Assembly: GCA_027317865.1 (NCBI GenBank)
Contig: DAHVQG010000004.1
Span: 100,399 to 164,398, forward strand
DNA: 64,000 bases
Direction: 5' to 3'
Source of the DNA: Bdellovibrionales bacterium
GTDB lineage: Bacteria; Bdellovibrionota; Bdellovibrionia; Bdellovibrionales; UBA1609
This document shows, in pieces, positions 1-64,000 of the stretch. The notes beneath the pieces were generated by a model. The model made no database searches and had not been told where the DNA came from. It was given only the letters and a program-made list of their open reading frames with translations. Numbering within the stretch: position 1 is the stretch's first letter; every line of letters starts with the position of its first letter. Made by a program: the position numbers and the translations under genes.

Positions 1-735
1 GGAGTGGAGCAGCTCAAAAACAATTTTTTAAGTTTAATATCGCACGACCTGCGTACGCCGATTGCTAAAATACAAGCGATCTGCGACCGGTTACTTGCTG
101 AAAATCCGCAAATTGCCGTCGCACCTGATTTGGCGTCACTTCGAGAAGTGGCGACCGAACTCAATCGTTATATCGGTACGATCATCCAAATAACACGGGT
201 TGAATCGAAGGACTTTCGCATTAACAAAGACGCTACGGACATTAACGAACTCATCGTACGAGCAAAAACGAGCGTGGAACCATTAGCCGCACAAAAGAAA
301 ATTCATATTGAAACGAATCTTGAGCCCATGTTTTTAATCGAAGTCGATGCTGTTTTAATACACGAAGTAATCTTAAATCTCATCGAAAACGCTATTAAAT
401 ACACTCCAGAAGGCGGCCGAGTGGGCGTTTCATCGCAAGAGGTTGATGGTCGTGTGATCGTTATGGTAGAAGATAGCGGAGTGGGTATACCCGAAACCGA
501 ACAAGCGCACGTTTTCGAAAAATTTTTTCGAGGCGAGCACGGAAAATCGCATCCCAGAGGTTCGGGCCTTGGGCTCTATCTCGTCAAATATTTTGTTGAG
601 CTGCACGGCGGGCAAATTATCTTGAAGAGCCAAGTTGGCGTTGGTACGAAAATCGGATTTTCATTGCCCATCGATGACCAACCTGAGCCTGAACTCGCGC
701 ACGAAGAAGGAGCCACGAATGAGACTCACGCTTAA
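1..735 (+). CDS. Sensor histidine kinase, C-terminal part (HisKA + HATPase_c); 5' end lies outside the window
   Basis: H-box SHDLRTP, N-box NLIENAIKY, G1 DSGVGI, F-box VFEKFFRG, G2 GSGLGL; overlaps the downstream response regulator. Confidence 0.93.
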   Translation, partial: GVEQLKNNFLSLISHDLRTPIAKIQAICDRLLAENPQIAVAPDLASLREVATELNRYIGTIIQITRVESKDFRINKDATDINELIVRAKTSVEPLAAQKKIHIETNLEPMFLIEVDAVLIHEVILNLIENAIKYTPEGGRVGVSSQEVDGRVIVMVEDSGVGIPETEQAHVFEKFFRGEHGKSHPRGSGLGLYLVKYFVELHGGQIILKSQVGVGTKIGFSLPIDDQPEPELAHEEGATNETHA

Positions 736-2125
736 AGCTCTCATTGTTGATGATGAACCGGAATTGAGAAAATCAGTCGAATCTATTTTGCGGTCTGTTC
801 TATCGGACTATGACTGGACCATTATTGAGGCCGAAAACGGTAAAACGGCGGTCGAGGCGGTGCACGCGCAGTCGTTCGATTTAGTTTTAATGGACGTACG
901 CATGCCGGAGATGAACGGTCTCGATGCCCTTCGCGCCATCAAAGAAATAGATCCGCGAATTTTTGTCGTTATCATGACCGCGCATAGTAATTTACAGGAT
1001 GCGGTTACGGCTATCAAGTACGGGGCTTTTGACTATACCGAAAAGCCGATCGAACCGGCAAAATTGGTCGATCTCGTTAAACGCGCGATCGAAACAAAAG
1101 AAATGGTTTCAAATATTGTGCTCTCGAACCCGATACTTGACGACGACGTTGATTCGAAGTTTGTCGGCGCCTCAGAAAAGATGCGTGAAGTTTTCAACCT
1201 CATCGACCGGCTGGCCCACGTCGACACAACCGTTCTCATTCGTGGCGAAAACGGAACCGGAAAAGAACTCGTGGCACGCGCCATTCACCAAAACTCGCCG
1301 CAAAAGCACGGTCCGTTTGTAGCGATAAATTGCGGCGCGATTCCCGATACTTTAATGGAGAGCGAGCTCTTCGGCCATGAACGCGGATCGTTTACCGGCG
1401 CAATCGAACGAAAAATAGGCAAATTTCAGCTCGCAAACAAAGGAACGCTATTTTTAGACGAAATCGGTGAGTTAAAGCCCGATCTTCAGGTGAAGCTTTT
1501 ACGCGTATTGCAGGAGCGAAAATTCATGCCCATCGGCTCCAACCGCGAAGTCCGATCGAATGCGCGCATCATTGCCGCGACCAACCGGAATCTTGAAAAA
1601 ATGATTGAGGATGGAACTTTTCGCGAAGATTTCTTTTATCGCTTAAACGTTATGCCCATTTTCATGCCACCTCTGCGCGAACGGCTGGATGATCTCGGCG
1701 ATCTTATCCGGTTTTTTATCGGGAAGTTCAATAAAAAGCTGAATCTGTCGATTACGGGCATCACTCCCGAGGCGCTTGATATATTGAGCCGGTATCGTTG
1801 GCCCGGTAACATTCGCGAACTTGAAAACGCCATCGAGCGCGCGTTCATTATCGAAAATTCAAATGTGATCACGGTGCGTTCGTTGCCAGAAAAAATCGTT
1901 AATGAAATCAAAAATAAATCGACCATCCCCATGTCAGGCAAATACACGGGGCCCCTAAACTATGATTTATTTAAAGAAGCAGCCGAAAAAGAATTTATCG
2001 AAAGCGCCTTGAGGGCGAACGACGGTAAAATAAATAAAACGGTCGCACACGCAAATATCCCGAAAAACACACTCTTGCGAAAAATTAAAAAGTACAATAT
2101 CGACGTCGGCAAATTCTCAAAGTGA
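719..2125 (+). CDS. Sigma54-dependent response regulator (NtrC family: REC + AAA+ + Fis HTH)
   Basis: REC (LIVDDE...DVRMP), Walker A GENGTGKE, GSFTGA loop, FLDEIGE, WPGNIREL; start moved to ATG 719 behind GAAGGAG. Confidence 0.93.
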   Translation: MRLTLKALIVDDEPELRKSVESILRSVLSDYDWTIIEAENGKTAVEAVHAQSFDLVLMDVRMPEMNGLDALRAIKEIDPRIFVVIMTAHSNLQDAVTAIKYGAFDYTEKPIEPAKLVDLVKRAIETKEMVSNIVLSNPILDDDVDSKFVGASEKMREVFNLIDRLAHVDTTVLIRGENGTGKELVARAIHQNSPQKHGPFVAINCGAIPDTLMESELFGHERGSFTGAIERKIGKFQLANKGTLFLDEIGELKPDLQVKLLRVLQERKFMPIGSNREVRSNARIIAATNRNLEKMIEDGTFREDFFYRLNVMPIFMPPLRERLDDLGDLIRFFIGKFNKKLNLSITGITPEALDILSRYRWPGNIRELENAIERAFIIENSNVITVRSLPEKIVNEIKNKSTIPMSGKYTGPLNYDLFKEAAEKEFIESALRANDGKINKTVAHANIPKNTLLRKIKKYNIDVGKFSK

Positions 2126-3235
2126 CAACTGATTCGTAAGTTGTTCAACCGCTTGCATCACCATTTCCGCAGTAATGTTTTTCATGCAAGCGTGCGTTCC
2201 GATTGGACATTTCATGTGGCCATGACGCCCGCAAGGTCGACAATCAAGATCGGTTTGAATCACCGCTGATTGATCGCTCCACGGACGATAACCTTGCGCA
2301 AGAACGGTCGGGCCAAAAATACCCACAACAGGCCGGCCGGCAACGGCGGCTAAATGCATTGGTCCGCTATCATTTGCCACGACCACCTGTGCTTGGCTCA
2401 TCAATGCATGCAAGTGCAAAAGATCAAATCGCCCGGCGAGAGACCGTACTTCAACATTCGCCGACCGCATAACGTCGTGATTTACCGAAGCGGAAATACG
2501 GTCGCAAATATCGCGCTCATCGCGTGTGCCAACCAAATAGACATTTAAGCCTCGTTCGGCCATCAGTTCTGCCAAACGCCTGTACCCTTCTTCGGTCCAA
2601 CATTTGGTCGACCATTGACTCGACGGTGCAATCACAGCAAACGGATGAGCGAGTTGATTGTTCACGCTTTCGGCAATTGCCGGATTTGGCGCAACTCGAA
2701 CATGACATTCATCGGGTATCGGTTTCGGCCATTTCAAAATGCTCGATTTTAACCGTAAATTATTTTGCTCGGTATTTGTGCTCCACTGTTCTACAAGTTC
2801 TCGAATATCCGGGTCAATAGGCGCTAAGAGCGACAAGACCCGTAGAGCTTCGGGTAAACGCATGTCGCGAGGCACACGCAGGTCGTAAAACGGCCGGTTC
2901 CACCATTGATGGTATGATAATTTGTGTTCGGCTTGTACGGTTCGCAGGGCAAGTGCTGTACGCACGGATCGGTGGACCGATATCAAATATCGAATATGAT
3001 GATGCGCGAGCCGGTCGCGAAATTCCTGAAGGCCCGTAACATTTCGTTTGTCCAGTTCAAGAACATCATCCACTAGATTTAAGCGCGCAAATAAGTCGCC
3101 GAAACCCGGGCGGCAGACCAACATGAGCGAACTCTCCGAATCAATTTTCTTTAGACGACGAATAAGAGGAATAGTCAGAAGTAGATCGCCTAAAAATGCA
3201 GTTTGAAAGATGATGTTTGTTTGCCCTTGAGCCAC
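2117..3235 (-). CDS. Glycosyltransferase family 9 (ADP-heptose:LPS heptosyltransferase-like)
   Basis: QTAFLGDLLL start, NDSGPMHLAA, FGPT, CRPCGRHG motifs. Confidence 0.9.
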   Translation of the reverse strand: MAQGQTNIIFQTAFLGDLLLTIPLIRRLKKIDSESSLMLVCRPGFGDLFARLNLVDDVLELDKRNVTGLQEFRDRLAHHHIRYLISVHRSVRTALALRTVQAEHKLSYHQWWNRPFYDLRVPRDMRLPEALRVLSLLAPIDPDIRELVEQWSTNTEQNNLRLKSSILKWPKPIPDECHVRVAPNPAIAESVNNQLAHPFAVIAPSSQWSTKCWTEEGYRRLAELMAERGLNVYLVGTRDERDICDRISASVNHDVMRSANVEVRSLAGRFDLLHLHALMSQAQVVVANDSGPMHLAAVAGRPVVGIFGPTVLAQGYRPWSDQSAVIQTDLDCRPCGRHGHMKCPIGTHACMKNITAEMVMQAVEQLTNQLSL

Positions 3236-4344
3236 TCCGCGCCTCTTACCACTCCAGAGAGAATGGCCTGCACTTCGACGAGATCATAACACATAGGAGA
3301 TTTGTTACAAGTGCGCGACCAACACGGGGAGCAGCCGGCAAAGCTGAGCACCTTTACCCCGCGATCGTAAAGATCGATTTCGTGTGCGCAAGTCGGCCCA
3401 AACCACGCGACAACCCACTTTTTCATGGCTATTGCCATGTGCATGCCCAAACTGTCGCCGGTCACAACAACGTCGCAAGCCGCCACACTCATGAGGCCGT
3501 CCCGAAGACCACGCGTCGTCGGGGTTGAAATGACCGGTAAACCAAATGCGATTTGTTCATTTCGAGCTGTGTCTTCCGGGCCCCCAAGTAGAGCTACGCA
3601 AAACCCTGCATTTATAAGGTCAATCGCAATTTTTCTTTGTGATTCGACCGGCAGCTTCTTATACGGAATAACGCTGCTGCATCCGGTATTTAGTCCAACG
3701 ACGATTTGTTCGCTTGGGGCCCACTGCGAACGCCTATTGGCAACTTCACGCCGCTCTTGAGAATCAAGCGGCAGTTCATATTCATCGCGGGCAAAGGTCG
3801 TAAGTTCCAGTGCATCCGCGACAAGTTGAGTCTCGGGCAGTAGATTTTCAAAAAACTTCTTCTTATTCGATAATCCGATCTGCCACAAATTATCGGCCGC
3901 CGGTGTCGCCGGCACAATAGCACCCGCGCGAGCATCGGCAACGAATCCAAAAATTTGATCGACGTGCGTTTGCGCGATGATGCCGGCCGCGACGAGTGAT
4001 TTGTCTATGCAAAACCCGATGTCGAATTCAAGCGACGAAAGCGCAAGCAGATCTTCACGCGAGGTGGTCATCACCCGATCAATCAGCGGATGGCCGCGCA
4101 AAAGCGCGTCCGCCGGAGCTTGAGTAACCCACGTCAAATGGCAGGCCGCATATTTGCGCCGAATTGCGCGCAAAAGCGAGGTGGAGCGCACAACAGCGCC
4201 GAGCGCACCCAAATGGATTAACAGTACGCGCGTTTTAACTATCTCGCGATGCGGGCACGTTCCCGAGCACACATCGCTTTTACCGCATGGTTTGTAACCG
4301 TTAAAATAACGGCAATGAACTTGAGGTTCGAATCGGTCACCCAT
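3190..4344 (-). CDS. Glycosyltransferase family 9 (heptosyltransferase-like)
   Basis: HLGALGAVVRST, GDSLGMHMAIA, FGPT, CSPCW; start ATG 4344 supported by an extended -10 box. Confidence 0.88.
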   Translation of the reverse strand: MGDRFEPQVHCRYFNGYKPCGKSDVCSGTCPHREIVKTRVLLIHLGALGAVVRSTSLLRAIRRKYAACHLTWVTQAPADALLRGHPLIDRVMTTSREDLLALSSLEFDIGFCIDKSLVAAGIIAQTHVDQIFGFVADARAGAIVPATPAADNLWQIGLSNKKKFFENLLPETQLVADALELTTFARDEYELPLDSQERREVANRRSQWAPSEQIVVGLNTGCSSVIPYKKLPVESQRKIAIDLINAGFCVALLGGPEDTARNEQIAFGLPVISTPTTRGLRDGLMSVAACDVVVTGDSLGMHMAIAMKKWVVAWFGPTCAHEIDLYDRGVKVLSFAGCSPCWSRTCNKSPMCYDLVEVQAILSGVVRGAEWLKGKQTSSFKLHF

Positions 4345-4350
4345 TATTAC

Positions 4351-4359
4351 AGTGTAGCA
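4351..4359 (-). promoter_or_regulatory. Extended -10 (TGcTACACT) 6 nt upstream of the GT9 ATG; probable leaderless mRNA
   Basis: Minus strand reads GTGC-TACACT-GTAATA-ATG with no SD. Confidence 0.6.
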
Positions 4360-4385
4360 CGCCCGCAATCGCTAAAGCCAAGCGG

Positions 4386-5633
4386 CTACTGACCTTTGTC
4401 GAGACTGGCCAGCCTACCCATCAGCGAACCAATTTTAATTTTCAACTTGATTTGCACCGGCAGCTTACGCGAATCGTCTGTTAACCAAACGTAGTTGTCG
4501 CCGGTCGCTTGAAATTTACCTTTTAAATGAAATGTCGGCTGGACGACAAGCGTATTGAATGTTCCTGCTTCGGTGACCAGTTTCTCACGCCGCAAAACAT
4601 CGCCGTCAAAAACATAGTTCTTACCGTCGCCGGCCACTCGAAAAGCAATTTTTTTGCCCGGTCGCAGAGTAAAAGTCCGTAAATAATAGATCGCGCTGAT
4701 GAAATTTTGTGAGTATGAGTCGAGCTTCCATTTTATGTTCTTTTCCTTTTCGTGATCATCGCCGGGATGAATCACTTTCTCCCACTCAGTGGCTTCGTCA
4801 TCGTTCCAGTCAAAAAAGACTCTCGTTTCTTTTTGCTGGGATGATTCGTTGGCATCCATGGTGTACGTAATTGGAGTCAGCGTATCGAAATCAACAAAAG
4901 TCTCAGCCCGGTCGTCAACCGAATAGAAAAGCGAAAAAATTTTATTGGATTTTAAACTGACAGCAAAATCATATGCTTTTTTGCCATTTACAGTTTTATA
5001 GGGCAGTACCTTAAGTGAAAGTTGACCGGCCACGACGTTGAAATAGCTTACGTTTAAAACAACATCTTCGCCTGGACGAAACGGGTCGACCACCGGGCGC
5101 CGGCCGATAAAACCTTCACCGTCCTCTAGTTTTGGTAAATGAACTTCATTTAAATGATATTCTGTGTGCACCACTTTGTGCCTCCGCCAATGATGGTATT
5201 GCGTGCGCTCACTCTCACGCGTGCGTTCATGTTCACGATATCGATACAATCCATCGTAGTGATAATGGTGAGGATAATGGCGATATAAACCGCGAAAAAG
5301 ATGAAAACGATACTGATAATGGGATGGCAAATTTTCTGGTGTCGTTTGAGTTATTGTTTGCGGTTTTGTTTGTTGCCGGTTTCGAACAAATTGTCGTTGG
5401 ATATGTGATCGGCGCCATTTTTTTGCCCTTCTCGCCCATAATTTGGTCGACTTCTTTACCGGAGTCTTCGTAAATTTGCCCACTCTTACGACGTTCGCAA
5501 AGGCCGCGTTGATATCTTTAAATTCACTTTTGTGCATGGGCTTAAGCGACGCACATCCCGTGAGTAGGCCAACGGCCACAATGACCAGTAGACAAAATTT
5601 AAAAATGCGCCCTACTGTCGAAATTCCTTCCAT
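4386..5633 (-). CDS. Lipoprotein with C-terminal DUF3108-like domain and His/Arg-rich linker
   Basis: Lipobox LLTG-C; C-terminal PFRPGE...G.FNTLVVQP...WLTDDSRKLPVQI typical of DUF3108. Confidence 0.75.
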   Translation of the reverse strand: MEGISTVGRIFKFCLLVIVAVGLLTGCASLKPMHKSEFKDINAAFANVVRVGKFTKTPVKKSTKLWARRAKKWRRSHIQRQFVRNRQQTKPQTITQTTPENLPSHYQYRFHLFRGLYRHYPHHYHYDGLYRYREHERTRESERTQYHHWRRHKVVHTEYHLNEVHLPKLEDGEGFIGRRPVVDPFRPGEDVVLNVSYFNVVAGQLSLKVLPYKTVNGKKAYDFAVSLKSNKIFSLFYSVDDRAETFVDFDTLTPITYTMDANESSQQKETRVFFDWNDDEATEWEKVIHPGDDHEKEKNIKWKLDSYSQNFISAIYYLRTFTLRPGKKIAFRVAGDGKNYVFDGDVLRREKLVTEAGTFNTLVVQPTFHLKGKFQATGDNYVWLTDDSRKLPVQIKLKIKIGSLMGRLASLDKGQ

Positions 5634-6487
5634 CGGCGATGTACCCACATCCATTGTTCAGGATGCTCGCGCACCCATTCTTCAATCTTGTCACAGTAGC
5701 GTTGGGTGTTCACCTGGATATTTCGGTCTTTATCACCCGTGTCGACGTAAGGGATTTCGGCCTCGAAAGCAACTGCCGTACGCCCATTCGGCAAACGATA
5801 CGTCAACGCCGGTATGACCGGTGCGCGCGACCGCTCTACAAGAATCGCCAGTCCCATTGGCGTGCCGGTCTCACGGCCAAAAAACTTTGTTTTGATACCG
5901 ATGGGTGGCCCCAAAAACTGATCGAGCATAAAACCCACTATTTCGTTTTTCTTGAGTTTCTTCAATATGGTCAGGCTCGACTTGCGATCGGGAATCAAAT
6001 CGAGACCAAACCGTTGCCGCGTTCGAAACCAAAAATCATTGAGCGCGCGCCATTTGAATTCTTTGGTAATTGACGACAGTCGCATACCGTTCAGCGCGAA
6101 GGCAACAGTTGCCCAATCACCATTGCCGATATGTGAGATCAGAAGAAAAGCGCCTTTCCCCCCCTTAACCGCGTTTTGCAAATTTTCGATGCCTTTGACA
6201 TCGAAATGATCGGCGTAATCATCAAGTTCAGCCGTTGGGAGCCGCAAAAACTCCACAAAGGAGCGACCGAGGTGACACACTGACGCTCGCGCAACTTTGA
6301 CCCTCCGACTCTCAGGCCAATCTGGAAAACAATGCCGCAAATTATCCAGCGCCACGCGCCGGCGAATGCGAAGGACGTCAAACCAAATGAGTCCAAGAAA
6401 ATCACCAATCGCCATTTGCGCAAACAGCGGCACGCGGTTGATTATTTGCGAGATCAAATTAATGAACACGCTCGAGAATTTTTTCAT
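5612..6487 (-). CDS. lpxL: Lipid A late acyltransferase (LpxL/HtrB family)
   Basis: HIGNGD (H-x4-D), DQ...FFG, C-terminal PEQWMWVHRRWK. Confidence 0.85.
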   Translation of the reverse strand: MKKFSSVFINLISQIINRVPLFAQMAIGDFLGLIWFDVLRIRRRVALDNLRHCFPDWPESRRVKVARASVCHLGRSFVEFLRLPTAELDDYADHFDVKGIENLQNAVKGGKGAFLLISHIGNGDWATVAFALNGMRLSSITKEFKWRALNDFWFRTRQRFGLDLIPDRKSSLTILKKLKKNEIVGFMLDQFLGPPIGIKTKFFGRETGTPMGLAILVERSRAPVIPALTYRLPNGRTAVAFEAEIPYVDTGDKDRNIQVNTQRYCDKIEEWVREHPEQWMWVHRRWKEFRQ

Positions 6488-7550
6488 ATAGCCATTTGAC
6501 CCTTAAACTTAATTTTGGCCGTAGTTCGGACTTCCAAAAAAAATCCCCGTCTTGCCGGTCTCGTTTCAAAAACTCGCGCAATTTCACGGCGTCTTTTTCG
6601 GTCGTCACGACCCGTTTGACCTTGCGATCTCGCGACTCGGACAAAATCTTCTCGAATTCTCCACGCGTGTACCGATGATGGTCGCGAAATTTAAAATGCT
6701 TTTTCACATCTAAATTTTTGGCAACAAGGGCCTCAAACGCGGCCGGATTGCCAATGCCCGAAACCAAAGTGACAGGTTCAAATTCGTGCAGTTCTTCGGC
6801 GCGTTCGTCATCCAATCGAATCAGCCGGCGAACGTGGTACTCGGATTCTATGACCGGCGTAGAACGGCCGTCTAATATTTCATCGATGAATTCAATTACA
6901 TTCTGCTTTTGCTCAGGTGACACCAAATTCACTTTATTAAGAATAATGCAGCTTGCGCGTCGCAAAGATTTTATATTTTCACGACCGCGCCCCGCCGGGA
7001 TCACTGAATAATTTTTAAGCGGCTCCGTACAGTCAATTATGACAATATCGATGTCGCGATGGAGTTGCCGGTGTTGAAATGCATCATCGGCAAAAATCAA
7101 GCGTACGTCAGGATGGGCATTTAAAAGTTCGCGCGTGACGGCCATGCGCTTATTCCCAACGTAAATCGGAACACCCGAAAATAAATTAGCCATCATCGTG
7201 GGTTCGTCACCGTACTCAGCCGGATTGGCACCTGGTTTTACGCGCGCAATCTTAGTTTCAAATTCGCCTTTATATCCGCGCGAAATCACAGCCGGACTCA
7301 GGTGATTTTCAACGGCCCATCGCAACAGCTCACAAACAATAGGTGTTTTACCGGTCCCGCCTAAAGTGAGATTACCGACGCTAACAACTGTGACGCCGGC
7401 ATCTTGGGCCCGGAAAATTTTGCGGTCATAAAGCCAATTGCGAATATTCATCACCGACGAGTAAAGCGCGCTCAGAGGACATGCCAACAATCTAAGCAAG
7501 GTACTGATCGAGAATATGGGCGACGCGGGCCGTGGCACCTTTGTCTCCAA
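6459..7550 (-). CDS. lpxK: Tetraacyldisaccharide 4'-kinase
   Basis: VGNLTLGGTGKTP, SRGY, GDEP, DDAFQH, FRDHH, TTEKDAVK; start TTG 7550 or GTG 7538, both with an SD. Confidence 0.95.
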   Translation of the reverse strand: METKVPRPASPIFSISTLLRLLACPLSALYSSVMNIRNWLYDRKIFRAQDAGVTVVSVGNLTLGGTGKTPIVCELLRWAVENHLSPAVISRGYKGEFETKIARVKPGANPAEYGDEPTMMANLFSGVPIYVGNKRMAVTRELLNAHPDVRLIFADDAFQHRQLHRDIDIVIIDCTEPLKNYSVIPAGRGRENIKSLRRASCIILNKVNLVSPEQKQNVIEFIDEILDGRSTPVIESEYHVRRLIRLDDERAEELHEFEPVTLVSGIGNPAAFEALVAKNLDVKKHFKFRDHHRYTRGEFEKILSESRDRKVKRVVTTEKDAVKLREFLKRDRQDGDFFWKSELRPKLSLRVKWLYEKILERVH

Positions 7551-8658
7551 GTAGCTCCTTCGTTCGGCCAAGCTCTTGCGAAACTTGCCGGTAATGAATT
7601 TCATCGTACAACAGCGTAGTCAATTCGCTTTTTAAGCGTTCAGGATTCGCTTGCTCTTGAAATAACTCTGGAACCGCCGCCTTGCCAAGAATCAAATTAA
7701 TTAATCCGAAAAATGCCGTACCCTTTACAAACCGTCTTGCAACCCACGCCGTGACCCGGTTCATTTTATACATAACCACCATAGGCCGCTTCATCAGCCC
7801 CACAACTAGCGTGGCCGTCCCAGATGCACACAGTACAACATCGGTTAAACGAACCATGCGCAATGGCTCGTCCTTCATAAAGATCAACGGAATGCCGATT
7901 GCCGGCATAAAAGCCTTCATATCTTCAACCGATACGGTCGGGGCCAGCAACAGTGCGAATTTCAGCGCCGGATCATCTCGGTGCAAGAGTTCCGCGGTCT
8001 TTAGTTGCGTGGCCAAATGATGTTGGAGTTCGGACGGCCGGCTCCCAGGCATTAGCCCGACAACCTTTTCCGTATCAGAAATTCCGTATTTGTTTCGCCA
8101 CCTTTTGCGTTCCTCAGAATCCAGCAAATCCGGCGATATTTCATCGAGGAGCGGATGCCCAACGAACTCGACGTCCATGCCGTGCTCTTTGAAAAACGGC
8201 TTCTCAAAGGGCAAAATGACGAGCATTTGGTCAACGCATTTTTTGATTTGTTCGACTCGTGACGTGCGCCAAGCCCAAACTTGGGGCGAGATATAATAGA
8301 CGATGCGAAATCCGCACGATTTGAGTTTTTTCGCGAGTCGCAAATTAAACCCGGGATAATCGAGAAGCAATACGAATTTCGGTTGCCGCTTTTTCGCCGC
8401 CTCGATGAGGCGCCAAAATACTTGGCGAATATCCCCGAAATGTTTGAGTACTTCGGTGAGACCGACGACCGCCATTTCTTCGGAGCGGCCAATCGCTTCA
8501 AATCCGAGACGTTCCATTTCACGGCTACCAACGCCAAAGGCCCGAATGTTACGATCTTGTTTTTGCCAATATTCAAGCAGCCTTTGTGCGTACAGGCAGC
8601 TCGATGCTTCGGCGGCAACGATCATAACCTCAATGGTGTCGTTTTTCGATTGTGCCAA
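7492..8658 (-). CDS. lpxB: Lipid-A-disaccharide synthase
   Basis: DYPGFN, YYISPQVWAWR, ILPFE, VGHPL, PGSR, SGTATL; start TTG 8658 behind GGAG. Confidence 0.95.
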   Translation of the reverse strand: MAQSKNDTIEVMIVAAEASSCLYAQRLLEYWQKQDRNIRAFGVGSREMERLGFEAIGRSEEMAVVGLTEVLKHFGDIRQVFWRLIEAAKKRQPKFVLLLDYPGFNLRLAKKLKSCGFRIVYYISPQVWAWRTSRVEQIKKCVDQMLVILPFEKPFFKEHGMDVEFVGHPLLDEISPDLLDSEERKRWRNKYGISDTEKVVGLMPGSRPSELQHHLATQLKTAELLHRDDPALKFALLLAPTVSVEDMKAFMPAIGIPLIFMKDEPLRMVRLTDVVLCASGTATLVVGLMKRPMVVMYKMNRVTAWVARRFVKGTAFFGLINLILGKAAVPELFQEQANPERLKSELTTLLYDEIHYRQVSQELGRTKELLGDKGATARVAHILDQYLA

Positions 8659-9577
8659 TGATTTGCTCCGCCAGCCGAAGCGCGCGCAGGCCGTCTTCAC
8701 CAGTCACGACACACGGTTTGTTTAATAAACAAGAATCAATAAAGGATTGGGTTTCAGCAAGCAACGCATCGCCTTTTTCAAGACTCCAAGAATCCATATC
8801 TATGGGAGGCGCCCCCTCACCATTCCACTCACCGGTCTTAGTGAAAAGGCGGACCTCGCCTGAACCAAAATCCATCGTCAGATATTGCGAATCTTGAAAC
8901 ACACGAAATTTTCTCTGGCTGTTGAGGCTGATTCGCGATGCCGTGACGTTGGCAACCGCTCCCGATGCAAATTCAATTCTGGCGTTTGCGATATCTTGAG
9001 TATGCGTAATGACCGGCGTACCAACGGCCGCGACTGAAACCGGCTCACTTTTTGTTAGATGCAAAATCATGTCTAGATCATGAATCATAAGATCCAGTAC
9101 AACATTCACGTCAACTCCGCGCGGTTTAAACGGAGCGAGGCGATGACATTCGATAAACAATGGCTTATTCAGTTTTGCCTCAGCCGACTGTAAGGCGGGG
9201 TTAAATCTCTCCACATGCCCCACTTGAAGTTTCAAATTCTTTTTCGCCGCAAGTTCGCACAAGCTTTCGGCCTCACGGCTTGTTGTGGTAATCGGCTTTT
9301 CAACATGAACATGAATACCGTTTTCAAGCAGCATCTTTGCGATTTCAAAATGCGACGACGTAGTTGACGCAACCGTCACCGCATCCACTTGACCGATAAG
9401 ATCTTCAAGCTTTGAAAATGCCGAAACACTTAGTTCGCGCGCCACTTCATCAGCGCGGGCCGGATTCGAGTCATATACACCCATTAGTTTGCAACGATCG
9501 ATCAACTTATATTTTTGCGCGTGAAAGCGGCCGAGGTAGCCTACGCCGACCACTGCTGTTCGCAACTTCGAAGTCAT
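8630..9577 (-). CDS. gnnA: Gfo/Idh/MocA oxidoreductase; probable UDP-GlcNAc 3-dehydrogenase GnnA
   Basis: GVGYLG, EKP, GHVERFNP, DLMIHD; position between lpxA and lpxB matches gnnA. Confidence 0.7.
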   Translation of the reverse strand: MTSKLRTAVVGVGYLGRFHAQKYKLIDRCKLMGVYDSNPARADEVARELSVSAFSKLEDLIGQVDAVTVASTTSSHFEIAKMLLENGIHVHVEKPITTTSREAESLCELAAKKNLKLQVGHVERFNPALQSAEAKLNKPLFIECHRLAPFKPRGVDVNVVLDLMIHDLDMILHLTKSEPVSVAAVGTPVITHTQDIANARIEFASGAVANVTASRISLNSQRKFRVFQDSQYLTMDFGSGEVRLFTKTGEWNGEGAPPIDMDSWSLEKGDALLAETQSFIDSCLLNKPCVVTGEDGLRALRLAEQIIGTIEKRHH

Positions 9578-10371
9578 CGCGCCACCCCGAATTTTGAGTT
9601 CTCTATGAAATTAATCAGATGCCGGATGTGGTCGCTTGCTTTGCACTCGCTCGTAATTTTCTGCAAAGATTCTTCTATAGTGCGGTCGCCCATAACTATA
9701 AATCGAATGGCACGCGCAATATTTTCGATTTCATCCTTTGAGTACCCGGCCCGTTGCAAACCAATTTTATTTGTAGCACGGCATCGGGCCATTTCACTGC
9801 CTTCAGCAATTGTATAAGGCAACACGTCCTTTCGGATATGACTGGCGCCGCCCACATAGGCAAACCGGCCAACACGTGCAAACTGAACAATCCCGCACAT
9901 TCCGCCGATATGCACGTGTTCTTCAACCGTCACGTGACCGGCAAACTGACAGCCATTTGCAACAACGACATGATCGCCAATTTGACAATCGTGCGCCACG
10001 TGAACGTAAGACATGAGCATACAGTGGTTGCCGATTCGCGTAACCCCGCCGCCTTTCACCGTCCCACAGTTGATGGTTACAAATTCTCGAAAAATGTTGT
10101 GATTACCAATTTCAAGTTTCGTCGGGTCGTTTTTGTAAGACAAATCTTGCGGCGGCCCCCCAACCATCGCCCCCGGCAAAAAATTATTATTTTCACCGAT
10201 ACTCACTACGGTTGAACTTGAACCAATGGTGACATGAGAATTTATAACGGTATTTTTGCCGATGCGGACGCGCCCTTTCACAACGGAATAAGGACCAATA
10301 ACTACACCCGAATCGAGCTCAACATCATTTTCAACGACCGCGGTGGGATGAATAGAAGTCGTCGTGCTCAT
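9574..10371 (-). CDS. lpxA: Acyl-ACP--UDP-N-acetylglucosamine acyltransferase
   Basis: Hexapeptide repeats, PQDLSYK, IFREFVTI, HVAHDC. Confidence 0.96.
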   Translation of the reverse strand: MSTTTSIHPTAVVENDVELDSGVVIGPYSVVKGRVRIGKNTVINSHVTIGSSSTVVSIGENNNFLPGAMVGGPPQDLSYKNDPTKLEIGNHNIFREFVTINCGTVKGGGVTRIGNHCMLMSYVHVAHDCQIGDHVVVANGCQFAGHVTVEEHVHIGGMCGIVQFARVGRFAYVGGASHIRKDVLPYTIAEGSEMARCRATNKIGLQRAGYSKDEIENIARAIRFIVMGDRTIEESLQKITSECKASDHIRHLINFIENSKFGVAR

Positions 10372-10844
10372 TGTTCCTTCCCCTCAAATCGAACGGTGGC
10401 CAAAATTTCGGTTTCGGCAATCAACGTTTCGCCGACGCGGGAGCAAACTTTGCACGCAAAAAAGTGCCCGCGATCTTTGACCACTTCAGCATCAATAATC
10501 AACTGGTCGCCCGGTATTACAGGAGCGTGAAACCGAACTTCACCAATCCGAGCGATGGCCACTTCAACTTGCGGGTCACCCGGCCGACGGCACGCAATTG
10601 CTCCCGCCTGCGCCATCGCTTCGAGTATCAATACCCCCGGCATTACCGGACGGTTCGGAAAGTGACCAGCAAAAAACCACTCATTAAACGTGACGTTTTT
10701 TACGGCCTGCACGCGGCGTCCAACCCGCTTATCTCCGCCGGGGTCTTGAACATCTAAAACCCGATCGATCAGCACAAACGGATGCCGATGCGGAAGCATC
10801 CGTAAAATGTCATCTATAAGAATAGCCTCAGTGTTTTTTCTCAA
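10368..10844 (-). CDS. fabZ: 3-hydroxyacyl-ACP dehydratase
   Basis: LPHRHPFVLIDRV, GHFPNRPVMPGVLILEAMAQ. Confidence 0.96.
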   Translation of the reverse strand: MRKNTEAILIDDILRMLPHRHPFVLIDRVLDVQDPGGDKRVGRRVQAVKNVTFNEWFFAGHFPNRPVMPGVLILEAMAQAGAIACRRPGDPQVEVAIARIGEVRFHAPVIPGDQLIIDAEVVKDRGHFFACKVCSRVGETLIAETEILATVRFEGKEQ

Positions 10845-11370
10845 GGGCTTTTATCACTTTATTCGTAATATCAATTCGGCTGGAAGCCCAAACTAAGTCT
10901 TGGTCGTCCTTATGAAAAATCGCCGTGTATCCGCCTTTTCTCGCAATCTCGTCAATGACTTTGCCGAGACGCTTAAGAAGCGGTTTTGACAACTCCTGAT
11001 CACGCTTGGCGAGCGCTTTCAGGTTTTGATCACGAAGTTCAAAAAACTGCATTTTTGCTTTTTCGATTTTTTGTTCTTGTTGCGCGCGAGCTTGGTCCGA
11101 TAGCAGGAGATTTCTTTTCTCAAAATTCTTTTCCATATCGACTATAGCATCTTTGCGTTTTTCGAGCTCCGCTTTGCGCCTTTGAAAATCAGCGTCCAAT
11201 TCTTTTTTTATCCGTTGGCCTTCTTTAGTCGCTTGAATGGCACGCGGGATATCCACCACGCCTATTTTTTCATCGGCCAAAGCCTTAGGTGAAAAACTCA
11301 CAACCAAAACTGTTGTTGCCAATATAGCAGCCAGGGCAATGCCACCCAAACGAGTTAAACCGAATTTCAT
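10828..11370 (-). CDS. skp: Periplasmic chaperone Skp/OmpH
   Basis: Signal peptide, KIGVVD, coiled coil, DIT..VI C-terminus; follows bamA. Confidence 0.9.
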   Translation of the reverse strand: MKFGLTRLGGIALAAILATTVLVVSFSPKALADEKIGVVDIPRAIQATKEGQRIKKELDADFQRRKAELEKRKDAIVDMEKNFEKRNLLLSDQARAQQEQKIEKAKMQFFELRDQNLKALAKRDQELSKPLLKRLGKVIDEIARKGGYTAIFHKDDQDLVWASSRIDITNKVIKALEKKH

Positions 11371-11460
11371 AATTTTTAGCTCCTTTTTGTGCTAGCCGCA
11401 CACTTATTGGGGGATCTTACTCGTAAGATTTGCGCTGAATCAACAAAAATGGTGACCGAT

Positions 11461-13827
11461 TTAAAACGGTGACCCGATCGCAAACTGAAAGTCCACGGGC
11501 TTTTCACCGTAAATGGCTTGGCGGTCAAACGGCAAACCAAACTCAAAACGCAGCGGTCCAATAGGCGAAAACCACCTGAAGCCAAATCCCCAATCGCTCC
11601 TAAATTCGCTTAAAATCAAGCTATCATCGGCATAGCCCACATCGTAAAATACAACTCCCTTGACGGCTGCCTCCGGGATCAACGGAAACTCAAACTCCAA
11701 ATTGTAGTAGAGTTCTTGCGTGCCACCGAATGGTTTAAACGCTAACAGATACGCATTAGGTGAACCTGCCAGTTGATCGAATGCCACTTGTGAAAACTTT
11801 TTTCTGCCGATGGTAAACCAGTCGAAGCCGCGTAAAGTATTCGGACCACCTAACAAAAATAATTGGTTAAACGGTGGTGGCTCGCCGGATTTGTCTGAAG
11901 TAATAATTCCGTACACAAGATTATTGCGCCAAATGATCTGCTTATACACCGGGAGTGGATGAAAATACCGGGCGTTAGCTATTGCCTTTGTATAGAACAA
12001 ATCGCCACCGAGTCCGGAGTATTCAACGTTCAACGAATCGTACATCCCCCGACTCGGTTCGAAACGGTCGTTACGAGTGTCGTATGCAAGCCCCGCAGTT
12101 AGGATACTTGCAATCCCGTTCGTGGTCGACGTCGGGAACAATGTCGGATCGCCCGAAGATGTCAGTTGAATATTCGTGCGTTCGACCTTGTAACCGATTG
12201 TACCGCGCAAATACTGCGCAAGAGGATGCCCAACAGTAAAACCAACCCCGCGCTCGTTGTCGATGTACTCTAAATAATACATGTCGGTGTAAAAAATGTG
12301 AGTCCCGAGCAACCAATGGGTGTCCATAAAATAAGGGTTTGTAAAACTAAAATCGAAAATCTTCTCGTAGGAGCTGAGATTAACCGACAAGCCCAAAGTG
12401 TCGCCAAGGCCGAACAAGTTGATTTGCTGGATTTGCCCATTCAACAAAAACCCGCCAAAACTCGAATACCCGGCCCCAAGCTGAATCTGCCCCGTGTTGC
12501 GCTCTTTGACATGGACGTCGATATCCATAATGTTGGGGTGACCCGGCGGAGTGTGGGTATCGAAAGTCACGCTGCTGAAATAACCAAGACGTTTAATGTT
12601 CGCCAGCGATTCTCGTCTTTTTGTTTCGTTATACAATTCACCTTCGTAAATTCTCATTTCACGTCGAATGACTTTATCACGCGTTTTTGTATTGCCGATG
12701 ATATTAATCTTACCGATATAAACCTTCGGCCCCTTGTCGATGTTAAACGTGATATCGACCCGCCGTTGTTTTACACGCGCACGCGTCTGCGGAATAATGT
12801 TGGCGTACGCATAACCCAAATCACCGTATTTCGCTTGAAGAGCCCGCAAGTCTTGCTGCAAAGTTTGATAAACAAAAATATGCCCGCTTTTTGTGTGAAT
12901 CGACTTGTAGAGTTCCCTGTCGGGGAACAGCAAATCGCCGGTAAAATTGACCTCGCCGACTCTGAACTTAGGACCTTCATGAACGCGTATTGTAATATAA
13001 ATATATTTCTTATCCGGCGTGACGTAAACCTGCGGCCGGTCAATATGGGCTTGGATATACCCTTTGTTATAATACACCAGGTAATAGAGTAACTGGATGT
13101 CACGATTAAATGTGTCTTGCTTAAATGAACCAGATCCCGAAATAAAACTGAAAAATCCGCCAACTTTCGTTTGCATGACGTTTCTCAATTCATTCGACGA
13201 TATGTGTTTATTACCAATAAATCGAATTTTTGCGACTTTGACTTTTCGATTTTCAACGATATGAAAAGTGAGAGTGGCGGTATTGTCTTTACCAGGCGTT
13301 GCTTCAGCCGTGACTTTTGCTAAGAAAAAGCCCTTATTTTCGTAAAGTTGCTGCAACTTTTTAACCGCGGTACGCACCTTAGCCATATCGAGAATTTCAT
13401 AAGCCTTGAGATCAATGGCGCTTTTCAAGTCACTTGTGTCAACGGCATCGTTACCTTCGAATACAATTTTCGAAATCGTCGGCTTCTCTTTGACATAATA
13501 GGTTAGAATCGCCGTGCCGTTTATAATCTTCTCGCCTACTTCGATATCGATAAAAAATCCGGTCGCAAATATATGTTCGATATCCTGGCGAATTTGTTTG
13601 CGGTTAACCCGGTCCCCCACTTTCGAGCCAATTTGAGCGCGAATTGCCGAAGCTTCAATTTTACGGTTACCAACAATGACGATTTTTTGAATGATCGGCT
13701 GGAGCGGCTTTGCTCGGTACCGTGCCGCATAGGATTTGGCATTAAAACCCAGCAATACGCACGCCAGCACAACAGCTAAAATGATTAACGCGCTAAAATT
13801 GGACTGACGGTCGTTCGAGATGTGCAA
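11461..13827 (-). CDS. bamA: Outer membrane protein assembly factor BamA
   Basis: Five POTRA-like repeats (GN..TRDKVIRRE), LRGF motif, WFSPIGPLRF, terminal F. Confidence 0.96.
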   Translation of the reverse strand: MHISNDRQSNFSALIILAVVLACVLLGFNAKSYAARYRAKPLQPIIQKIVIVGNRKIEASAIRAQIGSKVGDRVNRKQIRQDIEHIFATGFFIDIEVGEKIINGTAILTYYVKEKPTISKIVFEGNDAVDTSDLKSAIDLKAYEILDMAKVRTAVKKLQQLYENKGFFLAKVTAEATPGKDNTATLTFHIVENRKVKVAKIRFIGNKHISSNELRNVMQTKVGGFFSFISGSGSFKQDTFNRDIQLLYYLVYYNKGYIQAHIDRPQVYVTPDKKYIYITIRVHEGPKFRVGEVNFTGDLLFPDRELYKSIHTKSGHIFVYQTLQQDLRALQAKYGDLGYAYANIIPQTRARVKQRRVDITFNIDKGPKVYIGKINIIGNTKTRDKVIRREMRIYEGELYNETKRRESLANIKRLGYFSSVTFDTHTPPGHPNIMDIDVHVKERNTGQIQLGAGYSSFGGFLLNGQIQQINLFGLGDTLGLSVNLSSYEKIFDFSFTNPYFMDTHWLLGTHIFYTDMYYLEYIDNERGVGFTVGHPLAQYLRGTIGYKVERTNIQLTSSGDPTLFPTSTTNGIASILTAGLAYDTRNDRFEPSRGMYDSLNVEYSGLGGDLFYTKAIANARYFHPLPVYKQIIWRNNLVYGIITSDKSGEPPPFNQLFLLGGPNTLRGFDWFTIGRKKFSQVAFDQLAGSPNAYLLAFKPFGGTQELYYNLEFEFPLIPEAAVKGVVFYDVGYADDSLILSEFRSDWGFGFRWFSPIGPLRFEFGLPFDRQAIYGEKPVDFQFAIGSPF

Positions 13828-13900
13828 GCTTGCAGTTCCCCTGGCCCTACTAATTTGACTAACAAAAACCTATCCAACAAAGCGCGATTGACGATTGAAG

Positions 13901-14575
13901 TCAATTCCAATGACCATCTTTTAGAACCATTCTCCGCGGAAAGCGCGACGCAAAGTTCACGTCGTGAGTAACAACCACCAGTGTGAGGCCAAACTTCAGG
14001 CGAAATTGAAAAAATAGCTCCTGAATCTGTTCGCTGTTTTGCGTATCGAGGTTGCCCGTCGGCTCATCCGCCAACAGAATCTTGGGTCGTTGAACCAGGG
14101 CCCGAGCCACAGCGATGCGTTGTTGCTCACCTCCGCTGAGCTCTGACGGGAAGTGGTCGCTCCGGTCTTCTAATCCCAATAGTTGCAAAAGCTCCAAGGC
14201 GTGCTCACGCGCTTTCGACTCGGATTGGCCCGCAAAGCGTGCCGGCAGCATCACATTCTCTAGTGCTGAAAATTCTGAAAGAAGATGATGAAACTGGAAA
14301 ACAAAACCAATTTCTTGATTACGAAAACGCGCTAAATGCTCGTCCGGCTCCTTGGCCATGTCCTTACCGTTGAACAAGACACGGCCTTCAGTGGGGCGAT
14401 CGAGCGTGCCTAAAATGTGCAAAAGCGTACTTTTACCCGCACCCGAAGCTCCCAAAATACAAACCGCCTGGCCCGCATAAACGTCGAAATCAATTTGCTG
14501 CAAAACTTCGAGTTTCGAATCCCCGCGTTCATAAATTTTGCTGACCTTGTCGAGACGCAAAAGTGGTTCACTCAT
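13901..14575 (-). CDS. lolD: Lipoprotein-releasing ABC transporter ATPase
   Basis: GASGAGKS, GFVFQFHHLL, LSGGEQQR, DEPTGNLD. Confidence 0.93.
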   Translation of the reverse strand: MSEPLLRLDKVSKIYERGDSKLEVLQQIDFDVYAGQAVCILGASGAGKSTLLHILGTLDRPTEGRVLFNGKDMAKEPDEHLARFRNQEIGFVFQFHHLLSEFSALENVMLPARFAGQSESKAREHALELLQLLGLEDRSDHFPSELSGGEQQRIAVARALVQRPKILLADEPTGNLDTQNSEQIQELFFQFRLKFGLTLVVVTHDVNFASRFPRRMVLKDGHWN

Positions 14576-15824
14576 AGCGTAGACCTTCTACTGGATTCAA
14601 TTTTGCTCCTCGTCGCGCCGGCGCAAGAGTCGCCACGTAACAAATGACCAGCGTCACCAAAAGAATCACCGCCATGTCCGTTTTGCGGATCTGCAAAACG
14701 ACGTGATCGAGCTTATAAACTTTGCCCGGAAAAAGTCCATAAACTGTTTCAAGCTTTAGAAAAATGCGGCAGCCGATCCAACCCAAAAGAACGCCGAAGG
14801 CCGAGCCTGCGGCCCCGATCACAAGCCCCTGCGTCGTAAACAATTGACGGACAAATTTTTTACTTACTCCCATAGCCCGCAAAATACTCATTTGCGAATA
14901 ACGCCGTACAACAGTGAGATACAGCGTGCTCGCCACATTGAACGCAGCGGCAATCTCCATGAGTAAAACAATAATGAAAATAACGACCTTTTCATATTGC
15001 ACAGCTTCAAATAAATTGCGGTTGGGGTCGCGCCAAGAGCGAACCCAGTAATTTGGACCCAATTGATCTTCTAGCGCCGTCGCGGCCGGTATGGCATCGC
15101 GAGCATGGGCCAAACGAATTCGCCAGCCAGAGATTCTCCCCGGCATATCCGAAAAATTTTGGGCTGATCGCAAATCCGTAACAATATAGCGGTCGTCAAA
15201 ATCGGAACGCCCCAGGCCGAGAACGCCACGCACAACAAACTTTTGCACTTTAGGCGTGAAACTCGCAGTCCCGTATCCGGTGGATATGGGCACAACTAGA
15301 TTGAAAATCTCGCCAATTTTCAATGCAAATTTGCGCGCAATCCCTTTGCCGATAATCGCCGCGGGGATCCGCTTGCCGTTGGCCTGCTCATCCGCCAAAT
15401 CGAAACGACCACGAATAATTCGCTTTTGAATGGCAATGACTTTAGCAGATGTTTTTGGATCAACCCCTTCAAGCAAAATTCCCGAAAGTTTTTTGTTGTG
15501 AACAATCAGCCCCTCGACCATCAAAAACGGCGTCGAAGCTTTGTACGCTGGTAAATACGATTTTATTTTTTTTAAAACTTGCCGCTCCTGGGAGGGGCGC
15601 GCGAAACCGCCGCGCCGAACGATCATCAAATGCCCCTCCATATCAACGAGCGTATCTCGCAGAGTCGTTTCATAACCGCTCACAACCGCCATCGAGATCA
15701 TAAGTGCTGCGACGCCGAGAGCGATACCTGTTACCGCCAATATAATATTGGGATTTAAAAACCGGCGCCCTTCGCGCAGATAACGCCAAACCATCCATAT
15801 TCTCAGCCGAGTCGTACTTTTCAC
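14568..15824 (-). CDS. Lipoprotein-releasing ABC transporter permease (LolC/E)
   Basis: MacB/FtsX topology, AAFNVAS, ILRAMG, LNPVEGLRYE terminus; coupled to lolD. Confidence 0.9.
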   Translation of the reverse strand: MKSTTRLRIWMVWRYLREGRRFLNPNIILAVTGIALGVAALMISMAVVSGYETTLRDTLVDMEGHLMIVRRGGFARPSQERQVLKKIKSYLPAYKASTPFLMVEGLIVHNKKLSGILLEGVDPKTSAKVIAIQKRIIRGRFDLADEQANGKRIPAAIIGKGIARKFALKIGEIFNLVVPISTGYGTASFTPKVQKFVVRGVLGLGRSDFDDRYIVTDLRSAQNFSDMPGRISGWRIRLAHARDAIPAATALEDQLGPNYWVRSWRDPNRNLFEAVQYEKVVIFIIVLLMEIAAAFNVASTLYLTVVRRYSQMSILRAMGVSKKFVRQLFTTQGLVIGAAGSAFGVLLGWIGCRIFLKLETVYGLFPGKVYKLDHVVLQIRKTDMAVILLVTLVICYVATLAPARRGAKLNPVEGLRYE

Positions 15825-16967
15825 TTATCCGCCTTAACCGTCGAGGGTGACTGCGTTTTCACCTGCGACTTAAGAAATTCTTCAATTACCGGGTCCAGAT
15901 CGCCGTCAAGAACTTGGCTCGGTTGACCAGACTCCCAAGACGTGCGGTGATCTTTAACCATTTGATACGGATGCAATACGTAGGAACGAATTTGACTGCC
16001 CCATTCGTTGGCTTTTTTCTGCGCGTCGATTTCTTCTTTTTCTTTGAGCAGTTTTTTTGATTCGATTTCGTAAAGTGCCGCTTTGAGCATTTTCATGGCA
16101 CGATTGCGATTGGCGATCTGACTCCGCTCATTTTGACAAGCGATGACGATTCCAGTCGGAATATGGGTGATCCGAACCGCCGAATCGGTTCGGTTCACGT
16201 GCTGTCCGCCGGCTCCGCTGGAACGATACGTGTCGACTCTCAAGTCTTCGTCTCGAATCACAACTTCGACTTCGTCGTCCACTTCAGGCCACACCATAAC
16301 CGAGGCAAAACTTGTGTGTCGTCTGGCATTTGCGTCAAATGGACTAATTCGGACAAGACGATGCACACCATTTTCGGCTTTGAGATAACCGTATGCGAAC
16401 GGTCCTTGAATATTGAGCGTCGCCGATTTGATCCCCGCTTCTTCGCCATAGTTAATCGACATGACTTCGACGCGAAAACCTTTGCGTTCGGCATAGCGCG
16501 TGTACATTCTAAGCAGCATTTCAGCCCAATCCTGCGCTTCGGTACCGCCCGCTCCCGAATTAACGGCAAGGTAGGCATTCAACGGGTCAAGCCGGTTACT
16601 CAAAAGACTTTTGATTTCAAGATCGCCAATTGTGCTCGACATTTTTTGGCATTCGCTTTTGAGCTCCTGAAAAAGTTCATCGTCTTGGCTGTCTTGAACC
16701 ATTTCAAGCATAACAGTTGCGTCTTCGTGGCGTTTTCGAAGCCCCTCGTAATCTTCAATCGATTTTTCGAGAATAGATTTTTCTTGGTTAATTTTCTGCA
16801 TTTCGCGATGGTCATTCCAAATCGCGGGATTTTGTGCCTGATTATCTAGCTCTTCGATGCGCTTACGCTTGTGATCGATGTCAAAGATACCTCCTGAGGT
16901 CGCTCACTTTTTCGGCAATTGTGGCGAGACGGCCTTTGACGTCTGAGAGTTCAGTGGCGATGGACAT
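15821..16967 (-). CDS. prfB: Peptide chain release factor 2, with programmed +1 frameshift after codon 28
   Basis: SPF and GGQ motifs; ORF1 16967-16881 (MSIATELSDVKGRLATIAEKVSDLRRYL*) joins frame 2 (DIDHKRKRIEEL...) at CTT TGA C. Confidence 0.97.
16880..16895 (-). other. RF2 programmed +1 frameshift cassette AGGAGG-TAT-CTT-TGA-C
   Basis: Exact canonical internal SD plus CTT TGA C slippery site. Confidence 0.96.
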
Positions 16968-16981
16968 TCTTTGCGTTCCTT

Positions 16982-17452
16982 TTATTTGTGCGGAGGCGTT
17001 AGCTGCTCAAAAATCCGATCTTGCAAACGATACATAACCCGTGCCTGCTTGTCACTTTTTTCATGTTCATATCCGAGGAGATGCAAAATCCCGTGGATCA
17101 ACATGTAGAGAAGTTCATCCCGATAACTCAGGCCGTGTTCGAACGCTTGCTTGCGAATGACTTGCGGGCAAAATACAAGCTCTCCCAAGCTGTCGGGCTC
17201 GACGGGAGCAAAACTCAAAACATCGGTCGCCCGGTCTTTATCGCGAAATTTTTTATTAAGTCGCCGTATCTCGGCTGAATTTACGAAAACACACATTAGA
17301 TTTTGAACCGACTCGGCCCTGCATCGCGTTTTAGCCGGCAGACGCCGCACAGTTTGGCTAGCTCGACTTTCAATCCATCGCTTTGACGGAATGGCGCGAG
17401 ATGTTCTTCGACCTTTTGATGCCGATATATTCGATAAAATCGTGACTTTCAC
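16982..17452 (-). CDS. ybeY: rRNA maturation endoribonuclease YbeY
   Basis: TDVLSF, HGILHLLGYEH. Confidence 0.95.
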   Translation of the reverse strand: MKVTILSNISASKGRRTSRAIPSKRWIESRASQTVRRLPAKTRCRAESVQNLMCVFVNSAEIRRLNKKFRDKDRATDVLSFAPVEPDSLGELVFCPQVIRKQAFEHGLSYRDELLYMLIHGILHLLGYEHEKSDKQARVMYRLQDRIFEQLTPPHK

Positions 17453-17498
17453 ATTTCATTGTTTAACCTTGACGGCGATTCAACACAAGCGGCACAAG

Positions 17499-18563
17499 CT
17501 AATTCATAGCGAATTCAAACTGTTCGCTAAAAGGCCCCTCACATTTTGATAAGCCGGCTAACCCTTCAATCGACACCGACATATGTTGGGTAAAGAAATT
17601 CGAAACACAGCTAACTTGATATGGAGTTTGGACATCAACGCATGCCTTAAAATCAAGCGAACTAGGAGGGTCCCACCAATGCCGGCCCGTAATCATGAGT
17701 CCACTGAGCCGCGTGAGACATTGAACGGGATATGTTGAACTGGCACGCAACGCAGTTAATGTTTCGCCATTGAATTTCTTAATGTCGTTGGCTACTTCAC
17801 CTGAGTAATAGGTAATATTGGTAAATTGGTTTGCGGCGGCATTTGAGTACGCCCCACCACGGATCATGTCTTCACTCTGATTGTTGGTGTATCCCGTTAA
17901 TTCTTCACTCGAGGTTATCCCAGCAAGCTTCCATTTACCGGAGCGAGTAAAGACATATAATGCTCCCCCAGAGGCGCCTTCCGAACTCGCACAATCACTA
18001 AATATTTCGTCAACGTGTAGCCCACGTACCGTGCAATGTCCGGCAACAACTCGAGTGAATCCCTTAAATTTGTCGTAAGGAAAACCAACCGTTTCGGCGG
18101 GTTCCCCCACATACACCTCGGATGGCTGGGCCACTTCGGCAAACTTCACCCACTTAGGCGCCGGTGACCGCAAATGCACGACCGCAAAATCTTGATAGGT
18201 AATCGGTATATTCCGCCACTGCCATTTGGCATCGTATGAATTATCAAAGTATTGACCTGGCCAACTTTCATCGACAGCTATTTTTGGACCAGCATGACCT
18301 TTATAGAAAAATTCTATCGCATCTGGCTTCCATTCGCTTCCCCAAACGCAATGACCCGCTGTCAGGGCCCATTGGGGAGCAATCATAACGGCAGAACAGT
18401 AAGTGGGATGCGTTGACAACGATAACCTTTGTACCGCCAGTTCGGCTGGTTGCGTATCGTCTGAAACTTGCCGCGGGTCCTTTGCGCCAAACCAACTCGC
18501 CTGCGCACGAATTCCACTGAAGACCGCAGCAACTAGAATCAAAGCAACGGTAATGCCCCGCAA
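17499..18563 (-). CDS. Secreted trypsin-like serine protease with Cys-rich C-terminal extension
   Basis: Signal peptide; triad motifs TAGHC, QDFAVV, CASSEGASGG. Confidence 0.85.
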   Translation of the reverse strand: MRGITVALILVAAVFSGIRAQASWFGAKDPRQVSDDTQPAELAVQRLSLSTHPTYCSAVMIAPQWALTAGHCVWGSEWKPDAIEFFYKGHAGPKIAVDESWPGQYFDNSYDAKWQWRNIPITYQDFAVVHLRSPAPKWVKFAEVAQPSEVYVGEPAETVGFPYDKFKGFTRVVAGHCTVRGLHVDEIFSDCASSEGASGGALYVFTRSGKWKLAGITSSEELTGYTNNQSEDMIRGGAYSNAAANQFTNITYYSGEVANDIKKFNGETLTALRASSTYPVQCLTRLSGLMITGRHWWDPPSSLDFKACVDVQTPYQVSCVSNFFTQHMSVSIEGLAGLSKCEGPFSEQFEFAMN

Positions 18564-18642
18564 ATCCCCCCCTTATCTGAATCGTTCGACTCAGACATTA
18601 AGATTCGTGAACAATACCATTTTCATTTGCAAGTCACTACTG

Positions 18643-18661
18643 TTACAGTTCTCAACTGTAA
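18643..18661. promoter_or_regulatory. 8-bp inverted repeat TTACAGTT-ctc-AACTGTAA upstream of the protease; putative operator
   Basis: Perfect dyad in an AT-rich intergenic region. Confidence 0.4.
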
Positions 18662-18720
18662 AGTTTATATGGATCGTATTTTAAAAGTAGCGATGATTTA
18701 CATGTCTCAGGTCGGCTTAA

Positions 18721-19377
18721 TTAATGAGCGACTCGTACTTGCAAGTCCAATAGGACTTCGCCAGAAACCGGATCTATAAACATAATCGGATTAGACGAGG
18801 CGACCCTACACGTCAGTAAATTCTGCCGCTTCTCACAATTCATCCTCACAGGCCACTCATAAACGGATTTATATTGCGAAATTTTTTGTTGGCTATAGGC
18901 CGTTACGCTGTACTCACGGCACTTTCCGACCAAACCCGAGACAATTCCGAGTGCACAATTCAAAAAAGTCGGCGGCTTCACTTGGACGACCGGATCGGCC
19001 ATTATGTTCAGATTTATCAGATTCGCGGTCATAATTTTTTGTAGGCAAAAATCACGAAAGCCAACAAATTGCCCATACGAATATTTTTTTGGCAGCTCCA
19101 AGTCGCATCGACCGTATAAATTTAAAGGCGAACGACCCGAATTCAATTCCAACGCGCTCGTTTGTTGAGGCGTCACAAGGTAGTACATAACCTTTTCTGA
19201 CCATCCATTTTCAGCATCTCTTGGATGCGTCCAAATTCGACCCGGGCTATAACTGACCCAGTTGTACCATGCTTCAGATGGATAAGTGCTCAACCTAAAA
19301 TTAACGGGTCGAGCAAATGCTGAAGACGAAATAAAAATCAAACCGATTAATGATACGAGCAGAATCTGAGTTTTCAT
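18721..19377 (-). CDS. Secreted hypothetical protein (Cys-containing)
   Basis: Signal peptide MKTQILL...SAFA; GGAG SD; no recognised family. Confidence 0.75.
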   Translation of the reverse strand: MKTQILLVSLIGLIFISSSAFARPVNFRLSTYPSEAWYNWVSYSPGRIWTHPRDAENGWSEKVMYYLVTPQQTSALELNSGRSPLNLYGRCDLELPKKYSYGQFVGFRDFCLQKIMTANLINLNIMADPVVQVKPPTFLNCALGIVSGLVGKCREYSVTAYSQQKISQYKSVYEWPVRMNCEKRQNLLTCRVASSNPIMFIDPVSGEVLLDLQVRVAH

Positions 19378-19573
19378 CGCTCCACTCCATGCACCCGCCT
19401 GAGACGGTCGACATGCTGTATACCGGCCTTGACGCGTAACGTCAATACCCTCGGCAGGTCTCGCCCGTGACTCTACCAGATCTGCAAATAAACTGGAGCG
19501 GCCATTTTTCAGATACCAAAATTTTCATGGTCCATTGTTATTCTTCCTCAATTTGTGGCAAGACCACTAGATC

Positions 19574-20515
19574 GTGCAGTCAACAAATCCACAAACCACC
19601 TACCAACTTCTTGATTCAGGCAACTTTATGCGCCTTGAGCAAGCCGGGCCATATCGAATAGTTCGCCCAGCAGCCGCTGCCGCATGGGGGCCATCCCTTG
19701 ATCATAGCGAATGGGATTGTTCTGATGTCTCGTTTCATCGCACGGGCGGCGATGCAAACCAAGCACGTGGGGAGTGGCAATTTCGCAATTCAAAGGCAAA
19801 AACGTTACTCTCACAACCATGGCGCATTGAATTCAATCCTATTAGTTTATTTTTAAAACTCACGAGTTTTGGCCACCTTGGGCTATTCGCCGAGCAGGAG
19901 AAAAATTGGCGAAAAATTCACGAGATGATTGCAGCGCGAAAGACGGCATCGCCTAATTCTCCCGTTCGCGTACTCAACCTTTTCGCATATACCGGTGCAG
20001 CCACGCTTCACGCGGCTCATGCGGGCGCCGAAGTCGTTCACCTCGACGCTTCAAAAGGAACAGTAAAGTGGGCGCGCGACAACGCCGAGGCTTCAAACCT
20101 TACCCATTGCCCCATTCGATGGATCGTCGACGACGCTCAAGAATTTGTTGAGCGGGAACTCCGCCGCGGCCAACGCTACCACGGAGTTTTACTCGACCCC
20201 CCGTCGTATGGACGCGGCAATAACGGTCAGATCTGGAAGATTGAAGAACACCTATTGCCGCTACTTAAAAAAGTATCTGCTTTGTTAGAAGACGATTTTC
20301 TATTTGTCCTTTTATCGTCACACTCGCCCGGATACACGCCGATCTCGCTAAGGAATATTTTAGAGCAGATTTTAAATAGTGCTCATTCTCGAGATGAAAA
20401 ATTTCATATGACTGTACAAAACGGCCAATACACCGCGGCTGAAATGGTGATTTTAGATTCGACCGGCAAACCGCTGCCAAGCGGCGCCGATTGTTTGTTT
20501 CTGTCTCGAGCGTAA
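19574..20515 (+). CDS. Class I SAM-dependent methyltransferase (RlmI/RlmK-like family)
   Basis: GHLGLFAEQ, VLNLFAYTG, LLDPPSYG. Confidence 0.85.
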   Translation: MQSTNPQTTYQLLDSGNFMRLEQAGPYRIVRPAAAAAWGPSLDHSEWDCSDVSFHRTGGDANQARGEWQFRNSKAKTLLSQPWRIEFNPISLFLKLTSFGHLGLFAEQEKNWRKIHEMIAARKTASPNSPVRVLNLFAYTGAATLHAAHAGAEVVHLDASKGTVKWARDNAEASNLTHCPIRWIVDDAQEFVERELRRGQRYHGVLLDPPSYGRGNNGQIWKIEEHLLPLLKKVSALLEDDFLFVLLSSHSPGYTPISLRNILEQILNSAHSRDEKFHMTVQNGQYTAAEMVILDSTGKPLPSGADCLFLSRA

Positions 20516-20527
20516 TTTTTTGCCCGG

Positions 20528-22990
20528 TCAACGGCTCCGCTTTTTCATCGTGACACCGTCGGCGACCAACTCGTTCTGCTGTTTAACCGCAATCAATTTA
20601 CCGTCTCGCATGTGTGGATATTCCATTCGCTGGTGATACATCGCGAGCAAAATTTGCTTGAACGTATCTTTGATCGTCGCTAAGTCACGTATCGACAGGT
20701 TACATTCATCGAGTTGACCATCCATAAACCGGCTCTCGATAATGTTTTCAACAATGGAATTCAATCGGCTCTGCGTCGGCTCGTCGAGCGCACGTGCCGT
20801 GGCTTCAATGCCGTCAGCCAGCATGACGAGCGCCGCTTCTTTAAATTGAGGCTTTGGCCCCGGATAACGAAAATCGCTTTCTTCAACAGTGCCCGTTGTA
20901 TTTTCGTTTTGATCTTCGAGGGCACGGTTATAAAAATACGAAATGAGTGTTGTCCCGTGGTGCTGTAAAATTCCATCCACAATCGGCTTGCCGAGTTTAT
21001 GTGCAATTGCCATTTCGGCTCCGTCTTTTACATGAGCAACGAGAATTGTTTTGCTCATGTGCGGAGACACTTGATCATGCGGGTTATGGCCCGGCCTTTG
21101 GTTTTCGACGAAATACTGCGCGTGCTCCATCTTGCCGATGTCGTGATAGAAGGCCATGACTTTGGCAAGTAGCGGATTGGCACCAATTTCTTTGGCGGCC
21201 GCGTCCACCATATTGCCAACATTCATGGCGTGATGATAAGTCCCCGGCGCTTTCATCATAAGCTCTTGCATGATGGGATGATTGAGATTTCCGAGTTCAA
21301 GCAATTTGATGTCGGTTGTTACATTAAAAAGCGATTCTAAGAGCGGCAAAAATGTCATGGCGACGAACGACGATAGCACTCCGCCACAAAAGCCCGCAGC
21401 TCCGCAAATACCCGCCCCCCAAAAAACGTGTTTGTTGGCCATCTCTTGCATCGTGAAAATAAGGAGCGATGACAGCGCACCAACTAAACCCGTACGCAGG
21501 CCAGCCATATAAATGTCGTTGCGCTTTTTGCAGCCAAACACGCCTTGCGCCGCCGCGATACCGCTGATCAACGTGACCAGAAAAACTCCCAAGTTGAGAT
21601 CTAACATGACGGCTAAAACCGTCGAGAGAAACACAGTAAAAATCCATACGATTTCAGTCGAATTAACGAGTAGACCCACAAGCATCGGACCGGCTACTGC
21701 GGGAGCGGCAACCTGAAAAGCAAAGTCCGGAATTTTACTGAATCGATCGGCCAGACTGGCATCCATAACGTACAGAAACAAGCGGGCCAAAATGACAACC
21801 AAAACCGTCACGACACCCATGATCAGAATGTCTTTGGATTCAATCTTAATTTTATCTCGCGAATACCGGCGCAAAAAGGATATAAATGTAATTGTCAATA
21901 AGACGAACAAAAGTGCGGAGAAAAGCGCTAGAAAATCGACCCTGCGGGCGGCTTCTTTGCTACGAATTGCATTCAAAATCGATAAATGGACCGGATCGAT
22001 AGTCGTGCCCTTGCTCACCACGACTTGATTTTTCTTAATTGAAATTTGAACCGGCAGGACGCTATCCCACGCCTTTTTTTGACGTTCTTCGAAATCTTGT
22101 TTGTTGAGCGTGAGGTTCGGTAACAAAAGGCTATGCGCAAGAAGTGTTACGTTGTATCTCGACTGCTCGTTCAATTCCGCAAAACCGCGCACGCCGTCGA
22201 GAGGGAATTGCGTCATGTCTTGCATATTTTTGATGGCATCCATTTTCATGAGCATTTCATGGCCGTTGCCATTTGGGGTCAGTTCGCGAATAATCACCTG
22301 CCGATCCGAATTTCGAAGGGTCGGGTCCACAATATCGGCTATCTTTTCGTTCGCCCATTGCGACACAACACGGATCAATATGTTTTCAATCTCAACGTTA
22401 AATCTCTGTTCAACCAACCACTCGAAAATATGAGTGGGCACTTTCACCTGGAGTGCATTCATAAATTCAGGCTTGAAGCGCATAAATTTTCTGACCTTCA
22501 TGGCCCGTGCAAAATCTGAGCGCGGCCAATACGTCTGATCCACTCGAATCCGCATAATCCGAAACGCTTTGTATATACGGTTATAAACTGGGTCATAAGC
22601 GTCGTATTGATAATCAAATAAAACCGGTTGTGATTTCTCGGCCGCCAGCCGCTTTTCTTCAGTGGCGGCTTGGTCTACGATTGTGACGTTCATCGGAGAC
22701 CGAATGTCCGTCTTTGCTACGTCACCGACTGAAAAATGTCCGATGGTTTGAAAATCACTGAACATCAAAAGTGAGAGCGCCAGCGCGAATAAAAAAAACA
22801 AAAGAACACGCCGGAGATCAAATTTTCGATCGAGGTAGTAGGCTAAGCGTCCTAAAAAGCTCTTTTCAAAACCAAGCTGATTGACCCAATTCAAAAAATG
22901 CAACGACGGATCAACGTATTGTGTGCGAAGCCGAACTTCTTCGGCTGATGCCCGTGATTTTTTCGAACCGCGCCCTTCCAAAAACGACAT
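20528..22990 (-). CDS. 7TM-HD (HDIG) membrane phosphohydrolase, PgpH-like
   Basis: Extracytoplasmic domain, multi-TM block, APGTYHH, YHDIGK, QHHGT, FRYPGPKPQ, MLAD. Confidence 0.9.
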   Translation of the reverse strand: MSFLEGRGSKKSRASAEEVRLRTQYVDPSLHFLNWVNQLGFEKSFLGRLAYYLDRKFDLRRVLLFFLFALALSLLMFSDFQTIGHFSVGDVAKTDIRSPMNVTIVDQAATEEKRLAAEKSQPVLFDYQYDAYDPVYNRIYKAFRIMRIRVDQTYWPRSDFARAMKVRKFMRFKPEFMNALQVKVPTHIFEWLVEQRFNVEIENILIRVVSQWANEKIADIVDPTLRNSDRQVIIRELTPNGNGHEMLMKMDAIKNMQDMTQFPLDGVRGFAELNEQSRYNVTLLAHSLLLPNLTLNKQDFEERQKKAWDSVLPVQISIKKNQVVVSKGTTIDPVHLSILNAIRSKEAARRVDFLALFSALLFVLLTITFISFLRRYSRDKIKIESKDILIMGVVTVLVVILARLFLYVMDASLADRFSKIPDFAFQVAAPAVAGPMLVGLLVNSTEIVWIFTVFLSTVLAVMLDLNLGVFLVTLISGIAAAQGVFGCKKRNDIYMAGLRTGLVGALSSLLIFTMQEMANKHVFWGAGICGAAGFCGGVLSSFVAMTFLPLLESLFNVTTDIKLLELGNLNHPIMQELMMKAPGTYHHAMNVGNMVDAAAKEIGANPLLAKVMAFYHDIGKMEHAQYFVENQRPGHNPHDQVSPHMSKTILVAHVKDGAEMAIAHKLGKPIVDGILQHHGTTLISYFYNRALEDQNENTTGTVEESDFRYPGPKPQFKEAALVMLADGIEATARALDEPTQSRLNSIVENIIESRFMDGQLDECNLSIRDLATIKDTFKQILLAMYHQRMEYPHMRDGKLIAVKQQNELVADGVTMKKRSR

Positions 22991-23119
22991 TGAGTTAACA
23001 ATCCTCCAGAGTCTTTATCGGATTTTAAACCATTTAACCGTATAATCTCGTAGATTTAGTTGATGATTGGACATTTGTCGAATAAGTGAATTTGATATCA
23101 AACGCACCTGGAGGTAAAA

Positions 23120-23950
23120 ATGCCTGTTGCGCCTAAAAACACTCGATCTTTTGCGTCCTTAGTCGAGGTTGTCGCTGCGTTGCGCGGACCTGATGGCTGC
23201 CCCTGGGATAAAGAACAAACTCATTCGACACTGACTCAATACGCGATTGAAGAAGCATTCGAGTTAGCCGAAGCCATTGATAGCGGCGACCAAAAGGCGA
23301 TTATCGAAGAGCTCGGCGATTTGCTTTTACAAGTTGTTTTGCACTCTGAAATCGCCCGGCAAAACGGGTCATTCACTCTCGACGACGTCATACAGAGCAT
23401 TACTGAAAAAATGATCCGGCGTCACCCGCACGTATTTGGCGACATGAAAGTTTCAGGGAGCTCCGACGTTCTCAAGAATTGGATCAAAATTAAAGATCAA
23501 GAAAAGGCGGGCACAAACCGCACAGAAATGGTAACGACCGGCCTCGGATCAATTCCGGTTAACATGCCGGCTTTAATTCGCGCGCAAAAAATCGGCGACA
23601 AGACAGTTCGACGCGGTTTTGATTGGTCCACCCCCGCTGAAGTTTTTAATAAAGTCGAAGAAGAAATTAACGAACTTCGGCACGCAATCGAAGTCCACGA
23701 TGTAATAAACGAGCAAGAAGAATTAGGTGACGTATTGTTCACCGTTGTGCAACTTGCGCGTCATTTGAATTTCGATGCCGAGCAAGCGTTACGCCAATCG
23801 AATCGTAAATTTGAATCGCGTTTTCAAAAAATGTGCGAATTGATTCATCAAGACGGTAAGAACTTTTCTGATTTATCGGTCGACGAACTTGAGAACTACT
23901 GGAAAAGCGCAAAAGATCAATTGGGGCGCCTATTGACTCCGATCAAGTAA
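23120..23950 (+). CDS. mazG: Nucleoside triphosphate pyrophosphohydrolase MazG
   Basis: GCPWDKEQT, EELGDLLLQ, RRHPHVF, second EELGD. Confidence 0.95.
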   Translation: MPVAPKNTRSFASLVEVVAALRGPDGCPWDKEQTHSTLTQYAIEEAFELAEAIDSGDQKAIIEELGDLLLQVVLHSEIARQNGSFTLDDVIQSITEKMIRRHPHVFGDMKVSGSSDVLKNWIKIKDQEKAGTNRTEMVTTGLGSIPVNMPALIRAQKIGDKTVRRGFDWSTPAEVFNKVEEEINELRHAIEVHDVINEQEELGDVLFTVVQLARHLNFDAEQALRQSNRKFESRFQKMCELIHQDGKNFSDLSVDELENYWKSAKDQLGRLLTPIK

Positions 23951-24513
23951 ATTTCGAAACTTTCTTTTCTAACACCCTTGGGTCGAAAAAGATGGTGGGA
24001 TTGAAACCGCGACTTTGTTGCTAATTCGACTTGCTTGGCACCGCCCCCCATGAACAATTTCATGACGACGTGCCCGCCCGGGCGAAGAAGCTCATCGGTC
24101 AATTCCAAAACTTTCATGCATAGTTCTTCGGAACGCGTTTGATCCGTAATTGCGCTACCCGTTGTTTGCGGAGCCATGTCGCTCAATATGACGTCATACG
24201 GAGCTTCAATGAACTGTTCTTTTGGAGTTGTAAAAATGTCGCTCACCAAAAATTGCGCGTTATTCGCTCGCAAACCCGCTGCTGACAAATCCACCGGTTT
24301 TAGATCAATGCCACGAAGAAATCCTTTAGGTCCCAAAATTTTCAGTGCAACTTGACTCCACGAGCCAGGCGCGCAGCCCAAATCTAACACCTTCGCGCCG
24401 ACACGGATGACGCGCCAACGCTTCTGAATTTCATCGAGCTTATAGGCGGACCGCGCCAAATAGCCCTCTTTTTTAGCCATCTTAAAATAATGATCTTGCG
24501 GATTGTACGCCAT
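23917..24513 (-). CDS. rlmE: 23S rRNA Um2552 methyltransferase RlmE/FtsJ
   Basis: ARSAYKL, DLGCAPGSW, SDMAP, K-D-K-E tetrad; likely start ATG 24513. Confidence 0.93.
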   Translation of the reverse strand: MAYNPQDHYFKMAKKEGYLARSAYKLDEIQKRWRVIRVGAKVLDLGCAPGSWSQVALKILGPKGFLRGIDLKPVDLSAAGLRANNAQFLVSDIFTTPKEQFIEAPYDVILSDMAPQTTGSAITDQTRSEELCMKVLELTDELLRPGGHVVMKLFMGGGAKQVELATKSRFQSHHLFRPKGVRKESFEIYLIGVNRRPN

Positions 24514-24597
24514 TGTGATTTTAAATCCCAACTTCACAAGCAATTAAGGAGCACGTGAGCCGTGAACTCACATAGCTCACGCTCGAAGGAGCCCTGT

Positions 24598-25806
24598 ATG
24601 CCCACTCGAATTCTTATTTCTATTTGTATCGTGACCTCGTTCGCGACTCAAGCGCGAGCATGGGGTGAACGCGGACATTTTATCATTGGTTACACTGCCG
24701 CACGCTTGTTCGAAACGCAACCCACACCCGTAGAACAAAAAAAATTGGGGATATTTTTTACGAGCCGTACCCTAATGCTCGGGCTACTCTCACAAATTCC
24801 CGATATAGAATGGAAAGACCCTCGCTACCCTCAAATTGTAAAAGAAAACGACCCCTGCCATTACTTCGATACCGAATACGTGTTGGGGTTACCGAAAAAT
24901 CTACGCTCTTATCTTACTAAAATTCGCAATCTCCAACCTAATTTACCCAAATTCGTAAAAGAATATATCGGTAAACCCAGCCGGGTAAATCCGTCGAAGA
25001 CCATAACTTTTTCAAGCCTCGGGAGCGCACCCTTTCGCACTCAGCAACTGTTTCAAATGATGGTCTCGGCATTTCGTTGCGCAAGCTCCAAAAAACCTTT
25101 AACAGCCAAACAACGTCGATGGGCGGCATTGCACTTTCGCAACCCACTTAGGAGCGGATATTACAAATGCTCGAAAAATTCCTCTCGGCTTGAAGATTTA
25201 GCCGCCGCAATTGAAATTGGCGGCGTCATGTCGCATTTTATCGGTGATTTAACACAACCTTTTCACGTCACAGCTGATTACAACGGATGGGGCACTGGCC
25301 ATGGCGGAATCCATGCCTATTTTGAAAGTAATGTTTTACACTATCTCGACGAGAACCTCGGGGCCGATGTGCTTCGCGACGCAGAAAATCCCGCACGCCA
25401 GCGGCAAATTATGAAACAGTTGAGACTTACAAAGTTTTCTGGAGTGCCCATTCCAACAATTATGTTTCATTTGATTGCCGACTCTTATTCAAAACGCCAA
25501 GAATTTTTGGATGCCGACAGCCGTTCCGCACTTTTAAAACCAAGCACAATTTGCCGGGTCGGTTACAGATGTCCGCCTCATTCTCATTTAGCGGTACGGC
25601 GTGATTTTCGAAACCCTAAAGTTCAAGCCGCGTTTCGCCCAATCATTGTTGAACGGCTTACGGTTGCCGCGTACGTGGTTTATAAAATTTGGCATTTGGC
25701 GTGGGTTGAAGGGGGCAGGCCAGATGTTCACAACATAAAATCTTACGCTATGCCATACCCGCTCAAAGTGCCGTTTATCCGCCTGTCACCGCTCTTAAAA
25801 AAATAA
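24598..25806 (+). CDS. Secreted zinc hydrolase of the S1/P1 nuclease - phospholipase C superfamily
   Basis: Signal peptide ending ARA|WGERGH (N-terminal Trp/His Zn ligands), HYFD, SHFIGDLTQPFH, GIHAYFE; SD GAAGGAG before ATG 24598. Confidence 0.8.
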   Translation: MPTRILISICIVTSFATQARAWGERGHFIIGYTAARLFETQPTPVEQKKLGIFFTSRTLMLGLLSQIPDIEWKDPRYPQIVKENDPCHYFDTEYVLGLPKNLRSYLTKIRNLQPNLPKFVKEYIGKPSRVNPSKTITFSSLGSAPFRTQQLFQMMVSAFRCASSKKPLTAKQRRWAALHFRNPLRSGYYKCSKNSSRLEDLAAAIEIGGVMSHFIGDLTQPFHVTADYNGWGTGHGGIHAYFESNVLHYLDENLGADVLRDAENPARQRQIMKQLRLTKFSGVPIPTIMFHLIADSYSKRQEFLDADSRSALLKPSTICRVGYRCPPHSHLAVRRDFRNPKVQAAFRPIIVERLTVAAYVVYKIWHLAWVEGGRPDVHNIKSYAMPYPLKVPFIRLSPLLKK

Positions 25807-25828
25807 TTGCGCAGAAGAATACTGCACG

Positions 25829-26461
25829 TCAGGCGGCGATCCACATTTCCAAATTTTTTTCATCATTTATGCTCTGGAGCGGCAAAATACAAAGCCGGTG
25901 TCGCTCGTTCATTGGTTGGTCGGCAATTAGACAGCACATCAACTCAATTTGCTGTTTACTGTTGGGCTTTGCAATCCGAACTTTGAAGTGCCCGGCAACC
26001 CACTCAGGCACATTTTCATCGAGATTCATCCCCCCGACCGAAATATCTTTCGTGAAGGTTCGAAAAATACGGCTGCCTGATAGAATTGTAATCTGCATTC
26101 TCTTTTTATACCGTTTTTTATTACGGACGACGAAATCAGATGTCAGGACGGCAATAGCTTCGTTAGTTGCCGTTTGTCGAAACTGCGGTTCATCTAACGG
26201 CGCCAACGACGACTCTTCTGTTCCTTTGGGAGGGGGCGGCGGAGAAACCGACGGCACACGATAAATCATCTCGGTTAACCCATCGACCTGATTGACGGGT
26301 CTCCAGTCCGGCCATTCGTCTTTCCATGCAAACCAATTTTCAAGTTGTGAAGTATCTAAATTTGAAATAAACGCGCGAGCTTCGTCAAACAAGAGACCCT
26401 CTATAATTCGGCCATCAAGCTTTCGGAACAAACACCATAAATGAGGTTTTCTTTCAGACAT
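25829..26461 (-). CDS. GYF_2(DUF4339)-like domain + Pro-rich linker + PilZ domain protein
   Basis: AWKDEWPDWRPV; PilZ motifs RNKKR and DISVGG intact. Confidence 0.8.
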   Translation of the reverse strand: MSERKPHLWCLFRKLDGRIIEGLLFDEARAFISNLDTSQLENWFAWKDEWPDWRPVNQVDGLTEMIYRVPSVSPPPPPKGTEESSLAPLDEPQFRQTATNEAIAVLTSDFVVRNKKRYKKRMQITILSGSRIFRTFTKDISVGGMNLDENVPEWVAGHFKVRIAKPNSKQQIELMCCLIADQPMNERHRLCILPLQSINDEKNLEMWIAA

Positions 26462-26476
26462 TTCGCTCTCACTTAT

Positions 26477-27397
26477 TCAAAAACACGACCGAGACACATA
26501 CCCACGCTTGCTCCCGACCTGAACCTCAACCCAGCCGTTAATCACTTGATAAAGTGCGTAGCGGTGCCCTCTATAAATTTCACCGATTTTATTGGCACCA
26601 CCGTCAGCCTGCGCCAGCACATCGCAGTTATACTTTGGTGCGCGCGCAATGACTTCTGTGGGAATTGAACTGACTTGCCGTTGTATTTGATTTCGCGCCG
26701 TCCGCATTTTGTTTTTTGCTTCATCCGCACGAAATGCTTTTTCACGCAACACTCGAAGCTGGTCATTTAGCACCTTTTGCTTGCGCCTCAATTGGATGAT
26801 GTCTCTGGCGATTGCTTCGGTTTGCACTTTGTCCTGCTCAACCGTATTTTGAAGTTTCAAATTTTCACTTCTCTGCTGCGCAAGCTTTTGCGCGAGGTTT
26901 GTCTTCTGTGTCTTAGCCATCTGCAATTCGGAATTTGTGATTTTAAGTCTCGTCTTCGTCGCAGAGACCTTTGCCTCAATCTCAGCAACCCATTTCTTTG
27001 AGACTTCTATTTGATGCTTGTAGAGACGCTCCATTCTTCGCTCTTGTGCGATTTGCCGGTCATAAATGCCGATCTGCCGCTTAGCAATGGCTTGCTTGAT
27101 TTTAGCTTCATGTATTTGACGTATAGCCTGTAGGCGTAACTTTTCTTCGGCGAGCTTTTCTTCATGGTCTTGGCGTCGAAGTTGTGCGGCTTCCGTTCGC
27201 GCCTGAATAGAATTAGAAATCACGGAATCGACGTCACTCTCGACATCGTTGACGCTTTCAGCATGAGCCCGCTCAATACAAAAGCCGGTCACCGCTTCAC
27301 CGGACAAAAGTGGAGATGTGAAGCCCGCAAAAACTAACCCGACTAATAGCAATAGCGCTCGAACAAGTTGATGTTTAGACGGCAATCCAATCTTCAT
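26477..27397 (-). CDS. Exported long coiled-coil protein with C-terminal SH3-like domain
   Basis: N-terminal hydrophobic segment, ~190-aa heptad-like region, NGWVEVQVGSKRGYVS end. Confidence 0.7.
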   Translation of the reverse strand: MKIGLPSKHQLVRALLLLVGLVFAGFTSPLLSGEAVTGFCIERAHAESVNDVESDVDSVISNSIQARTEAAQLRRQDHEEKLAEEKLRLQAIRQIHEAKIKQAIAKRQIGIYDRQIAQERRMERLYKHQIEVSKKWVAEIEAKVSATKTRLKITNSELQMAKTQKTNLAQKLAQQRSENLKLQNTVEQDKVQTEAIARDIIQLRRKQKVLNDQLRVLREKAFRADEAKNKMRTARNQIQRQVSSIPTEVIARAPKYNCDVLAQADGGANKIGEIYRGHRYALYQVINGWVEVQVGSKRGYVSRSCF

Positions 27398-27413
27398 AGT
27401 TCACTCCAACTTC

Positions 27414-27440
27414 ATATCGGCAGTTTCATTTAAATGTATA
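27414..27440 (-). promoter_or_regulatory. Putative sigma28 (FliA) promoter TATA-N15-GCCGATAT
   Basis: Near-consensus -10 with correct 15-nt spacing, 16 nt upstream of ATG 27397. Confidence 0.55.
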
Positions 27441-27552
27441 AATTTCAGGACCATACCCATTTTAGCACCTGCATCAATGTGTAGTTCCAGATTGGAGTTA
27501 ACTTTATCTGCAATATAAAAGGAGCTGATGGCAAATTTGCGCGGCCTAGACT

Positions 27553-27570
27553 TTGGCATAGGGATTGCTA
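27553..27570 (+). promoter_or_regulatory. Sigma54 -24/-12 promoter TTGGCATAGGGATTGCTA
   Basis: GG(27555-6)-N10-GC(27567-8) with TGGCA and TTGC flanks; predicted +1 near 27580. Confidence 0.8.
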
Positions 27571-27579
27571 CATGTTCTA

Positions 27580-27633
27580 AGCATCCCCCCTTGGCGGCCT
27601 GGCCCCCCTTACCCTCCAGGTCGCTTTTTTTTT
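27580..27633 (+). ncRNA. Candidate ~54-nt sigma54-dependent small RNA with C-rich 5' arm and C-rich terminator loop
   Basis: Bounded by the sigma54 promoter and an intrinsic terminator; no credible ORF; the downstream amidase has its own -10 box. Confidence 0.6.
27594..27633 (+). terminator. Rho-independent terminator
   Basis: Stem GCGGCCTGG/CCAGGTCGC, 13-nt loop CCCCCCTTACCCT, T9 tail. Confidence 0.8.
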
Positions 27634-27658
27634 GCCCAAAATCGTTTAACCTGAATGT

Positions 27659-28417
27659 ATGCTTTCGTTTTTTGGGCTTTTATTTTTTCTGCCGGCCGCG
27701 TTTGCGTTTCAAGTGTTTTTAGATGCGGGACATGGCGGTCAAGATCGAGGCGCCAGTTACGGAAAAATCGTCGAAAAAACGATTGCTTTAAGCGTCACCA
27801 AACGGGTCGGCCAATTGTTGGAACAGCACTCGGGGATTCAAGTCACGTACAGCCGAACAACGGACGTGTACCGGTCGCTTCAGCAAAGAGTCAGTATGGC
27901 AAACAAGGATCACCCAAATCTTTTTTTGAGTATTCATGTAAACGCATCGCCCGATCGCCGGGCTTGTGGACCCGATATTTATTTTCAGAACGTTTTAGAT
28001 CCTGACCAAGAAACTTTGTTTTTGGCTAACCTCGAAAATCAAAATCTTCGTGACGCGAGCAATTCTCGCCCCTCTGAACACTATGTCAAAGATCCCGATG
28101 TAAACGCTATCATCGATGATCTGGAACGCGACCATCGCATACAGTTGAGCAGTATTTTTTCAGAGGATCTCCGCAAATATTGGGACGGCGATTACGCTGT
28201 TAGCAGTAGCCAAGATATCCGGCAAGCCCCGTTTTATGTGATTAGCAACGTCAATGCTCCAGCCGCATTGCTCGAACTCGGCTATTTGACCAACCCGATC
28301 GAAGGTCCCTTGCTCACTAAAGCCGCGTACCAAAACAAAATTGCCAAAGGTATAGTCAACGCCATAATCAAATACAAAGATGTCGTGGACAAGCGCTCAC
28401 AACAAAGCCTAGATTAA
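27659..28417 (+). CDS. N-acetylmuramoyl-L-alanine amidase (Amidase_3)
   Basis: Signal peptide, LDAGHGGQDRGA, SIHVNA, LLELGYLTN. Confidence 0.93.
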   Translation: MLSFFGLLFFLPAAFAFQVFLDAGHGGQDRGASYGKIVEKTIALSVTKRVGQLLEQHSGIQVTYSRTTDVYRSLQQRVSMANKDHPNLFLSIHVNASPDRRACGPDIYFQNVLDPDQETLFLANLENQNLRDASNSRPSEHYVKDPDVNAIIDDLERDHRIQLSSIFSEDLRKYWDGDYAVSSSQDIRQAPFYVISNVNAPAALLELGYLTNPIEGPLLTKAAYQNKIAKGIVNAIIKYKDVVDKRSQQSLD

Positions 28418-28421
28418 CGAC

Positions 28422-29150
28422 ATGCGCGCCGAAAATCGCCCTTACAATTCAATTCGAAAACTTGAAATAATCCCTCATGTCCTTCGTTATGCAGAAGGAA
28501 GCGTGCGGATTCATTTAGGGGAAACCCAATTAATCTGCTCAGCCACAGTGGAACCTAATATACCTAAGTGGTTAATGGGTCAGGGCAGCGGCTGGATTAC
28601 GGCCGAATACGGCATGTTGCCGCGTTCGACCCACACGCGAATCCAACGCGAAAAAGCGATGGCTGGCGGGCGAGCGCAAGAAATTTCACGGCTAATTGGG
28701 CGCGCACTTCGCGCCGGTTTTGATCTCAAGGCTCTAGGCGAAAGACAAATCACGGTTGATTGTGATGTATTACAGGCCGACGGCGGTACGCGAACTGCCG
28801 CCGTATCAGGTGGGTTTGTGGCCGTATGTCTTGCGCTCCAGTTTTTGATGCAGCAAAACCAACTCAAACAACTCCCGATCAAAAGTTATATCGCGGCAAT
28901 CAGCGCCGGGATTGGCCACGACGGATGTCTTCTCGATCTCGATTATGATGAAGATTCTAGCATTAAGACCGACATGAATTTTGTGATGAACGATCACAAC
29001 GAACTCGTTGAAATTCAAGGGACTGCCGAGGGTGGTACTTTTAGTTTGTCTCAGCTCAATCAGCTCCTTGAGCTTGCACAGCAGGGTTGCCAGCAAGTTT
29101 TTCGCGCTCAACAAAAAATTATTGGCGAGTTCTTCCCACTAAAACAGTAA
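28422..29150 (+). CDS. rph: Ribonuclease PH
   Basis: AEYGMLPRST, EISRLIGRALR, DVLQADGGTRTA, EIQGTAE. Confidence 0.97.
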   Translation: MRAENRPYNSIRKLEIIPHVLRYAEGSVRIHLGETQLICSATVEPNIPKWLMGQGSGWITAEYGMLPRSTHTRIQREKAMAGGRAQEISRLIGRALRAGFDLKALGERQITVDCDVLQADGGTRTAAVSGGFVAVCLALQFLMQQNQLKQLPIKSYIAAISAGIGHDGCLLDLDYDEDSSIKTDMNFVMNDHNELVEIQGTAEGGTFSLSQLNQLLELAQQGCQQVFRAQQKIIGEFFPLKQ

Positions 29151-29172
29151 AAACTTAATCTTAAAAACGGGA

Positions 29173-29757
29173 ATGGCACTTATGGAACTATGGCTCGCCT
29201 CAAACAACCGCGGCAAACTCATTGAGTTTAAAACTCTGCTGCCAACACTCGACATTCATGCACAAAATGAATTGCCGGTATACAGTGCCCCCGTAGAAAA
29301 CGGTAAAACGTTTGAAGACAACGCGCGAATCAAAGCTCGATCACTCAAATCTGTTAAAACTGGCGTTTGGGTTGTAGGTGAAGACTCTGGGCTTGAGGTC
29401 AGCGGTTTAAACAATTTCCCGGGCATTTATTCAGCCCGTTATGCAGGCGACCATGCGAGCGATGCGGAAAATGTCGCAAAGCTTTTAAAAATGCTCAACT
29501 TGCGTTCCCCTCACAACCGAGCGGCACGATTTGTTTGCACAATTGTCGCTTATTCGCCCGAGGGGCAGGAATTCGTGATGACCGGAACTTTTGATGGCCA
29601 AATTTCTGAAAAGGTCAGGGGTAACGCCGGTTTTGGCTACGACCCGATTTTCATCCCCAATAATGAAACCCAAACACTGGCTGAACTGGGCATAACTCGC
29701 AAAAACCAAATTTCACATCGCGCAGCCGCGATTCGAAAACTGGCCGAGCTATTTTAG
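29173..29757 (+). CDS. rdgB: Non-canonical purine NTP pyrophosphatase (RdgB/HAM1)
   Basis: SNNRGK, EDSGL, GFGYDPIF, SHR. Confidence 0.95.
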   Translation: MALMELWLASNNRGKLIEFKTLLPTLDIHAQNELPVYSAPVENGKTFEDNARIKARSLKSVKTGVWVVGEDSGLEVSGLNNFPGIYSARYAGDHASDAENVAKLLKMLNLRSPHNRAARFVCTIVAYSPEGQEFVMTGTFDGQISEKVRGNAGFGYDPIFIPNNETQTLAELGITRKNQISHRAAAIRKLAELF

Positions 29758-30062
29758 CCCTCGAACTCCTTAAACCCGTCTACTGTCACGCACACAAACG
29801 GATCGAGCGAAGCATAGATCAAAAATTGGCGTTTGATTTTTTCTGAGGCCCCAACCAGAGCAAATCGCCCACCGCGTTGCCCCAGTTCAACTGCCGTCTT
29901 GTACAGCAATTGAATCATCGGCAAGGACATAAACTGTAGGCCTGAAACGTCATAGGCCACCTGATTGACATCAGCCACCGCAGATACCAGCTCAGCCTTC
30001 GCTTCAGCGAAATTAAATGCATCTATCCGCCCAGGAGCGGTCAAATAACTCCAACCCGCCAT
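29754..30062 (-). CDS. STAS domain protein (anti-sigma-factor antagonist-like)
   Basis: GRIDAFN, DVSGLQFMS, GGRFALVG; TATAAT 6 nt before the ATG. Confidence 0.7.
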   Translation of the reverse strand: MAGWSYLTAPGRIDAFNFAEAKAELVSAVADVNQVAYDVSGLQFMSLPMIQLLYKTAVELGQRGGRFALVGASEKIKRQFLIYASLDPFVCVTVDGFKEFEG

Positions 30063-30112
30063 GAGCAGATTATATAGACAAATTTTTAGTTTTTCAGTAC
30101 AAAAACGAACCT

Positions 30113-31057
30113 ATGGCCGACCTCAAAATATTTTCTGGAAATACCAATCATCAATTTGCCGAGCGCGTTGCGGCTTGCGCCGGCGTTGAGCTCGGCCACT
30201 GCAAATTTGGGCGCTTTGCTGACGGTGAAATCCAAATCGAAATTCATGAGAGCGTACGCGGGTCAAATGTCTTTGTCATTCAAAGCACTTGCCCGCCGGT
30301 TAACGAAAGTTATATGGAGCTTTTTCTGATTCTCGATTCATTGCGTAGGGCCTCAGCCGAAAACATCTCAGCTGTTTTACCGTACTACGGTTATGCCCGC
30401 CAAGACCGAAAGGTCGCGCCAAGGGCGCCGATTTCGGCAAAATGTGTGGCAACGCTTCTTAAAACGGCTGGAGCTGATCGGTTGATCGCCGTTGACTTGC
30501 ATTCGTCACAGATTCAAGGGTTTTTCGATGGCCCTGTGGATCACTTGTTTGCCACGCCCACATTTGCGCGAGAATGGCGCTCGCGATATGGCTCAGGCGA
30601 TGAATTCGTTACAGTTAGCCCAGACGCCGGTGGTGTGGAGCGCACACGCGCGTTTGCAAAGCGCATTGGTTGCTCGATTGCGATTATTGATAAGCGCCGG
30701 GCCGGTCCAAATCAGGTCGAATCGGTTAATCTTGTGGGTGAAGTCCGTGGCAAAACCGCAATTATTTTGGACGATATGATCGATACCGCCGGGACTTTGA
30801 CTCAGGCTGTTGACAGTCTTCTCAAGAATGGTGCAAAAAGGGTGTTTGCTGTTGCCACCCATCCCGTACTTTCGGGTCCGGCTGTTGCACGTTTGAAAGA
30901 AAGCGGCGTGGAAAAGGTATGGGTAACGGACACGATACCGTTAAGGCCCGAAGCTGTTGCAAGTGGCAAATTTGAAGTAATTTCGGTGGCCCCGGTCGTT
31001 GCTGAGGCCATCAAACGAATCAACACGCACGACAGTGTCAGCGCGTTGTTTGATTAG
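30113..31057 (+). CDS. prs: Ribose-phosphate pyrophosphokinase
   Basis: FADGE, PYYGYARQDRK, VSPDAGG, DDMIDTAGT. Confidence 0.97.
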   Translation: MADLKIFSGNTNHQFAERVAACAGVELGHCKFGRFADGEIQIEIHESVRGSNVFVIQSTCPPVNESYMELFLILDSLRRASAENISAVLPYYGYARQDRKVAPRAPISAKCVATLLKTAGADRLIAVDLHSSQIQGFFDGPVDHLFATPTFAREWRSRYGSGDEFVTVSPDAGGVERTRAFAKRIGCSIAIIDKRRAGPNQVESVNLVGEVRGKTAIILDDMIDTAGTLTQAVDSLLKNGAKRVFAVATHPVLSGPAVARLKESGVEKVWVTDTIPLRPEAVASGKFEVISVAPVVAEAIKRINTHDSVSALFD

Positions 31058-31091
31058 AATACGGACTGTACAGAAGAAAGCGAGAGCGAAA

Positions 31092-31829
31092 ATGGCAGAA
31101 AATTTTGAATTTAACGTTGAACTGAGAAAAACTGGTAAACACAATTCACGCCGTTTACGTCGAGAAGGGCATGTCCCGGCTGTTGTTTATGGGCCGAGCC
31201 TGAAAAACGTATCACTGTATGTATCTGAAAAGGAAGTTGTTCGATTTGCCAAGCAACAATACGAAAATACGATTTTTGTATTTAAATCCGCTGACAAATC
31301 GCTCAACAATTTAAAAGTGCTTAAAAAAGCCACCACTCTCCATCCCGTTTCTCGACGGCCCGTGCATCTTGATTTTTTCGCAATTGATTTAAACAAAGCC
31401 ATTCGCGTTTCGGTCGAAGTCCGCTACGAAGGTCGCGCCGCCGGAGTAAAAGATGGCGGTATTCTTAATACGGTTCGCCGCGACGTCGAAGTCGAATGCT
31501 TACCCGCTCAAATCCCACAGTTTTTAGCCATCGATGTTACCCCGCTTGGAATTGGCAATTCGTTACACGTCTCAGATTTACAAATGCCCGAAGGAATCCG
31601 CTTGATCACGCTCCCGACCGAAACTCTTTGCACAGTCACTATGGTTGAAGAAATCGTGGCTGAGGTGGCTCCGGCCGCTGCTGCGACTGCCGAAGGTGCT
31701 GCTGCGGGAGCCGCTGCCGGTGCTGCTGCGGGAGCCGCTGCGGGCGCTGCCGGTGCTGCGGGTGCGACACCAGCCGCTGGTGCCGATGCGAAAAAAGCTG
31801 AAGCCGGCGGAAAAGACGCGAAAAAATAA
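31092..31829 (+). CDS. rplY: 50S ribosomal protein bL25/Ctc with Ala/Gly-rich tail
   Basis: RRLRREGHVPAVVYG, HPVS..PVHLDF, GVKDGGIL; prs-rplY-pth order; start ATG 31092. Confidence 0.93.
   Translation: MAENFEFNVELRKTGKHNSRRLRREGHVPAVVYGPSLKNVSLYVSEKEVVRFAKQQYENTIFVFKSADKSLNNLKVLKKATTLHPVSRRPVHLDFFAIDLNKAIRVSVEVRYEGRAAGVKDGGILNTVRRDVEVECLPAQIPQFLAIDVTPLGIGNSLHVSDLQMPEGIRLITLPTETLCTVTMVEEIVAEVAPAAAATAEGAAAGAAAGAAAGAAAGAAGAAGATPAAGADAKKAEAGGKDAKK
31695..31766 (+). repeat. In-frame 24-nt tandem repeat (GAAAGAAA) in the rplY tail
   Basis: ggtgctgctgcgggagccgctgc(c/g) x2 plus degenerate continuation. Confidence 0.8.
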
Positions 31830-31840
31830 TTCACGCGGAC

Positions 31841-32470
31841 GTGCTATATTCGATGAACGATATTCGCGGGCCAGTTCTTATTGTTGGGCTAGGGAATCCA
31901 GGGTACCGCTATCAGCTCACTCGGCATAATGTTGGTTTTTTGGTCCTCGATGCAATTTCACGTCATTTAGAAGCGGCGAATCCTGCTGAACAGTTCAAAA
32001 GCTTGGTCTCGAAAGTCAAACACGCGGGCCACGACGTCATTTTTGCTAAACCGCAAACGTTTATGAATTTGTCCGGCGAAGCCGTTCAACCTTTGATCGC
32101 GTTTTACAAAATTCCATTAGAAAATTTGCTCGTTATTCACGACGATATCGATCAACCGTTCGGACAAATGAAATTTCAAAAAAATCGCGGTACAGGCGGC
32201 CACAATGGAATTCGCAACATTCATGAAAAATTGGGTACTGCCGATTACGCGCGTCTGAAAATTGGAGTTGGCCGGCCAGCCGAGCCGAAGATGGCCATCG
32301 ACAAATATGTTTTGCAAAATTTCGCCCCCGATCAAGAGGACCAACTGCGTGAAGTGATTCAGCGGGCCGGTGAAGCAACCTTGACATTTATCGAAGCCGG
32401 CTTTCAGCGCGCCCAAAACGAATACAATACGGGAGCGGTCCGTGAACAAAACGAAGAAGATTCGGAGTAG
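31841..32470 (+). CDS. pth: Peptidyl-tRNA hydrolase
   Basis: GLGNPG, TRHNVGF, KPQTFMNLSG, GGHNG; start may be ATG 31853. Confidence 0.96.
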   Translation: MLYSMNDIRGPVLIVGLGNPGYRYQLTRHNVGFLVLDAISRHLEAANPAEQFKSLVSKVKHAGHDVIFAKPQTFMNLSGEAVQPLIAFYKIPLENLLVIHDDIDQPFGQMKFQKNRGTGGHNGIRNIHEKLGTADYARLKIGVGRPAEPKMAIDKYVLQNFAPDQEDQLREVIQRAGEATLTFIEAGFQRAQNEYNTGAVREQNEEDSE

Positions 32471-32475
32471 ATGAT

Positions 32476-33588
32476 ATGAGTTTAAAAGCCGGGATAGTCG
32501 GTCTACCCAACGTTGGCAAAAGCACTTTATTTAATGCTCTAACCGCGGCAAAGGCCGAAGCGGCCAATTACCCGTTCTGTACAATTGATCCGAATGTGGG
32601 GGTTGTGACGGTGCCGGACGAACGGCTCGACAAAATCGCACAGTTAGTGAAACCACAAAAAGTTGTCCCCACGGTAATGGAGTTTGTTGACATTGCGGGC
32701 CTAGTTGCTGGAGCGAGCAAGGGTGAAGGACTTGGTAACCAATTTCTCGCAAACATTCGTGAAACCGACGCCATATTGCACGTAGTCCGCTGTTTTGAGG
32801 ACTCAAACGTCGTTCACGTCGCCGGGTCTGTTGATCCGCAACGCGATATAGGCACGATTAACACCGAACTCGTTCTCGCTGATCTCGATAGCGTCGATAA
32901 GCGTTTGAAACGCATTGAAAAGGCGGCACAAAGTTCGAAGGACGTAAACCTCAAACTTGAATACGGCTTAGTAAAAAAAGTTTGGACGGCATTGAACGAA
33001 GGGCAACCCGCACGGTCGATTACAATTGACGAAGGTGAAGAACCTTTTTTGCACGAACTTCATCTGCTCACGACAAAACCCGTACTTTACGTATGCAACG
33101 TTGCGGAAGGTGATTACACTTCTTTGGGCACCGGCAATAAAAGCCAGTGGATCAAACAAGTTGAAGATCACGCCACGCGCGAAGGCAATCAAAGTGTTGC
33201 GATTTGTTCGGCCATTGAAGCGGAGATCGCACAACTCCCCGAAGAAGAGCGGCTGGAGTTCATTCAATCGCTAGGCATGAAAGAACCTGGGCTGCATCGG
33301 CTCATTCGCGAGTCGTACAAATTGTTGAACTTAATTACGTACTTCACGGCCGGGCCGAAAGAAGTTCGTGCATGGACCATACGCAAAGGCACAAAAGCGC
33401 CACAAGCGGCTGGGGTGATTCACTCTGATTTCGAACGCGGGTTCATTCGCGCCGAGACATATCACTGTGACGATTTATTCGAACTCAAAAACGAAGCGGC
33501 AGTAAAAGAGGCAGGCAAATACCGATCTGAGGGTAAAGACTACGTCGTTCGTGACGGTGATGTGATGCTATTTCGTTTTAACGTTTAG
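32476..33588 (+). CDS. ychF: Redox-regulated ATPase YchF
   Basis: [25 protein letters not shown]-like C-terminus. Confidence 0.97.
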
Positions 33589-33615
33589 TTTGCGAGTAGC
33601 GAACAAGACAAAATA

Positions 33616-34665
33616 CTATTCTTTTTTCGTTTGCGGATCCCAGGCGTCGCGAAGGCCGTCACCGAAAATATTGAATGCCATCATAGTTAAAAATAACGCA
33701 AGCCCTGGTGCTATAATAAGGTGCGGGTAAGTTCTAATTGTCTTCCATCCATCGTTGGCGAGCACTCCCCAACTGGAATACGGTGGCTGCAACCCAAGGC
33801 CAATAAAGCTCAAAAAACTCTCAAACATAATGTTGGAGACAATCTGCGCAGTTACGACCACTATAATCGGCCCGGTGATGTTAGGAATAATGTGGCGAAA
33901 GATAATCCGCCGGTCGCTTGCACCCATCGAACGTGCCGACTCAACATAAAGAGTTTGTTTCGCCTTTAAAACCTCGCCGCGCACAACACGCGAAAGCATG
34001 AGCCAGCCAAAAACGCTGAGTGCGAGAAGCACCCCCGCCACGGCCCTCACTTCCGGATTCATCCCTTGATCAATGGAATCGAACATGATTTTAACTAGAA
34101 TAAGTAGCACAAGTGTCGGAATTGAATCTAATGTGTCCACAATTCGCATCATAAGGGCGTCAACGCGTCCTCCGATCCATCCCGAAATTGCACCATAGAC
34201 CGTACCCATCACGAGCGAGACGAGGGCCGTTAAAACTCCAACCGCCATTGAAACTTGTGCGCCATAAATGAGTCGCGATAATAGATCACGCCCCAGATCG
34301 TCCGTTCCAAGCCAGTGCGACCACGATGGCGGCGCTAAAACCTCATTCGCATTCTGAGCTGCAAAACTGTAAGGTGCGATGTGCTGCGCGAATATCGCAA
34401 TAAGGCTTACAAAACCAATAAAGATGAGCGAGATAAACGCCATACGGTTGCGCTTTAGCCGGCGCCACGTATCACGCCATAGAGAGCTACCTTTTGTTCG
34501 TTCCGCAGCACGCTCCAAAAAATCGACCCCTTGTACTGTTGGAGTAAAACTCGCGTTTTCTTCAAACTTGTGCGCGTGTGCATTCTCTCGCGATACAATC
34601 GCGGCATCTGACTCGCGCCTTACTTTCTGGCCGTTATCGCCGGCTCCAACAAAATCTGTGCTCAT
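33616..34665 (-). CDS. oppC: Oligopeptide ABC transporter permease OppC
   Basis: SLWRDTWRRL, HWLGTDDLGRD, EAA loop, FNIFGDGLRDA. Confidence 0.92.
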   Translation of the reverse strand: MSTDFVGAGDNGQKVRRESDAAIVSRENAHAHKFEENASFTPTVQGVDFLERAAERTKGSSLWRDTWRRLKRNRMAFISLIFIGFVSLIAIFAQHIAPYSFAAQNANEVLAPPSWSHWLGTDDLGRDLLSRLIYGAQVSMAVGVLTALVSLVMGTVYGAISGWIGGRVDALMMRIVDTLDSIPTLVLLILVKIMFDSIDQGMNPEVRAVAGVLLALSVFGWLMLSRVVRGEVLKAKQTLYVESARSMGASDRRIIFRHIIPNITGPIIVVVTAQIVSNIMFESFLSFIGLGLQPPYSSWGVLANDGWKTIRTYPHLIIAPGLALFLTMMAFNIFGDGLRDAWDPQTKKE

Positions 34666-35777
34666 GTCAGTCTAATCTTTGGATCAAAATAGGTGTAGAG
34701 AATATCGACAATAAAATTCGCTAAAATTAACATTGTGGCAAACACAAGCGTGACGCCAAGAACCATTGGGTAATCGCGATTGGTCACGCTCATTATGAAG
34801 TGCTTACCAATGCCGGGAATGTTAAAAATGTCTTCGACTACAAACGAACCCGAGAGAACGTACGCGGTGACGGGGCCAACGTAGGCCAAAACCGGAATGA
34901 GAGAATTTTTAAGCATATGCTTAAACAATATCGTTCGCTGTTTGAGGCCTTTGGCCTTGGCAGTTCGAACAAAATCCGATCGTGAGACTTCAAGAACACT
35001 TGACCGCGTCAGACGAGCGATAACCGCGGCGGGTTGCATACCTAAAACTATAACAGGCAAAATATAAAAAGTGGTGCCATTCCACAACGCCACGGGCAGA
35101 AGATTCCAGCCAAAACAAAAAATCGTAATGAGTATCGGCGCGGCTAAAAAACTGGGAATTGAAATAAACGAGGTAGCCGCGATCATGGTGACGTTGTCCT
35201 TCCAGGTGCCGTGATTGGCGGCCGCAAAAACTCCAGCTGGAATGCCCACCATTAATGCCAGAATCATCGCAAAAATCCCAAGCTGCATTGAAGCCGGTAA
35301 ACTCTCGGCAATAATGGATGAAACTTCACGACCAACGTAGGTATAGGAATAACCGAGATGACCAGTAGCAATTCCTTCGATGTAGCTAACATATTGCTTA
35401 TAGATGGGCGCGTTTAAATCGTATTTCGCATCGATTGCCGCTTTCACCTGTGGCGGCAATGCTTTATTTTCATCAAATGGCCCGCCTGGGATGACCCGCA
35501 ACAAGAAAAATGTGATCGAAGCAATCGTGAAAATAACAAATAACGTCTGCATGAGACGTTTCAGAACATAGCCGGTCAATCCGTGAGTCGTTGCGTGAAA
35601 AACAAGAAATACAATAACAAGAACAACGTCGCCGATAATGACACTGTTGGGGATTAAAAATCCGGCAAAGCTCCATATAGCGGTGAAGACAATTCCGGCG
35701 AGTGCCGCAATCGGCAAAATGATCCCGAGTTGGCGGATGACGGGATGACTCGCGCGACGTATGTCTTCGGCTGTCAC
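34662..35777 (-). CDS. oppB: Oligopeptide ABC transporter permease OppB with extra N-terminal TM hairpin
   Basis: YVLKRL, IPGGPF, RTAKAKGL, NRDYP, DPKIR; GTG start overlaps the oppA stop. Confidence 0.92.
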   Translation of the reverse strand: MTAEDIRRASHPVIRQLGIILPIAALAGIVFTAIWSFAGFLIPNSVIIGDVVLVIVFLVFHATTHGLTGYVLKRLMQTLFVIFTIASITFFLLRVIPGGPFDENKALPPQVKAAIDAKYDLNAPIYKQYVSYIEGIATGHLGYSYTYVGREVSSIIAESLPASMQLGIFAMILALMVGIPAGVFAAANHGTWKDNVTMIAATSFISIPSFLAAPILITIFCFGWNLLPVALWNGTTFYILPVIVLGMQPAAVIARLTRSSVLEVSRSDFVRTAKAKGLKQRTILFKHMLKNSLIPVLAYVGPVTAYVLSGSFVVEDIFNIPGIGKHFIMSVTNRDYPMVLGVTLVFATMLILANFIVDILYTYFDPKIRLT

Positions 35778-37396
35778 TTCACAATCTCCATTTTCTGCGG
35801 ATAAAATTTCATAAGCGAATTCAACGGATAATTTTTGATTCGCGAACTCACGAGATACTGAGACCGGTAAAAGTAAATCGGCACGACAACAGAGTCTTTG
35901 TCGAGCAATAGCTCTTGTGCCTCGTCGTAAAGTTTTTGGCGCTTTTGTTCACTAAACACAGTCGCCGCTTCTCGAACGAGATGATCGTATTTTTTATTGG
36001 CCCAATTCGTGTCATTGTTGGCGTTATCTGACTCGAACAAATTCATAAACGTATTGGCGTCTGGATAATCCGCGATCCATCCGAATCGAAACATCGGATA
36101 AGCTTTCGCCTGCATTGTGCGAAGATACGTTTTCCATTCTTCATTGGTAAGTTCGACTTTGATGCCGAGATTGGTTTTCAATTGCTCCTGGATAATCTCC
36201 GCTATGCGTTCATGATTTTCATCCGTATTGAACGCAATTTTAAGCCGCGGAAATTTCGACCGGTCTTTGTATCCGGCCTCGTCGAGTAATTTTCGCGCTT
36301 TCGCCGGATCGTATTTCGGTCCGATATTCGGATTGTATCCCACGAGTCCCGGTGGAATGAGCGTCGTTGCGGGCATTTCACTTCCGCCCATAATTTTATT
36401 AATTTGGTCGCGGTTAATGGCCATGTTAATCGCCTGGCGGACTTTCACATTATTAAGCGGCGGCATTTTCACGTTAAGGCCGAAATAATAAACGCCAAGT
36501 GTTGTAACAATTCGATATTGCGGCATCGTCCGCACCGTACGAATGTCATCGCTCGGAATTTCGTCAAGAGCATCGAGCTGGCCGCGATTAAACATGCTAA
36601 GCGCGGTCGATTGATCTTGAACGATAAGCCCCAAAATATATTTAATTTTTGGTTTACGGCCGAAATATCCGTCATTGCGTTGAAGCACGACGGCTTTGCC
36701 GTGATCCCACTTTATTAACTTGTACGCTCCCAGAGTTTGGATGTGACTCGGATCCGTCCAGTGATTTCCCCACTTTGCGATAATATCTTTGCGAATCGGA
36801 AAGGTGCACTCGTTACCCAAAATCGCGGGGAAGAAACTTTCGGGCCGCGCAAGATTGACGACAAGTTCACCTTTTTTGTTGAGTCTGACGCCCACTTTAC
36901 TGAAATTTTTAATTTTGCCTTCGAAATAGGCTTTGGCGTTTTTAATTATAAACAAATAATTTGCGTACAAAGCAGCCGTTTTGGGGTTTAGCAATCGCTG
37001 CCAGCTATCAATGATTTGTTGGCCGGTAAATGGAACGCCGTCCGTCCATTTAACATCTTGCCGCAACGTGAACGTCCAAGTTTTCATGTGGTTGGACGAC
37101 CGCCAAGAAGCCGCCAAATCAGGCAATACTTGAACTTTACCGTTTTTGAATCCGTAACGAACAAGCCCGTCCATCATCGCATCGGCAATGCGGGAAGAAG
37201 TCGTGTCACTCATTAACGTCCAGTCAAGAGTCGGCGGCTCGGTTATGATGTTCCAACGCAGGGTTTGGTTCAACGGCAGGCCGTAGTCCACCTGGTTTCT
37301 GCGCGTACACGCGGTGATGAAAAAAGCATTGATGATTAAAAACGTGCCGGCCAACAAAGCGGCCGACCGTGCAGATACACGTTGAAAACGGCTCAT
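35774..37396 (-). CDS. oppA: Oligopeptide ABC transporter substrate-binding lipoprotein OppA
   Basis: Lipobox ITA-C, EPPTLD, PDLAASW, KWTDG, RFGWIADY. Confidence 0.92.
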   Translation of the reverse strand: MSRFQRVSARSAALLAGTFLIINAFFITACTRRNQVDYGLPLNQTLRWNIITEPPTLDWTLMSDTTSSRIADAMMDGLVRYGFKNGKVQVLPDLAASWRSSNHMKTWTFTLRQDVKWTDGVPFTGQQIIDSWQRLLNPKTAALYANYLFIIKNAKAYFEGKIKNFSKVGVRLNKKGELVVNLARPESFFPAILGNECTFPIRKDIIAKWGNHWTDPSHIQTLGAYKLIKWDHGKAVVLQRNDGYFGRKPKIKYILGLIVQDQSTALSMFNRGQLDALDEIPSDDIRTVRTMPQYRIVTTLGVYYFGLNVKMPPLNNVKVRQAINMAINRDQINKIMGGSEMPATTLIPPGLVGYNPNIGPKYDPAKARKLLDEAGYKDRSKFPRLKIAFNTDENHERIAEIIQEQLKTNLGIKVELTNEEWKTYLRTMQAKAYPMFRFGWIADYPDANTFMNLFESDNANNDTNWANKKYDHLVREAATVFSEQKRQKLYDEAQELLLDKDSVVVPIYFYRSQYLVSSRIKNYPLNSLMKFYPQKMEIVK

Positions 37397-37467
37397 TTTA
37401 CCCTCCCCCGGTCCTCATTCGTCGGCAATTTTGCCATCGATGTCAATTGTTTTACCTTAAAATATGC

Positions 37468-39987
37468 TCATTCGATACTTTGCCAATTTTCGCGCGGCGA
37501 CGGTTTTCGATCGATTTTGACAGGAATGGTGCTGGTCAGCCAAACGGGGCCTACGACGCTATTTTTTCGGGTTTGGCGCGTGTTATGATAGATCTCTGAA
37601 TATAAGATGTAGTTGCGTACGACTTTTTTGACATATTCTCGCGTCTCGACAAACGGAATATGCTCGACAAATTCATCCATATCGAGATTGCCGAACGAGT
37701 GTAGCCACGAATACACGCGCTGTGGCCCTGCATTGTAAGCGGCAGCGACAAGCGGCACGTATCCGTCAAACTGCTTTAAAAGTCGCGCCAAATAGCGCGT
37801 ACCAAGCTCAATGTTATTTTGCGGTTCGATAAGCTGTGCCGCGCTGATCGGCGGATGATGCATTAACTTTTCTAGTTGTTCGGCGGTATAAGGCATCAAT
37901 TGAACAAGCCCGCGGGCGCCAACGGCTGAAATCGCATTCGGATTAAATCGGCTTTCGGCCCGCATAATCGCCCATACCATCTGCTCCGGCACTCCAAACC
38001 TTTTGCAATTCTTTTTCACGAATTTCGCATAGGCTCTTGGAAAGGCAAACTGCCAAATGCCCCGTGCCCCGCTCAATCCGCCAACTTGCCGTTCATGTTC
38101 AAAAATACCGTCTTGCGCTATATCAACGGCGCGACCATACGAACCCGCTTCTACATAAGCCGCCATTAGCATATGTAAATATGTTTTATTTCGCGTCCGC
38201 CGTTCGATATCAAACAGTTCGCCATTGGCCCAATCAGATAAACCAAGTTTCATCAGTTCGCTGGCACGTGTAAAACGAAGCCGCAATTTCGGGTCTTTAA
38301 AGGTGCTCACTTGGATGGGCTCACCATTTATATCGACATTGTCGCCGCTGCCGCTCCCATCATTTTCCGAGTTCGCACTGCCATTTGCGTTGGTATCGTC
38401 ACTATCGTCTAACCCTGCTCCCGGCGATAAATCGGGATCATCAGGTGAACTGTTTGCAGCAACTGTTGCCGTCGGGTCACCGGTAATATTCGTTTGCGGC
38501 GTCGGCGCGGATTGCGCTCCTGCAGGTGATTGAGGGGTTTGGGCCAATATTTGTTTGGCCGAAGGCTTCTGCCCGGCAATTTGTGATAAACGTTTTTTGG
38601 CTAGAAAGCTATAGTAGGTCAGACCTGGCTCTTTAGCTAATTGTGAAAATAAAGTGCGGGCTTGGCGGTATTTTTTCTGCCGAAAAAATGACATGGCCAG
38701 CCAGTACCGCGTCCGTTCGTCGCGATACGGATAGCGCACCCACCAATGTTTACGGTGATGCCACCAACTCCAGTAAACAATGCGCTTTTGATAAAGCGCG
38801 CGAAAGGCGTCCTCGGCGCTTTTGTAATGGCCTTTTAAATAATCGATCCATGCCAGCTGCCAGCGCGCTTGTTGGGCGAAATAGGAACCAGGTTCGTGTC
38901 GAATTATGCTCATGAACCGTTGATCAGCGCCATCATAATCTTGAATTTGGTAGCTCAAATAGGCGGCGCTAAAGTCAGCCCACCGCCCCTCGCTTGAATA
39001 GGGACTGAGCCGGTATGCTTTATCAAATGCCCCGATGGCCGACTGAAATTCGTCGGCTTGTGCCGCGACTCTGCCCAATTGTTCTTGATATTTTAAATTA
39101 TATTTCTTTTGCGCGTAATACTTCACAAGAATTTGGAGCGCTTCGTAGGGATATCCCTGCATTTCATAATACTGAACTAAAAGCATATTGGCCCGTATTT
39201 TAGCTTGCGGGCTGCCAGTTGCATCCGCTTCGGCACGCAATTTGTCTATTTCGCGCTTCGCTTTGTCAGCATGGCCCGCAAGTTGCAGCCGCTCCATCCG
39301 CGTCTCGATGTCTCGTTGCGACGGCGGACAACCGACTTTCATATTGTCCAACTTGTCTTCAACAAGATCGACCCCCCAAGATGCAATTTGCGGATGGGCG
39401 GGGAATCGCGCATACAATTCGCGCGCCCATCGGCATGCGAAATATCGTCGATTCTCTTTTAGTTCCACCTTTAAGAGCGTCACTAATATGTCCGGATATT
39501 TTGGAGAAAATCGCGACCGCCACTGTAAGAACCGCAGATTGTAAAGCGCCGGGCGGAACTGTCCTAATTTAAGCTCAAGTTTACTCATAGAAAAGCGCGC
39601 TTCAATACTGACGTTGCGATTCGGTTTTTCATTCAATGTATTTTGCAAGTCTTCAAGAGCCGCTTGCATATTTTTGCGGCTCTTTGCTTTGCCGTCGTGA
39701 TCTTCCGCCTCGGCCATCTTCTCATATATTTCAGCGGACAAAATCGAGCCGCCTTTCAAAGCCGTGTTAAAATCGGTTTTGGCGGCGGCCCAATTCTTGG
39801 CCTTTAATGCTTTTAAACCCAGCGCAAAATTTTGAACGGATTTGTTTTGGACTGATTTATTTTGGGCCCTTTGCTGTTGAAGCGTTTTACTCGGCGCTTG
39901 TTTTGGATTCGCATAGGCCGACGCCGCCGCAATTAAGAGTAGTGACCACAGCAAAACAATAGGTTGCTTAAACGGCGCGAAACGCAT
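37468..39987 (-). CDS. slt: Soluble lytic murein transglycosylase (TPR + SLT domain)
   Basis: IMRAESRF, GARGLVQLMP, AAYNAG, ETREYV; start ATG 39987 behind GGAGG. Confidence 0.9.
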   Translation of the reverse strand: MRFAPFKQPIVLLWSLLLIAAASAYANPKQAPSKTLQQQRAQNKSVQNKSVQNFALGLKALKAKNWAAAKTDFNTALKGGSILSAEIYEKMAEAEDHDGKAKSRKNMQAALEDLQNTLNEKPNRNVSIEARFSMSKLELKLGQFRPALYNLRFLQWRSRFSPKYPDILVTLLKVELKENRRYFACRWARELYARFPAHPQIASWGVDLVEDKLDNMKVGCPPSQRDIETRMERLQLAGHADKAKREIDKLRAEADATGSPQAKIRANMLLVQYYEMQGYPYEALQILVKYYAQKKYNLKYQEQLGRVAAQADEFQSAIGAFDKAYRLSPYSSEGRWADFSAAYLSYQIQDYDGADQRFMSIIRHEPGSYFAQQARWQLAWIDYLKGHYKSAEDAFRALYQKRIVYWSWWHHRKHWWVRYPYRDERTRYWLAMSFFRQKKYRQARTLFSQLAKEPGLTYYSFLAKKRLSQIAGQKPSAKQILAQTPQSPAGAQSAPTPQTNITGDPTATVAANSSPDDPDLSPGAGLDDSDDTNANGSANSENDGSGSGDNVDINGEPIQVSTFKDPKLRLRFTRASELMKLGLSDWANGELFDIERRTRNKTYLHMLMAAYVEAGSYGRAVDIAQDGIFEHERQVGGLSGARGIWQFAFPRAYAKFVKKNCKRFGVPEQMVWAIMRAESRFNPNAISAVGARGLVQLMPYTAEQLEKLMHHPPISAAQLIEPQNNIELGTRYLARLLKQFDGYVPLVAAAYNAGPQRVYSWLHSFGNLDMDEFVEHIPFVETREYVKKVVRNYILYSEIYHNTRQTRKNSVVGPVWLTSTIPVKIDRKPSPRENWQSIE

Positions 39988-40059
39988 GGGCAAATCGCCT
40001 CCCTTACGGTATGCGCAATAGGTAAAAAAAAATTTTAGGCGATGTGGGGCCATTAAACA

Positions 40060-41454
40060 ATGAAAACAAAGTCCATTTTTGTGTGTCAAAATTGCGGCGC
40101 CGAACGGCCCAAGTGGGAGGGTCAATGTCGCGACTGCGGCGCATGGAATTCATTAGTCGAAGAAACTGTCACAAATGCTCCCAAAGGAGCGAGATCGTGG
40201 TCCGTTGGTTCGTCTGCTGGCAATACTTCAGACACCCGCATCGCCGCTTTGCAGCTGGACTCCGTCATTGAAATTAAAGACTCCCGACGATGGTCAACCG
40301 GCATGAAAGAACTGGACCGTGTTTTAGGGAGCGGACTCGTACCCGGAAGTTATGTGTTACTCGGCGGCGATCCAGGAATTGGCAAAAGCACGCTGCTTAT
40401 GCAAATGGCCGGACAATTGGCGCGCGAAGACCGGCGTGTTTTGTACGTTTCGGGCGAAGAAAGTGTGGAGCAAACCGCGCTGCGCGCGCAACGCCTGGGA
40501 GTTCGCACTGCGCAGGTTAAAGTTGCGAGCGAAAGCCGTTTAACTAATATTTTGAATTTGGTGGACAAAGAAAAACCGAACGTGTTGATTGTCGATTCGA
40601 TTCAAACGATTTATGTGGAAGAAATTCCATCGGCGCCTGGTACAGTCTCACAAGTGCGCGAATGCGCAGGCCGTTTAATGGCTGTGGCGAAAAGTCAAAA
40701 CGTTGCGGTTTTTTTGGTCGGACACATCACAAAAGACGGCTCAATCGCCGGCCCGAAAACCCTCGAACATATGGTCGATACGGTTCTGTCTTTTGAGGGC
40801 GATGCAAACTATCAATACCGGCTTTTGCGCGCGCAAAAAAATCGTTTTGGCCCGACAAATGAGCTTGGCGTTTTTCAAATGGCAAGCGAAGGACTTATCG
40901 AAGTTGAAAATCCCTCCGAAATGTTTTTGGCCGAACGTGGTAAAAGTCTAATCGGCTCAACTGTTTTTGCGGCAATCGAAGGTTCGAGACCTCTTCTGTG
41001 CGAAGTGCAAGCTCTCACCTCTTCAACTTACATGGCGACCCCACGGCGGACAGCGATCGGTGTCGACGTCAACCGCGTTCACCTGCTTGCCGCCGTACTT
41101 GATAAACACCTCGACCGCGATTTTTCTCGTAACGACGTATTCGTCAACGTCGTAGGAGGGCTACGACTCACTGAACCGGCCGCAGACCTCGCGATTGCCG
41201 CGGCGATGCTTTCAACGTTAGGTTCAAAGCCACTCCCCGCGAATACGGCGCTATTTGGAGAAATCGGCCTGACCGGCGAAGTGCGGGCCGTCACCTTCGC
41301 TGCCGAACGTTTGCGCGAAGCCGAAAAATTGGGTTTTCAATCGGTGATTCTGCCGAAAAACTGCGAGCGCTTAATTAAAGCAAATCACGCAAAAACGCTC
41401 ACAACTAAAATGAATTTACGTTTTATCCGGCACGTGGACGAGCTAGTGAATTAA
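40060..41454 (+). CDS. radA: DNA repair protein RadA/Sms
   Basis: C4 zinc finger, GDPGIGKST, KNRFG, Lon-like C-terminus. Confidence 0.97.
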   Translation: MKTKSIFVCQNCGAERPKWEGQCRDCGAWNSLVEETVTNAPKGARSWSVGSSAGNTSDTRIAALQLDSVIEIKDSRRWSTGMKELDRVLGSGLVPGSYVLLGGDPGIGKSTLLMQMAGQLAREDRRVLYVSGEESVEQTALRAQRLGVRTAQVKVASESRLTNILNLVDKEKPNVLIVDSIQTIYVEEIPSAPGTVSQVRECAGRLMAVAKSQNVAVFLVGHITKDGSIAGPKTLEHMVDTVLSFEGDANYQYRLLRAQKNRFGPTNELGVFQMASEGLIEVENPSEMFLAERGKSLIGSTVFAAIEGSRPLLCEVQALTSSTYMATPRRTAIGVDVNRVHLLAAVLDKHLDRDFSRNDVFVNVVGGLRLTEPAADLAIAAAMLSTLGSKPLPANTALFGEIGLTGEVRAVTFAAERLREAEKLGFQSVILPKNCERLIKANHAKTLTTKMNLRFIRHVDELVN

Positions 41455-41601
41455 TACGCCACCTCGAATTCAAGCCAAGCTCACGATAAGGCCCTAATTC
41501 CGCATATAAGAAAATGTTTGAGCATTGTGGCCGAATCACGAAAAAATTTCTCGAAAGCAAAAACCTGCGGCACAATTTATTGTTTAACAGTAGCCACCTA
41601 T

Positions 41602-41703
41602 AGATTGTTTATGCCATAAATCTGTTCGGGTTACCATATTGCCAATACGGTGTTGGCTATGGTTTTGGGGTCGACGTTTCGCGAGCGTTCGGCCTTTTTT
41701 TTT
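41602..41703 (+). ncRNA. Candidate three-hairpin small RNA (or structured radA 3' UTR)
   Basis: Successive stem-loops ending in a terminator within a 276-bp gap between convergent genes. Confidence 0.35.
41669..41703 (+). terminator. Rho-independent terminator
   Basis: GGTCGA-CGTTT-cgc-GAGCG-t-TCGGCC followed by T9. Confidence 0.75.
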
Positions 41704-41730
41704 GGGGAGTTGGGGCCGCGCCGGCAGCAG

Positions 41731-43230
41731 TTACAAGGCCCCACGCGCCCGATCAATTGCGCGGTGCCATTGATCAACTCGCTTTGCCTGCTCTTTTTTC
41801 AACATTTTCGGTTCAAAACGCTGATCGAGATGCCATGCTGATTTTAAATCGTTTTTGTTCTTCCACAAACCAACGCCGAGGCCCGCAAGAAAGGCGGCGC
41901 CAATAGCTGTCGTTTCGATCATGCGCGGCCGTTCAATCGCCTGCCCCAAATAATCGGCTTGCAACTGCATCAATAAATTATTGGCGGTCGCCCCGCCATC
42001 GACTCGCAATGAGCGCAGTTTGTGACCTAAATCTTTTTGCATCGCACGCAAAATGTCGAGGTTTTGCATGGCCATGGCGTCGAGAGTGGCCCGCGCAAGA
42101 TGAGCGCTCGTCGAACCGCGCGTAAGACCAGTAATAATTCCTCGCGCTTCGGGGTCCCAATATGGAGCACCGAGCCCCGTGAGAGCCGGTACAAAATCCA
42201 CCCCAGCCGAATCCGAAACTTGGCGCGCAAGATCTTCGATTTCCGAGCTGCGGGTGATGAGTTTTAATCCGTCGCGTAGCCATTGTACGGCGGCTCCGCA
42301 GATAAACGCCCCACCCTCAAGCGCATAAGTCATTTTTGTTTCGCCTTGCAGACGCCAAGCGATCGTCGTGAGAATGCCCGACTTCGACGCGACTCGTTTC
42401 GCGCCGGTATTCATGAGCAAAAAACTGCCTGTTCCAAACGTGCATTTCGCGTCGCCGCTGCCAAAACAAGTCTGGCCAAAAAGCGCCGCCTGTTGATCTC
42501 CAGCCATTCCCGCGATCGGAATGCCGTCAGGTAAACCGGGGACCGATTTGGTTTTGGCAATCTCGCCGGATGAATTCACAATTTCAGGTAGCAACGCACG
42601 CGGCACGCCGCCAAAAAGTTTCAAAAGTTCGTCGTCCCATTCACCGGTTTCAATATTCATGAGTTGCGTGCGAGACGCATTTGAAACATCGGTTACGTGT
42701 TTTTTGCCGCCTGACAAACGCCAAACCAAAAACGAATCGATCGTGCCGGCGGCAAGCTCGCCTCGTCGTGCACGCGCCTCTGCACCATCGACGTTTTTAA
42801 GAAGCCAACGGATTTTACTCGCAGAAAAATACGGATCGATGACGAGACCTGTTTTTTTCGCGATTTTTTTAGCTTGACCGGCCTTTTTTAGCTTTTCACA
42901 AAAATCAGTGGTGCGCCGGCATTGCCAAACAATGGCATTATGAACCGGTCGGTTCGTTTCACGACTCCATATCGTTACTGTTTCGCGCTGATTGGTAATA
43001 CCGATCGCGGCAATATCATGCGGATTGACCCCCGCTTTCGCTATAACGAGACCGATCGTCTCAGTAACAGATTGCCAAATGTCTTCGGGATCGTGTTCAA
43101 CCCACCCCGGCTTTGGAAATATCTGCGGAAACTCTTTATTCACCTTGGCGACCGCAAAACCACCGTGATCGATTAACATCGACGTCGTGCCGGTTGTACC
43201 TTGGTCGATCGCTAGGATATATTGGGACAT
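41731..43230 (-). CDS. glpK: Glycerol kinase
   Basis: IDQGTTG, GITNQRET, TDVSNASRT, GDQQAALFGQ, DGGA. Confidence 0.97.
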   Translation of the reverse strand: MSQYILAIDQGTTGTTSMLIDHGGFAVAKVNKEFPQIFPKPGWVEHDPEDIWQSVTETIGLVIAKAGVNPHDIAAIGITNQRETVTIWSRETNRPVHNAIVWQCRRTTDFCEKLKKAGQAKKIAKKTGLVIDPYFSASKIRWLLKNVDGAEARARRGELAAGTIDSFLVWRLSGGKKHVTDVSNASRTQLMNIETGEWDDELLKLFGGVPRALLPEIVNSSGEIAKTKSVPGLPDGIPIAGMAGDQQAALFGQTCFGSGDAKCTFGTGSFLLMNTGAKRVASKSGILTTIAWRLQGETKMTYALEGGAFICGAAVQWLRDGLKLITRSSEIEDLARQVSDSAGVDFVPALTGLGAPYWDPEARGIITGLTRGSTSAHLARATLDAMAMQNLDILRAMQKDLGHKLRSLRVDGGATANNLLMQLQADYLGQAIERPRMIETTAIGAAFLAGLGVGLWKNKNDLKSAWHLDQRFEPKMLKKEQAKRVDQWHRAIDRARGAL

Positions 43231-43231
43231 A

Positions 43232-43954
43232 ATGGACTCCGTTGAAAAACTCGTATTTCAAAAAATGCCGCGCTTTCTACTCGAAATTATGCGGAAATAC
43301 TTTCGCGTGCAAGTAGAGGGGCTAGAGCATTTGCCCCGAACGGGTCCGTTCATCGTCGCGCCCAACCATTCTGGTTTTTCGGGTCTCGATGCCATGATTT
43401 TGATGCACGAAATTCACCGCTCGACGGGGCGACTCCCGAAAGTTCTCGCGCACCGCTTTTGGTTTCTGACCAAAGCGACGGCCGTGCCGGCTAAGCGGCT
43501 CGGTTTCGTTCAAGCTTCGATGTCGAACGGCGTTCGGGAACTTAAGAAAAATCATATCATCATCATCTTCCCCGAAGGCGAACAAGGCAACTTCAAACCG
43601 ACCAGCCGAGCCTATCAACTCCAAGAGTTTAAACGCGGCTTTGTGCGTATGGCCGTACAAACCGGCGCACCAATTATTCCAACTATGATCATTGGTGCCG
43701 AAGAAACGAGCATTAACCTGGATCAGCTCAAACTACCGCGAGTTTTAAAAGGAGCTATATTGCCGCTCCCGCTCAACTTGCTGCCGCTCCCCGCAAAATG
43801 GAAGATTAAATTTTTGCCGCCAATTGTACTACCCTACAAGGTAGAATCGGCACGCGACAATGATCTCATGCACGAGATCGCCGAAGATATTCAGGACCAA
43901 GTACAAGACCACCTGCGCGCCGAGGTGCGCGCGCGCAAGTCTATTTTTCGATGA
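43232..43954 (+). CDS. Lysophospholipid/glycerol acyltransferase (PlsC family)
   Basis: NHSGFSGLD, FPEG, FKRGFVRMA; likely start ATG 43232. Confidence 0.85.
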   Translation: MDSVEKLVFQKMPRFLLEIMRKYFRVQVEGLEHLPRTGPFIVAPNHSGFSGLDAMILMHEIHRSTGRLPKVLAHRFWFLTKATAVPAKRLGFVQASMSNGVRELKKNHIIIIFPEGEQGNFKPTSRAYQLQEFKRGFVRMAVQTGAPIIPTMIIGAEETSINLDQLKLPRVLKGAILPLPLNLLPLPAKWKIKFLPPIVLPYKVESARDNDLMHEIAEDIQDQVQDHLRAEVRARKSIFR

Positions 43955-43962
43955 CGGCAAGC

Positions 43963-45750
43963 TCATTTTTGACAGTTGAAGGTGTCCAGCGTATATGCGC
44001 CATCCGAAGTTGGAAAACCTATGGCACCCTGATCCCAATAATATCGGCCGCTAAATTTTTGTAATTTTTGACTTCGATTAAAAGTTACATAATAGAATCT
44101 TCCATCTTTAGGTAATTTGACAACCGATCCATCGACCGCTTCAAATTTTTGGCCGTCACCCTTAAAAGTAGCGGCGGCAACTGTCCCAGATTTGTAAAAC
44201 CAAGTTTGCAAGTTCACTTTGGCCGTTTTACCGCCCCCCGCGCTGAAGCACGCAATCGTTTGCGGAGAGATTTTTTTGCCATTGATAGTGACGGTCTGGC
44301 CCGGAGCTAAATATCCGATTCTGACACTTCCGTTCGGATAAAAGGACATGCGTCGAACTGGACTATGATTGATCCAAAAGCTATTATGTTGTGGAAAATT
44401 TGTCGTAAATTTCAGCCTTTGATTGCCGACTAGAAAAGTGCCGTCGGCAGCAAGAAAACCGCGCTTAATCGAGCTATTTTTATATAAACTAATATTGCCT
44501 ATAAAACTTCGATAACCGTTTCGGGTAGCAACCACAGCCGGCTTTTGCAAATCTAGATAACGGATTGTGCCGTCGGGATAGTATTCTATTTTCCCCTCAT
44601 CAGGTACAGCAAACGACGCTCCGAAAGCGTGGATAGTTTGCGCCCCATCTAAAGTGACTGACTCAATTTGCCCATTCGGATAAACCATTACCGGGTCGCC
44701 GCTTGGGTTTCCTAGCCAAACATTTAAACCCGCGATCTTAGCCTTGTAACGTTGCGATAAGTATAATTCCAGTCCCGGCGGATAGGTTACGCTCCCGCGG
44801 GTTCCGCGGTATCCACTATCATATGCCTGTTTGGGATCATCGTCGTACACTGCCGATTTAACATGCTCAATGGTTTGCCCACTCCGTAGCGCAAAAGTCG
44901 GTAAAGCTATCTCACTAGGTGAAATATATGTTCTTCCATTGTTATAAACGTTTGGATCAGGAACCGTATATTCTGAATAGATAAGAGTTTTTGAATTATC
45001 GAGGCGCACTCTAAATTTTTGCCCAATACACCACGCAAGTCCCTTGGCCTTAACTGAAAACTTACAAACTCTGGGGCTTGGTACTTCTAAACCAGTTGCT
45101 TGAAGTGCCCTCACGTATTCGGCGGGGGTCATATTTTGCATGGCCGCCGAGCTGATGACAAAATTATAGTAGCGAGACCCATCAGATGATTGTTTGCCAA
45201 TGCTCATAGCATACCGATAAATTACTTCATGCAATATGATGCCAGCCCGCGTGTGATTGGGCGCGTGAGCCCACACATCTTCGTTAACGAGATACCTTTT
45301 TTCGAGCGGCATGGGATTTCGAATTTGATAAACGAATTGCTCAAGCGAACATCCAGCCGGCGGATTGATCGCTTCATGATGATCCGTCGCAATAGTTTTA
45401 ATCATGGCTCTTGGCAGAAATTGAGCTTCACTCATAAAATGATTTGCGCCATTACTGATCCACTTTGCCGCCACAGGGTCAATTTTGGCGAGTCTTCGAA
45501 GCACATAATGAACTTGGGTCATATAACCAACGTTATCGGGGAGCATCGCAAGAGGTAATCCCGTCAACGTTTCACCCTCAACATAATCAAGAAGTTCAAC
45601 CGATCTACCGGTATGGCAAACAAATGCGTCACCTCCACCACCTTCTTTGCCTGCGACGGCACCGCTCGCAAATGCCCGCGAGGCGATCAGAGCGCTCGTT
45701 GCAATGATCGCAAGTCCACTAAATAAGAAGCTATTTTTTATAACGCTCAT
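43963..45750 (-). CDS. Secreted hypothetical protein: N-terminal GGGGD...LHE domain plus C-terminal beta-hairpin repeats
   Basis: Signal peptide, GKEGGGGDAFVC, LLDYVE, AGIILHEVIY; repeats of [FYVL]Y[PK][NDS]Gx[IV]. Confidence 0.75.
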   Translation of the reverse strand: MSVIKNSFLFSGLAIIATSALIASRAFASGAVAGKEGGGGDAFVCHTGRSVELLDYVEGETLTGLPLAMLPDNVGYMTQVHYVLRRLAKIDPVAAKWISNGANHFMSEAQFLPRAMIKTIATDHHEAINPPAGCSLEQFVYQIRNPMPLEKRYLVNEDVWAHAPNHTRAGIILHEVIYRYAMSIGKQSSDGSRYYNFVISSAAMQNMTPAEYVRALQATGLEVPSPRVCKFSVKAKGLAWCIGQKFRVRLDNSKTLIYSEYTVPDPNVYNNGRTYISPSEIALPTFALRSGQTIEHVKSAVYDDDPKQAYDSGYRGTRGSVTYPPGLELYLSQRYKAKIAGLNVWLGNPSGDPVMVYPNGQIESVTLDGAQTIHAFGASFAVPDEGKIEYYPDGTIRYLDLQKPAVVATRNGYRSFIGNISLYKNSSIKRGFLAADGTFLVGNQRLKFTTNFPQHNSFWINHSPVRRMSFYPNGSVRIGYLAPGQTVTINGKKISPQTIACFSAGGGKTAKVNLQTWFYKSGTVAAATFKGDGQKFEAVDGSVVKLPKDGRFYYVTFNRSQKLQKFSGRYYWDQGAIGFPTSDGAYTLDTFNCQK

Positions 45751-45751
45751 C

Positions 45752-46516
45752 TTAGTTCTCCTCCCTTGTCACGGGATAAAGTGAAATGGCCAAATTATAA
45801 ACTTGGGTTGGATTTTTATTTTTCTCTAAAAAGTGGCAAAGTTCGCGGCGAAATTTTTTAATTTTATCTATCGCTTGCGGTAAATCTTCTGGATGTGCCG
45901 CCATGGTGATGGAGGTATGGTTACGAATATCAATGGGTAGTTCTTCAAGGGCGCGAATCGACATTTCAAGAATTTGCTTCTGAAGTTTCTTTGAGGCGCC
46001 ACTTGTGAGGTTGTCTGAAATATTGGTGGCAAGACCGGCGGCAGTTGTATCGCGCCACCGACCTCGCTTATCAATTTCAAGAAAACCGACTCGCATCAAC
46101 CGGTCTATTGCAATCTGCGTTTCGGTCGGACTGATCCCGAGCGTTTTTGCGATACGGGCAATATTAGCCTTAAAACCCTTTGTTTTGATCAATTCAAGAA
46201 TGGCATAGTGGTACCAATCCGAAATGATCGCATAAGTGTCGAGTGTAATTTGTTGAAATTCGTGGTGGTCAGAACCGTCACTCGGCCGACCGCTATGTTT
46301 ATTTTGAAACTTCTGTATTTTATCAAGCGACAAGCCCAGCGCGAGGCCCAAGCGTTCGCACATTTTAACCGTGAGCGGTCTTTTACCGCGTAAAATGCTC
46401 GAAAGCGGTGAGGCTTCGACGCCTAACGATCGAGCATAAGCCCGAAGTGAATACTTCGGGTTCTTACGACAGCGCTCAACAAAAGTCTCTTGAAGGAGGT
46501 CACGAAAGGTTTGCAT
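45752..46516 (-). CDS. TIGR02147/DUF4423-type HTH protein
   Basis: KNPKYSLRAYARSLG...LSSILRGKR, ISDWYHYAILEL, QVYNLAISLYP. Confidence 0.85.
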   Translation of the reverse strand: MQTFRDLLQETFVERCRKNPKYSLRAYARSLGVEASPLSSILRGKRPLTVKMCERLGLALGLSLDKIQKFQNKHSGRPSDGSDHHEFQQITLDTYAIISDWYHYAILELIKTKGFKANIARIAKTLGISPTETQIAIDRLMRVGFLEIDKRGRWRDTTAAGLATNISDNLTSGASKKLQKQILEMSIRALEELPIDIRNHTSITMAAHPEDLPQAIDKIKKFRRELCHFLEKNKNPTQVYNLAISLYPVTREEN

Positions 46517-46552
46517 GGAGCGAACAGTACTACAGTTACTAAAATCTCCATA

Positions 46553-46588
46553 AATAATTTGTCACAAACTGTGACAAATTATTGTCAC
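46553..46588. promoter_or_regulatory. Perfect 14-bp inverted repeat plus a third half-site; putative operator
   Basis: AATAATTTGTCACA-aac-TGTGACAAATTATT (46553-46583), extended by GTCAC. Confidence 0.7.
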
Positions 46589-46671
46589 GGGTAAAATGTT
46601 CAAGGTGGGCAGACGGATTCCGGCCAAGTTCGGCACATGAAGGCGGTACCTAATCGCGGTGAGGAGCAAAT

Positions 46672-46887
46672 CTATTTTTCGATAATATCGTGACCTATAA
46701 CCCGCACGATTTTTTGCCATCTATCTATGACAAATCCTGGATTGCTGGGATTACGCGATACCATAGTGTTCGCGATCAAAATGTAAATTCCAAGCCCTAC
46801 AAGCAAAAGTAGAACATATTCCACCGCAATTTGACCCGATTGACCGAGCCGCCTCGGACGTTCGCTTTTGACATTCGCCCCTCGCAT
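46672..46887 (-). CDS. Small Flp/TadE-like prepilin
   Basis: Basic leader, G|QIAVEY cleavage motif, hydrophobic helix; start uncertain. Confidence 0.65.
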   Translation of the reverse strand: MRGANVKSERPRRLGQSGQIAVEYVLLLLVGLGIYILIANTMVSRNPSNPGFVIDRWQKIVRVIGHDIIEK

Positions 46888-46896
46888 GTCTACAGT
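46868..46896 (+). promoter_or_regulatory. Sigma70 promoter TTGACA-N17-TACAGT, 7 nt before the tlpA-like ATG
   Basis: Perfect -35 and 17-nt spacer; no SD. Confidence 0.7.
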
Positions 46897-46903
46897 CGCG
46901 CGC

Positions 46904-47491
46904 ATGAAACGTGTTCTCACCATCATGAAAATTTCAGCAACTTTGCTCATCGTTCTTATTCTCGGTCTTTTATACTACAGTTCTAAAAAAGAAACCGCAC
47001 AGCTTCATATGGTTATCAGGACGAACATCCCGAACGCGAGCCCGCCTTCAATGCGACATAAAGCTCTTGATATACCTCTGCCCATTGTTGGCCCGCATGG
47101 TCACGTACACGAAATAAAAACCACAAAATGGCTCGGTAAAGTAGTTCATTTGGTTTTTTGGGCGCAGTGGTGCGAACCGTGCCGGATCGAGTTACCTGTG
47201 CTTGAAAAGGAGCAAGTTGAACATCGAAAAGACGTCCAAGTCGTCCTCATTGACGTCGACTCCCACGCCTCGGGCCGGATTGCCGCTGCCGAGCTTGCAA
47301 AACAAGAAGCACCGGATATTCCGCTCGCCTTTGATAAAAGTGGAAGGCTTGAAATCACCTACAATATTCACGCCCTCCCCCTTCATGTGCTCATTGATCG
47401 CAAAGGTCGAATTGTAACGATGTTCACAAGCACAATTTATCATCGCCCGCAGTTTGAGCGGTTGCTTGATGAGCTCATTAGTGAAAAATAG
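46904..47491 (+). CDS. TlpA/ResA-family membrane-anchored thiol-disulfide oxidoreductase
   Basis: TM anchor, FWAQWCEPC, ALP cis-Pro loop. Confidence 0.85.
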   Translation: MKRVLTIMKISATLLIVLILGLLYYSSKKETAQLHMVIRTNIPNASPPSMRHKALDIPLPIVGPHGHVHEIKTTKWLGKVVHLVFWAQWCEPCRIELPVLEKEQVEHRKDVQVVLIDVDSHASGRIAAAELAKQEAPDIPLAFDKSGRLEITYNIHALPLHVLIDRKGRIVTMFTSTIYHRPQFERLLDELISEK

Positions 47492-47505
47492 TGACTAAAA
47501 TTAAA

Positions 47506-47967
47506 TCAAATTTCAGCATCTGACGCCGAAACCAATTCCGTTTCATCGGCAATTTCGGCGACGATTTTATCCGATTGTTCCGCCAAAACGCGCGCGATCG
47601 ATTCAATGTGCGAATAAACGCGGTCCACATCGGCGTCCGTCAACGGTCCACGCACGCCGATCACATAATCAACCCCGAGCCGATCCACTCGCACCGATTC
47701 AGAATTTACCGTGTCGCTAAATGACATCGAAAATGCTTCGGCGGAGGGGTAAAGCATGACAAAAATATTCACGCCGGTGCGCCTGAATTTCTCGCGAATT
47801 TTTGCGTACAATTCTTGTAGCCTCTGTTGCGCGACAAAATATATTTTGAGCGCTTGAGGTTCTTGAAACTGCGCAAAGTAGATGCGAAGCGGTCCATCAA
47901 AGATGGCGGCATTAAACGCGGGTGAATAAAATCGTGATTGAGCAAGAAAAGAAATTTGCGGTCGCAT
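47506..47967 (-). CDS. Hypothetical protein
   Basis: 153-aa ORF with AGGAG SD filling the gap; no recognised domain. Confidence 0.7.
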   Translation of the reverse strand: MRPQISFLAQSRFYSPAFNAAIFDGPLRIYFAQFQEPQALKIYFVAQQRLQELYAKIREKFRRTGVNIFVMLYPSAEAFSMSFSDTVNSESVRVDRLGVDYVIGVRGPLTDADVDRVYSHIESIARVLAEQSDKIVAEIADETELVSASDAEI

Positions 47968-48075
47968 GTTGGGCTCCTAGTTATTGAACGACGATGCCGT
48001 GAAACAATGAAGTCTCCCCACAGCCATAGCCTAGAAAACCTTTTTCACAGTTTGCAACAAAAATCTTTTAGCGGG

Positions 48076-49374
48076 CTAGAACCGTATTGGTTTGCCCTTA
48101 CAATATGTCTGTTTAACGGGGTGGTATCCCACTTCGTAAAATAAACGGCGCCAATTTTCGTTTAAAACAACGAAGTCAGCGCTGAAATCTGACATTAGAG
48201 CCCCGATTTGATGATGAAGACCCAGCGCGCGAGCCGCATTGTAGGTCCAAGCCGATAAAACTTCGGGTTGAGACATGCGCATTTCAAGTCGCGCCAGCAC
48301 GCCGATGAGCGAAAGATCGAGCGTGGGTGACGTCCCAGGATTATAATCAGTCGCCAAAGCAACCCGAGCCCCAGCATCGATAAGCATACGCGCCGAAGGG
48401 TATTTCATCTTTAAATAAAAGTCGCTGGAGGGCAACAGTACGCTCACGGCGTCCGATTGTGCCAAATCTTGGACGTCGGCATTCGAGATTTGTACACAGT
48501 GATCCACAGACTGCGCGCCGAGCTTAGCCAGTTCGCGGCTTGCGCCGGTTCGGGTTAGTTGATCGGCGTGGGCCGAAACAGCAAAACCTAATTCTTGGGC
48601 TCGTTTGACGTACTCGCGCGCTTCGGTAAGTGAATAATAATTCTCTTCAACGAAAATATCCACGCGCTCAGCCAATTTTTTCGCTTTAACTTTAAGGAGA
48701 GTACTGGTGACGATTTCACGAAAGTACTCGTCTTTATTCATCCCCGGCGGCGGCGCATGCGGGCCCAAATAGGTGGCAATGATTCGAGCCGTTGTCTTGG
48801 CCTTTAGGCGCTTGATGACTTCTAATATTCGAATCTCGTCATGTTCACAAAGACCGTACCCACTTTTTATTTCAACAGTTGTCACACCTTGAACCAAATG
48901 CCGGCGCAATCGTTCTTCAGCGAGCTTAACAAGCTGTTTGGTCGAGGTTTCACGGGTTTGTTGAACAGTGTAACGAATGCCCCCGCCTTTAGCGGCAATT
49001 TCCTGATAAGTCGCACCTTGGTTTCGAAGTTCAAATTCATGAGCGCGATCGCCAGCAAAAACAAGGTGCGTGTGGCAGTCAATAAAGGCTGGCATGACCG
49101 TTGGGGCATGCAGTTTGACTTCACGAACTTTGGACGTTGTATGCGTTTTCGCAAGGGTTCTTAGTGCCGATCGGACTTGACGGCGTGGCCCGACCCATAA
49201 AATTTGGCTGTCACCGCTCCGGCGCGATTCGCCTTTCGTAAAACTGTTGCGATTCCCGGCAATCATCGCAGCATCGCGAATTATGCCCAAATCTTCTTCA
49301 CGAGGGCGGCGTCCGTCTTTTGCCACCACCCCCGAAAAAGTGAGTAGTTCTTCAATGTGCGTGTAAAGGGTCAC
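48076..49374 (-). CDS. hutI: Imidazolonepropionase
   Basis: DCHTHLVFAG, EIKSGYGL, HADQL, ATDYNPG. Confidence 0.95.
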   Translation of the reverse strand: MTLYTHIEELLTFSGVVAKDGRRPREEDLGIIRDAAMIAGNRNSFTKGESRRSGDSQILWVGPRRQVRSALRTLAKTHTTSKVREVKLHAPTVMPAFIDCHTHLVFAGDRAHEFELRNQGATYQEIAAKGGGIRYTVQQTRETSTKQLVKLAEERLRRHLVQGVTTVEIKSGYGLCEHDEIRILEVIKRLKAKTTARIIATYLGPHAPPPGMNKDEYFREIVTSTLLKVKAKKLAERVDIFVEENYYSLTEAREYVKRAQELGFAVSAHADQLTRTGASRELAKLGAQSVDHCVQISNADVQDLAQSDAVSVLLPSSDFYLKMKYPSARMLIDAGARVALATDYNPGTSPTLDLSLIGVLARLEMRMSQPEVLSAWTYNAARALGLHHQIGALMSDFSADFVVLNENWRRLFYEVGYHPVKQTYCKGKPIRF

Positions 49375-49388
49375 GTTCTCACCTCGTT

Positions 49389-50372
49389 TTATTCGATGAC
49401 GGCGCCGCTCTTATCCGTTTCTTGGCTTCGATAAAATTCATAAATAATCCCGGCATAAAAGCTTTGGTTTTGTATGGAGCGCATAAGAGGGCTTCTACGA
49501 TTAGCGGAGCCGGCAAAAAACGAACTATCAACGCCGCAAAAATAGAGAAATCGACTTTTTGACGAAGGCGCATGATGATAAGTGAATCCGACGTAATCAT
49601 ACATATAACCAGGCTCAGCCGAATAAGCTGGCCGACTCGGAGTCGCATACTGAGGTTCTACATCGTAAAAATAACGAGTCAGCTCGCTCGTCCCCCAAAG
49701 TGCTCCGTAATAGGCGACAATTGTTCCGTGTGGATCAAATCCTAAACCATGCGAAAAAACCAATTCAGGATTAAAATCAAATCCGCGGCCATCAATTTGC
49801 GTAAAATCCGTCGACATCACCCATCGCACTGGTAACGAAAAATTGAGGGTCATTCGAGGTTTGTGAATGAGGTGAATCAAAACACGCGGACCAAATTCGC
49901 CCATCCAATCGAGATTGGGCATGCCTTGACGAGCCTGATCATCAGCGCTGTTAACCGGAAAAGACCCCGCAACGCTGGCATCGATATCAAGTTCCGTACT
50001 GTTCAAAAATACACCGCGAAGATTTCCGTTTTGGTCCGCACGTAAAAAATTACCGCGATATATGAAATACGGGACGGGTAACCACACGTAGTGCATTTGA
50101 TCGGCGCCAGGATAATCATCGAGTAGCGCGCTTGAAACTCCGACACCCATTTCAAGCTTCGGTAGCGGCTTTTGCCCCCCGCTTCTGGCCCGGATGTTTG
50201 CCAAACTCAAACCCGTCATTGCGTCTTGGGTACTCGCGGTCAATCGGCTCGGGGCCTGGGCGTTAGCGTAACAGCAATAGCCGATATTTATTGCCAATAG
50301 TACAACTGCTGCGATTAGACCCAATATTTTTTTCGCAACCTTGACCTGAGCGCAATCCATGCGCACCGCCAT
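49389..50372 (-). CDS. MipA/OmpV family outer-membrane protein
   Basis: DYPGAD...PVPYFIYRG, RQGMPNLD, YFYDV....ATPSRPAYSA.PGY. Confidence 0.75.
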   Translation of the reverse strand: MAVRMDCAQVKVAKKILGLIAAVVLLAINIGYCCYANAQAPSRLTASTQDAMTGLSLANIRARSGGQKPLPKLEMGVGVSSALLDDYPGADQMHYVWLPVPYFIYRGNFLRADQNGNLRGVFLNSTELDIDASVAGSFPVNSADDQARQGMPNLDWMGEFGPRVLIHLIHKPRMTLNFSLPVRWVMSTDFTQIDGRGFDFNPELVFSHGLGFDPHGTIVAYYGALWGTSELTRYFYDVEPQYATPSRPAYSAEPGYMYDYVGFTYHHAPSSKSRFLYFCGVDSSFFAGSANRRSPLMRSIQNQSFYAGIIYEFYRSQETDKSGAVIE

Positions 50373-50405
50373 TTATCCCCCAAGCTCAATCGAAATCAAA
50401 TTTTA

Positions 50406-52115
50406 TTAAATCCATGGAGATTTTACGCCGCGTTCACGCCCTACTTGTATTGCTTTTTCATATCCCGCATCAATATGACGAAATAATCCCGTCGCCGGGT
50501 CAGCTGTCAGCACACGATCGAGTCGCGCATCAGCTGCTTTCGATCCGTCCGCAACTATCACCTGCCCCGCGTGAAGACTGTATCCAATACCCACACCGCC
50601 ACCGTGATGAAAACTCACCCATGAAGCTCCACACGCCGTATTTACAAGTGCATTGAGAATGGGCCAATCGGCAACGGCATCGGTACCGTCTTTCATAGCT
50701 TCTGTCTCACGATACGGAGAGGCCACCGACCCGCAGTCAAGATGATCACGACCGATCACGATTGGGGCCTTCACTTTTTTTGTTCGCACAAGTTCGTTGA
50801 ATTTTAAACCCGCTTTGGTACGTTCGCCGTATTCAAGCCAACAAATCCGTGCCGGCAAACCTTGAAATGCAATCCGTTTCTCGGCGTTATCGAGCCAAGT
50901 AAGCAATGCTTTTTTCTGCGGAAAAAGCTCGCGAAGCGCATCGTCTGTCACTTGTATGTCATGCGGATCGCCCGAAAGCGCCACCCAACGGAAAGGGCCG
51001 CTCCCTAAGCAAAAAAGCGGACGAATGTACTCCGGCACAAATCCAGGAATATCAAAGGCCTTGACCACTCCTTCTTCTTTAGCGACCGCGCGTATGTTAT
51101 TGCCATAGTCAAAAGTCACGGCTCCCGCGTTTTGCATGGCGAGCATACCTTCAACGTGTTTAGCAATACTCGCGCGAGACTTCTTCAGATAAGATTTGGG
51201 ATCATCTGTGCGCAGTTTAGCCGCTTCGGCCATCGAATAACCTTCAGGAATATACCCACGAAGTGGGTCATGCGCCGAAGTCTGATCGGTGAGCAAATCG
51301 GGGTGAAATCCACGCTTGTAAAGCTCGTGAATGACGGTGGCCATATTGCCAAGAAGGGCCACCGATCGCGGCGTTTTCGTTTTTTTATAATTTTCAACAC
51401 GGGCAATGGCATCGTCGATATTTTCGGCCACTTCATCAACGTATTTTGTTTCAACCCGGCGGCGAATACGCTCTGGGTCAACTTCAACCGCTAACACCGC
51501 CGCGCCCGCAAAAACTCCGGCCAATGGTTGCGCACCACCCATTCCACCAAGGCCTGCCGTTAAAATACTACGCCCAAGAAGCGTGCGGCCGTCGCTTGCA
51601 CTGTTTGAACTTTCGCCCGCTGTATTGGTGGCGCCAAAGTGCTTACGCCCAGCTTCGGCAAAGGTTTCGTATGTGCCTTGAATGATTCCTTGAGTGCCAA
51701 TGTAAATCCAGGAGCCCGCTGTCATTTGTCCGAACATCATGAGCCCGCGCCGGTCGAGTTCATCAAAATGTTCCCAAGTAGCCCATTTACCAACGAGATT
51801 CGAATTGGCGATGAGAACCCGCGGCGCATCGGGGTGAGTTTTTACCACTCCCACCGGTTTACCCGACTGAATCAGAAGAGTTTCATCGTCGTTCAACTCT
51901 TGCAACGTTTCTAATATTTTATCAAAACAAGGCCAGTTGCGCGCCGCTTTGCCGCGTCCACCATACACAATCAATTCTTCGGGGTGCTCAGCCACATTCG
52001 GATCGAGATTATTTTGAATCATCCGAAACGCCGCTTCTTGAATCCAGCCTTTGCAATGTAGATCCGTGCCGGTCGGCGCCCGAACAATGCGCGCGCGGCC
52101 CTTTTCTTTTACCAT
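50406..52115 (-). CDS. hutU: Urocanate hydratase
   Basis: [41 protein letters not shown]. Confidence 0.97.
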
Positions 52116-53674
52116 TCGAGTTCCCCTATTTTTTGTGTCGCAAGAGTCAGTAATTCGCCGGATGCAATATGATGGCGGATGGTTTCGACGTCTTTTGCGA
52201 ACACACGATCGACTTTGGCGAGTGGCACGTACCGCTCCAACCGGTCAAACGCGACCGCGACGGCGCCTGACGGGCGTAATGGCTTCAGCAGCGAAAGTGC
52301 TTGCATGGAACACAACATTTCCATCGCCAAAATATTTTCGAGATTATCGACGACCTTGCGAAGTTTTCGTGCGGCAATCGTCCCCATGCTGACGTGGTCT
52401 TCTTTATCAACAGATGTTGGGATGCTATCAACCGACGCCGGATGCGTGTGAATTTTATTTTCACTGACTAACGCGGCGGCTGCGACTTGCACGATCATCA
52501 TTCCCGAATTTAAACCGCCGTCGACCGCCAAAAACGCAGGCAAACGGCTGAAGTTGGGATTGATAAGCTTAGAAATTCGGCACTCGCTCATGCTGCCGAT
52601 CGCGGCCAGAGCGATCGCAAGGTAATCAAGTTGAAAAGCAACCGGTTCGCCATGAAAATTCCCACATGAGAGCACCTTGCCATCTTTGGCAAACACAAGC
52701 GGATTATCGGTGCTCGAATTGGCTTCGATTTCTAGGGTTTCAATCGCGCGGCGAAGGCTGTCTTTCACCGCTCCATGAACAGCCGGCATGCAGCGAAGTG
52801 AGTACGCATCTTGCACGCGATCACAGTTTTCGTGGCTCTTTGAGATTTCTGAAGTTTCGCCGAGTATACGCAAGAGGTTGCGGGCGGTTTTGCGCTCACC
52901 GGCATGCGGCCTTGTTTCAGAAATGAGCGGATCAAATGCAGACCGCGAACCACGTAAAGCTTCAAGACTCATGGCCCCTGAAACATCGGCTTGCAAGACA
53001 AGATTGCGCGCCCGATGAGCGGCAAGTAATCCCACTGCCGTCATAACCTGACAGCCATTAATGAGCGACAAGCCCTCTTTGGCTTTAAGTTTAAGCGGCT
53101 CTAAGTTATGCGACTTCAAAACTTCGAGCGTATTTTGACGAGTGCCGCTCGGTGACCACACTTCACCTTCGCCAATTAACGACAACGCCAAATGCGCGAG
53201 CGGAGCAAGGTCACCGCTAGCTCCCACACTGCCTTGCGATGGAATCACGGGAATAATATCATGATTTAAAAACTCGATAATTTTTCCGACGACCTCAACT
53301 CTCACGCCACTATGGCCGCGCGCAAGCGTATTGGCCCGCAAAAACATTATGGCCCGGCTTTCAGCGCGCGTAAACGGCTCGCCCACCCCGACGCAGTGAG
53401 AGTGTATTAAATTTTTTTGTAAATTTTCAATATCCGCGTCCGAAATGCGCACCGAACTGAATGCGCCAAATCCCGTGTTCACTCCATAAATGATTTCGCC
53501 CTTTGTAATCGCTTTTTCAATGAAATCACGAGAGGTCTGCATGCGCGCACGGGCGCTGTCTGAAAGTTGCACGTGCTCGCCCCGCCACGCGGCCACCGCT
53601 TCGCCCGCAGCTTCAGCACCAGCCACCTTCCAAACTTCATCAATTGTTACACCTTCGCCCGTAATTTCGATCAT
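52109..53674 (-). CDS. hutH: Histidine ammonia-lyase
   Basis: [17 protein letters not shown] (MIO), [20 protein letters not shown]. Confidence 0.97.
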
Positions 53675-53684
53675 AAAATTTCGA

Positions 53685-54350
53685 TCACAATTCTTGCTTT
53701 GCCGCCTTTAGCTTTGCAATCGCCTCTCTATAGTCGCGGCTAAATATATAATGTCCGGCTACCAGCACATCCGCCAAGCGACATTGCGTAGCGGTGTCAG
53801 CGTTGATACCGCCGTCGACCTCGATTAGGGCCTTCGAGCCGATTCGGTTTAACTCCGCTCGAATCGCCGCAATCTTACCCACCTGTTCAAACATAAAAGT
53901 TTGCCCGCCAAAACCGGGGTTCACCGTCATAATGAGAATTAAATCCGTTTTTGACAGGTATGGAAAAATCTTTTCAACCGCTGTCGCAGGACGCAAAGTC
54001 AGACCAGCTTTGCACCCAGCGGCGCGAATGGTTTCAAGGCAACCGTCAACCTCGTCGGTCGATTCAACATGGATGGTAATAAGGTCACTGCCCGCATTTA
54101 TGAACTCTTTTAGCCATTTTTCAGGGCGTTCGATCATCAAATGGACGTCCAACGGCTTCTTTGTGCAGGACCGCAAACTTTTGATCACGGGCGCGCCAAT
54201 AGTTAAATTGGGCACGAAATGACCGTCCATCACGTCGATATGCAGCCAATCAGCGCCCGCGTTTTCAACGGCACTAATTTCTTCGGAGAGCCGCGAAAAA
54301 TCGGCCGATAATAAACTTGGAGCAATCAAAAATTCATTCAACTCGATCAC
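53685..54350 (-). CDS. rpe: Ribulose-phosphate 3-epimerase
   Basis: APSLLSADF, HIDVMDGHFVPN, PGFGGQ, VDGGI. Confidence 0.96.
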   Translation of the reverse strand: MIELNEFLIAPSLLSADFSRLSEEISAVENAGADWLHIDVMDGHFVPNLTIGAPVIKSLRSCTKKPLDVHLMIERPEKWLKEFINAGSDLITIHVESTDEVDGCLETIRAAGCKAGLTLRPATAVEKIFPYLSKTDLILIMTVNPGFGGQTFMFEQVGKIAAIRAELNRIGSKALIEVDGGINADTATQCRLADVLVAGHYIFSRDYREAIAKLKAAKQEL

Positions 54351-55290
54351 CTACTTTGAGCTTATAGCCTAACAAAAAATCATGGGCCGACATTGGTGAT
54401 TTCGACTCCGGTTGCACGCGTGTAATACGTAACGCTCCCTCGCGGCAAGCCACAGTAAAACTGTCGTTACCCACGGCTACAATATTCCCCGGCGTATTCC
54501 GAGCAGAAGTATCTGTCAAATGAACGACCTCGCCGCTGAGTATTTTAAGCGCACGACCGTTTAAATTCGTCGCCGAACCGGGGCCCAAAATCATGGCACG
54601 AATATGATTACGTATTTGCGTGGCCGTTTTATTGTTCCAATCGATCTGTGCTTCTGATTTTTCAATTTTGTGCGCATACGTCACGAGTTTCTCGTCTTGG
54701 GGAGTCGGCACCAAATCTCCGCGCAAATATTTGAGAAAATCCACTCGTAAAAGCCGCACGCCGAGCGGCATTAGTTCATCGTGAAGGCGTTGAGCATCCC
54801 ACGACTCGTCGATTTTGACACGATAGCTCGCAATTACATCACCAGCATCGAGCTTTTTAACCATTAGTTGCAGCGACACACCAGTTTCAATATCGCCAGC
54901 CTCAATGGCGCGCTGAATAGGCGCGGCCCCCCTCCAGCGCGGCAAGAGACTCGCATGTACATTGACCACTTTGCCAGGAAATATATCTAAAAAAGTTTGC
55001 GGCAAAATCTGACCGTACGCTACAACAATGGCGGCATCTGCGCCCCAACTTTTAATCTCACGTAAAGTCTCTTCATTTTTAATGGTTTCAGGCGTGATGA
55101 CGCGCAAACCCCGATCAAGAGCTAATTGTTTAACCGGGCTCGGCGTGAGGTGCATTTTACGGCCGCTGGGGCGGTCAGGTTGGCTAATTACTCCGACGAC
55201 TGAATACTGGGGATCATCAATAAGACTCGCAAGATGATGACGCGAAAAATCTGGAGTGCCCAGAAAAACAACACGAATGGTTGAACTCAA
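54334..55290 (-). CDS. fmt: Methionyl-tRNA formyltransferase
   Basis: GTPDF, NVHASLLPRWRGAAPI, LDAG. Confidence 0.96.
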   Translation of the reverse strand: MSSTIRVVFLGTPDFSRHHLASLIDDPQYSVVGVISQPDRPSGRKMHLTPSPVKQLALDRGLRVITPETIKNEETLREIKSWGADAAIVVAYGQILPQTFLDIFPGKVVNVHASLLPRWRGAAPIQRAIEAGDIETGVSLQLMVKKLDAGDVIASYRVKIDESWDAQRLHDELMPLGVRLLRVDFLKYLRGDLVPTPQDEKLVTYAHKIEKSEAQIDWNNKTATQIRNHIRAMILGPGSATNLNGRALKILSGEVVHLTDTSARNTPGNIVAVGNDSFTVACREGALRITRVQPESKSPMSAHDFLLGYKLKVGDRVE

Positions 55291-55964
55291 AGCCGATGTT
55301 CCGAAGGTGTTTTAGATTCTTCGCCTTTATCGGACTCGTCATCGTCTTTTTGATCCGTAGAATATCCAAATTTGCGAATTTTCGCCTTAATTCTCGCCGA
55401 TTTAATTGGGCTGAGACGATCGATAAAAAGCTTGCCGTCCAAATGGTCTATTTCGTGTTGAATACAAATAGCAAGCAGACCGTCGGTTTTAAATTCAATT
55501 TTCTTACCTTCTATATTGAGAGCTTCGACTTCAATGATTCGTGCCCGCTCCACCACTTCAAAATAGGTGGGAACACTCAAACAACCTTCATTATAAGTAA
55601 TCTTGCCTTCTTTTTTTTTCACGACCGGATTGAACAAAATGAGCGGCTGAGCGATGTTCTTTTCGAATACTGGTTCGCCCAATTCGTCCCGAAGCTCGCG
55701 TTCGTTGACTTCGTCTTCGGGGCCCTCACGACTGTCGTCTTCGGGGCCCTCACGACTGTCGTCTTCGGGTCGACGCGTATCAATTACGATCAAGCGGATT
55801 TGCCGATTCACTTGCGCTGCCGCAAGGCCGATCCCGCGGTGGGCATACATTGTTTCCAGCATATCGTTGGCAAATTGGGCAAGCTCGTCGGTGACTTTAT
55901 CAACCGGCTTACATTTTTTGCGTAAATTCGGATCTGGAAATTTTAGAATTTCTAACTTCGCCAC
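55287..55964 (-). CDS. def: Peptide deformylase with acidic repeat insertion
   Basis: GIGLAAAQV, EGCLSV, QHEIDHL. Confidence 0.96.
   Translation of the reverse strand: MAKLEILKFPDPNLRKKCKPVDKVTDELAQFANDMLETMYAHRGIGLAAAQVNRQIRLIVIDTRRPEDDSREGPEDDSREGPEDEVNERELRDELGEPVFEKNIAQPLILFNPVVKKKEGKITYNEGCLSVPTYFEVVERARIIEVEALNIEGKKIEFKTDGLLAICIQHEIDHLDGKLFIDRLSPIKSARIKAKIRKFGYSTDQKDDDESDKGEESKTPSEHRL
55711..55769. repeat. Perfect 24-bp tandem repeat (~2.5 copies) inside def, encoding EDDSREGP
   Basis: tcgtcttcggggccctcacgactg x2 followed by tcgtcttcggg. Confidence 0.92.
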
Positions 55965-55970
55965 AAAATA

Positions 55971-55999
55971 ACAATACCAAATTCATTAGAGGCGGTCAA
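55971..55999 (-). promoter_or_regulatory. Sigma70 promoter TTGACC-N17-TATTGT (TGn-extended), 6 nt before the def GTG
   Basis: Read directly on the minus strand; no SD. Confidence 0.7.
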
Positions 56000-56011
56000 A
56001 ATTGCCCGTTT

Positions 56012-57091
56012 TCACTGCTTTAAATTGACGAGCGCGGCCGTCGCCGCCCCGCCCATGATAAAATTCGGCCCCCAAGCCGCTAACATGGGATCAATCACTC
56101 CGTGTTTACCCATCGCCAATGAGGCACTGTAAAACACCCAATAAATGAAGCCGATAGCAACACTCAACCCGATATTTACCATATTACCACCGGCGCGCGC
56201 GCGCTTAATGGTGAACGGGATCCCCATCAACGACAATACAAGGCCGGCAAACGCGTACGACATTTTGGAATAAAGATCTACCTCATAGCCGAGCGTATTA
56301 AGGCCGGCCGCCTTGTTTCTTTCGATAAAATGGCGCAACTGTTCCGTCGTGAGAGTGTCGCTTGATGGCCTTACAGCAGCAAAATCGGCTAAGTCTTCAC
56401 TTACAGTCAGAGTTTTTCTTTGAAATGTTTTAGTTAACGGAAAACTCGATTCGTTAGTGAACAAAGTCACCGAGCCATCGCGCAAATGCCAAGTTTTTTT
56501 GTTCATGAATACCGTTTTAGCTTTAATAAGCTGCACAAGGTTCCAGGCATTATCGAAATAATAAAGAGTGATGCCTTGTGCCGTCTTTTTTTCGGCGTTT
56601 AAATAAGAAATATTAAAAATCGTATTATGCGATCGATACCAAATTTTGTTTCGTTCAACCGTCGAATATAGTCCAGGGTCTTTTTCTAGGTCGACGTAAT
56701 AAACATAGTTTTTCTTTTGTGCCGCAACGGGCAGAACATGATCGCCGAACCAATACGTGAATAAACAAATAAGGCTCAGAACCATCAATACCGGCAAACA
56801 CACGCGCGCCAAACTGTACCCCAAACTATAAAGCGCGGTGAGTTCGTTGTTACGGTTGAGCGCTGAGAGCGTGAACATCGTCCCCACCATGCCGCCAATA
56901 GGCATCAGGCGATATAGGATACGGATTATGTCATACTTATAATATTCAACTAAAACGTGCGTGGGAGCGTGAAACTGCATCGACACCGACGTGTAATCGA
57001 TTGCAAGGTAGATCGCTGCAAACACAATAAGTCCGCCTAAAAAATAAAAGAAAAAATTTTTCGCTAAATAGCGGTCGATACTAGTAAACAG
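56012..57091 (-). CDS. lptG: LPS export ABC transporter permease LptG (YjgP/YjgQ family); probable CTG start
   Basis: IDRYLAK N-terminus, NNELTAL...G.S, beta-jellyroll region, AAWGPN; frame open to CTG 57091, bounded by TAG/TGA. Confidence 0.85.
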   Translation of the reverse strand: MFTSIDRYLAKNFFFYFLGGLIVFAAIYLAIDYTSVSMQFHAPTHVLVEYYKYDIIRILYRLMPIGGMVGTMFTLSALNRNNELTALYSLGYSLARVCLPVLMVLSLICLFTYWFGDHVLPVAAQKKNYVYYVDLEKDPGLYSTVERNKIWYRSHNTIFNISYLNAEKKTAQGITLYYFDNAWNLVQLIKAKTVFMNKKTWHLRDGSVTLFTNESSFPLTKTFQRKTLTVSEDLADFAAVRPSSDTLTTEQLRHFIERNKAAGLNTLGYEVDLYSKMSYAFAGLVLSLMGIPFTIKRARAGGNMVNIGLSVAIGFIYWVFYSASLAMGKHGVIDPMLAAWGPNFIMGGAATAALVNLKQ

Positions 57092-57136
57092 CTATCACCT
57101 CGTTGTCTGCCCTATCTTGACTCTACACTGGATTCG

Positions 57137-58123
57137 ATGTTGACTCGAATCATGGCTTTGCGCGTCTTACTTGCTGATGAAAGTGTCACTATAAAAAAGG
57201 TTTTTCAAGTAGCCTTGCAAGACTTTGGTGTCGAGGTCACACCCGTCACCATTGGCAGTGATGTTGTCGCGGTGGCCGAACGCGTTCATCCCGATATCGT
57301 CTTCGTGGACGTACTTTTACAAAAGAAAAACGGCTATGACGTTTGCCGGGACTTAAAAAAGACGCCGTCACTGGCCGCCACACCGGTCGTCCTTATTTGG
57401 AGTGGTTTCATGGAACTAGATCAACAAAAATATCGAAACTCGGGTGCAAACGACCATTTAGAAAAGCCATTTGACGCACAGAAATTGCGCTCCATTATCA
57501 CCGATTTGGTTCCAAAAACAAAAACTCAACCCGTCGCGCCTTTTGTTACACTTCCAAAACTTCCGGAATTTGACGAAGGCCCGCAATCGGTCCCGCTCGA
57601 AGCGAGCGGCTCTTCGTCTAAAGATAATTGGTCAATGGAAAGTTTTGAACCGCCGGCTATTCCAATATCTGCCGACGCCGATGAATTCACGAATGTTCCA
57701 ATTGCGTCACGCTCGAATTTAAACCGGGCGTTGCAAAATAAAAACCCCAGCACGGCAAACAAGCACGCTGTATCTAAATCCGACGATGAATTGGTAACTG
57801 CCGAAGATGACGGGCTCTGGGTACAAAAATCGTTATCGCGATTTCAACTCGAACCCGATAAGCAAGAGGATTCTGGTTTAGTTGAGCTAAATTTAGATAT
57901 ACATAAAGGCGAAAGCGCCAATCTTATGCCGCCTGAAACACCGAAAGAAGTCGCGCATAAACCAAAAGCTGAAATCCCGCAATTATCGGAAGAGCAGCTT
58001 ATACAAATAGTTCGTGCGCAATCCAAAGAAGTCATTGAAAAAGTGGTATGGCAAATCTTGCCAGAAATTGCAGCTCAAGTTGTGGAACGCGAACTCAGCA
58101 AGTTATTAGATGAACGCAAATGA
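57137..58123 (+). CDS. romR: RomR-like polarity response regulator (REC + disordered linker + RomR-C helix)
   Basis: LADESVTIKKV receiver; C-terminal EVIEKVVWQILPEIAAQVVERELSKL. Confidence 0.78.
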   Translation: MLTRIMALRVLLADESVTIKKVFQVALQDFGVEVTPVTIGSDVVAVAERVHPDIVFVDVLLQKKNGYDVCRDLKKTPSLAATPVVLIWSGFMELDQQKYRNSGANDHLEKPFDAQKLRSIITDLVPKTKTQPVAPFVTLPKLPEFDEGPQSVPLEASGSSSKDNWSMESFEPPAIPISADADEFTNVPIASRSNLNRALQNKNPSTANKHAVSKSDDELVTAEDDGLWVQKSLSRFQLEPDKQEDSGLVELNLDIHKGESANLMPPETPKEVAHKPKAEIPQLSEEQLIQIVRAQSKEVIEKVVWQILPEIAAQVVERELSKLLDERK

Positions 58124-58959
58124 CCGAAAATTCGCTCTCGCGCCTGATACAAATCGCATTGCAAGAAGATATCCCGACGGTCGACGTGACCACCGACAGT
58201 TTACACCTCGATTCACTCCAAGGTCTTGCACGTGTTATTGCTAAAGAGGATCTCGTTCTTTCAGGAACCGACCCTTTTACCGAAACACTAAAAGCCATCG
58301 ACTCATCGGTGACCGTGGACTGGCAATTCCAGGACGGGGCATTTATATTAAATCAGCAAAACATTTGCGTCATCCGCGGCCCCATCGCATCGATTTTAAA
58401 AGGTGAGCGCGTGGCCCTTAATTTTCTTGGCCATCTTTCGGGCATCGCAACTCTTACCCGCTGTTACGCCGAACAAATTAAACATACCAAAACGAAAATT
58501 TTGGATACGCGTAAAACGCTGCCGGGTTTGCGAGCGCTCGAAAAAATGGCGGTCGTTCATGGGGGTGGATGCAATCACCGAATGAGTCTAAGTGATGGCG
58601 TTCTTATTAAAGAAAACCATATTGAATTTGCCGGCGGACTCGCTATAGCGGTTAATTCGATTCAGAAAGAAAGTCGGCTGCCCGTTGAAGTTGAAGTGCG
58701 AAATCTTGATGAAGTCCGCAAGGCTGTGAGTCTCGGTGTTTGGCGAATTTTACTTGATAACATGTCCATTGACGATATGCGCGAAGCGCTAAGAAATATC
58801 CCGGCACCTATCGAAACAGAAGCGTCTGGCAATATGACACTTGAACGCGTACGTGAAGTGGCCGAACTGGGAGTCGATTTTATCAGCGTCGGCGCACTCA
58901 CCCACTCTGCCCCTTGTGCCGATATCAGCTTATTACTTGAACAAAGGACCTCGACGTGA
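58120..58959 (+). CDS. nadC: Nicotinate-nucleotide diphosphorylase (carboxylating)
   Basis: ERVALNFL..LSGIAT, DTRKTLPG, IKENH, LLDN, EASG, SVGALTH. Confidence 0.96.
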   Translation: MTENSLSRLIQIALQEDIPTVDVTTDSLHLDSLQGLARVIAKEDLVLSGTDPFTETLKAIDSSVTVDWQFQDGAFILNQQNICVIRGPIASILKGERVALNFLGHLSGIATLTRCYAEQIKHTKTKILDTRKTLPGLRALEKMAVVHGGGCNHRMSLSDGVLIKENHIEFAGGLAIAVNSIQKESRLPVEVEVRNLDEVRKAVSLGVWRILLDNMSIDDMREALRNIPAPIETEASGNMTLERVREVAELGVDFISVGALTHSAPCADISLLLEQRTST

Positions 58960-59744
58960 CGGTACCTCGACCTTTTCACGTCTATGATGTCACGAAAGAA
59001 TGGCTCAACAGCAAAATCCAAACCGACTCTTCGCAATTCAAGTTTACCGCTTCACGAATTATTGAAAGCACTAACGATCTCGCTAAAAACGAAGCCTTTA
59101 GTAAGTCGATACCTGGCGAGAAAATATATTTGGCTGATATTCAAACTAAAGGACGCGGCCGCGGCGCAAACGCCTGGATCGCACCCCCCTCCGGTGATGC
59201 GCTTTTGATGACTTGGTCATGGGAACTTGAAAATGCCGCGCAACCGATCACGGCACCCCTCATGGGACTTCACATTTATCGCGCGCTAAATCAGACCTTT
59301 TCAAACGCGGGGTTAAGCCTCAAGCCACCCAATGATATTTATTTTTTAAACAATAAAATCTTAGGAATTCTTGCCGAAGCCTTACAGCAAGGCCCGCGCC
59401 ACCGCCTAATTGTAGGCTTTGGGTTAAACGTATTTTCTGCGCCATCAGGTGTGCCAATTGCCGGATGCTTAAGCGCACTCGAACAAAAAAACGGCGAACC
59501 AGACCGCAACGAAAATGAACAATATCTGACGGCACCGATTTGGCTGAAGTTTCTTGATGACCTCGCAACGGAACTTCGTACGGCAGTTAAAAAATCACAA
59601 TTGAATGAGATGCCCCAAAAGGATTGCGAAGATTTGTTAGCCGCGATCCGCCGACATCCAGCAGGTCTTCGCTACACGCGCGTTTTTCCGAATGGCGATC
59701 TTGAAACCGCCCAAAATGATATGTTATCGTGGCGAAATCTTTGA
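58956..59744 (+). CDS. birA: Biotin-protein ligase (no N-terminal HTH)
   Basis: STND, QTKGRGRG..W, LKPPND, KILGIL. Confidence 0.85.
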   Translation: MTVPRPFHVYDVTKEWLNSKIQTDSSQFKFTASRIIESTNDLAKNEAFSKSIPGEKIYLADIQTKGRGRGANAWIAPPSGDALLMTWSWELENAAQPITAPLMGLHIYRALNQTFSNAGLSLKPPNDIYFLNNKILGILAEALQQGPRHRLIVGFGLNVFSAPSGVPIAGCLSALEQKNGEPDRNENEQYLTAPIWLKFLDDLATELRTAVKKSQLNEMPQKDCEDLLAAIRRHPAGLRYTRVFPNGDLETAQNDMLSWRNL

Positions 59745-59763
59745 AGCGTAGGAGAAATTTGCC

Positions 59764-60312
59764 ATGTCGCTTTTATACACCCCAGAAGTTGCTCTAGGCG
59801 CAGAAATGCCTAAATTTAAACTTAAGACGGTTGACGAGCGAAATTGGTCATCGGATCAAATCGCGAAAGCTCCGGCCAAAGTGATCGTGTTTATGTGCAA
59901 TCACTGCCCATATGTAAAAGCAGTTGAATCGAGAATCATCACTCTTGCGCGCGCACTTGCGGTTCAAGGCGTGCCGCTGGTTGGGATTTGCTCTAATGAC
60001 CCGACCGATTATCCCGAAGACGCCCCCGCTGAACTTCTCAAACGTTGGCGAGAACGCGAGTACGGTTTTGATTACCTCATTGATGACACTCAAGACGTGG
60101 CTCGCGCATTTGGAGCCGTTTGCACGCCCGATTTTTTTGCTTACGATAAACAAAATCGCTTGTCGTATCGGGGTCGGCTTGACGACTCGTGGAAGGACCC
60201 AAGCAAAGTAAAGCGAAATGAGCTAAAAGTCGCCGTCGACAAAATTTTAAAAGGCGAGTCAATCGCCGAACAAAGCCCCTCAATGGGCTGCTCCATTAAA
60301 TGGCGCGAATGA
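59764..60312 (+). CDS. Thioredoxin-fold AhpC/TSA family protein
   Basis: CNHCPY, GAVCTPDFF, YRGRLDD, SMGCSIKW. Confidence 0.9.
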   Translation: MSLLYTPEVALGAEMPKFKLKTVDERNWSSDQIAKAPAKVIVFMCNHCPYVKAVESRIITLARALAVQGVPLVGICSNDPTDYPEDAPAELLKRWREREYGFDYLIDDTQDVARAFGAVCTPDFFAYDKQNRLSYRGRLDDSWKDPSKVKRNELKVAVDKILKGESIAEQSPSMGCSIKWRE

Positions 60313-60347
60313 TTGGCATAAGCGCAAATCCGCGTTGCGAAAAATTT

Positions 60348-60956
60348 TTATTGCTTAGCCGTTGAACTTTTTTTAGCTGACGGGACTGGTGCGGCATCTG
60401 CCGCGGACTGAATCGCGATGTAATAATCCGTCGTCATCGATTGGGGACCTTGTACTGTATACACCTCAAGCGACGCCACAGCCGTTTTCAAATGATGAAC
60501 ACGCGCGTATTTGCGCATTCGCGGATAAACTTTGAACGGACCGATCGAGGGCGACCCGTCAAATGATGCCCAAAGGTATCGTCCCGGTAAGCGCCTTTCT
60601 ATTTTGTACGGTCCCGTCGCGACAATTTTATCTAAATCTTTGGGGGCAAACCTTGAGTCAACCACGCATCCCACTCGGCTTTGCAACCGGCGCTGATCCG
60701 TCGTTTCAGGATTATCCAGGTATTCTCCAAAAGTCTTCTCGCACGTCAAGTTATGTTCCGTGGCCCACTGTTGAACTTTATCCATGAGTGGAGCGACTTC
60801 ATTGTACGGCCCGACGTGGGTTGTATATAGAAGAGTCATCGCCGGCGCCATCTTCATTCCGACCTTCGGAACTTTATACGCTCCCAAATGCACGTAAACG
60901 GCAATGGCAAATGTGACGATCATTGCGACGAAAACAAGAAAAATTGTTTTTATCAA
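60348..60956 (-). CDS. Membrane-anchored GyrI-like small-molecule-binding protein
   Basis: N-terminal TM, HVGPY, FGEYLDNP, SLEVY. Confidence 0.75.
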   Translation of the reverse strand: MIKTIFLVFVAMIVTFAIAVYVHLGAYKVPKVGMKMAPAMTLLYTTHVGPYNEVAPLMDKVQQWATEHNLTCEKTFGEYLDNPETTDQRRLQSRVGCVVDSRFAPKDLDKIVATGPYKIERRLPGRYLWASFDGSPSIGPFKVYPRMRKYARVHHLKTAVASLEVYTVQGPQSMTTDYYIAIQSAADAAPVPSAKKSSTAKQ

Positions 60957-60986
60957 AGCGGCCCCTTGCGCTGTTTGAGTCGCAAA

Positions 60987-63419
60987 CTAATGCTTTTGTT
61001 CAGCACGTAGCAAATTTAACGCCGATCCCGCCTTGAACCATTTGATTTGTTCCGCATTGAATGTGTGACTGAGTTTCACACGTTCGTTGCTGCCGTCAAC
61101 ATGGTGAATAACGAGCGTCAGCTGCTCACCGGGCGCAAAACGTTTTAAACCTTCAATGGTCACGCGATCATCTTCACGGATTCTATCGTAGTCGTTCGGG
61201 TTGACGAATGTAAGCGCCAGCATCCCCTGTTTTTTCAAATTTGTTTCATGAATGCGCGCAAAGCTCTTAGCGATTACGGCACGCCCGCCCAAAAAACGCG
61301 GACTCATCGCTGCGTGCTCACGGCTCGAACCTTCGCCGTAATTATCGTCGCCGATAATAACCCAATTTTGCTTCTTAGCTTTGTAGTCGCGCGCAATTTT
61401 TGCGAACTCAACATCGTGATCGCCAGTTAAAATGTTCGTACCTTTGCCAATCGCACCGCCAAACGCGTTAGTCGCCCCTAAAAGCATGTTGTCTGATATG
61501 TTATCGAGGTGCCCGCGATACGTGAGCCATTTACCCGCCGGGCTGATGTGATCCGTTGTACATTTGCCTTTGGCTTTACAAAGTACGAGTGCCTCTTTTA
61601 CGTCCTCACCATCCCATTTCGCAAAAGGATCAAGTAACTGTAGCCGGTTCGAAGCCGGATTCACTTTCACTTCGACGCTCGAACCTTTTGGCGCCTGATA
61701 ACCGGTCGGATCAGAAACAAACCCGCGATCAGGAAGTTCAGGAGCTGACGGAGGCTCGAACTTTACAGATTTTCCGGATGGTGTGGTGAGTTCATCGGTC
61801 ACGGGGTTAAAATCAAGACGGCCGGCAATTCCGAGCGCCATTGTAGTTTCTGGCGAGGCGATAAAAGATAGCGTTTCGGGATTGGCATCGTTTCTACCAC
61901 GAAAATTGCGGTTAAAACTGTTCACAATTGTATTTACCTGTCCTTTGGCGATGTCTTTACGTTGCCACTGCCCGATGCACGGGCCGCACGCATTGGCGAG
62001 CACAGTCGCACCCGCGTCGGCGAGCACTTTCATTTGGCCGTCGCGCTCGATGGTCTTTTTGATCTGCGACGAACCCGGAGAAACCATAAATTGTTGGGGC
62101 ATATTAAAACCATACCGAAGCGCCTGCCGTGCCACATGCGTCGCGCGTCCAATATCTTCGTATGAAGAATTCGTGCACGAGCCAATCAGCGCCGCCGATA
62201 GCCGCACCGGCCAATTATTTTTTTCAGCCGCCGCTTTCATTTCTGAAATCGAGTGCGCGGCATCGGGCGAGTGGGGGCCGACAATTTGCGGTTCAAGAGT
62301 CGAAAGATCGATTTCTACAACTTCGTCGTAAAACCGGTGAGGGTCGCTCCAAACTTCCTTGTCGGCCGTCAAAAGTTCACGATTTTTTTCTGCCAAAGAG
62401 GCCAGCTCCGAGCGCTTCGTAGCCCTTAAATAAGTCGCCATGCGCGAATCAAACGGAAACACCGAACAGGTCGCCCCGAGTTCAGCGCCCATATTGGTGA
62501 TTGTCCCTTTACCAGTACAACTAATCGACTCACATCCTTCGCCAAAATATTCGATTATTTTATTCGTTCCGCCTTTTACAGTCAGAATCCCGCAAAGTTT
62601 CAAAATCACATCTTTGGCCGATGTCCAGCCCTGCAGTTTTCCGGTAAGATGAACGCCAACAATATTTGGATTTTTTACTTCCCACGGCAAACCCGCCATG
62701 ACGTCTGATGCATCAGCACCACCAACACCACAGGCGCACATGCCAAGGCCACCGGCGTTGGGAGTATGTGAATCGGTCCCAATCATCAACCCACCCGGAA
62801 ACGCGTAATTTTCAAGCACGACCTGATGGATGATTCCCGCGCCGGGCCTCCAAAATCCAATGTTGTAATGAGATGCCACCGATTGCAAAAAGTCGTAAAC
62901 TTCTTTATTTTCTTGCATCGCGGCCTTCATGTCCGGCTCCATGCCTTCGTAGGCGCGAATTAAGTGATCGCAGTGAACCGTGCTCGGCACGGCCGCTTCG
63001 TTTCGGCCAGCCAACATAAACTGTAGAAGCGCCATTTGCGCAGTTGCATCTTGCATTGCCACGCGATCCGGTTCGAGAAGCAAAAAACTTTTACCGCGCG
63101 TAAGGTCTTGCTCCTTAGGATTGGCCAGGTGCCCAAAAAGAATTTTTTCGGTCAACGTCATCGGGCGATCAAGCCGGGCGCGCACGATCCCAAGCTGTTC
63201 TCTCGTCTTATGGTAAACATTGGATACCATTTCGGGGGTGGTATCGATATTTGATGTTTTTCGCGCCAACTTCTTTTTTTGCGCCTTTTTCTTCGTTACA
63301 TTTCTTTTCGCAGATTTTCTTGCAACTTTTTTTATAGTCTTTTTAGCGGCCTTTTTAGTGGCCATTTTGGCGGCTTTTTTCGGTGTTCTTTTTTTTGTCG
63401 ATTTTTTCCGTTTTGCCAT
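60987..63419 (-). CDS. Aconitate hydratase (mitochondrial type) with Lys/Arg-rich N-terminal extension
   Basis: [51 protein letters not shown]. Confidence 0.95.
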
Positions 63420-63452
63420 AGTACGGCTCCTTAATTGAGTTTGAACGGCCCT

Positions 63453-63481
63453 ATGTTAGGCCCTGGTTGACTAATCCGCAA
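63453..63481 (-). promoter_or_regulatory. Putative sigma70 promoter of aconitase, TTGCGG-N17-TAACAT
   Basis: Correct spacing, upstream of the AAGGAG SD and ATG 63419. Confidence 0.5.
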
Positions 63482-63632
63482 GCCGAAGAGGCCCGTTGCA
63501 ACGCGCACGCGAGGTCTATCGGCAAAAGAGCGCTGCATGGCGACCAGGCCTAAGGTCAGTTGGATTCATGAAACTGGACATGTAAACTGGTCGCAATTCT
63601 AAAATATGACATGGTTATAGAAAGGGAAAATT

Positions 63633-64000
63633 ATGAAATTGAAAATGGCAACCGCAGTTATTGTGGGTCTGACATTCGCTGGCTCGCTATTCGCGACTCA
63701 GGCGAAGGCGGATTTGCTTGTTGAACCGTTTGCCGGTTACGAGTTCGGCAATATTAAACAGGGCAATTCGTCAGACGGTCTCAGTGGCGCTAACTACGGG
63801 GCGCGTCTTGGTTATGAAAGCCTCGGCTTTATGATTGGCGGCGAATATGCATTGGGCGCATTACGGGGCAGCCCGAGTGGCGGGTCTAACTACAATGTGT
63901 CTACAACAGATGTAGGAATTTTCGCGGGTTATAACTTCCCCGTTCTTTTGCGCGTTTACGGCACTTACTATCCGCTTTCTACGGCGACCGACGATAACAT
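63633..64000 (+). CDS. Outer-membrane beta-barrel protein, partial (runs off the window; not in the ORF track)
   Basis: MKLKMATAVIVGLTFAGSLFATQAKA|DLLVEPFAGYEFG...YGARLGYESLGFMIGGEY; amphipathic beta strands. Confidence 0.75.
   Translation, partial: MKLKMATAVIVGLTFAGSLFATQAKADLLVEPFAGYEFGNIKQGNSSDGLSGANYGARLGYESLGFMIGGEYALGALRGSPSGGSNYNVSTTDVGIFAGYNFPVLLRVYGTYYPLSTATDDN

Follow-up and report, generated by a model that had tools for sequence, protein, structure and literature searches.

A probable sigma-54-driven small RNA gene with two C-rich single strands, conserved in the order Bdellovibrionales

In the 64,000-nt stretch of DNA analyzed here (the window; coordinates are positions within it, on the plus strand unless stated), a divergent 306-aa open reading frame and a gene for an N-acetylmuramoyl-L-alanine amidase are separated by a 261-bp spacer, which holds a sigma-54-type promoter, a C-rich segment and a hairpin ending in a run of T. 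The question raised by this locus is whether these features make up a gene of their own or belong to the upstream region of the amidase gene. The explanation that we consider probable is an independent small RNA gene of about 54 nt, driven by sigma-54 and representing a new family in the Bdellovibrionales, whose product would pair in trans, without Hfq, with poly-G Shine-Dalgarno sites.

The features of the locus are collected in Table 1. The consensus for sigma-54 promoters is TGGCAC-N5-TTGCW, and the box in the window, TGGCAT-N5-TTGCT, is one base off this consensus, in agreement with an earlier sequence-only reading of this DNA that had described a near-consensus -24/-12 promoter. With the usual spacing of such promoters, in which the C of the GC dinucleotide lies at -12, transcription in the window would start near A27580. 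The same reading had reported a C-rich motif occurring twice, and CCCCCCUU is indeed found in both predicted single strands, at 27585-27592 and 27603-27610. Its hairpin also stands, although the stem is not of 9 bp as it had counted; positions 27593-27602 pair with 27616-27625 to give 10 pairs, two of them G-U. The U9 tail is present as nine T at 27625-27633, the first of which closes the stem.

Table 1. Features of the spacer and of the two genes that flank it, in window coordinates
Feature	Position	Strand	Basis
Divergent 306-aa open reading frame, no Pfam family	26477-27397	-	ORF list, Pfam
Sigma-54-type promoter TGGCAT-AGGGA-TTGCT (-24 GG / -12 GC)	27554-27569	+	sequence
Parts of the -24/-12 box: TGGCAT, AGGGA, TTGCT	27554-27559 (TGGCAT); 27565-27569 (TTGCT)	+	sequence
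Predicted small RNA, ~54 nt, AGCAUCCCCCCUUGGCGGCCUGGCCCCCCUUACCCUCCAGGUCGCUUUUUUUUU	27580-27633	+	start from sigma-54 spacing, end in U-run
C-rich single-stranded 5' segment, 13 nt, GCAUCCCCCCUUG	27581-27593	+	sequence
5' C-run CCCCCCUU, putative seed 1	27585-27592	+	unpaired in MFE and RNAalifold structures
Hairpin 5' arm GGCGGCCUGG	27593-27602	+	folding and alignment
C-rich loop, 13 nt, CCCCCCUUACCCU, putative seed 2	27603-27615	+	folding
3' arm CCAGGUCGCU and U9 tail, intrinsic-terminator-like end	27616-27633	+	sequence, folding, alignment
Spacer with probable amidase promoter: GCCCAAAAT box, -10-like TTTAAC (27645-27650)	27634-27658	+	
N-acetylmuramoyl-L-alanine amidase gene (neighbor, not part of the RNA)	27659-28417	+	Pfam Amidase_3, E 3e-42

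Folding of the predicted 54-nt RNA yields one hairpin that accounts for 78% of the ensemble, with a minimum free energy of -16.4 kcal/mol. The fold has a z-score of -2.48, with 3 of 200 shuffled sequences folding equally well, and fold energy taken alone is mildly unusual only; on sequence comparison, it is conservation rather than folding that sets the element apart from chance. The 10-bp GC-rich stem runs directly into U9, as in an intrinsic terminator. A generic terminator scan did not return this hairpin because the scan accepts loops of 3-8 nt only, and the loop measures 13 nt in the window and 10-22 nt among the homologues described below. A loop of 13-16 nt is long for a terminator, and this counts against our best explanation. 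The loop lengths of the homologues show no period of three, which indicates that the element is not coding. Two open reading frames overlap the element (27528-27722 on the plus strand and 27401-27559 on the minus strand); a coding role was considered for them and rejected, as loop indels of 1-2 nt rule out a conserved frame.

Searches of increasing breadth were used for the distribution of the element. With the spacer as query, BLASTN matched its core in 25 of 41 relatives, always covering the promoter and the RNA and never the rest of the spacer. An IUPAC pattern of the hairpin, loop C-run and U-run, run over one genome per prokaryotic species, matched at least 120 stretches; in this pattern the stem and the U-run were fixed and the loop had to contain four C, while the promoter and the 5' C-run were never part of any search pattern. 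Among the titled matches listed, 72 of 80 were records of Bdellovibrio, Bdellovibrionales, (Pseudo)bdellovibrionaceae, Bdellovibrionia, Bdellovibrionota or Oligoflexia, a comparison that leaves out the titles for L101-L140, and one of the 72 is a B. bacteriovorus chromosome. Twelve of 140 loci were dropped as chance matches (L022, L060, L071, L081, L087, L088, L089, L103, L106, L116, L129 and L132), five of which fail a stricter expression while the others are without the C-run and promoter. Where titles of dropped loci were shown, six of seven named Microvirga, Bosea, Hormoscilla, Geofilum and, twice, Dehalococcoidia; L022 is titled "Proteobacteria bacterium". Removal of duplicates left 109 distinct homologues, from which a covariance model (R1) was made.

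Searches with this model gave a match in 106 of the 151 Bdellovibrionales genomes sampled (92 of 125 high-quality genomes), with at least one match in all 13 families of the order and nearly always one match per genome. The match in the genome of the window, G000:C37:127977-128031, corresponds to window positions 27579-27633 (E 3e-12). In the window's own family, 66 of 109 genomes carry the RNA, and no match was obtained in the small-genome genera g17 (0/15), g18 (0/10) and g40 (0/2). Two matches per genome were seen in a few cases: G044 (L312 and L313), G093, G036 and G037. In a phylum-wide sample, the model matched 25 of the 28 Bdellovibrionales genomes and none of 123 genomes from twenty other families. 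These distributions indicate that the family is most likely confined to the order Bdellovibrionales, where it is nearly always single-copy.

The sequence-only reading had proposed looking upstream of the amidase and rph genes of relatives for a conserved promoter and a C-rich loop with stem covariation, and all three were found. Among the 109 homologues, a GG/GC-type sigma-54 box is present in 102, in the strict form TGGCAY-N5-TTGCW in 75, and its spacing is fixed, with 19-34 nt (mode 23-24) between the end of the box and the stem. The loop contains a run of at least five C in 100 of the 109, partly by construction as the pattern required four, and a run of at least five C occurs in the 5' segment of 105, where the searches did not require one. 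Seven homologues are without the promoter box. Two of these, L105 and L011 (genome G011, 1.6 Mb), keep the hairpin and the C-rich loop and have no 5' C-run either; the gene downstream of L011 is not an amidase gene.

The stem is paired in 94% of cells in the alignment of the 109 sequences, from which RNAalifold independently predicts the same hairpin. Pair 22-53 is U-A in 79 sequences, flips to A-U in 30 and is unpaired in none, although the pattern allowed mismatched W/W at this position, and at pair 19-56, 83 sequences have G-U and 26 have A-U. The rest is nearly fixed: five of 11 pairs never vary and two of 11 change on both sides. Because the stem is almost invariant, the covariation is thin, resting on one or two pairs; it could come from few events, and relatedness inflates the counts. 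The invariance of the stem, the loop C and the U-run is itself partly by construction, because the pattern fixed those columns. The stem invariance may also reflect an interacting protein or a DNA-level constraint.

In another reading, no functional RNA exists: the locus would be conserved as DNA, for instance as a binding site or promoter upstream element, or a promoter-like sequence would stand next to a terminator by chance. The region does partly overlap the neighbor's promoter. The public runs that match locus L037, which is of the B. bacteriovorus type, are Logan contigs, mostly metagenome-like and of depth 4-12 (4-6 for metatranscriptome contigs); they span genes, end within the A/T run and are unsuited to showing a small RNA. 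We regard this reading as very unlikely, as a spaced promoter, a pair changed on both sides, a U-run and two C-runs are co-conserved in 13 families and the unit has been duplicated whole.

The relation of the element to its downstream neighbor was examined through gene order. In the window, the amidase reading frame (beginning MLSFFGLLFF and later containing FLDAGHGG) starts 25 nt after the U-run and is followed by the genes for RNase PH (rph) and a Ham1-family protein. In line with the sequence-only reading, which gave the amidase its own -10 box past the terminator, a -10-like TTTAAC is located 8 nt before the ATG, with no Shine-Dalgarno sequence visible. In relatives, a same-strand gene follows 25-114 nt after the terminator and the GCCYAAAAT and -10-like boxes recur behind the U-run. 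Of 20 loci drawn from several families, 17 have amidase and rph after the RNA in the same orientation; two of the remaining three are truncated at a contig end, and in the third a different gene follows. This linkage first suggested that the element is a leader.

At most of these loci, the amidase ATG has a -10-like box 5-8 nt upstream and no Shine-Dalgarno sequence, and most of the 17 carry TAGACA-17-TAAATT-7-ATG at rph. In the window, TGGACA-N18-TAGATT-N6-ATG stands at 28386-28421, where the amidase gene ends and directly before rph. This -35/-10/ATG arrangement makes rph look leaderless, with a promoter inside the amidase gene, and by sequence the upstream layout of both amidase and rph is that of leaderless mRNAs. 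Such mRNAs are common in B. bacteriovorus, where by our own count 25 rows of the attack-phase transcription start site (TSS) table place the start at the annotated start (PMC3627812).

A device acting in cis would use the sigma-54 promoter and the terminator as a leader, attenuator or interference module for the downstream gene, with the RNA as a by-product, and would here set the expression of the amidase-rph-Ham1 cluster. The short distance to the same-strand gene (25 nt in the window and 25-114 nt in relatives) fits such a device. So does the overlap of the U-run and GCCYAAAAT box with the upstream part of the downstream promoter, through which sigma-54 transcription or a bound polymerase could occlude that promoter. 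Evidence on this point comes from genus Bdellovibrio, where at six loci the downstream gene encodes a different secreted protein (Bd2697-type) with a normal Shine-Dalgarno sequence and four of the six have the amidase gene upstream in the opposite orientation, the element still being within ~1.1 kb of amidase-rph. For Bd2697, a TSS has been mapped in strain HD100 at 2,619,972 (Karunker 2013 Table S3, PMC3627812); the element there occupies the minus strand between Bd2697 and Bd2698. The -50 to +1 string of this TSS consists of AATCCTGGTCGC, T9 and 30 further bases; it covers the 3' arm of the RNA, then its U-run and then the neighbor's own promoter, and loci L218 and L219 carry the identical string. 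The same source lists Bd2697 as attack-phase specific, with RPKM values of 1022 versus 10.8 (Karunker 2013, PMC3627812). In addition, the second copy in G044 comes with a separate TGGCAT-N5-TTGCT box as well as a 5' C-run, a hairpin and a U-run, and the 3 kb covered at its locus contain neither amidase nor rph.

Since the amidase is divergent in Bdellovibrio, the downstream gene has a separate TSS (30 nt past the U-run in HD100) and a second copy stands in G044, the promoter and RNA form a self-contained unit, and the independence from the amidase that the sequence-only reading had assigned to the short transcript is supported at these loci. A leader or attenuator of the amidase gene was rejected on the same three observations together with the single dominant fold. 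For the wider class of cis devices, the downstream gene varies, from amidase in family f1 to the Bd2697-type protein in Bdellovibrio, where Bd2697 is transcribed from its own mapped start past the terminator; no alternative antiterminator fold accompanies the single hairpin (78% of the ensemble); the C-runs are conserved whichever gene adjoins; and the G044 duplicate lies at a locus without amidase or rph in the 3 kb covered. A cis device is an unlikely account of these data, with the adjacency to amidase-rph in 17 of 20 loci, and within ~1.1 kb in Bdellovibrio, leaving room for a local role.

The machinery that the predicted promoter would need is present in the genome. An rpoN gene was detected through Sigma54_CBD (G000:C22:3-560, cut by the contig end); a domain search did not find Sigma54_DBD in this assembly because rpoN runs off the end of contig C22. 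Fifteen strong enhancer-binding proteins are encoded (Sigma54_activat matches above 180 bits), one of which is the NtrC-type gene at 719-2125, named by the sequence-only reading as a possible activator, for which no link to the promoter was found. Sigma54_DBD occurs in 103 of 109 genomes of the family, including the RNA-less genera g17 (15/15) and g18 (10/10). Loss of rpoN was considered as the cause of RNA loss and rejected, as the RNA-less genera keep rpoN.

Upstream of the promoter, genus Bdellovibrio has two palindromes, CCGACAATTGTCGG and ATGTCGA-N5-TCGACAT, at -85 to -50 from the box, which look like sites for an enhancer-binding protein; together with a further CTGTCGAGTCCAG, they span 50-155 bp upstream of the box (L216-L221, L023-L139). 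The Bdellovibrio palindromes are absent from the window's genus, which has a different conserved block ~85-125 nt upstream, and comparison of these two genera gave no upstream activator site common to families. In the window, a box TTTATCTGCAATATAAAA is located at 27503-27520, ~35-50 bp upstream of the -24 element, and a counterpart, TTATCTCRAATATAA, is seen in several of the family's genera (L002-L004, L009, L013, L019); it is possibly an IHF-like bend site or the divergent gene's promoter.

In the proposed mechanism, sigma-54 RNA polymerase, turned on by an enhancer-binding activator, would initiate near 27580, and transcription would end at the hairpin and U9 at 27633. The resulting RNA would expose two C-rich single strands, one at its 5' end and one in the terminator loop. 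These C-runs are predicted to pair in trans with the G-run Shine-Dalgarno sequences of other transcripts, which would take place without Hfq; domain searches of this genome, 99% complete, found neither Hfq nor ProQ. Pairing would block ribosome binding on a subset of mRNAs, for which a genus-specific lipoprotein and dksA are the candidates.

G-run sites of this kind are numerous in the genome of the window, where a run of at least five G at -20 to -3 precedes 69 of 1531 long open reading frames (4.5%) and GGAGG precedes 79. The sequence AAGGGGGG has 30 sites in this genome, of which 17 precede a start codon. The best non-self duplex in the genome is formed with AGGGUAAGGGGGG, a perfect 13-nt complement of the whole loop that ends 6 nt upstream of the start codon (ATG) in a 264-aa lipoprotein-like open reading frame (C8:3505-4299); ~0.08 perfect 13-mer complements would be expected by chance in 5.3 Mb. 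Relatives of this protein were found in the same genus only, three of them with sigma-54-like boxes and G-rich ribosome-binding sites.

The most widely conserved target candidate is dksA, for which 18 of 30 Bdellovibrionales genomes (L222-L251) have a run of at least five G (5-10 G) in the ribosome-binding site. Neighboring open reading frames at the dksA loci have such a run in 0 of 44 cases, and the flanks of the dksA G-run are not conserved. Both dksA paralogues of the genome (G000:C41:81339-81704 and G000:C38 near 143640) have G6 and rank 47th and 83rd in predicted pairing among 10,209 start windows. Two genomes in which the covariance model found no RNA, G026 and G038, have the dksA G-run as well, and this run may therefore serve translation as such.

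Conservation of a broader target set was sought in several ways. The 14-mer complementary to the commonest loop, CCCCCUCCUUACCC, has no site beyond the RNA gene in 109 genomes of the family; the complement occurs at 23 places in 22 genomes, and all 23 are the RNA gene by coordinates. Genes with AAGGGGGG in the ribosome-binding site number 17 in G000 and 18 in G006, two species of one genus, with 4 orthologous pairs in common. No shared genes were added from G009 and G029, for which the comparison covered the first 30 sites out of 104 and 92, respectively, with 2 and 13 of them at ribosome-binding sites. G-run Shine-Dalgarno sequences are not enriched after sigma-54-like boxes, with 8 versus 5 GGAGG among 36 matches compared with 69:79 in the genome. 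On these comparisons, the support for individual targets is weak.

Further G-rich sites were observed in the course of these searches. A 354-aa trypsin-like protease (G000:C37:117900-118961, minus strand) has the ribosome-binding site AAGGGGGGG at ~18563-18580, followed by a TTG start, and this motif is shared by 14 open reading frames of at least 100 aa, the others including YceI, DivIVA, GST, a ParB-like nuclease, an alpha/beta hydrolase and a glutaminase. Eight sigma-54-like boxes (G000:C33:124705, C39:58131, C40:31676, C40:24268, C33:13559, C4:10923, C9:24241 and C11:84842) are followed within ~70 nt by a G5-G7 Shine-Dalgarno sequence and a secreted or lipoprotein-like open reading frame, several of which are paralogous. 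These eight sites may constitute a sigma-54 regulon of envelope proteins.

With no convincing conserved set of mRNA targets found, a protein-binding or decoy RNA has to be weighed, whose hairpin and C-rich strands would bind a protein, for example a C-preferring one such as Rho or a KH-type protein, that is titrated or guided. Such a partner would explain a stem that is near-invariant across the order, more so than pairing needs, and the two similar C-runs recall the repeated protein-binding motifs of sponge RNAs. We nevertheless judge a decoy improbable, as the RNA is very short with two motifs only, the gene neighborhood links no candidate protein, C-rich loops that act by base pairing have direct precedents in RepG and sX13, and a perfect 13-nt complement stands at a ribosome-binding site.

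A more far-reaching version of pairing in trans would make the RNA a sigma-54-controlled mimic of the anti-Shine-Dalgarno tail of 16S rRNA and thereby a global switch of translational mode. On a signal, the RNA would compete with ribosomes for G-run and GGAGG Shine-Dalgarno sites, and translation would move from leader-bearing mRNAs, including that of the global regulator dksA, to the many leaderless mRNAs of these predators. This version cites the loop motifs of the 109 homologues, CCUCC in 66 and CCUCCUUA in 27, and we hold it to be decidedly doubtful.

The preferred reading, a small RNA pairing with a subset of G-run Shine-Dalgarno sites, was compared with known systems. A scan of the 64-kb window with Rfam 15 gave 0 matches at the gathering score. 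The best matches below threshold were ncS54 (14.7 versus 43 bits) and suhB (RF00519; 14 versus 41 bits, E 1.3), and sub-threshold matches in this region are at chance level. Because no Rfam family fits, the statement of the sequence-only reading that the RNA cannot be assigned to a known family holds. Full-text literature searches found no description of the RNA, and the Bdellovibrio small RNAs reported in the literature searched are eight attack-phase RNAs, all of at least 98 nt and at other coordinates (Karunker et al.). These comparisons suggest a new family within a known kind, that of sigma-54-type small RNAs with C-rich seeds.

Two systems from other phyla come closest in mode of action. 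RepG of Helicobacter is longer and has two stem-loops. It is restricted to that genus and not described as sigma-54-dependent, whereas the present element combines a single hairpin with a further C-run at the 5' end and a sigma-54-type promoter, and Rfam scans revealed no sequence relation between them. The likeness lies in a short trans-acting RNA in a host without Hfq, trans action being a prediction for the element here. In H. pylori, as described for RepG (HPnc5490), a C/U-rich terminator loop pairs with a G-repeat (PMC8295292). The account of sX13 from Xanthomonas describes C-rich loops (4C/5C) that act, independently of Hfq, on G-rich motifs at or near ribosome-binding sites, motifs that it places in ~5% of genes (PMC3771888). 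This fraction resembles the 4.5% of 1531 long open reading frames found here, in a genome where likewise no Hfq was found, but sX13 is 115 nt long with three stem-loops and no reported sigma-54 promoter, belongs to another phylum and shows no sequence similarity.

Small RNAs transcribed from -24/-12 promoters under an enhancer-binding protein have been described as Qrr in the Vibrionaceae, GlmY/GlmZ, CrcZ/CrcY and Pxr (PMC10162802, PMC3045617, PMC6292655, PMC5684412). All of these differ from the present element in being longer, in having several hairpins and no C-run seeds, and in Rfam models that are unmatched here; Qrr RNAs are moreover Hfq-dependent and often multi-copy, and GlmY/Z and CrcZ act through proteins. 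C-rich anti-Shine-Dalgarno loops are shared with MmgR/alpha-r8 (RF00519 suhB) and with the "cuckoo" RNA CcsR, from which the element differs in length and architecture. MmgR has been reported as NtrC-dependent. The element is not a member of RF00519, its 14 bits standing against a gathering score of 41 (E 1.3).

In total, the element is an order-wide, single-copy unit tied to a sigma-54-type promoter, in genomes that carry ~15 enhancer-binding proteins. It offers a testable entry into this regulation, with one promoter for which an activator and signal can be sought, one predicted RNA of ~55 bases and one candidate class of targets, mRNAs with poly-G Shine-Dalgarno sites, including dksA. If the proposed mechanism is true, the principle known from RepG and sX13, in which C-rich seeds act without Hfq, would extend to another phylum.
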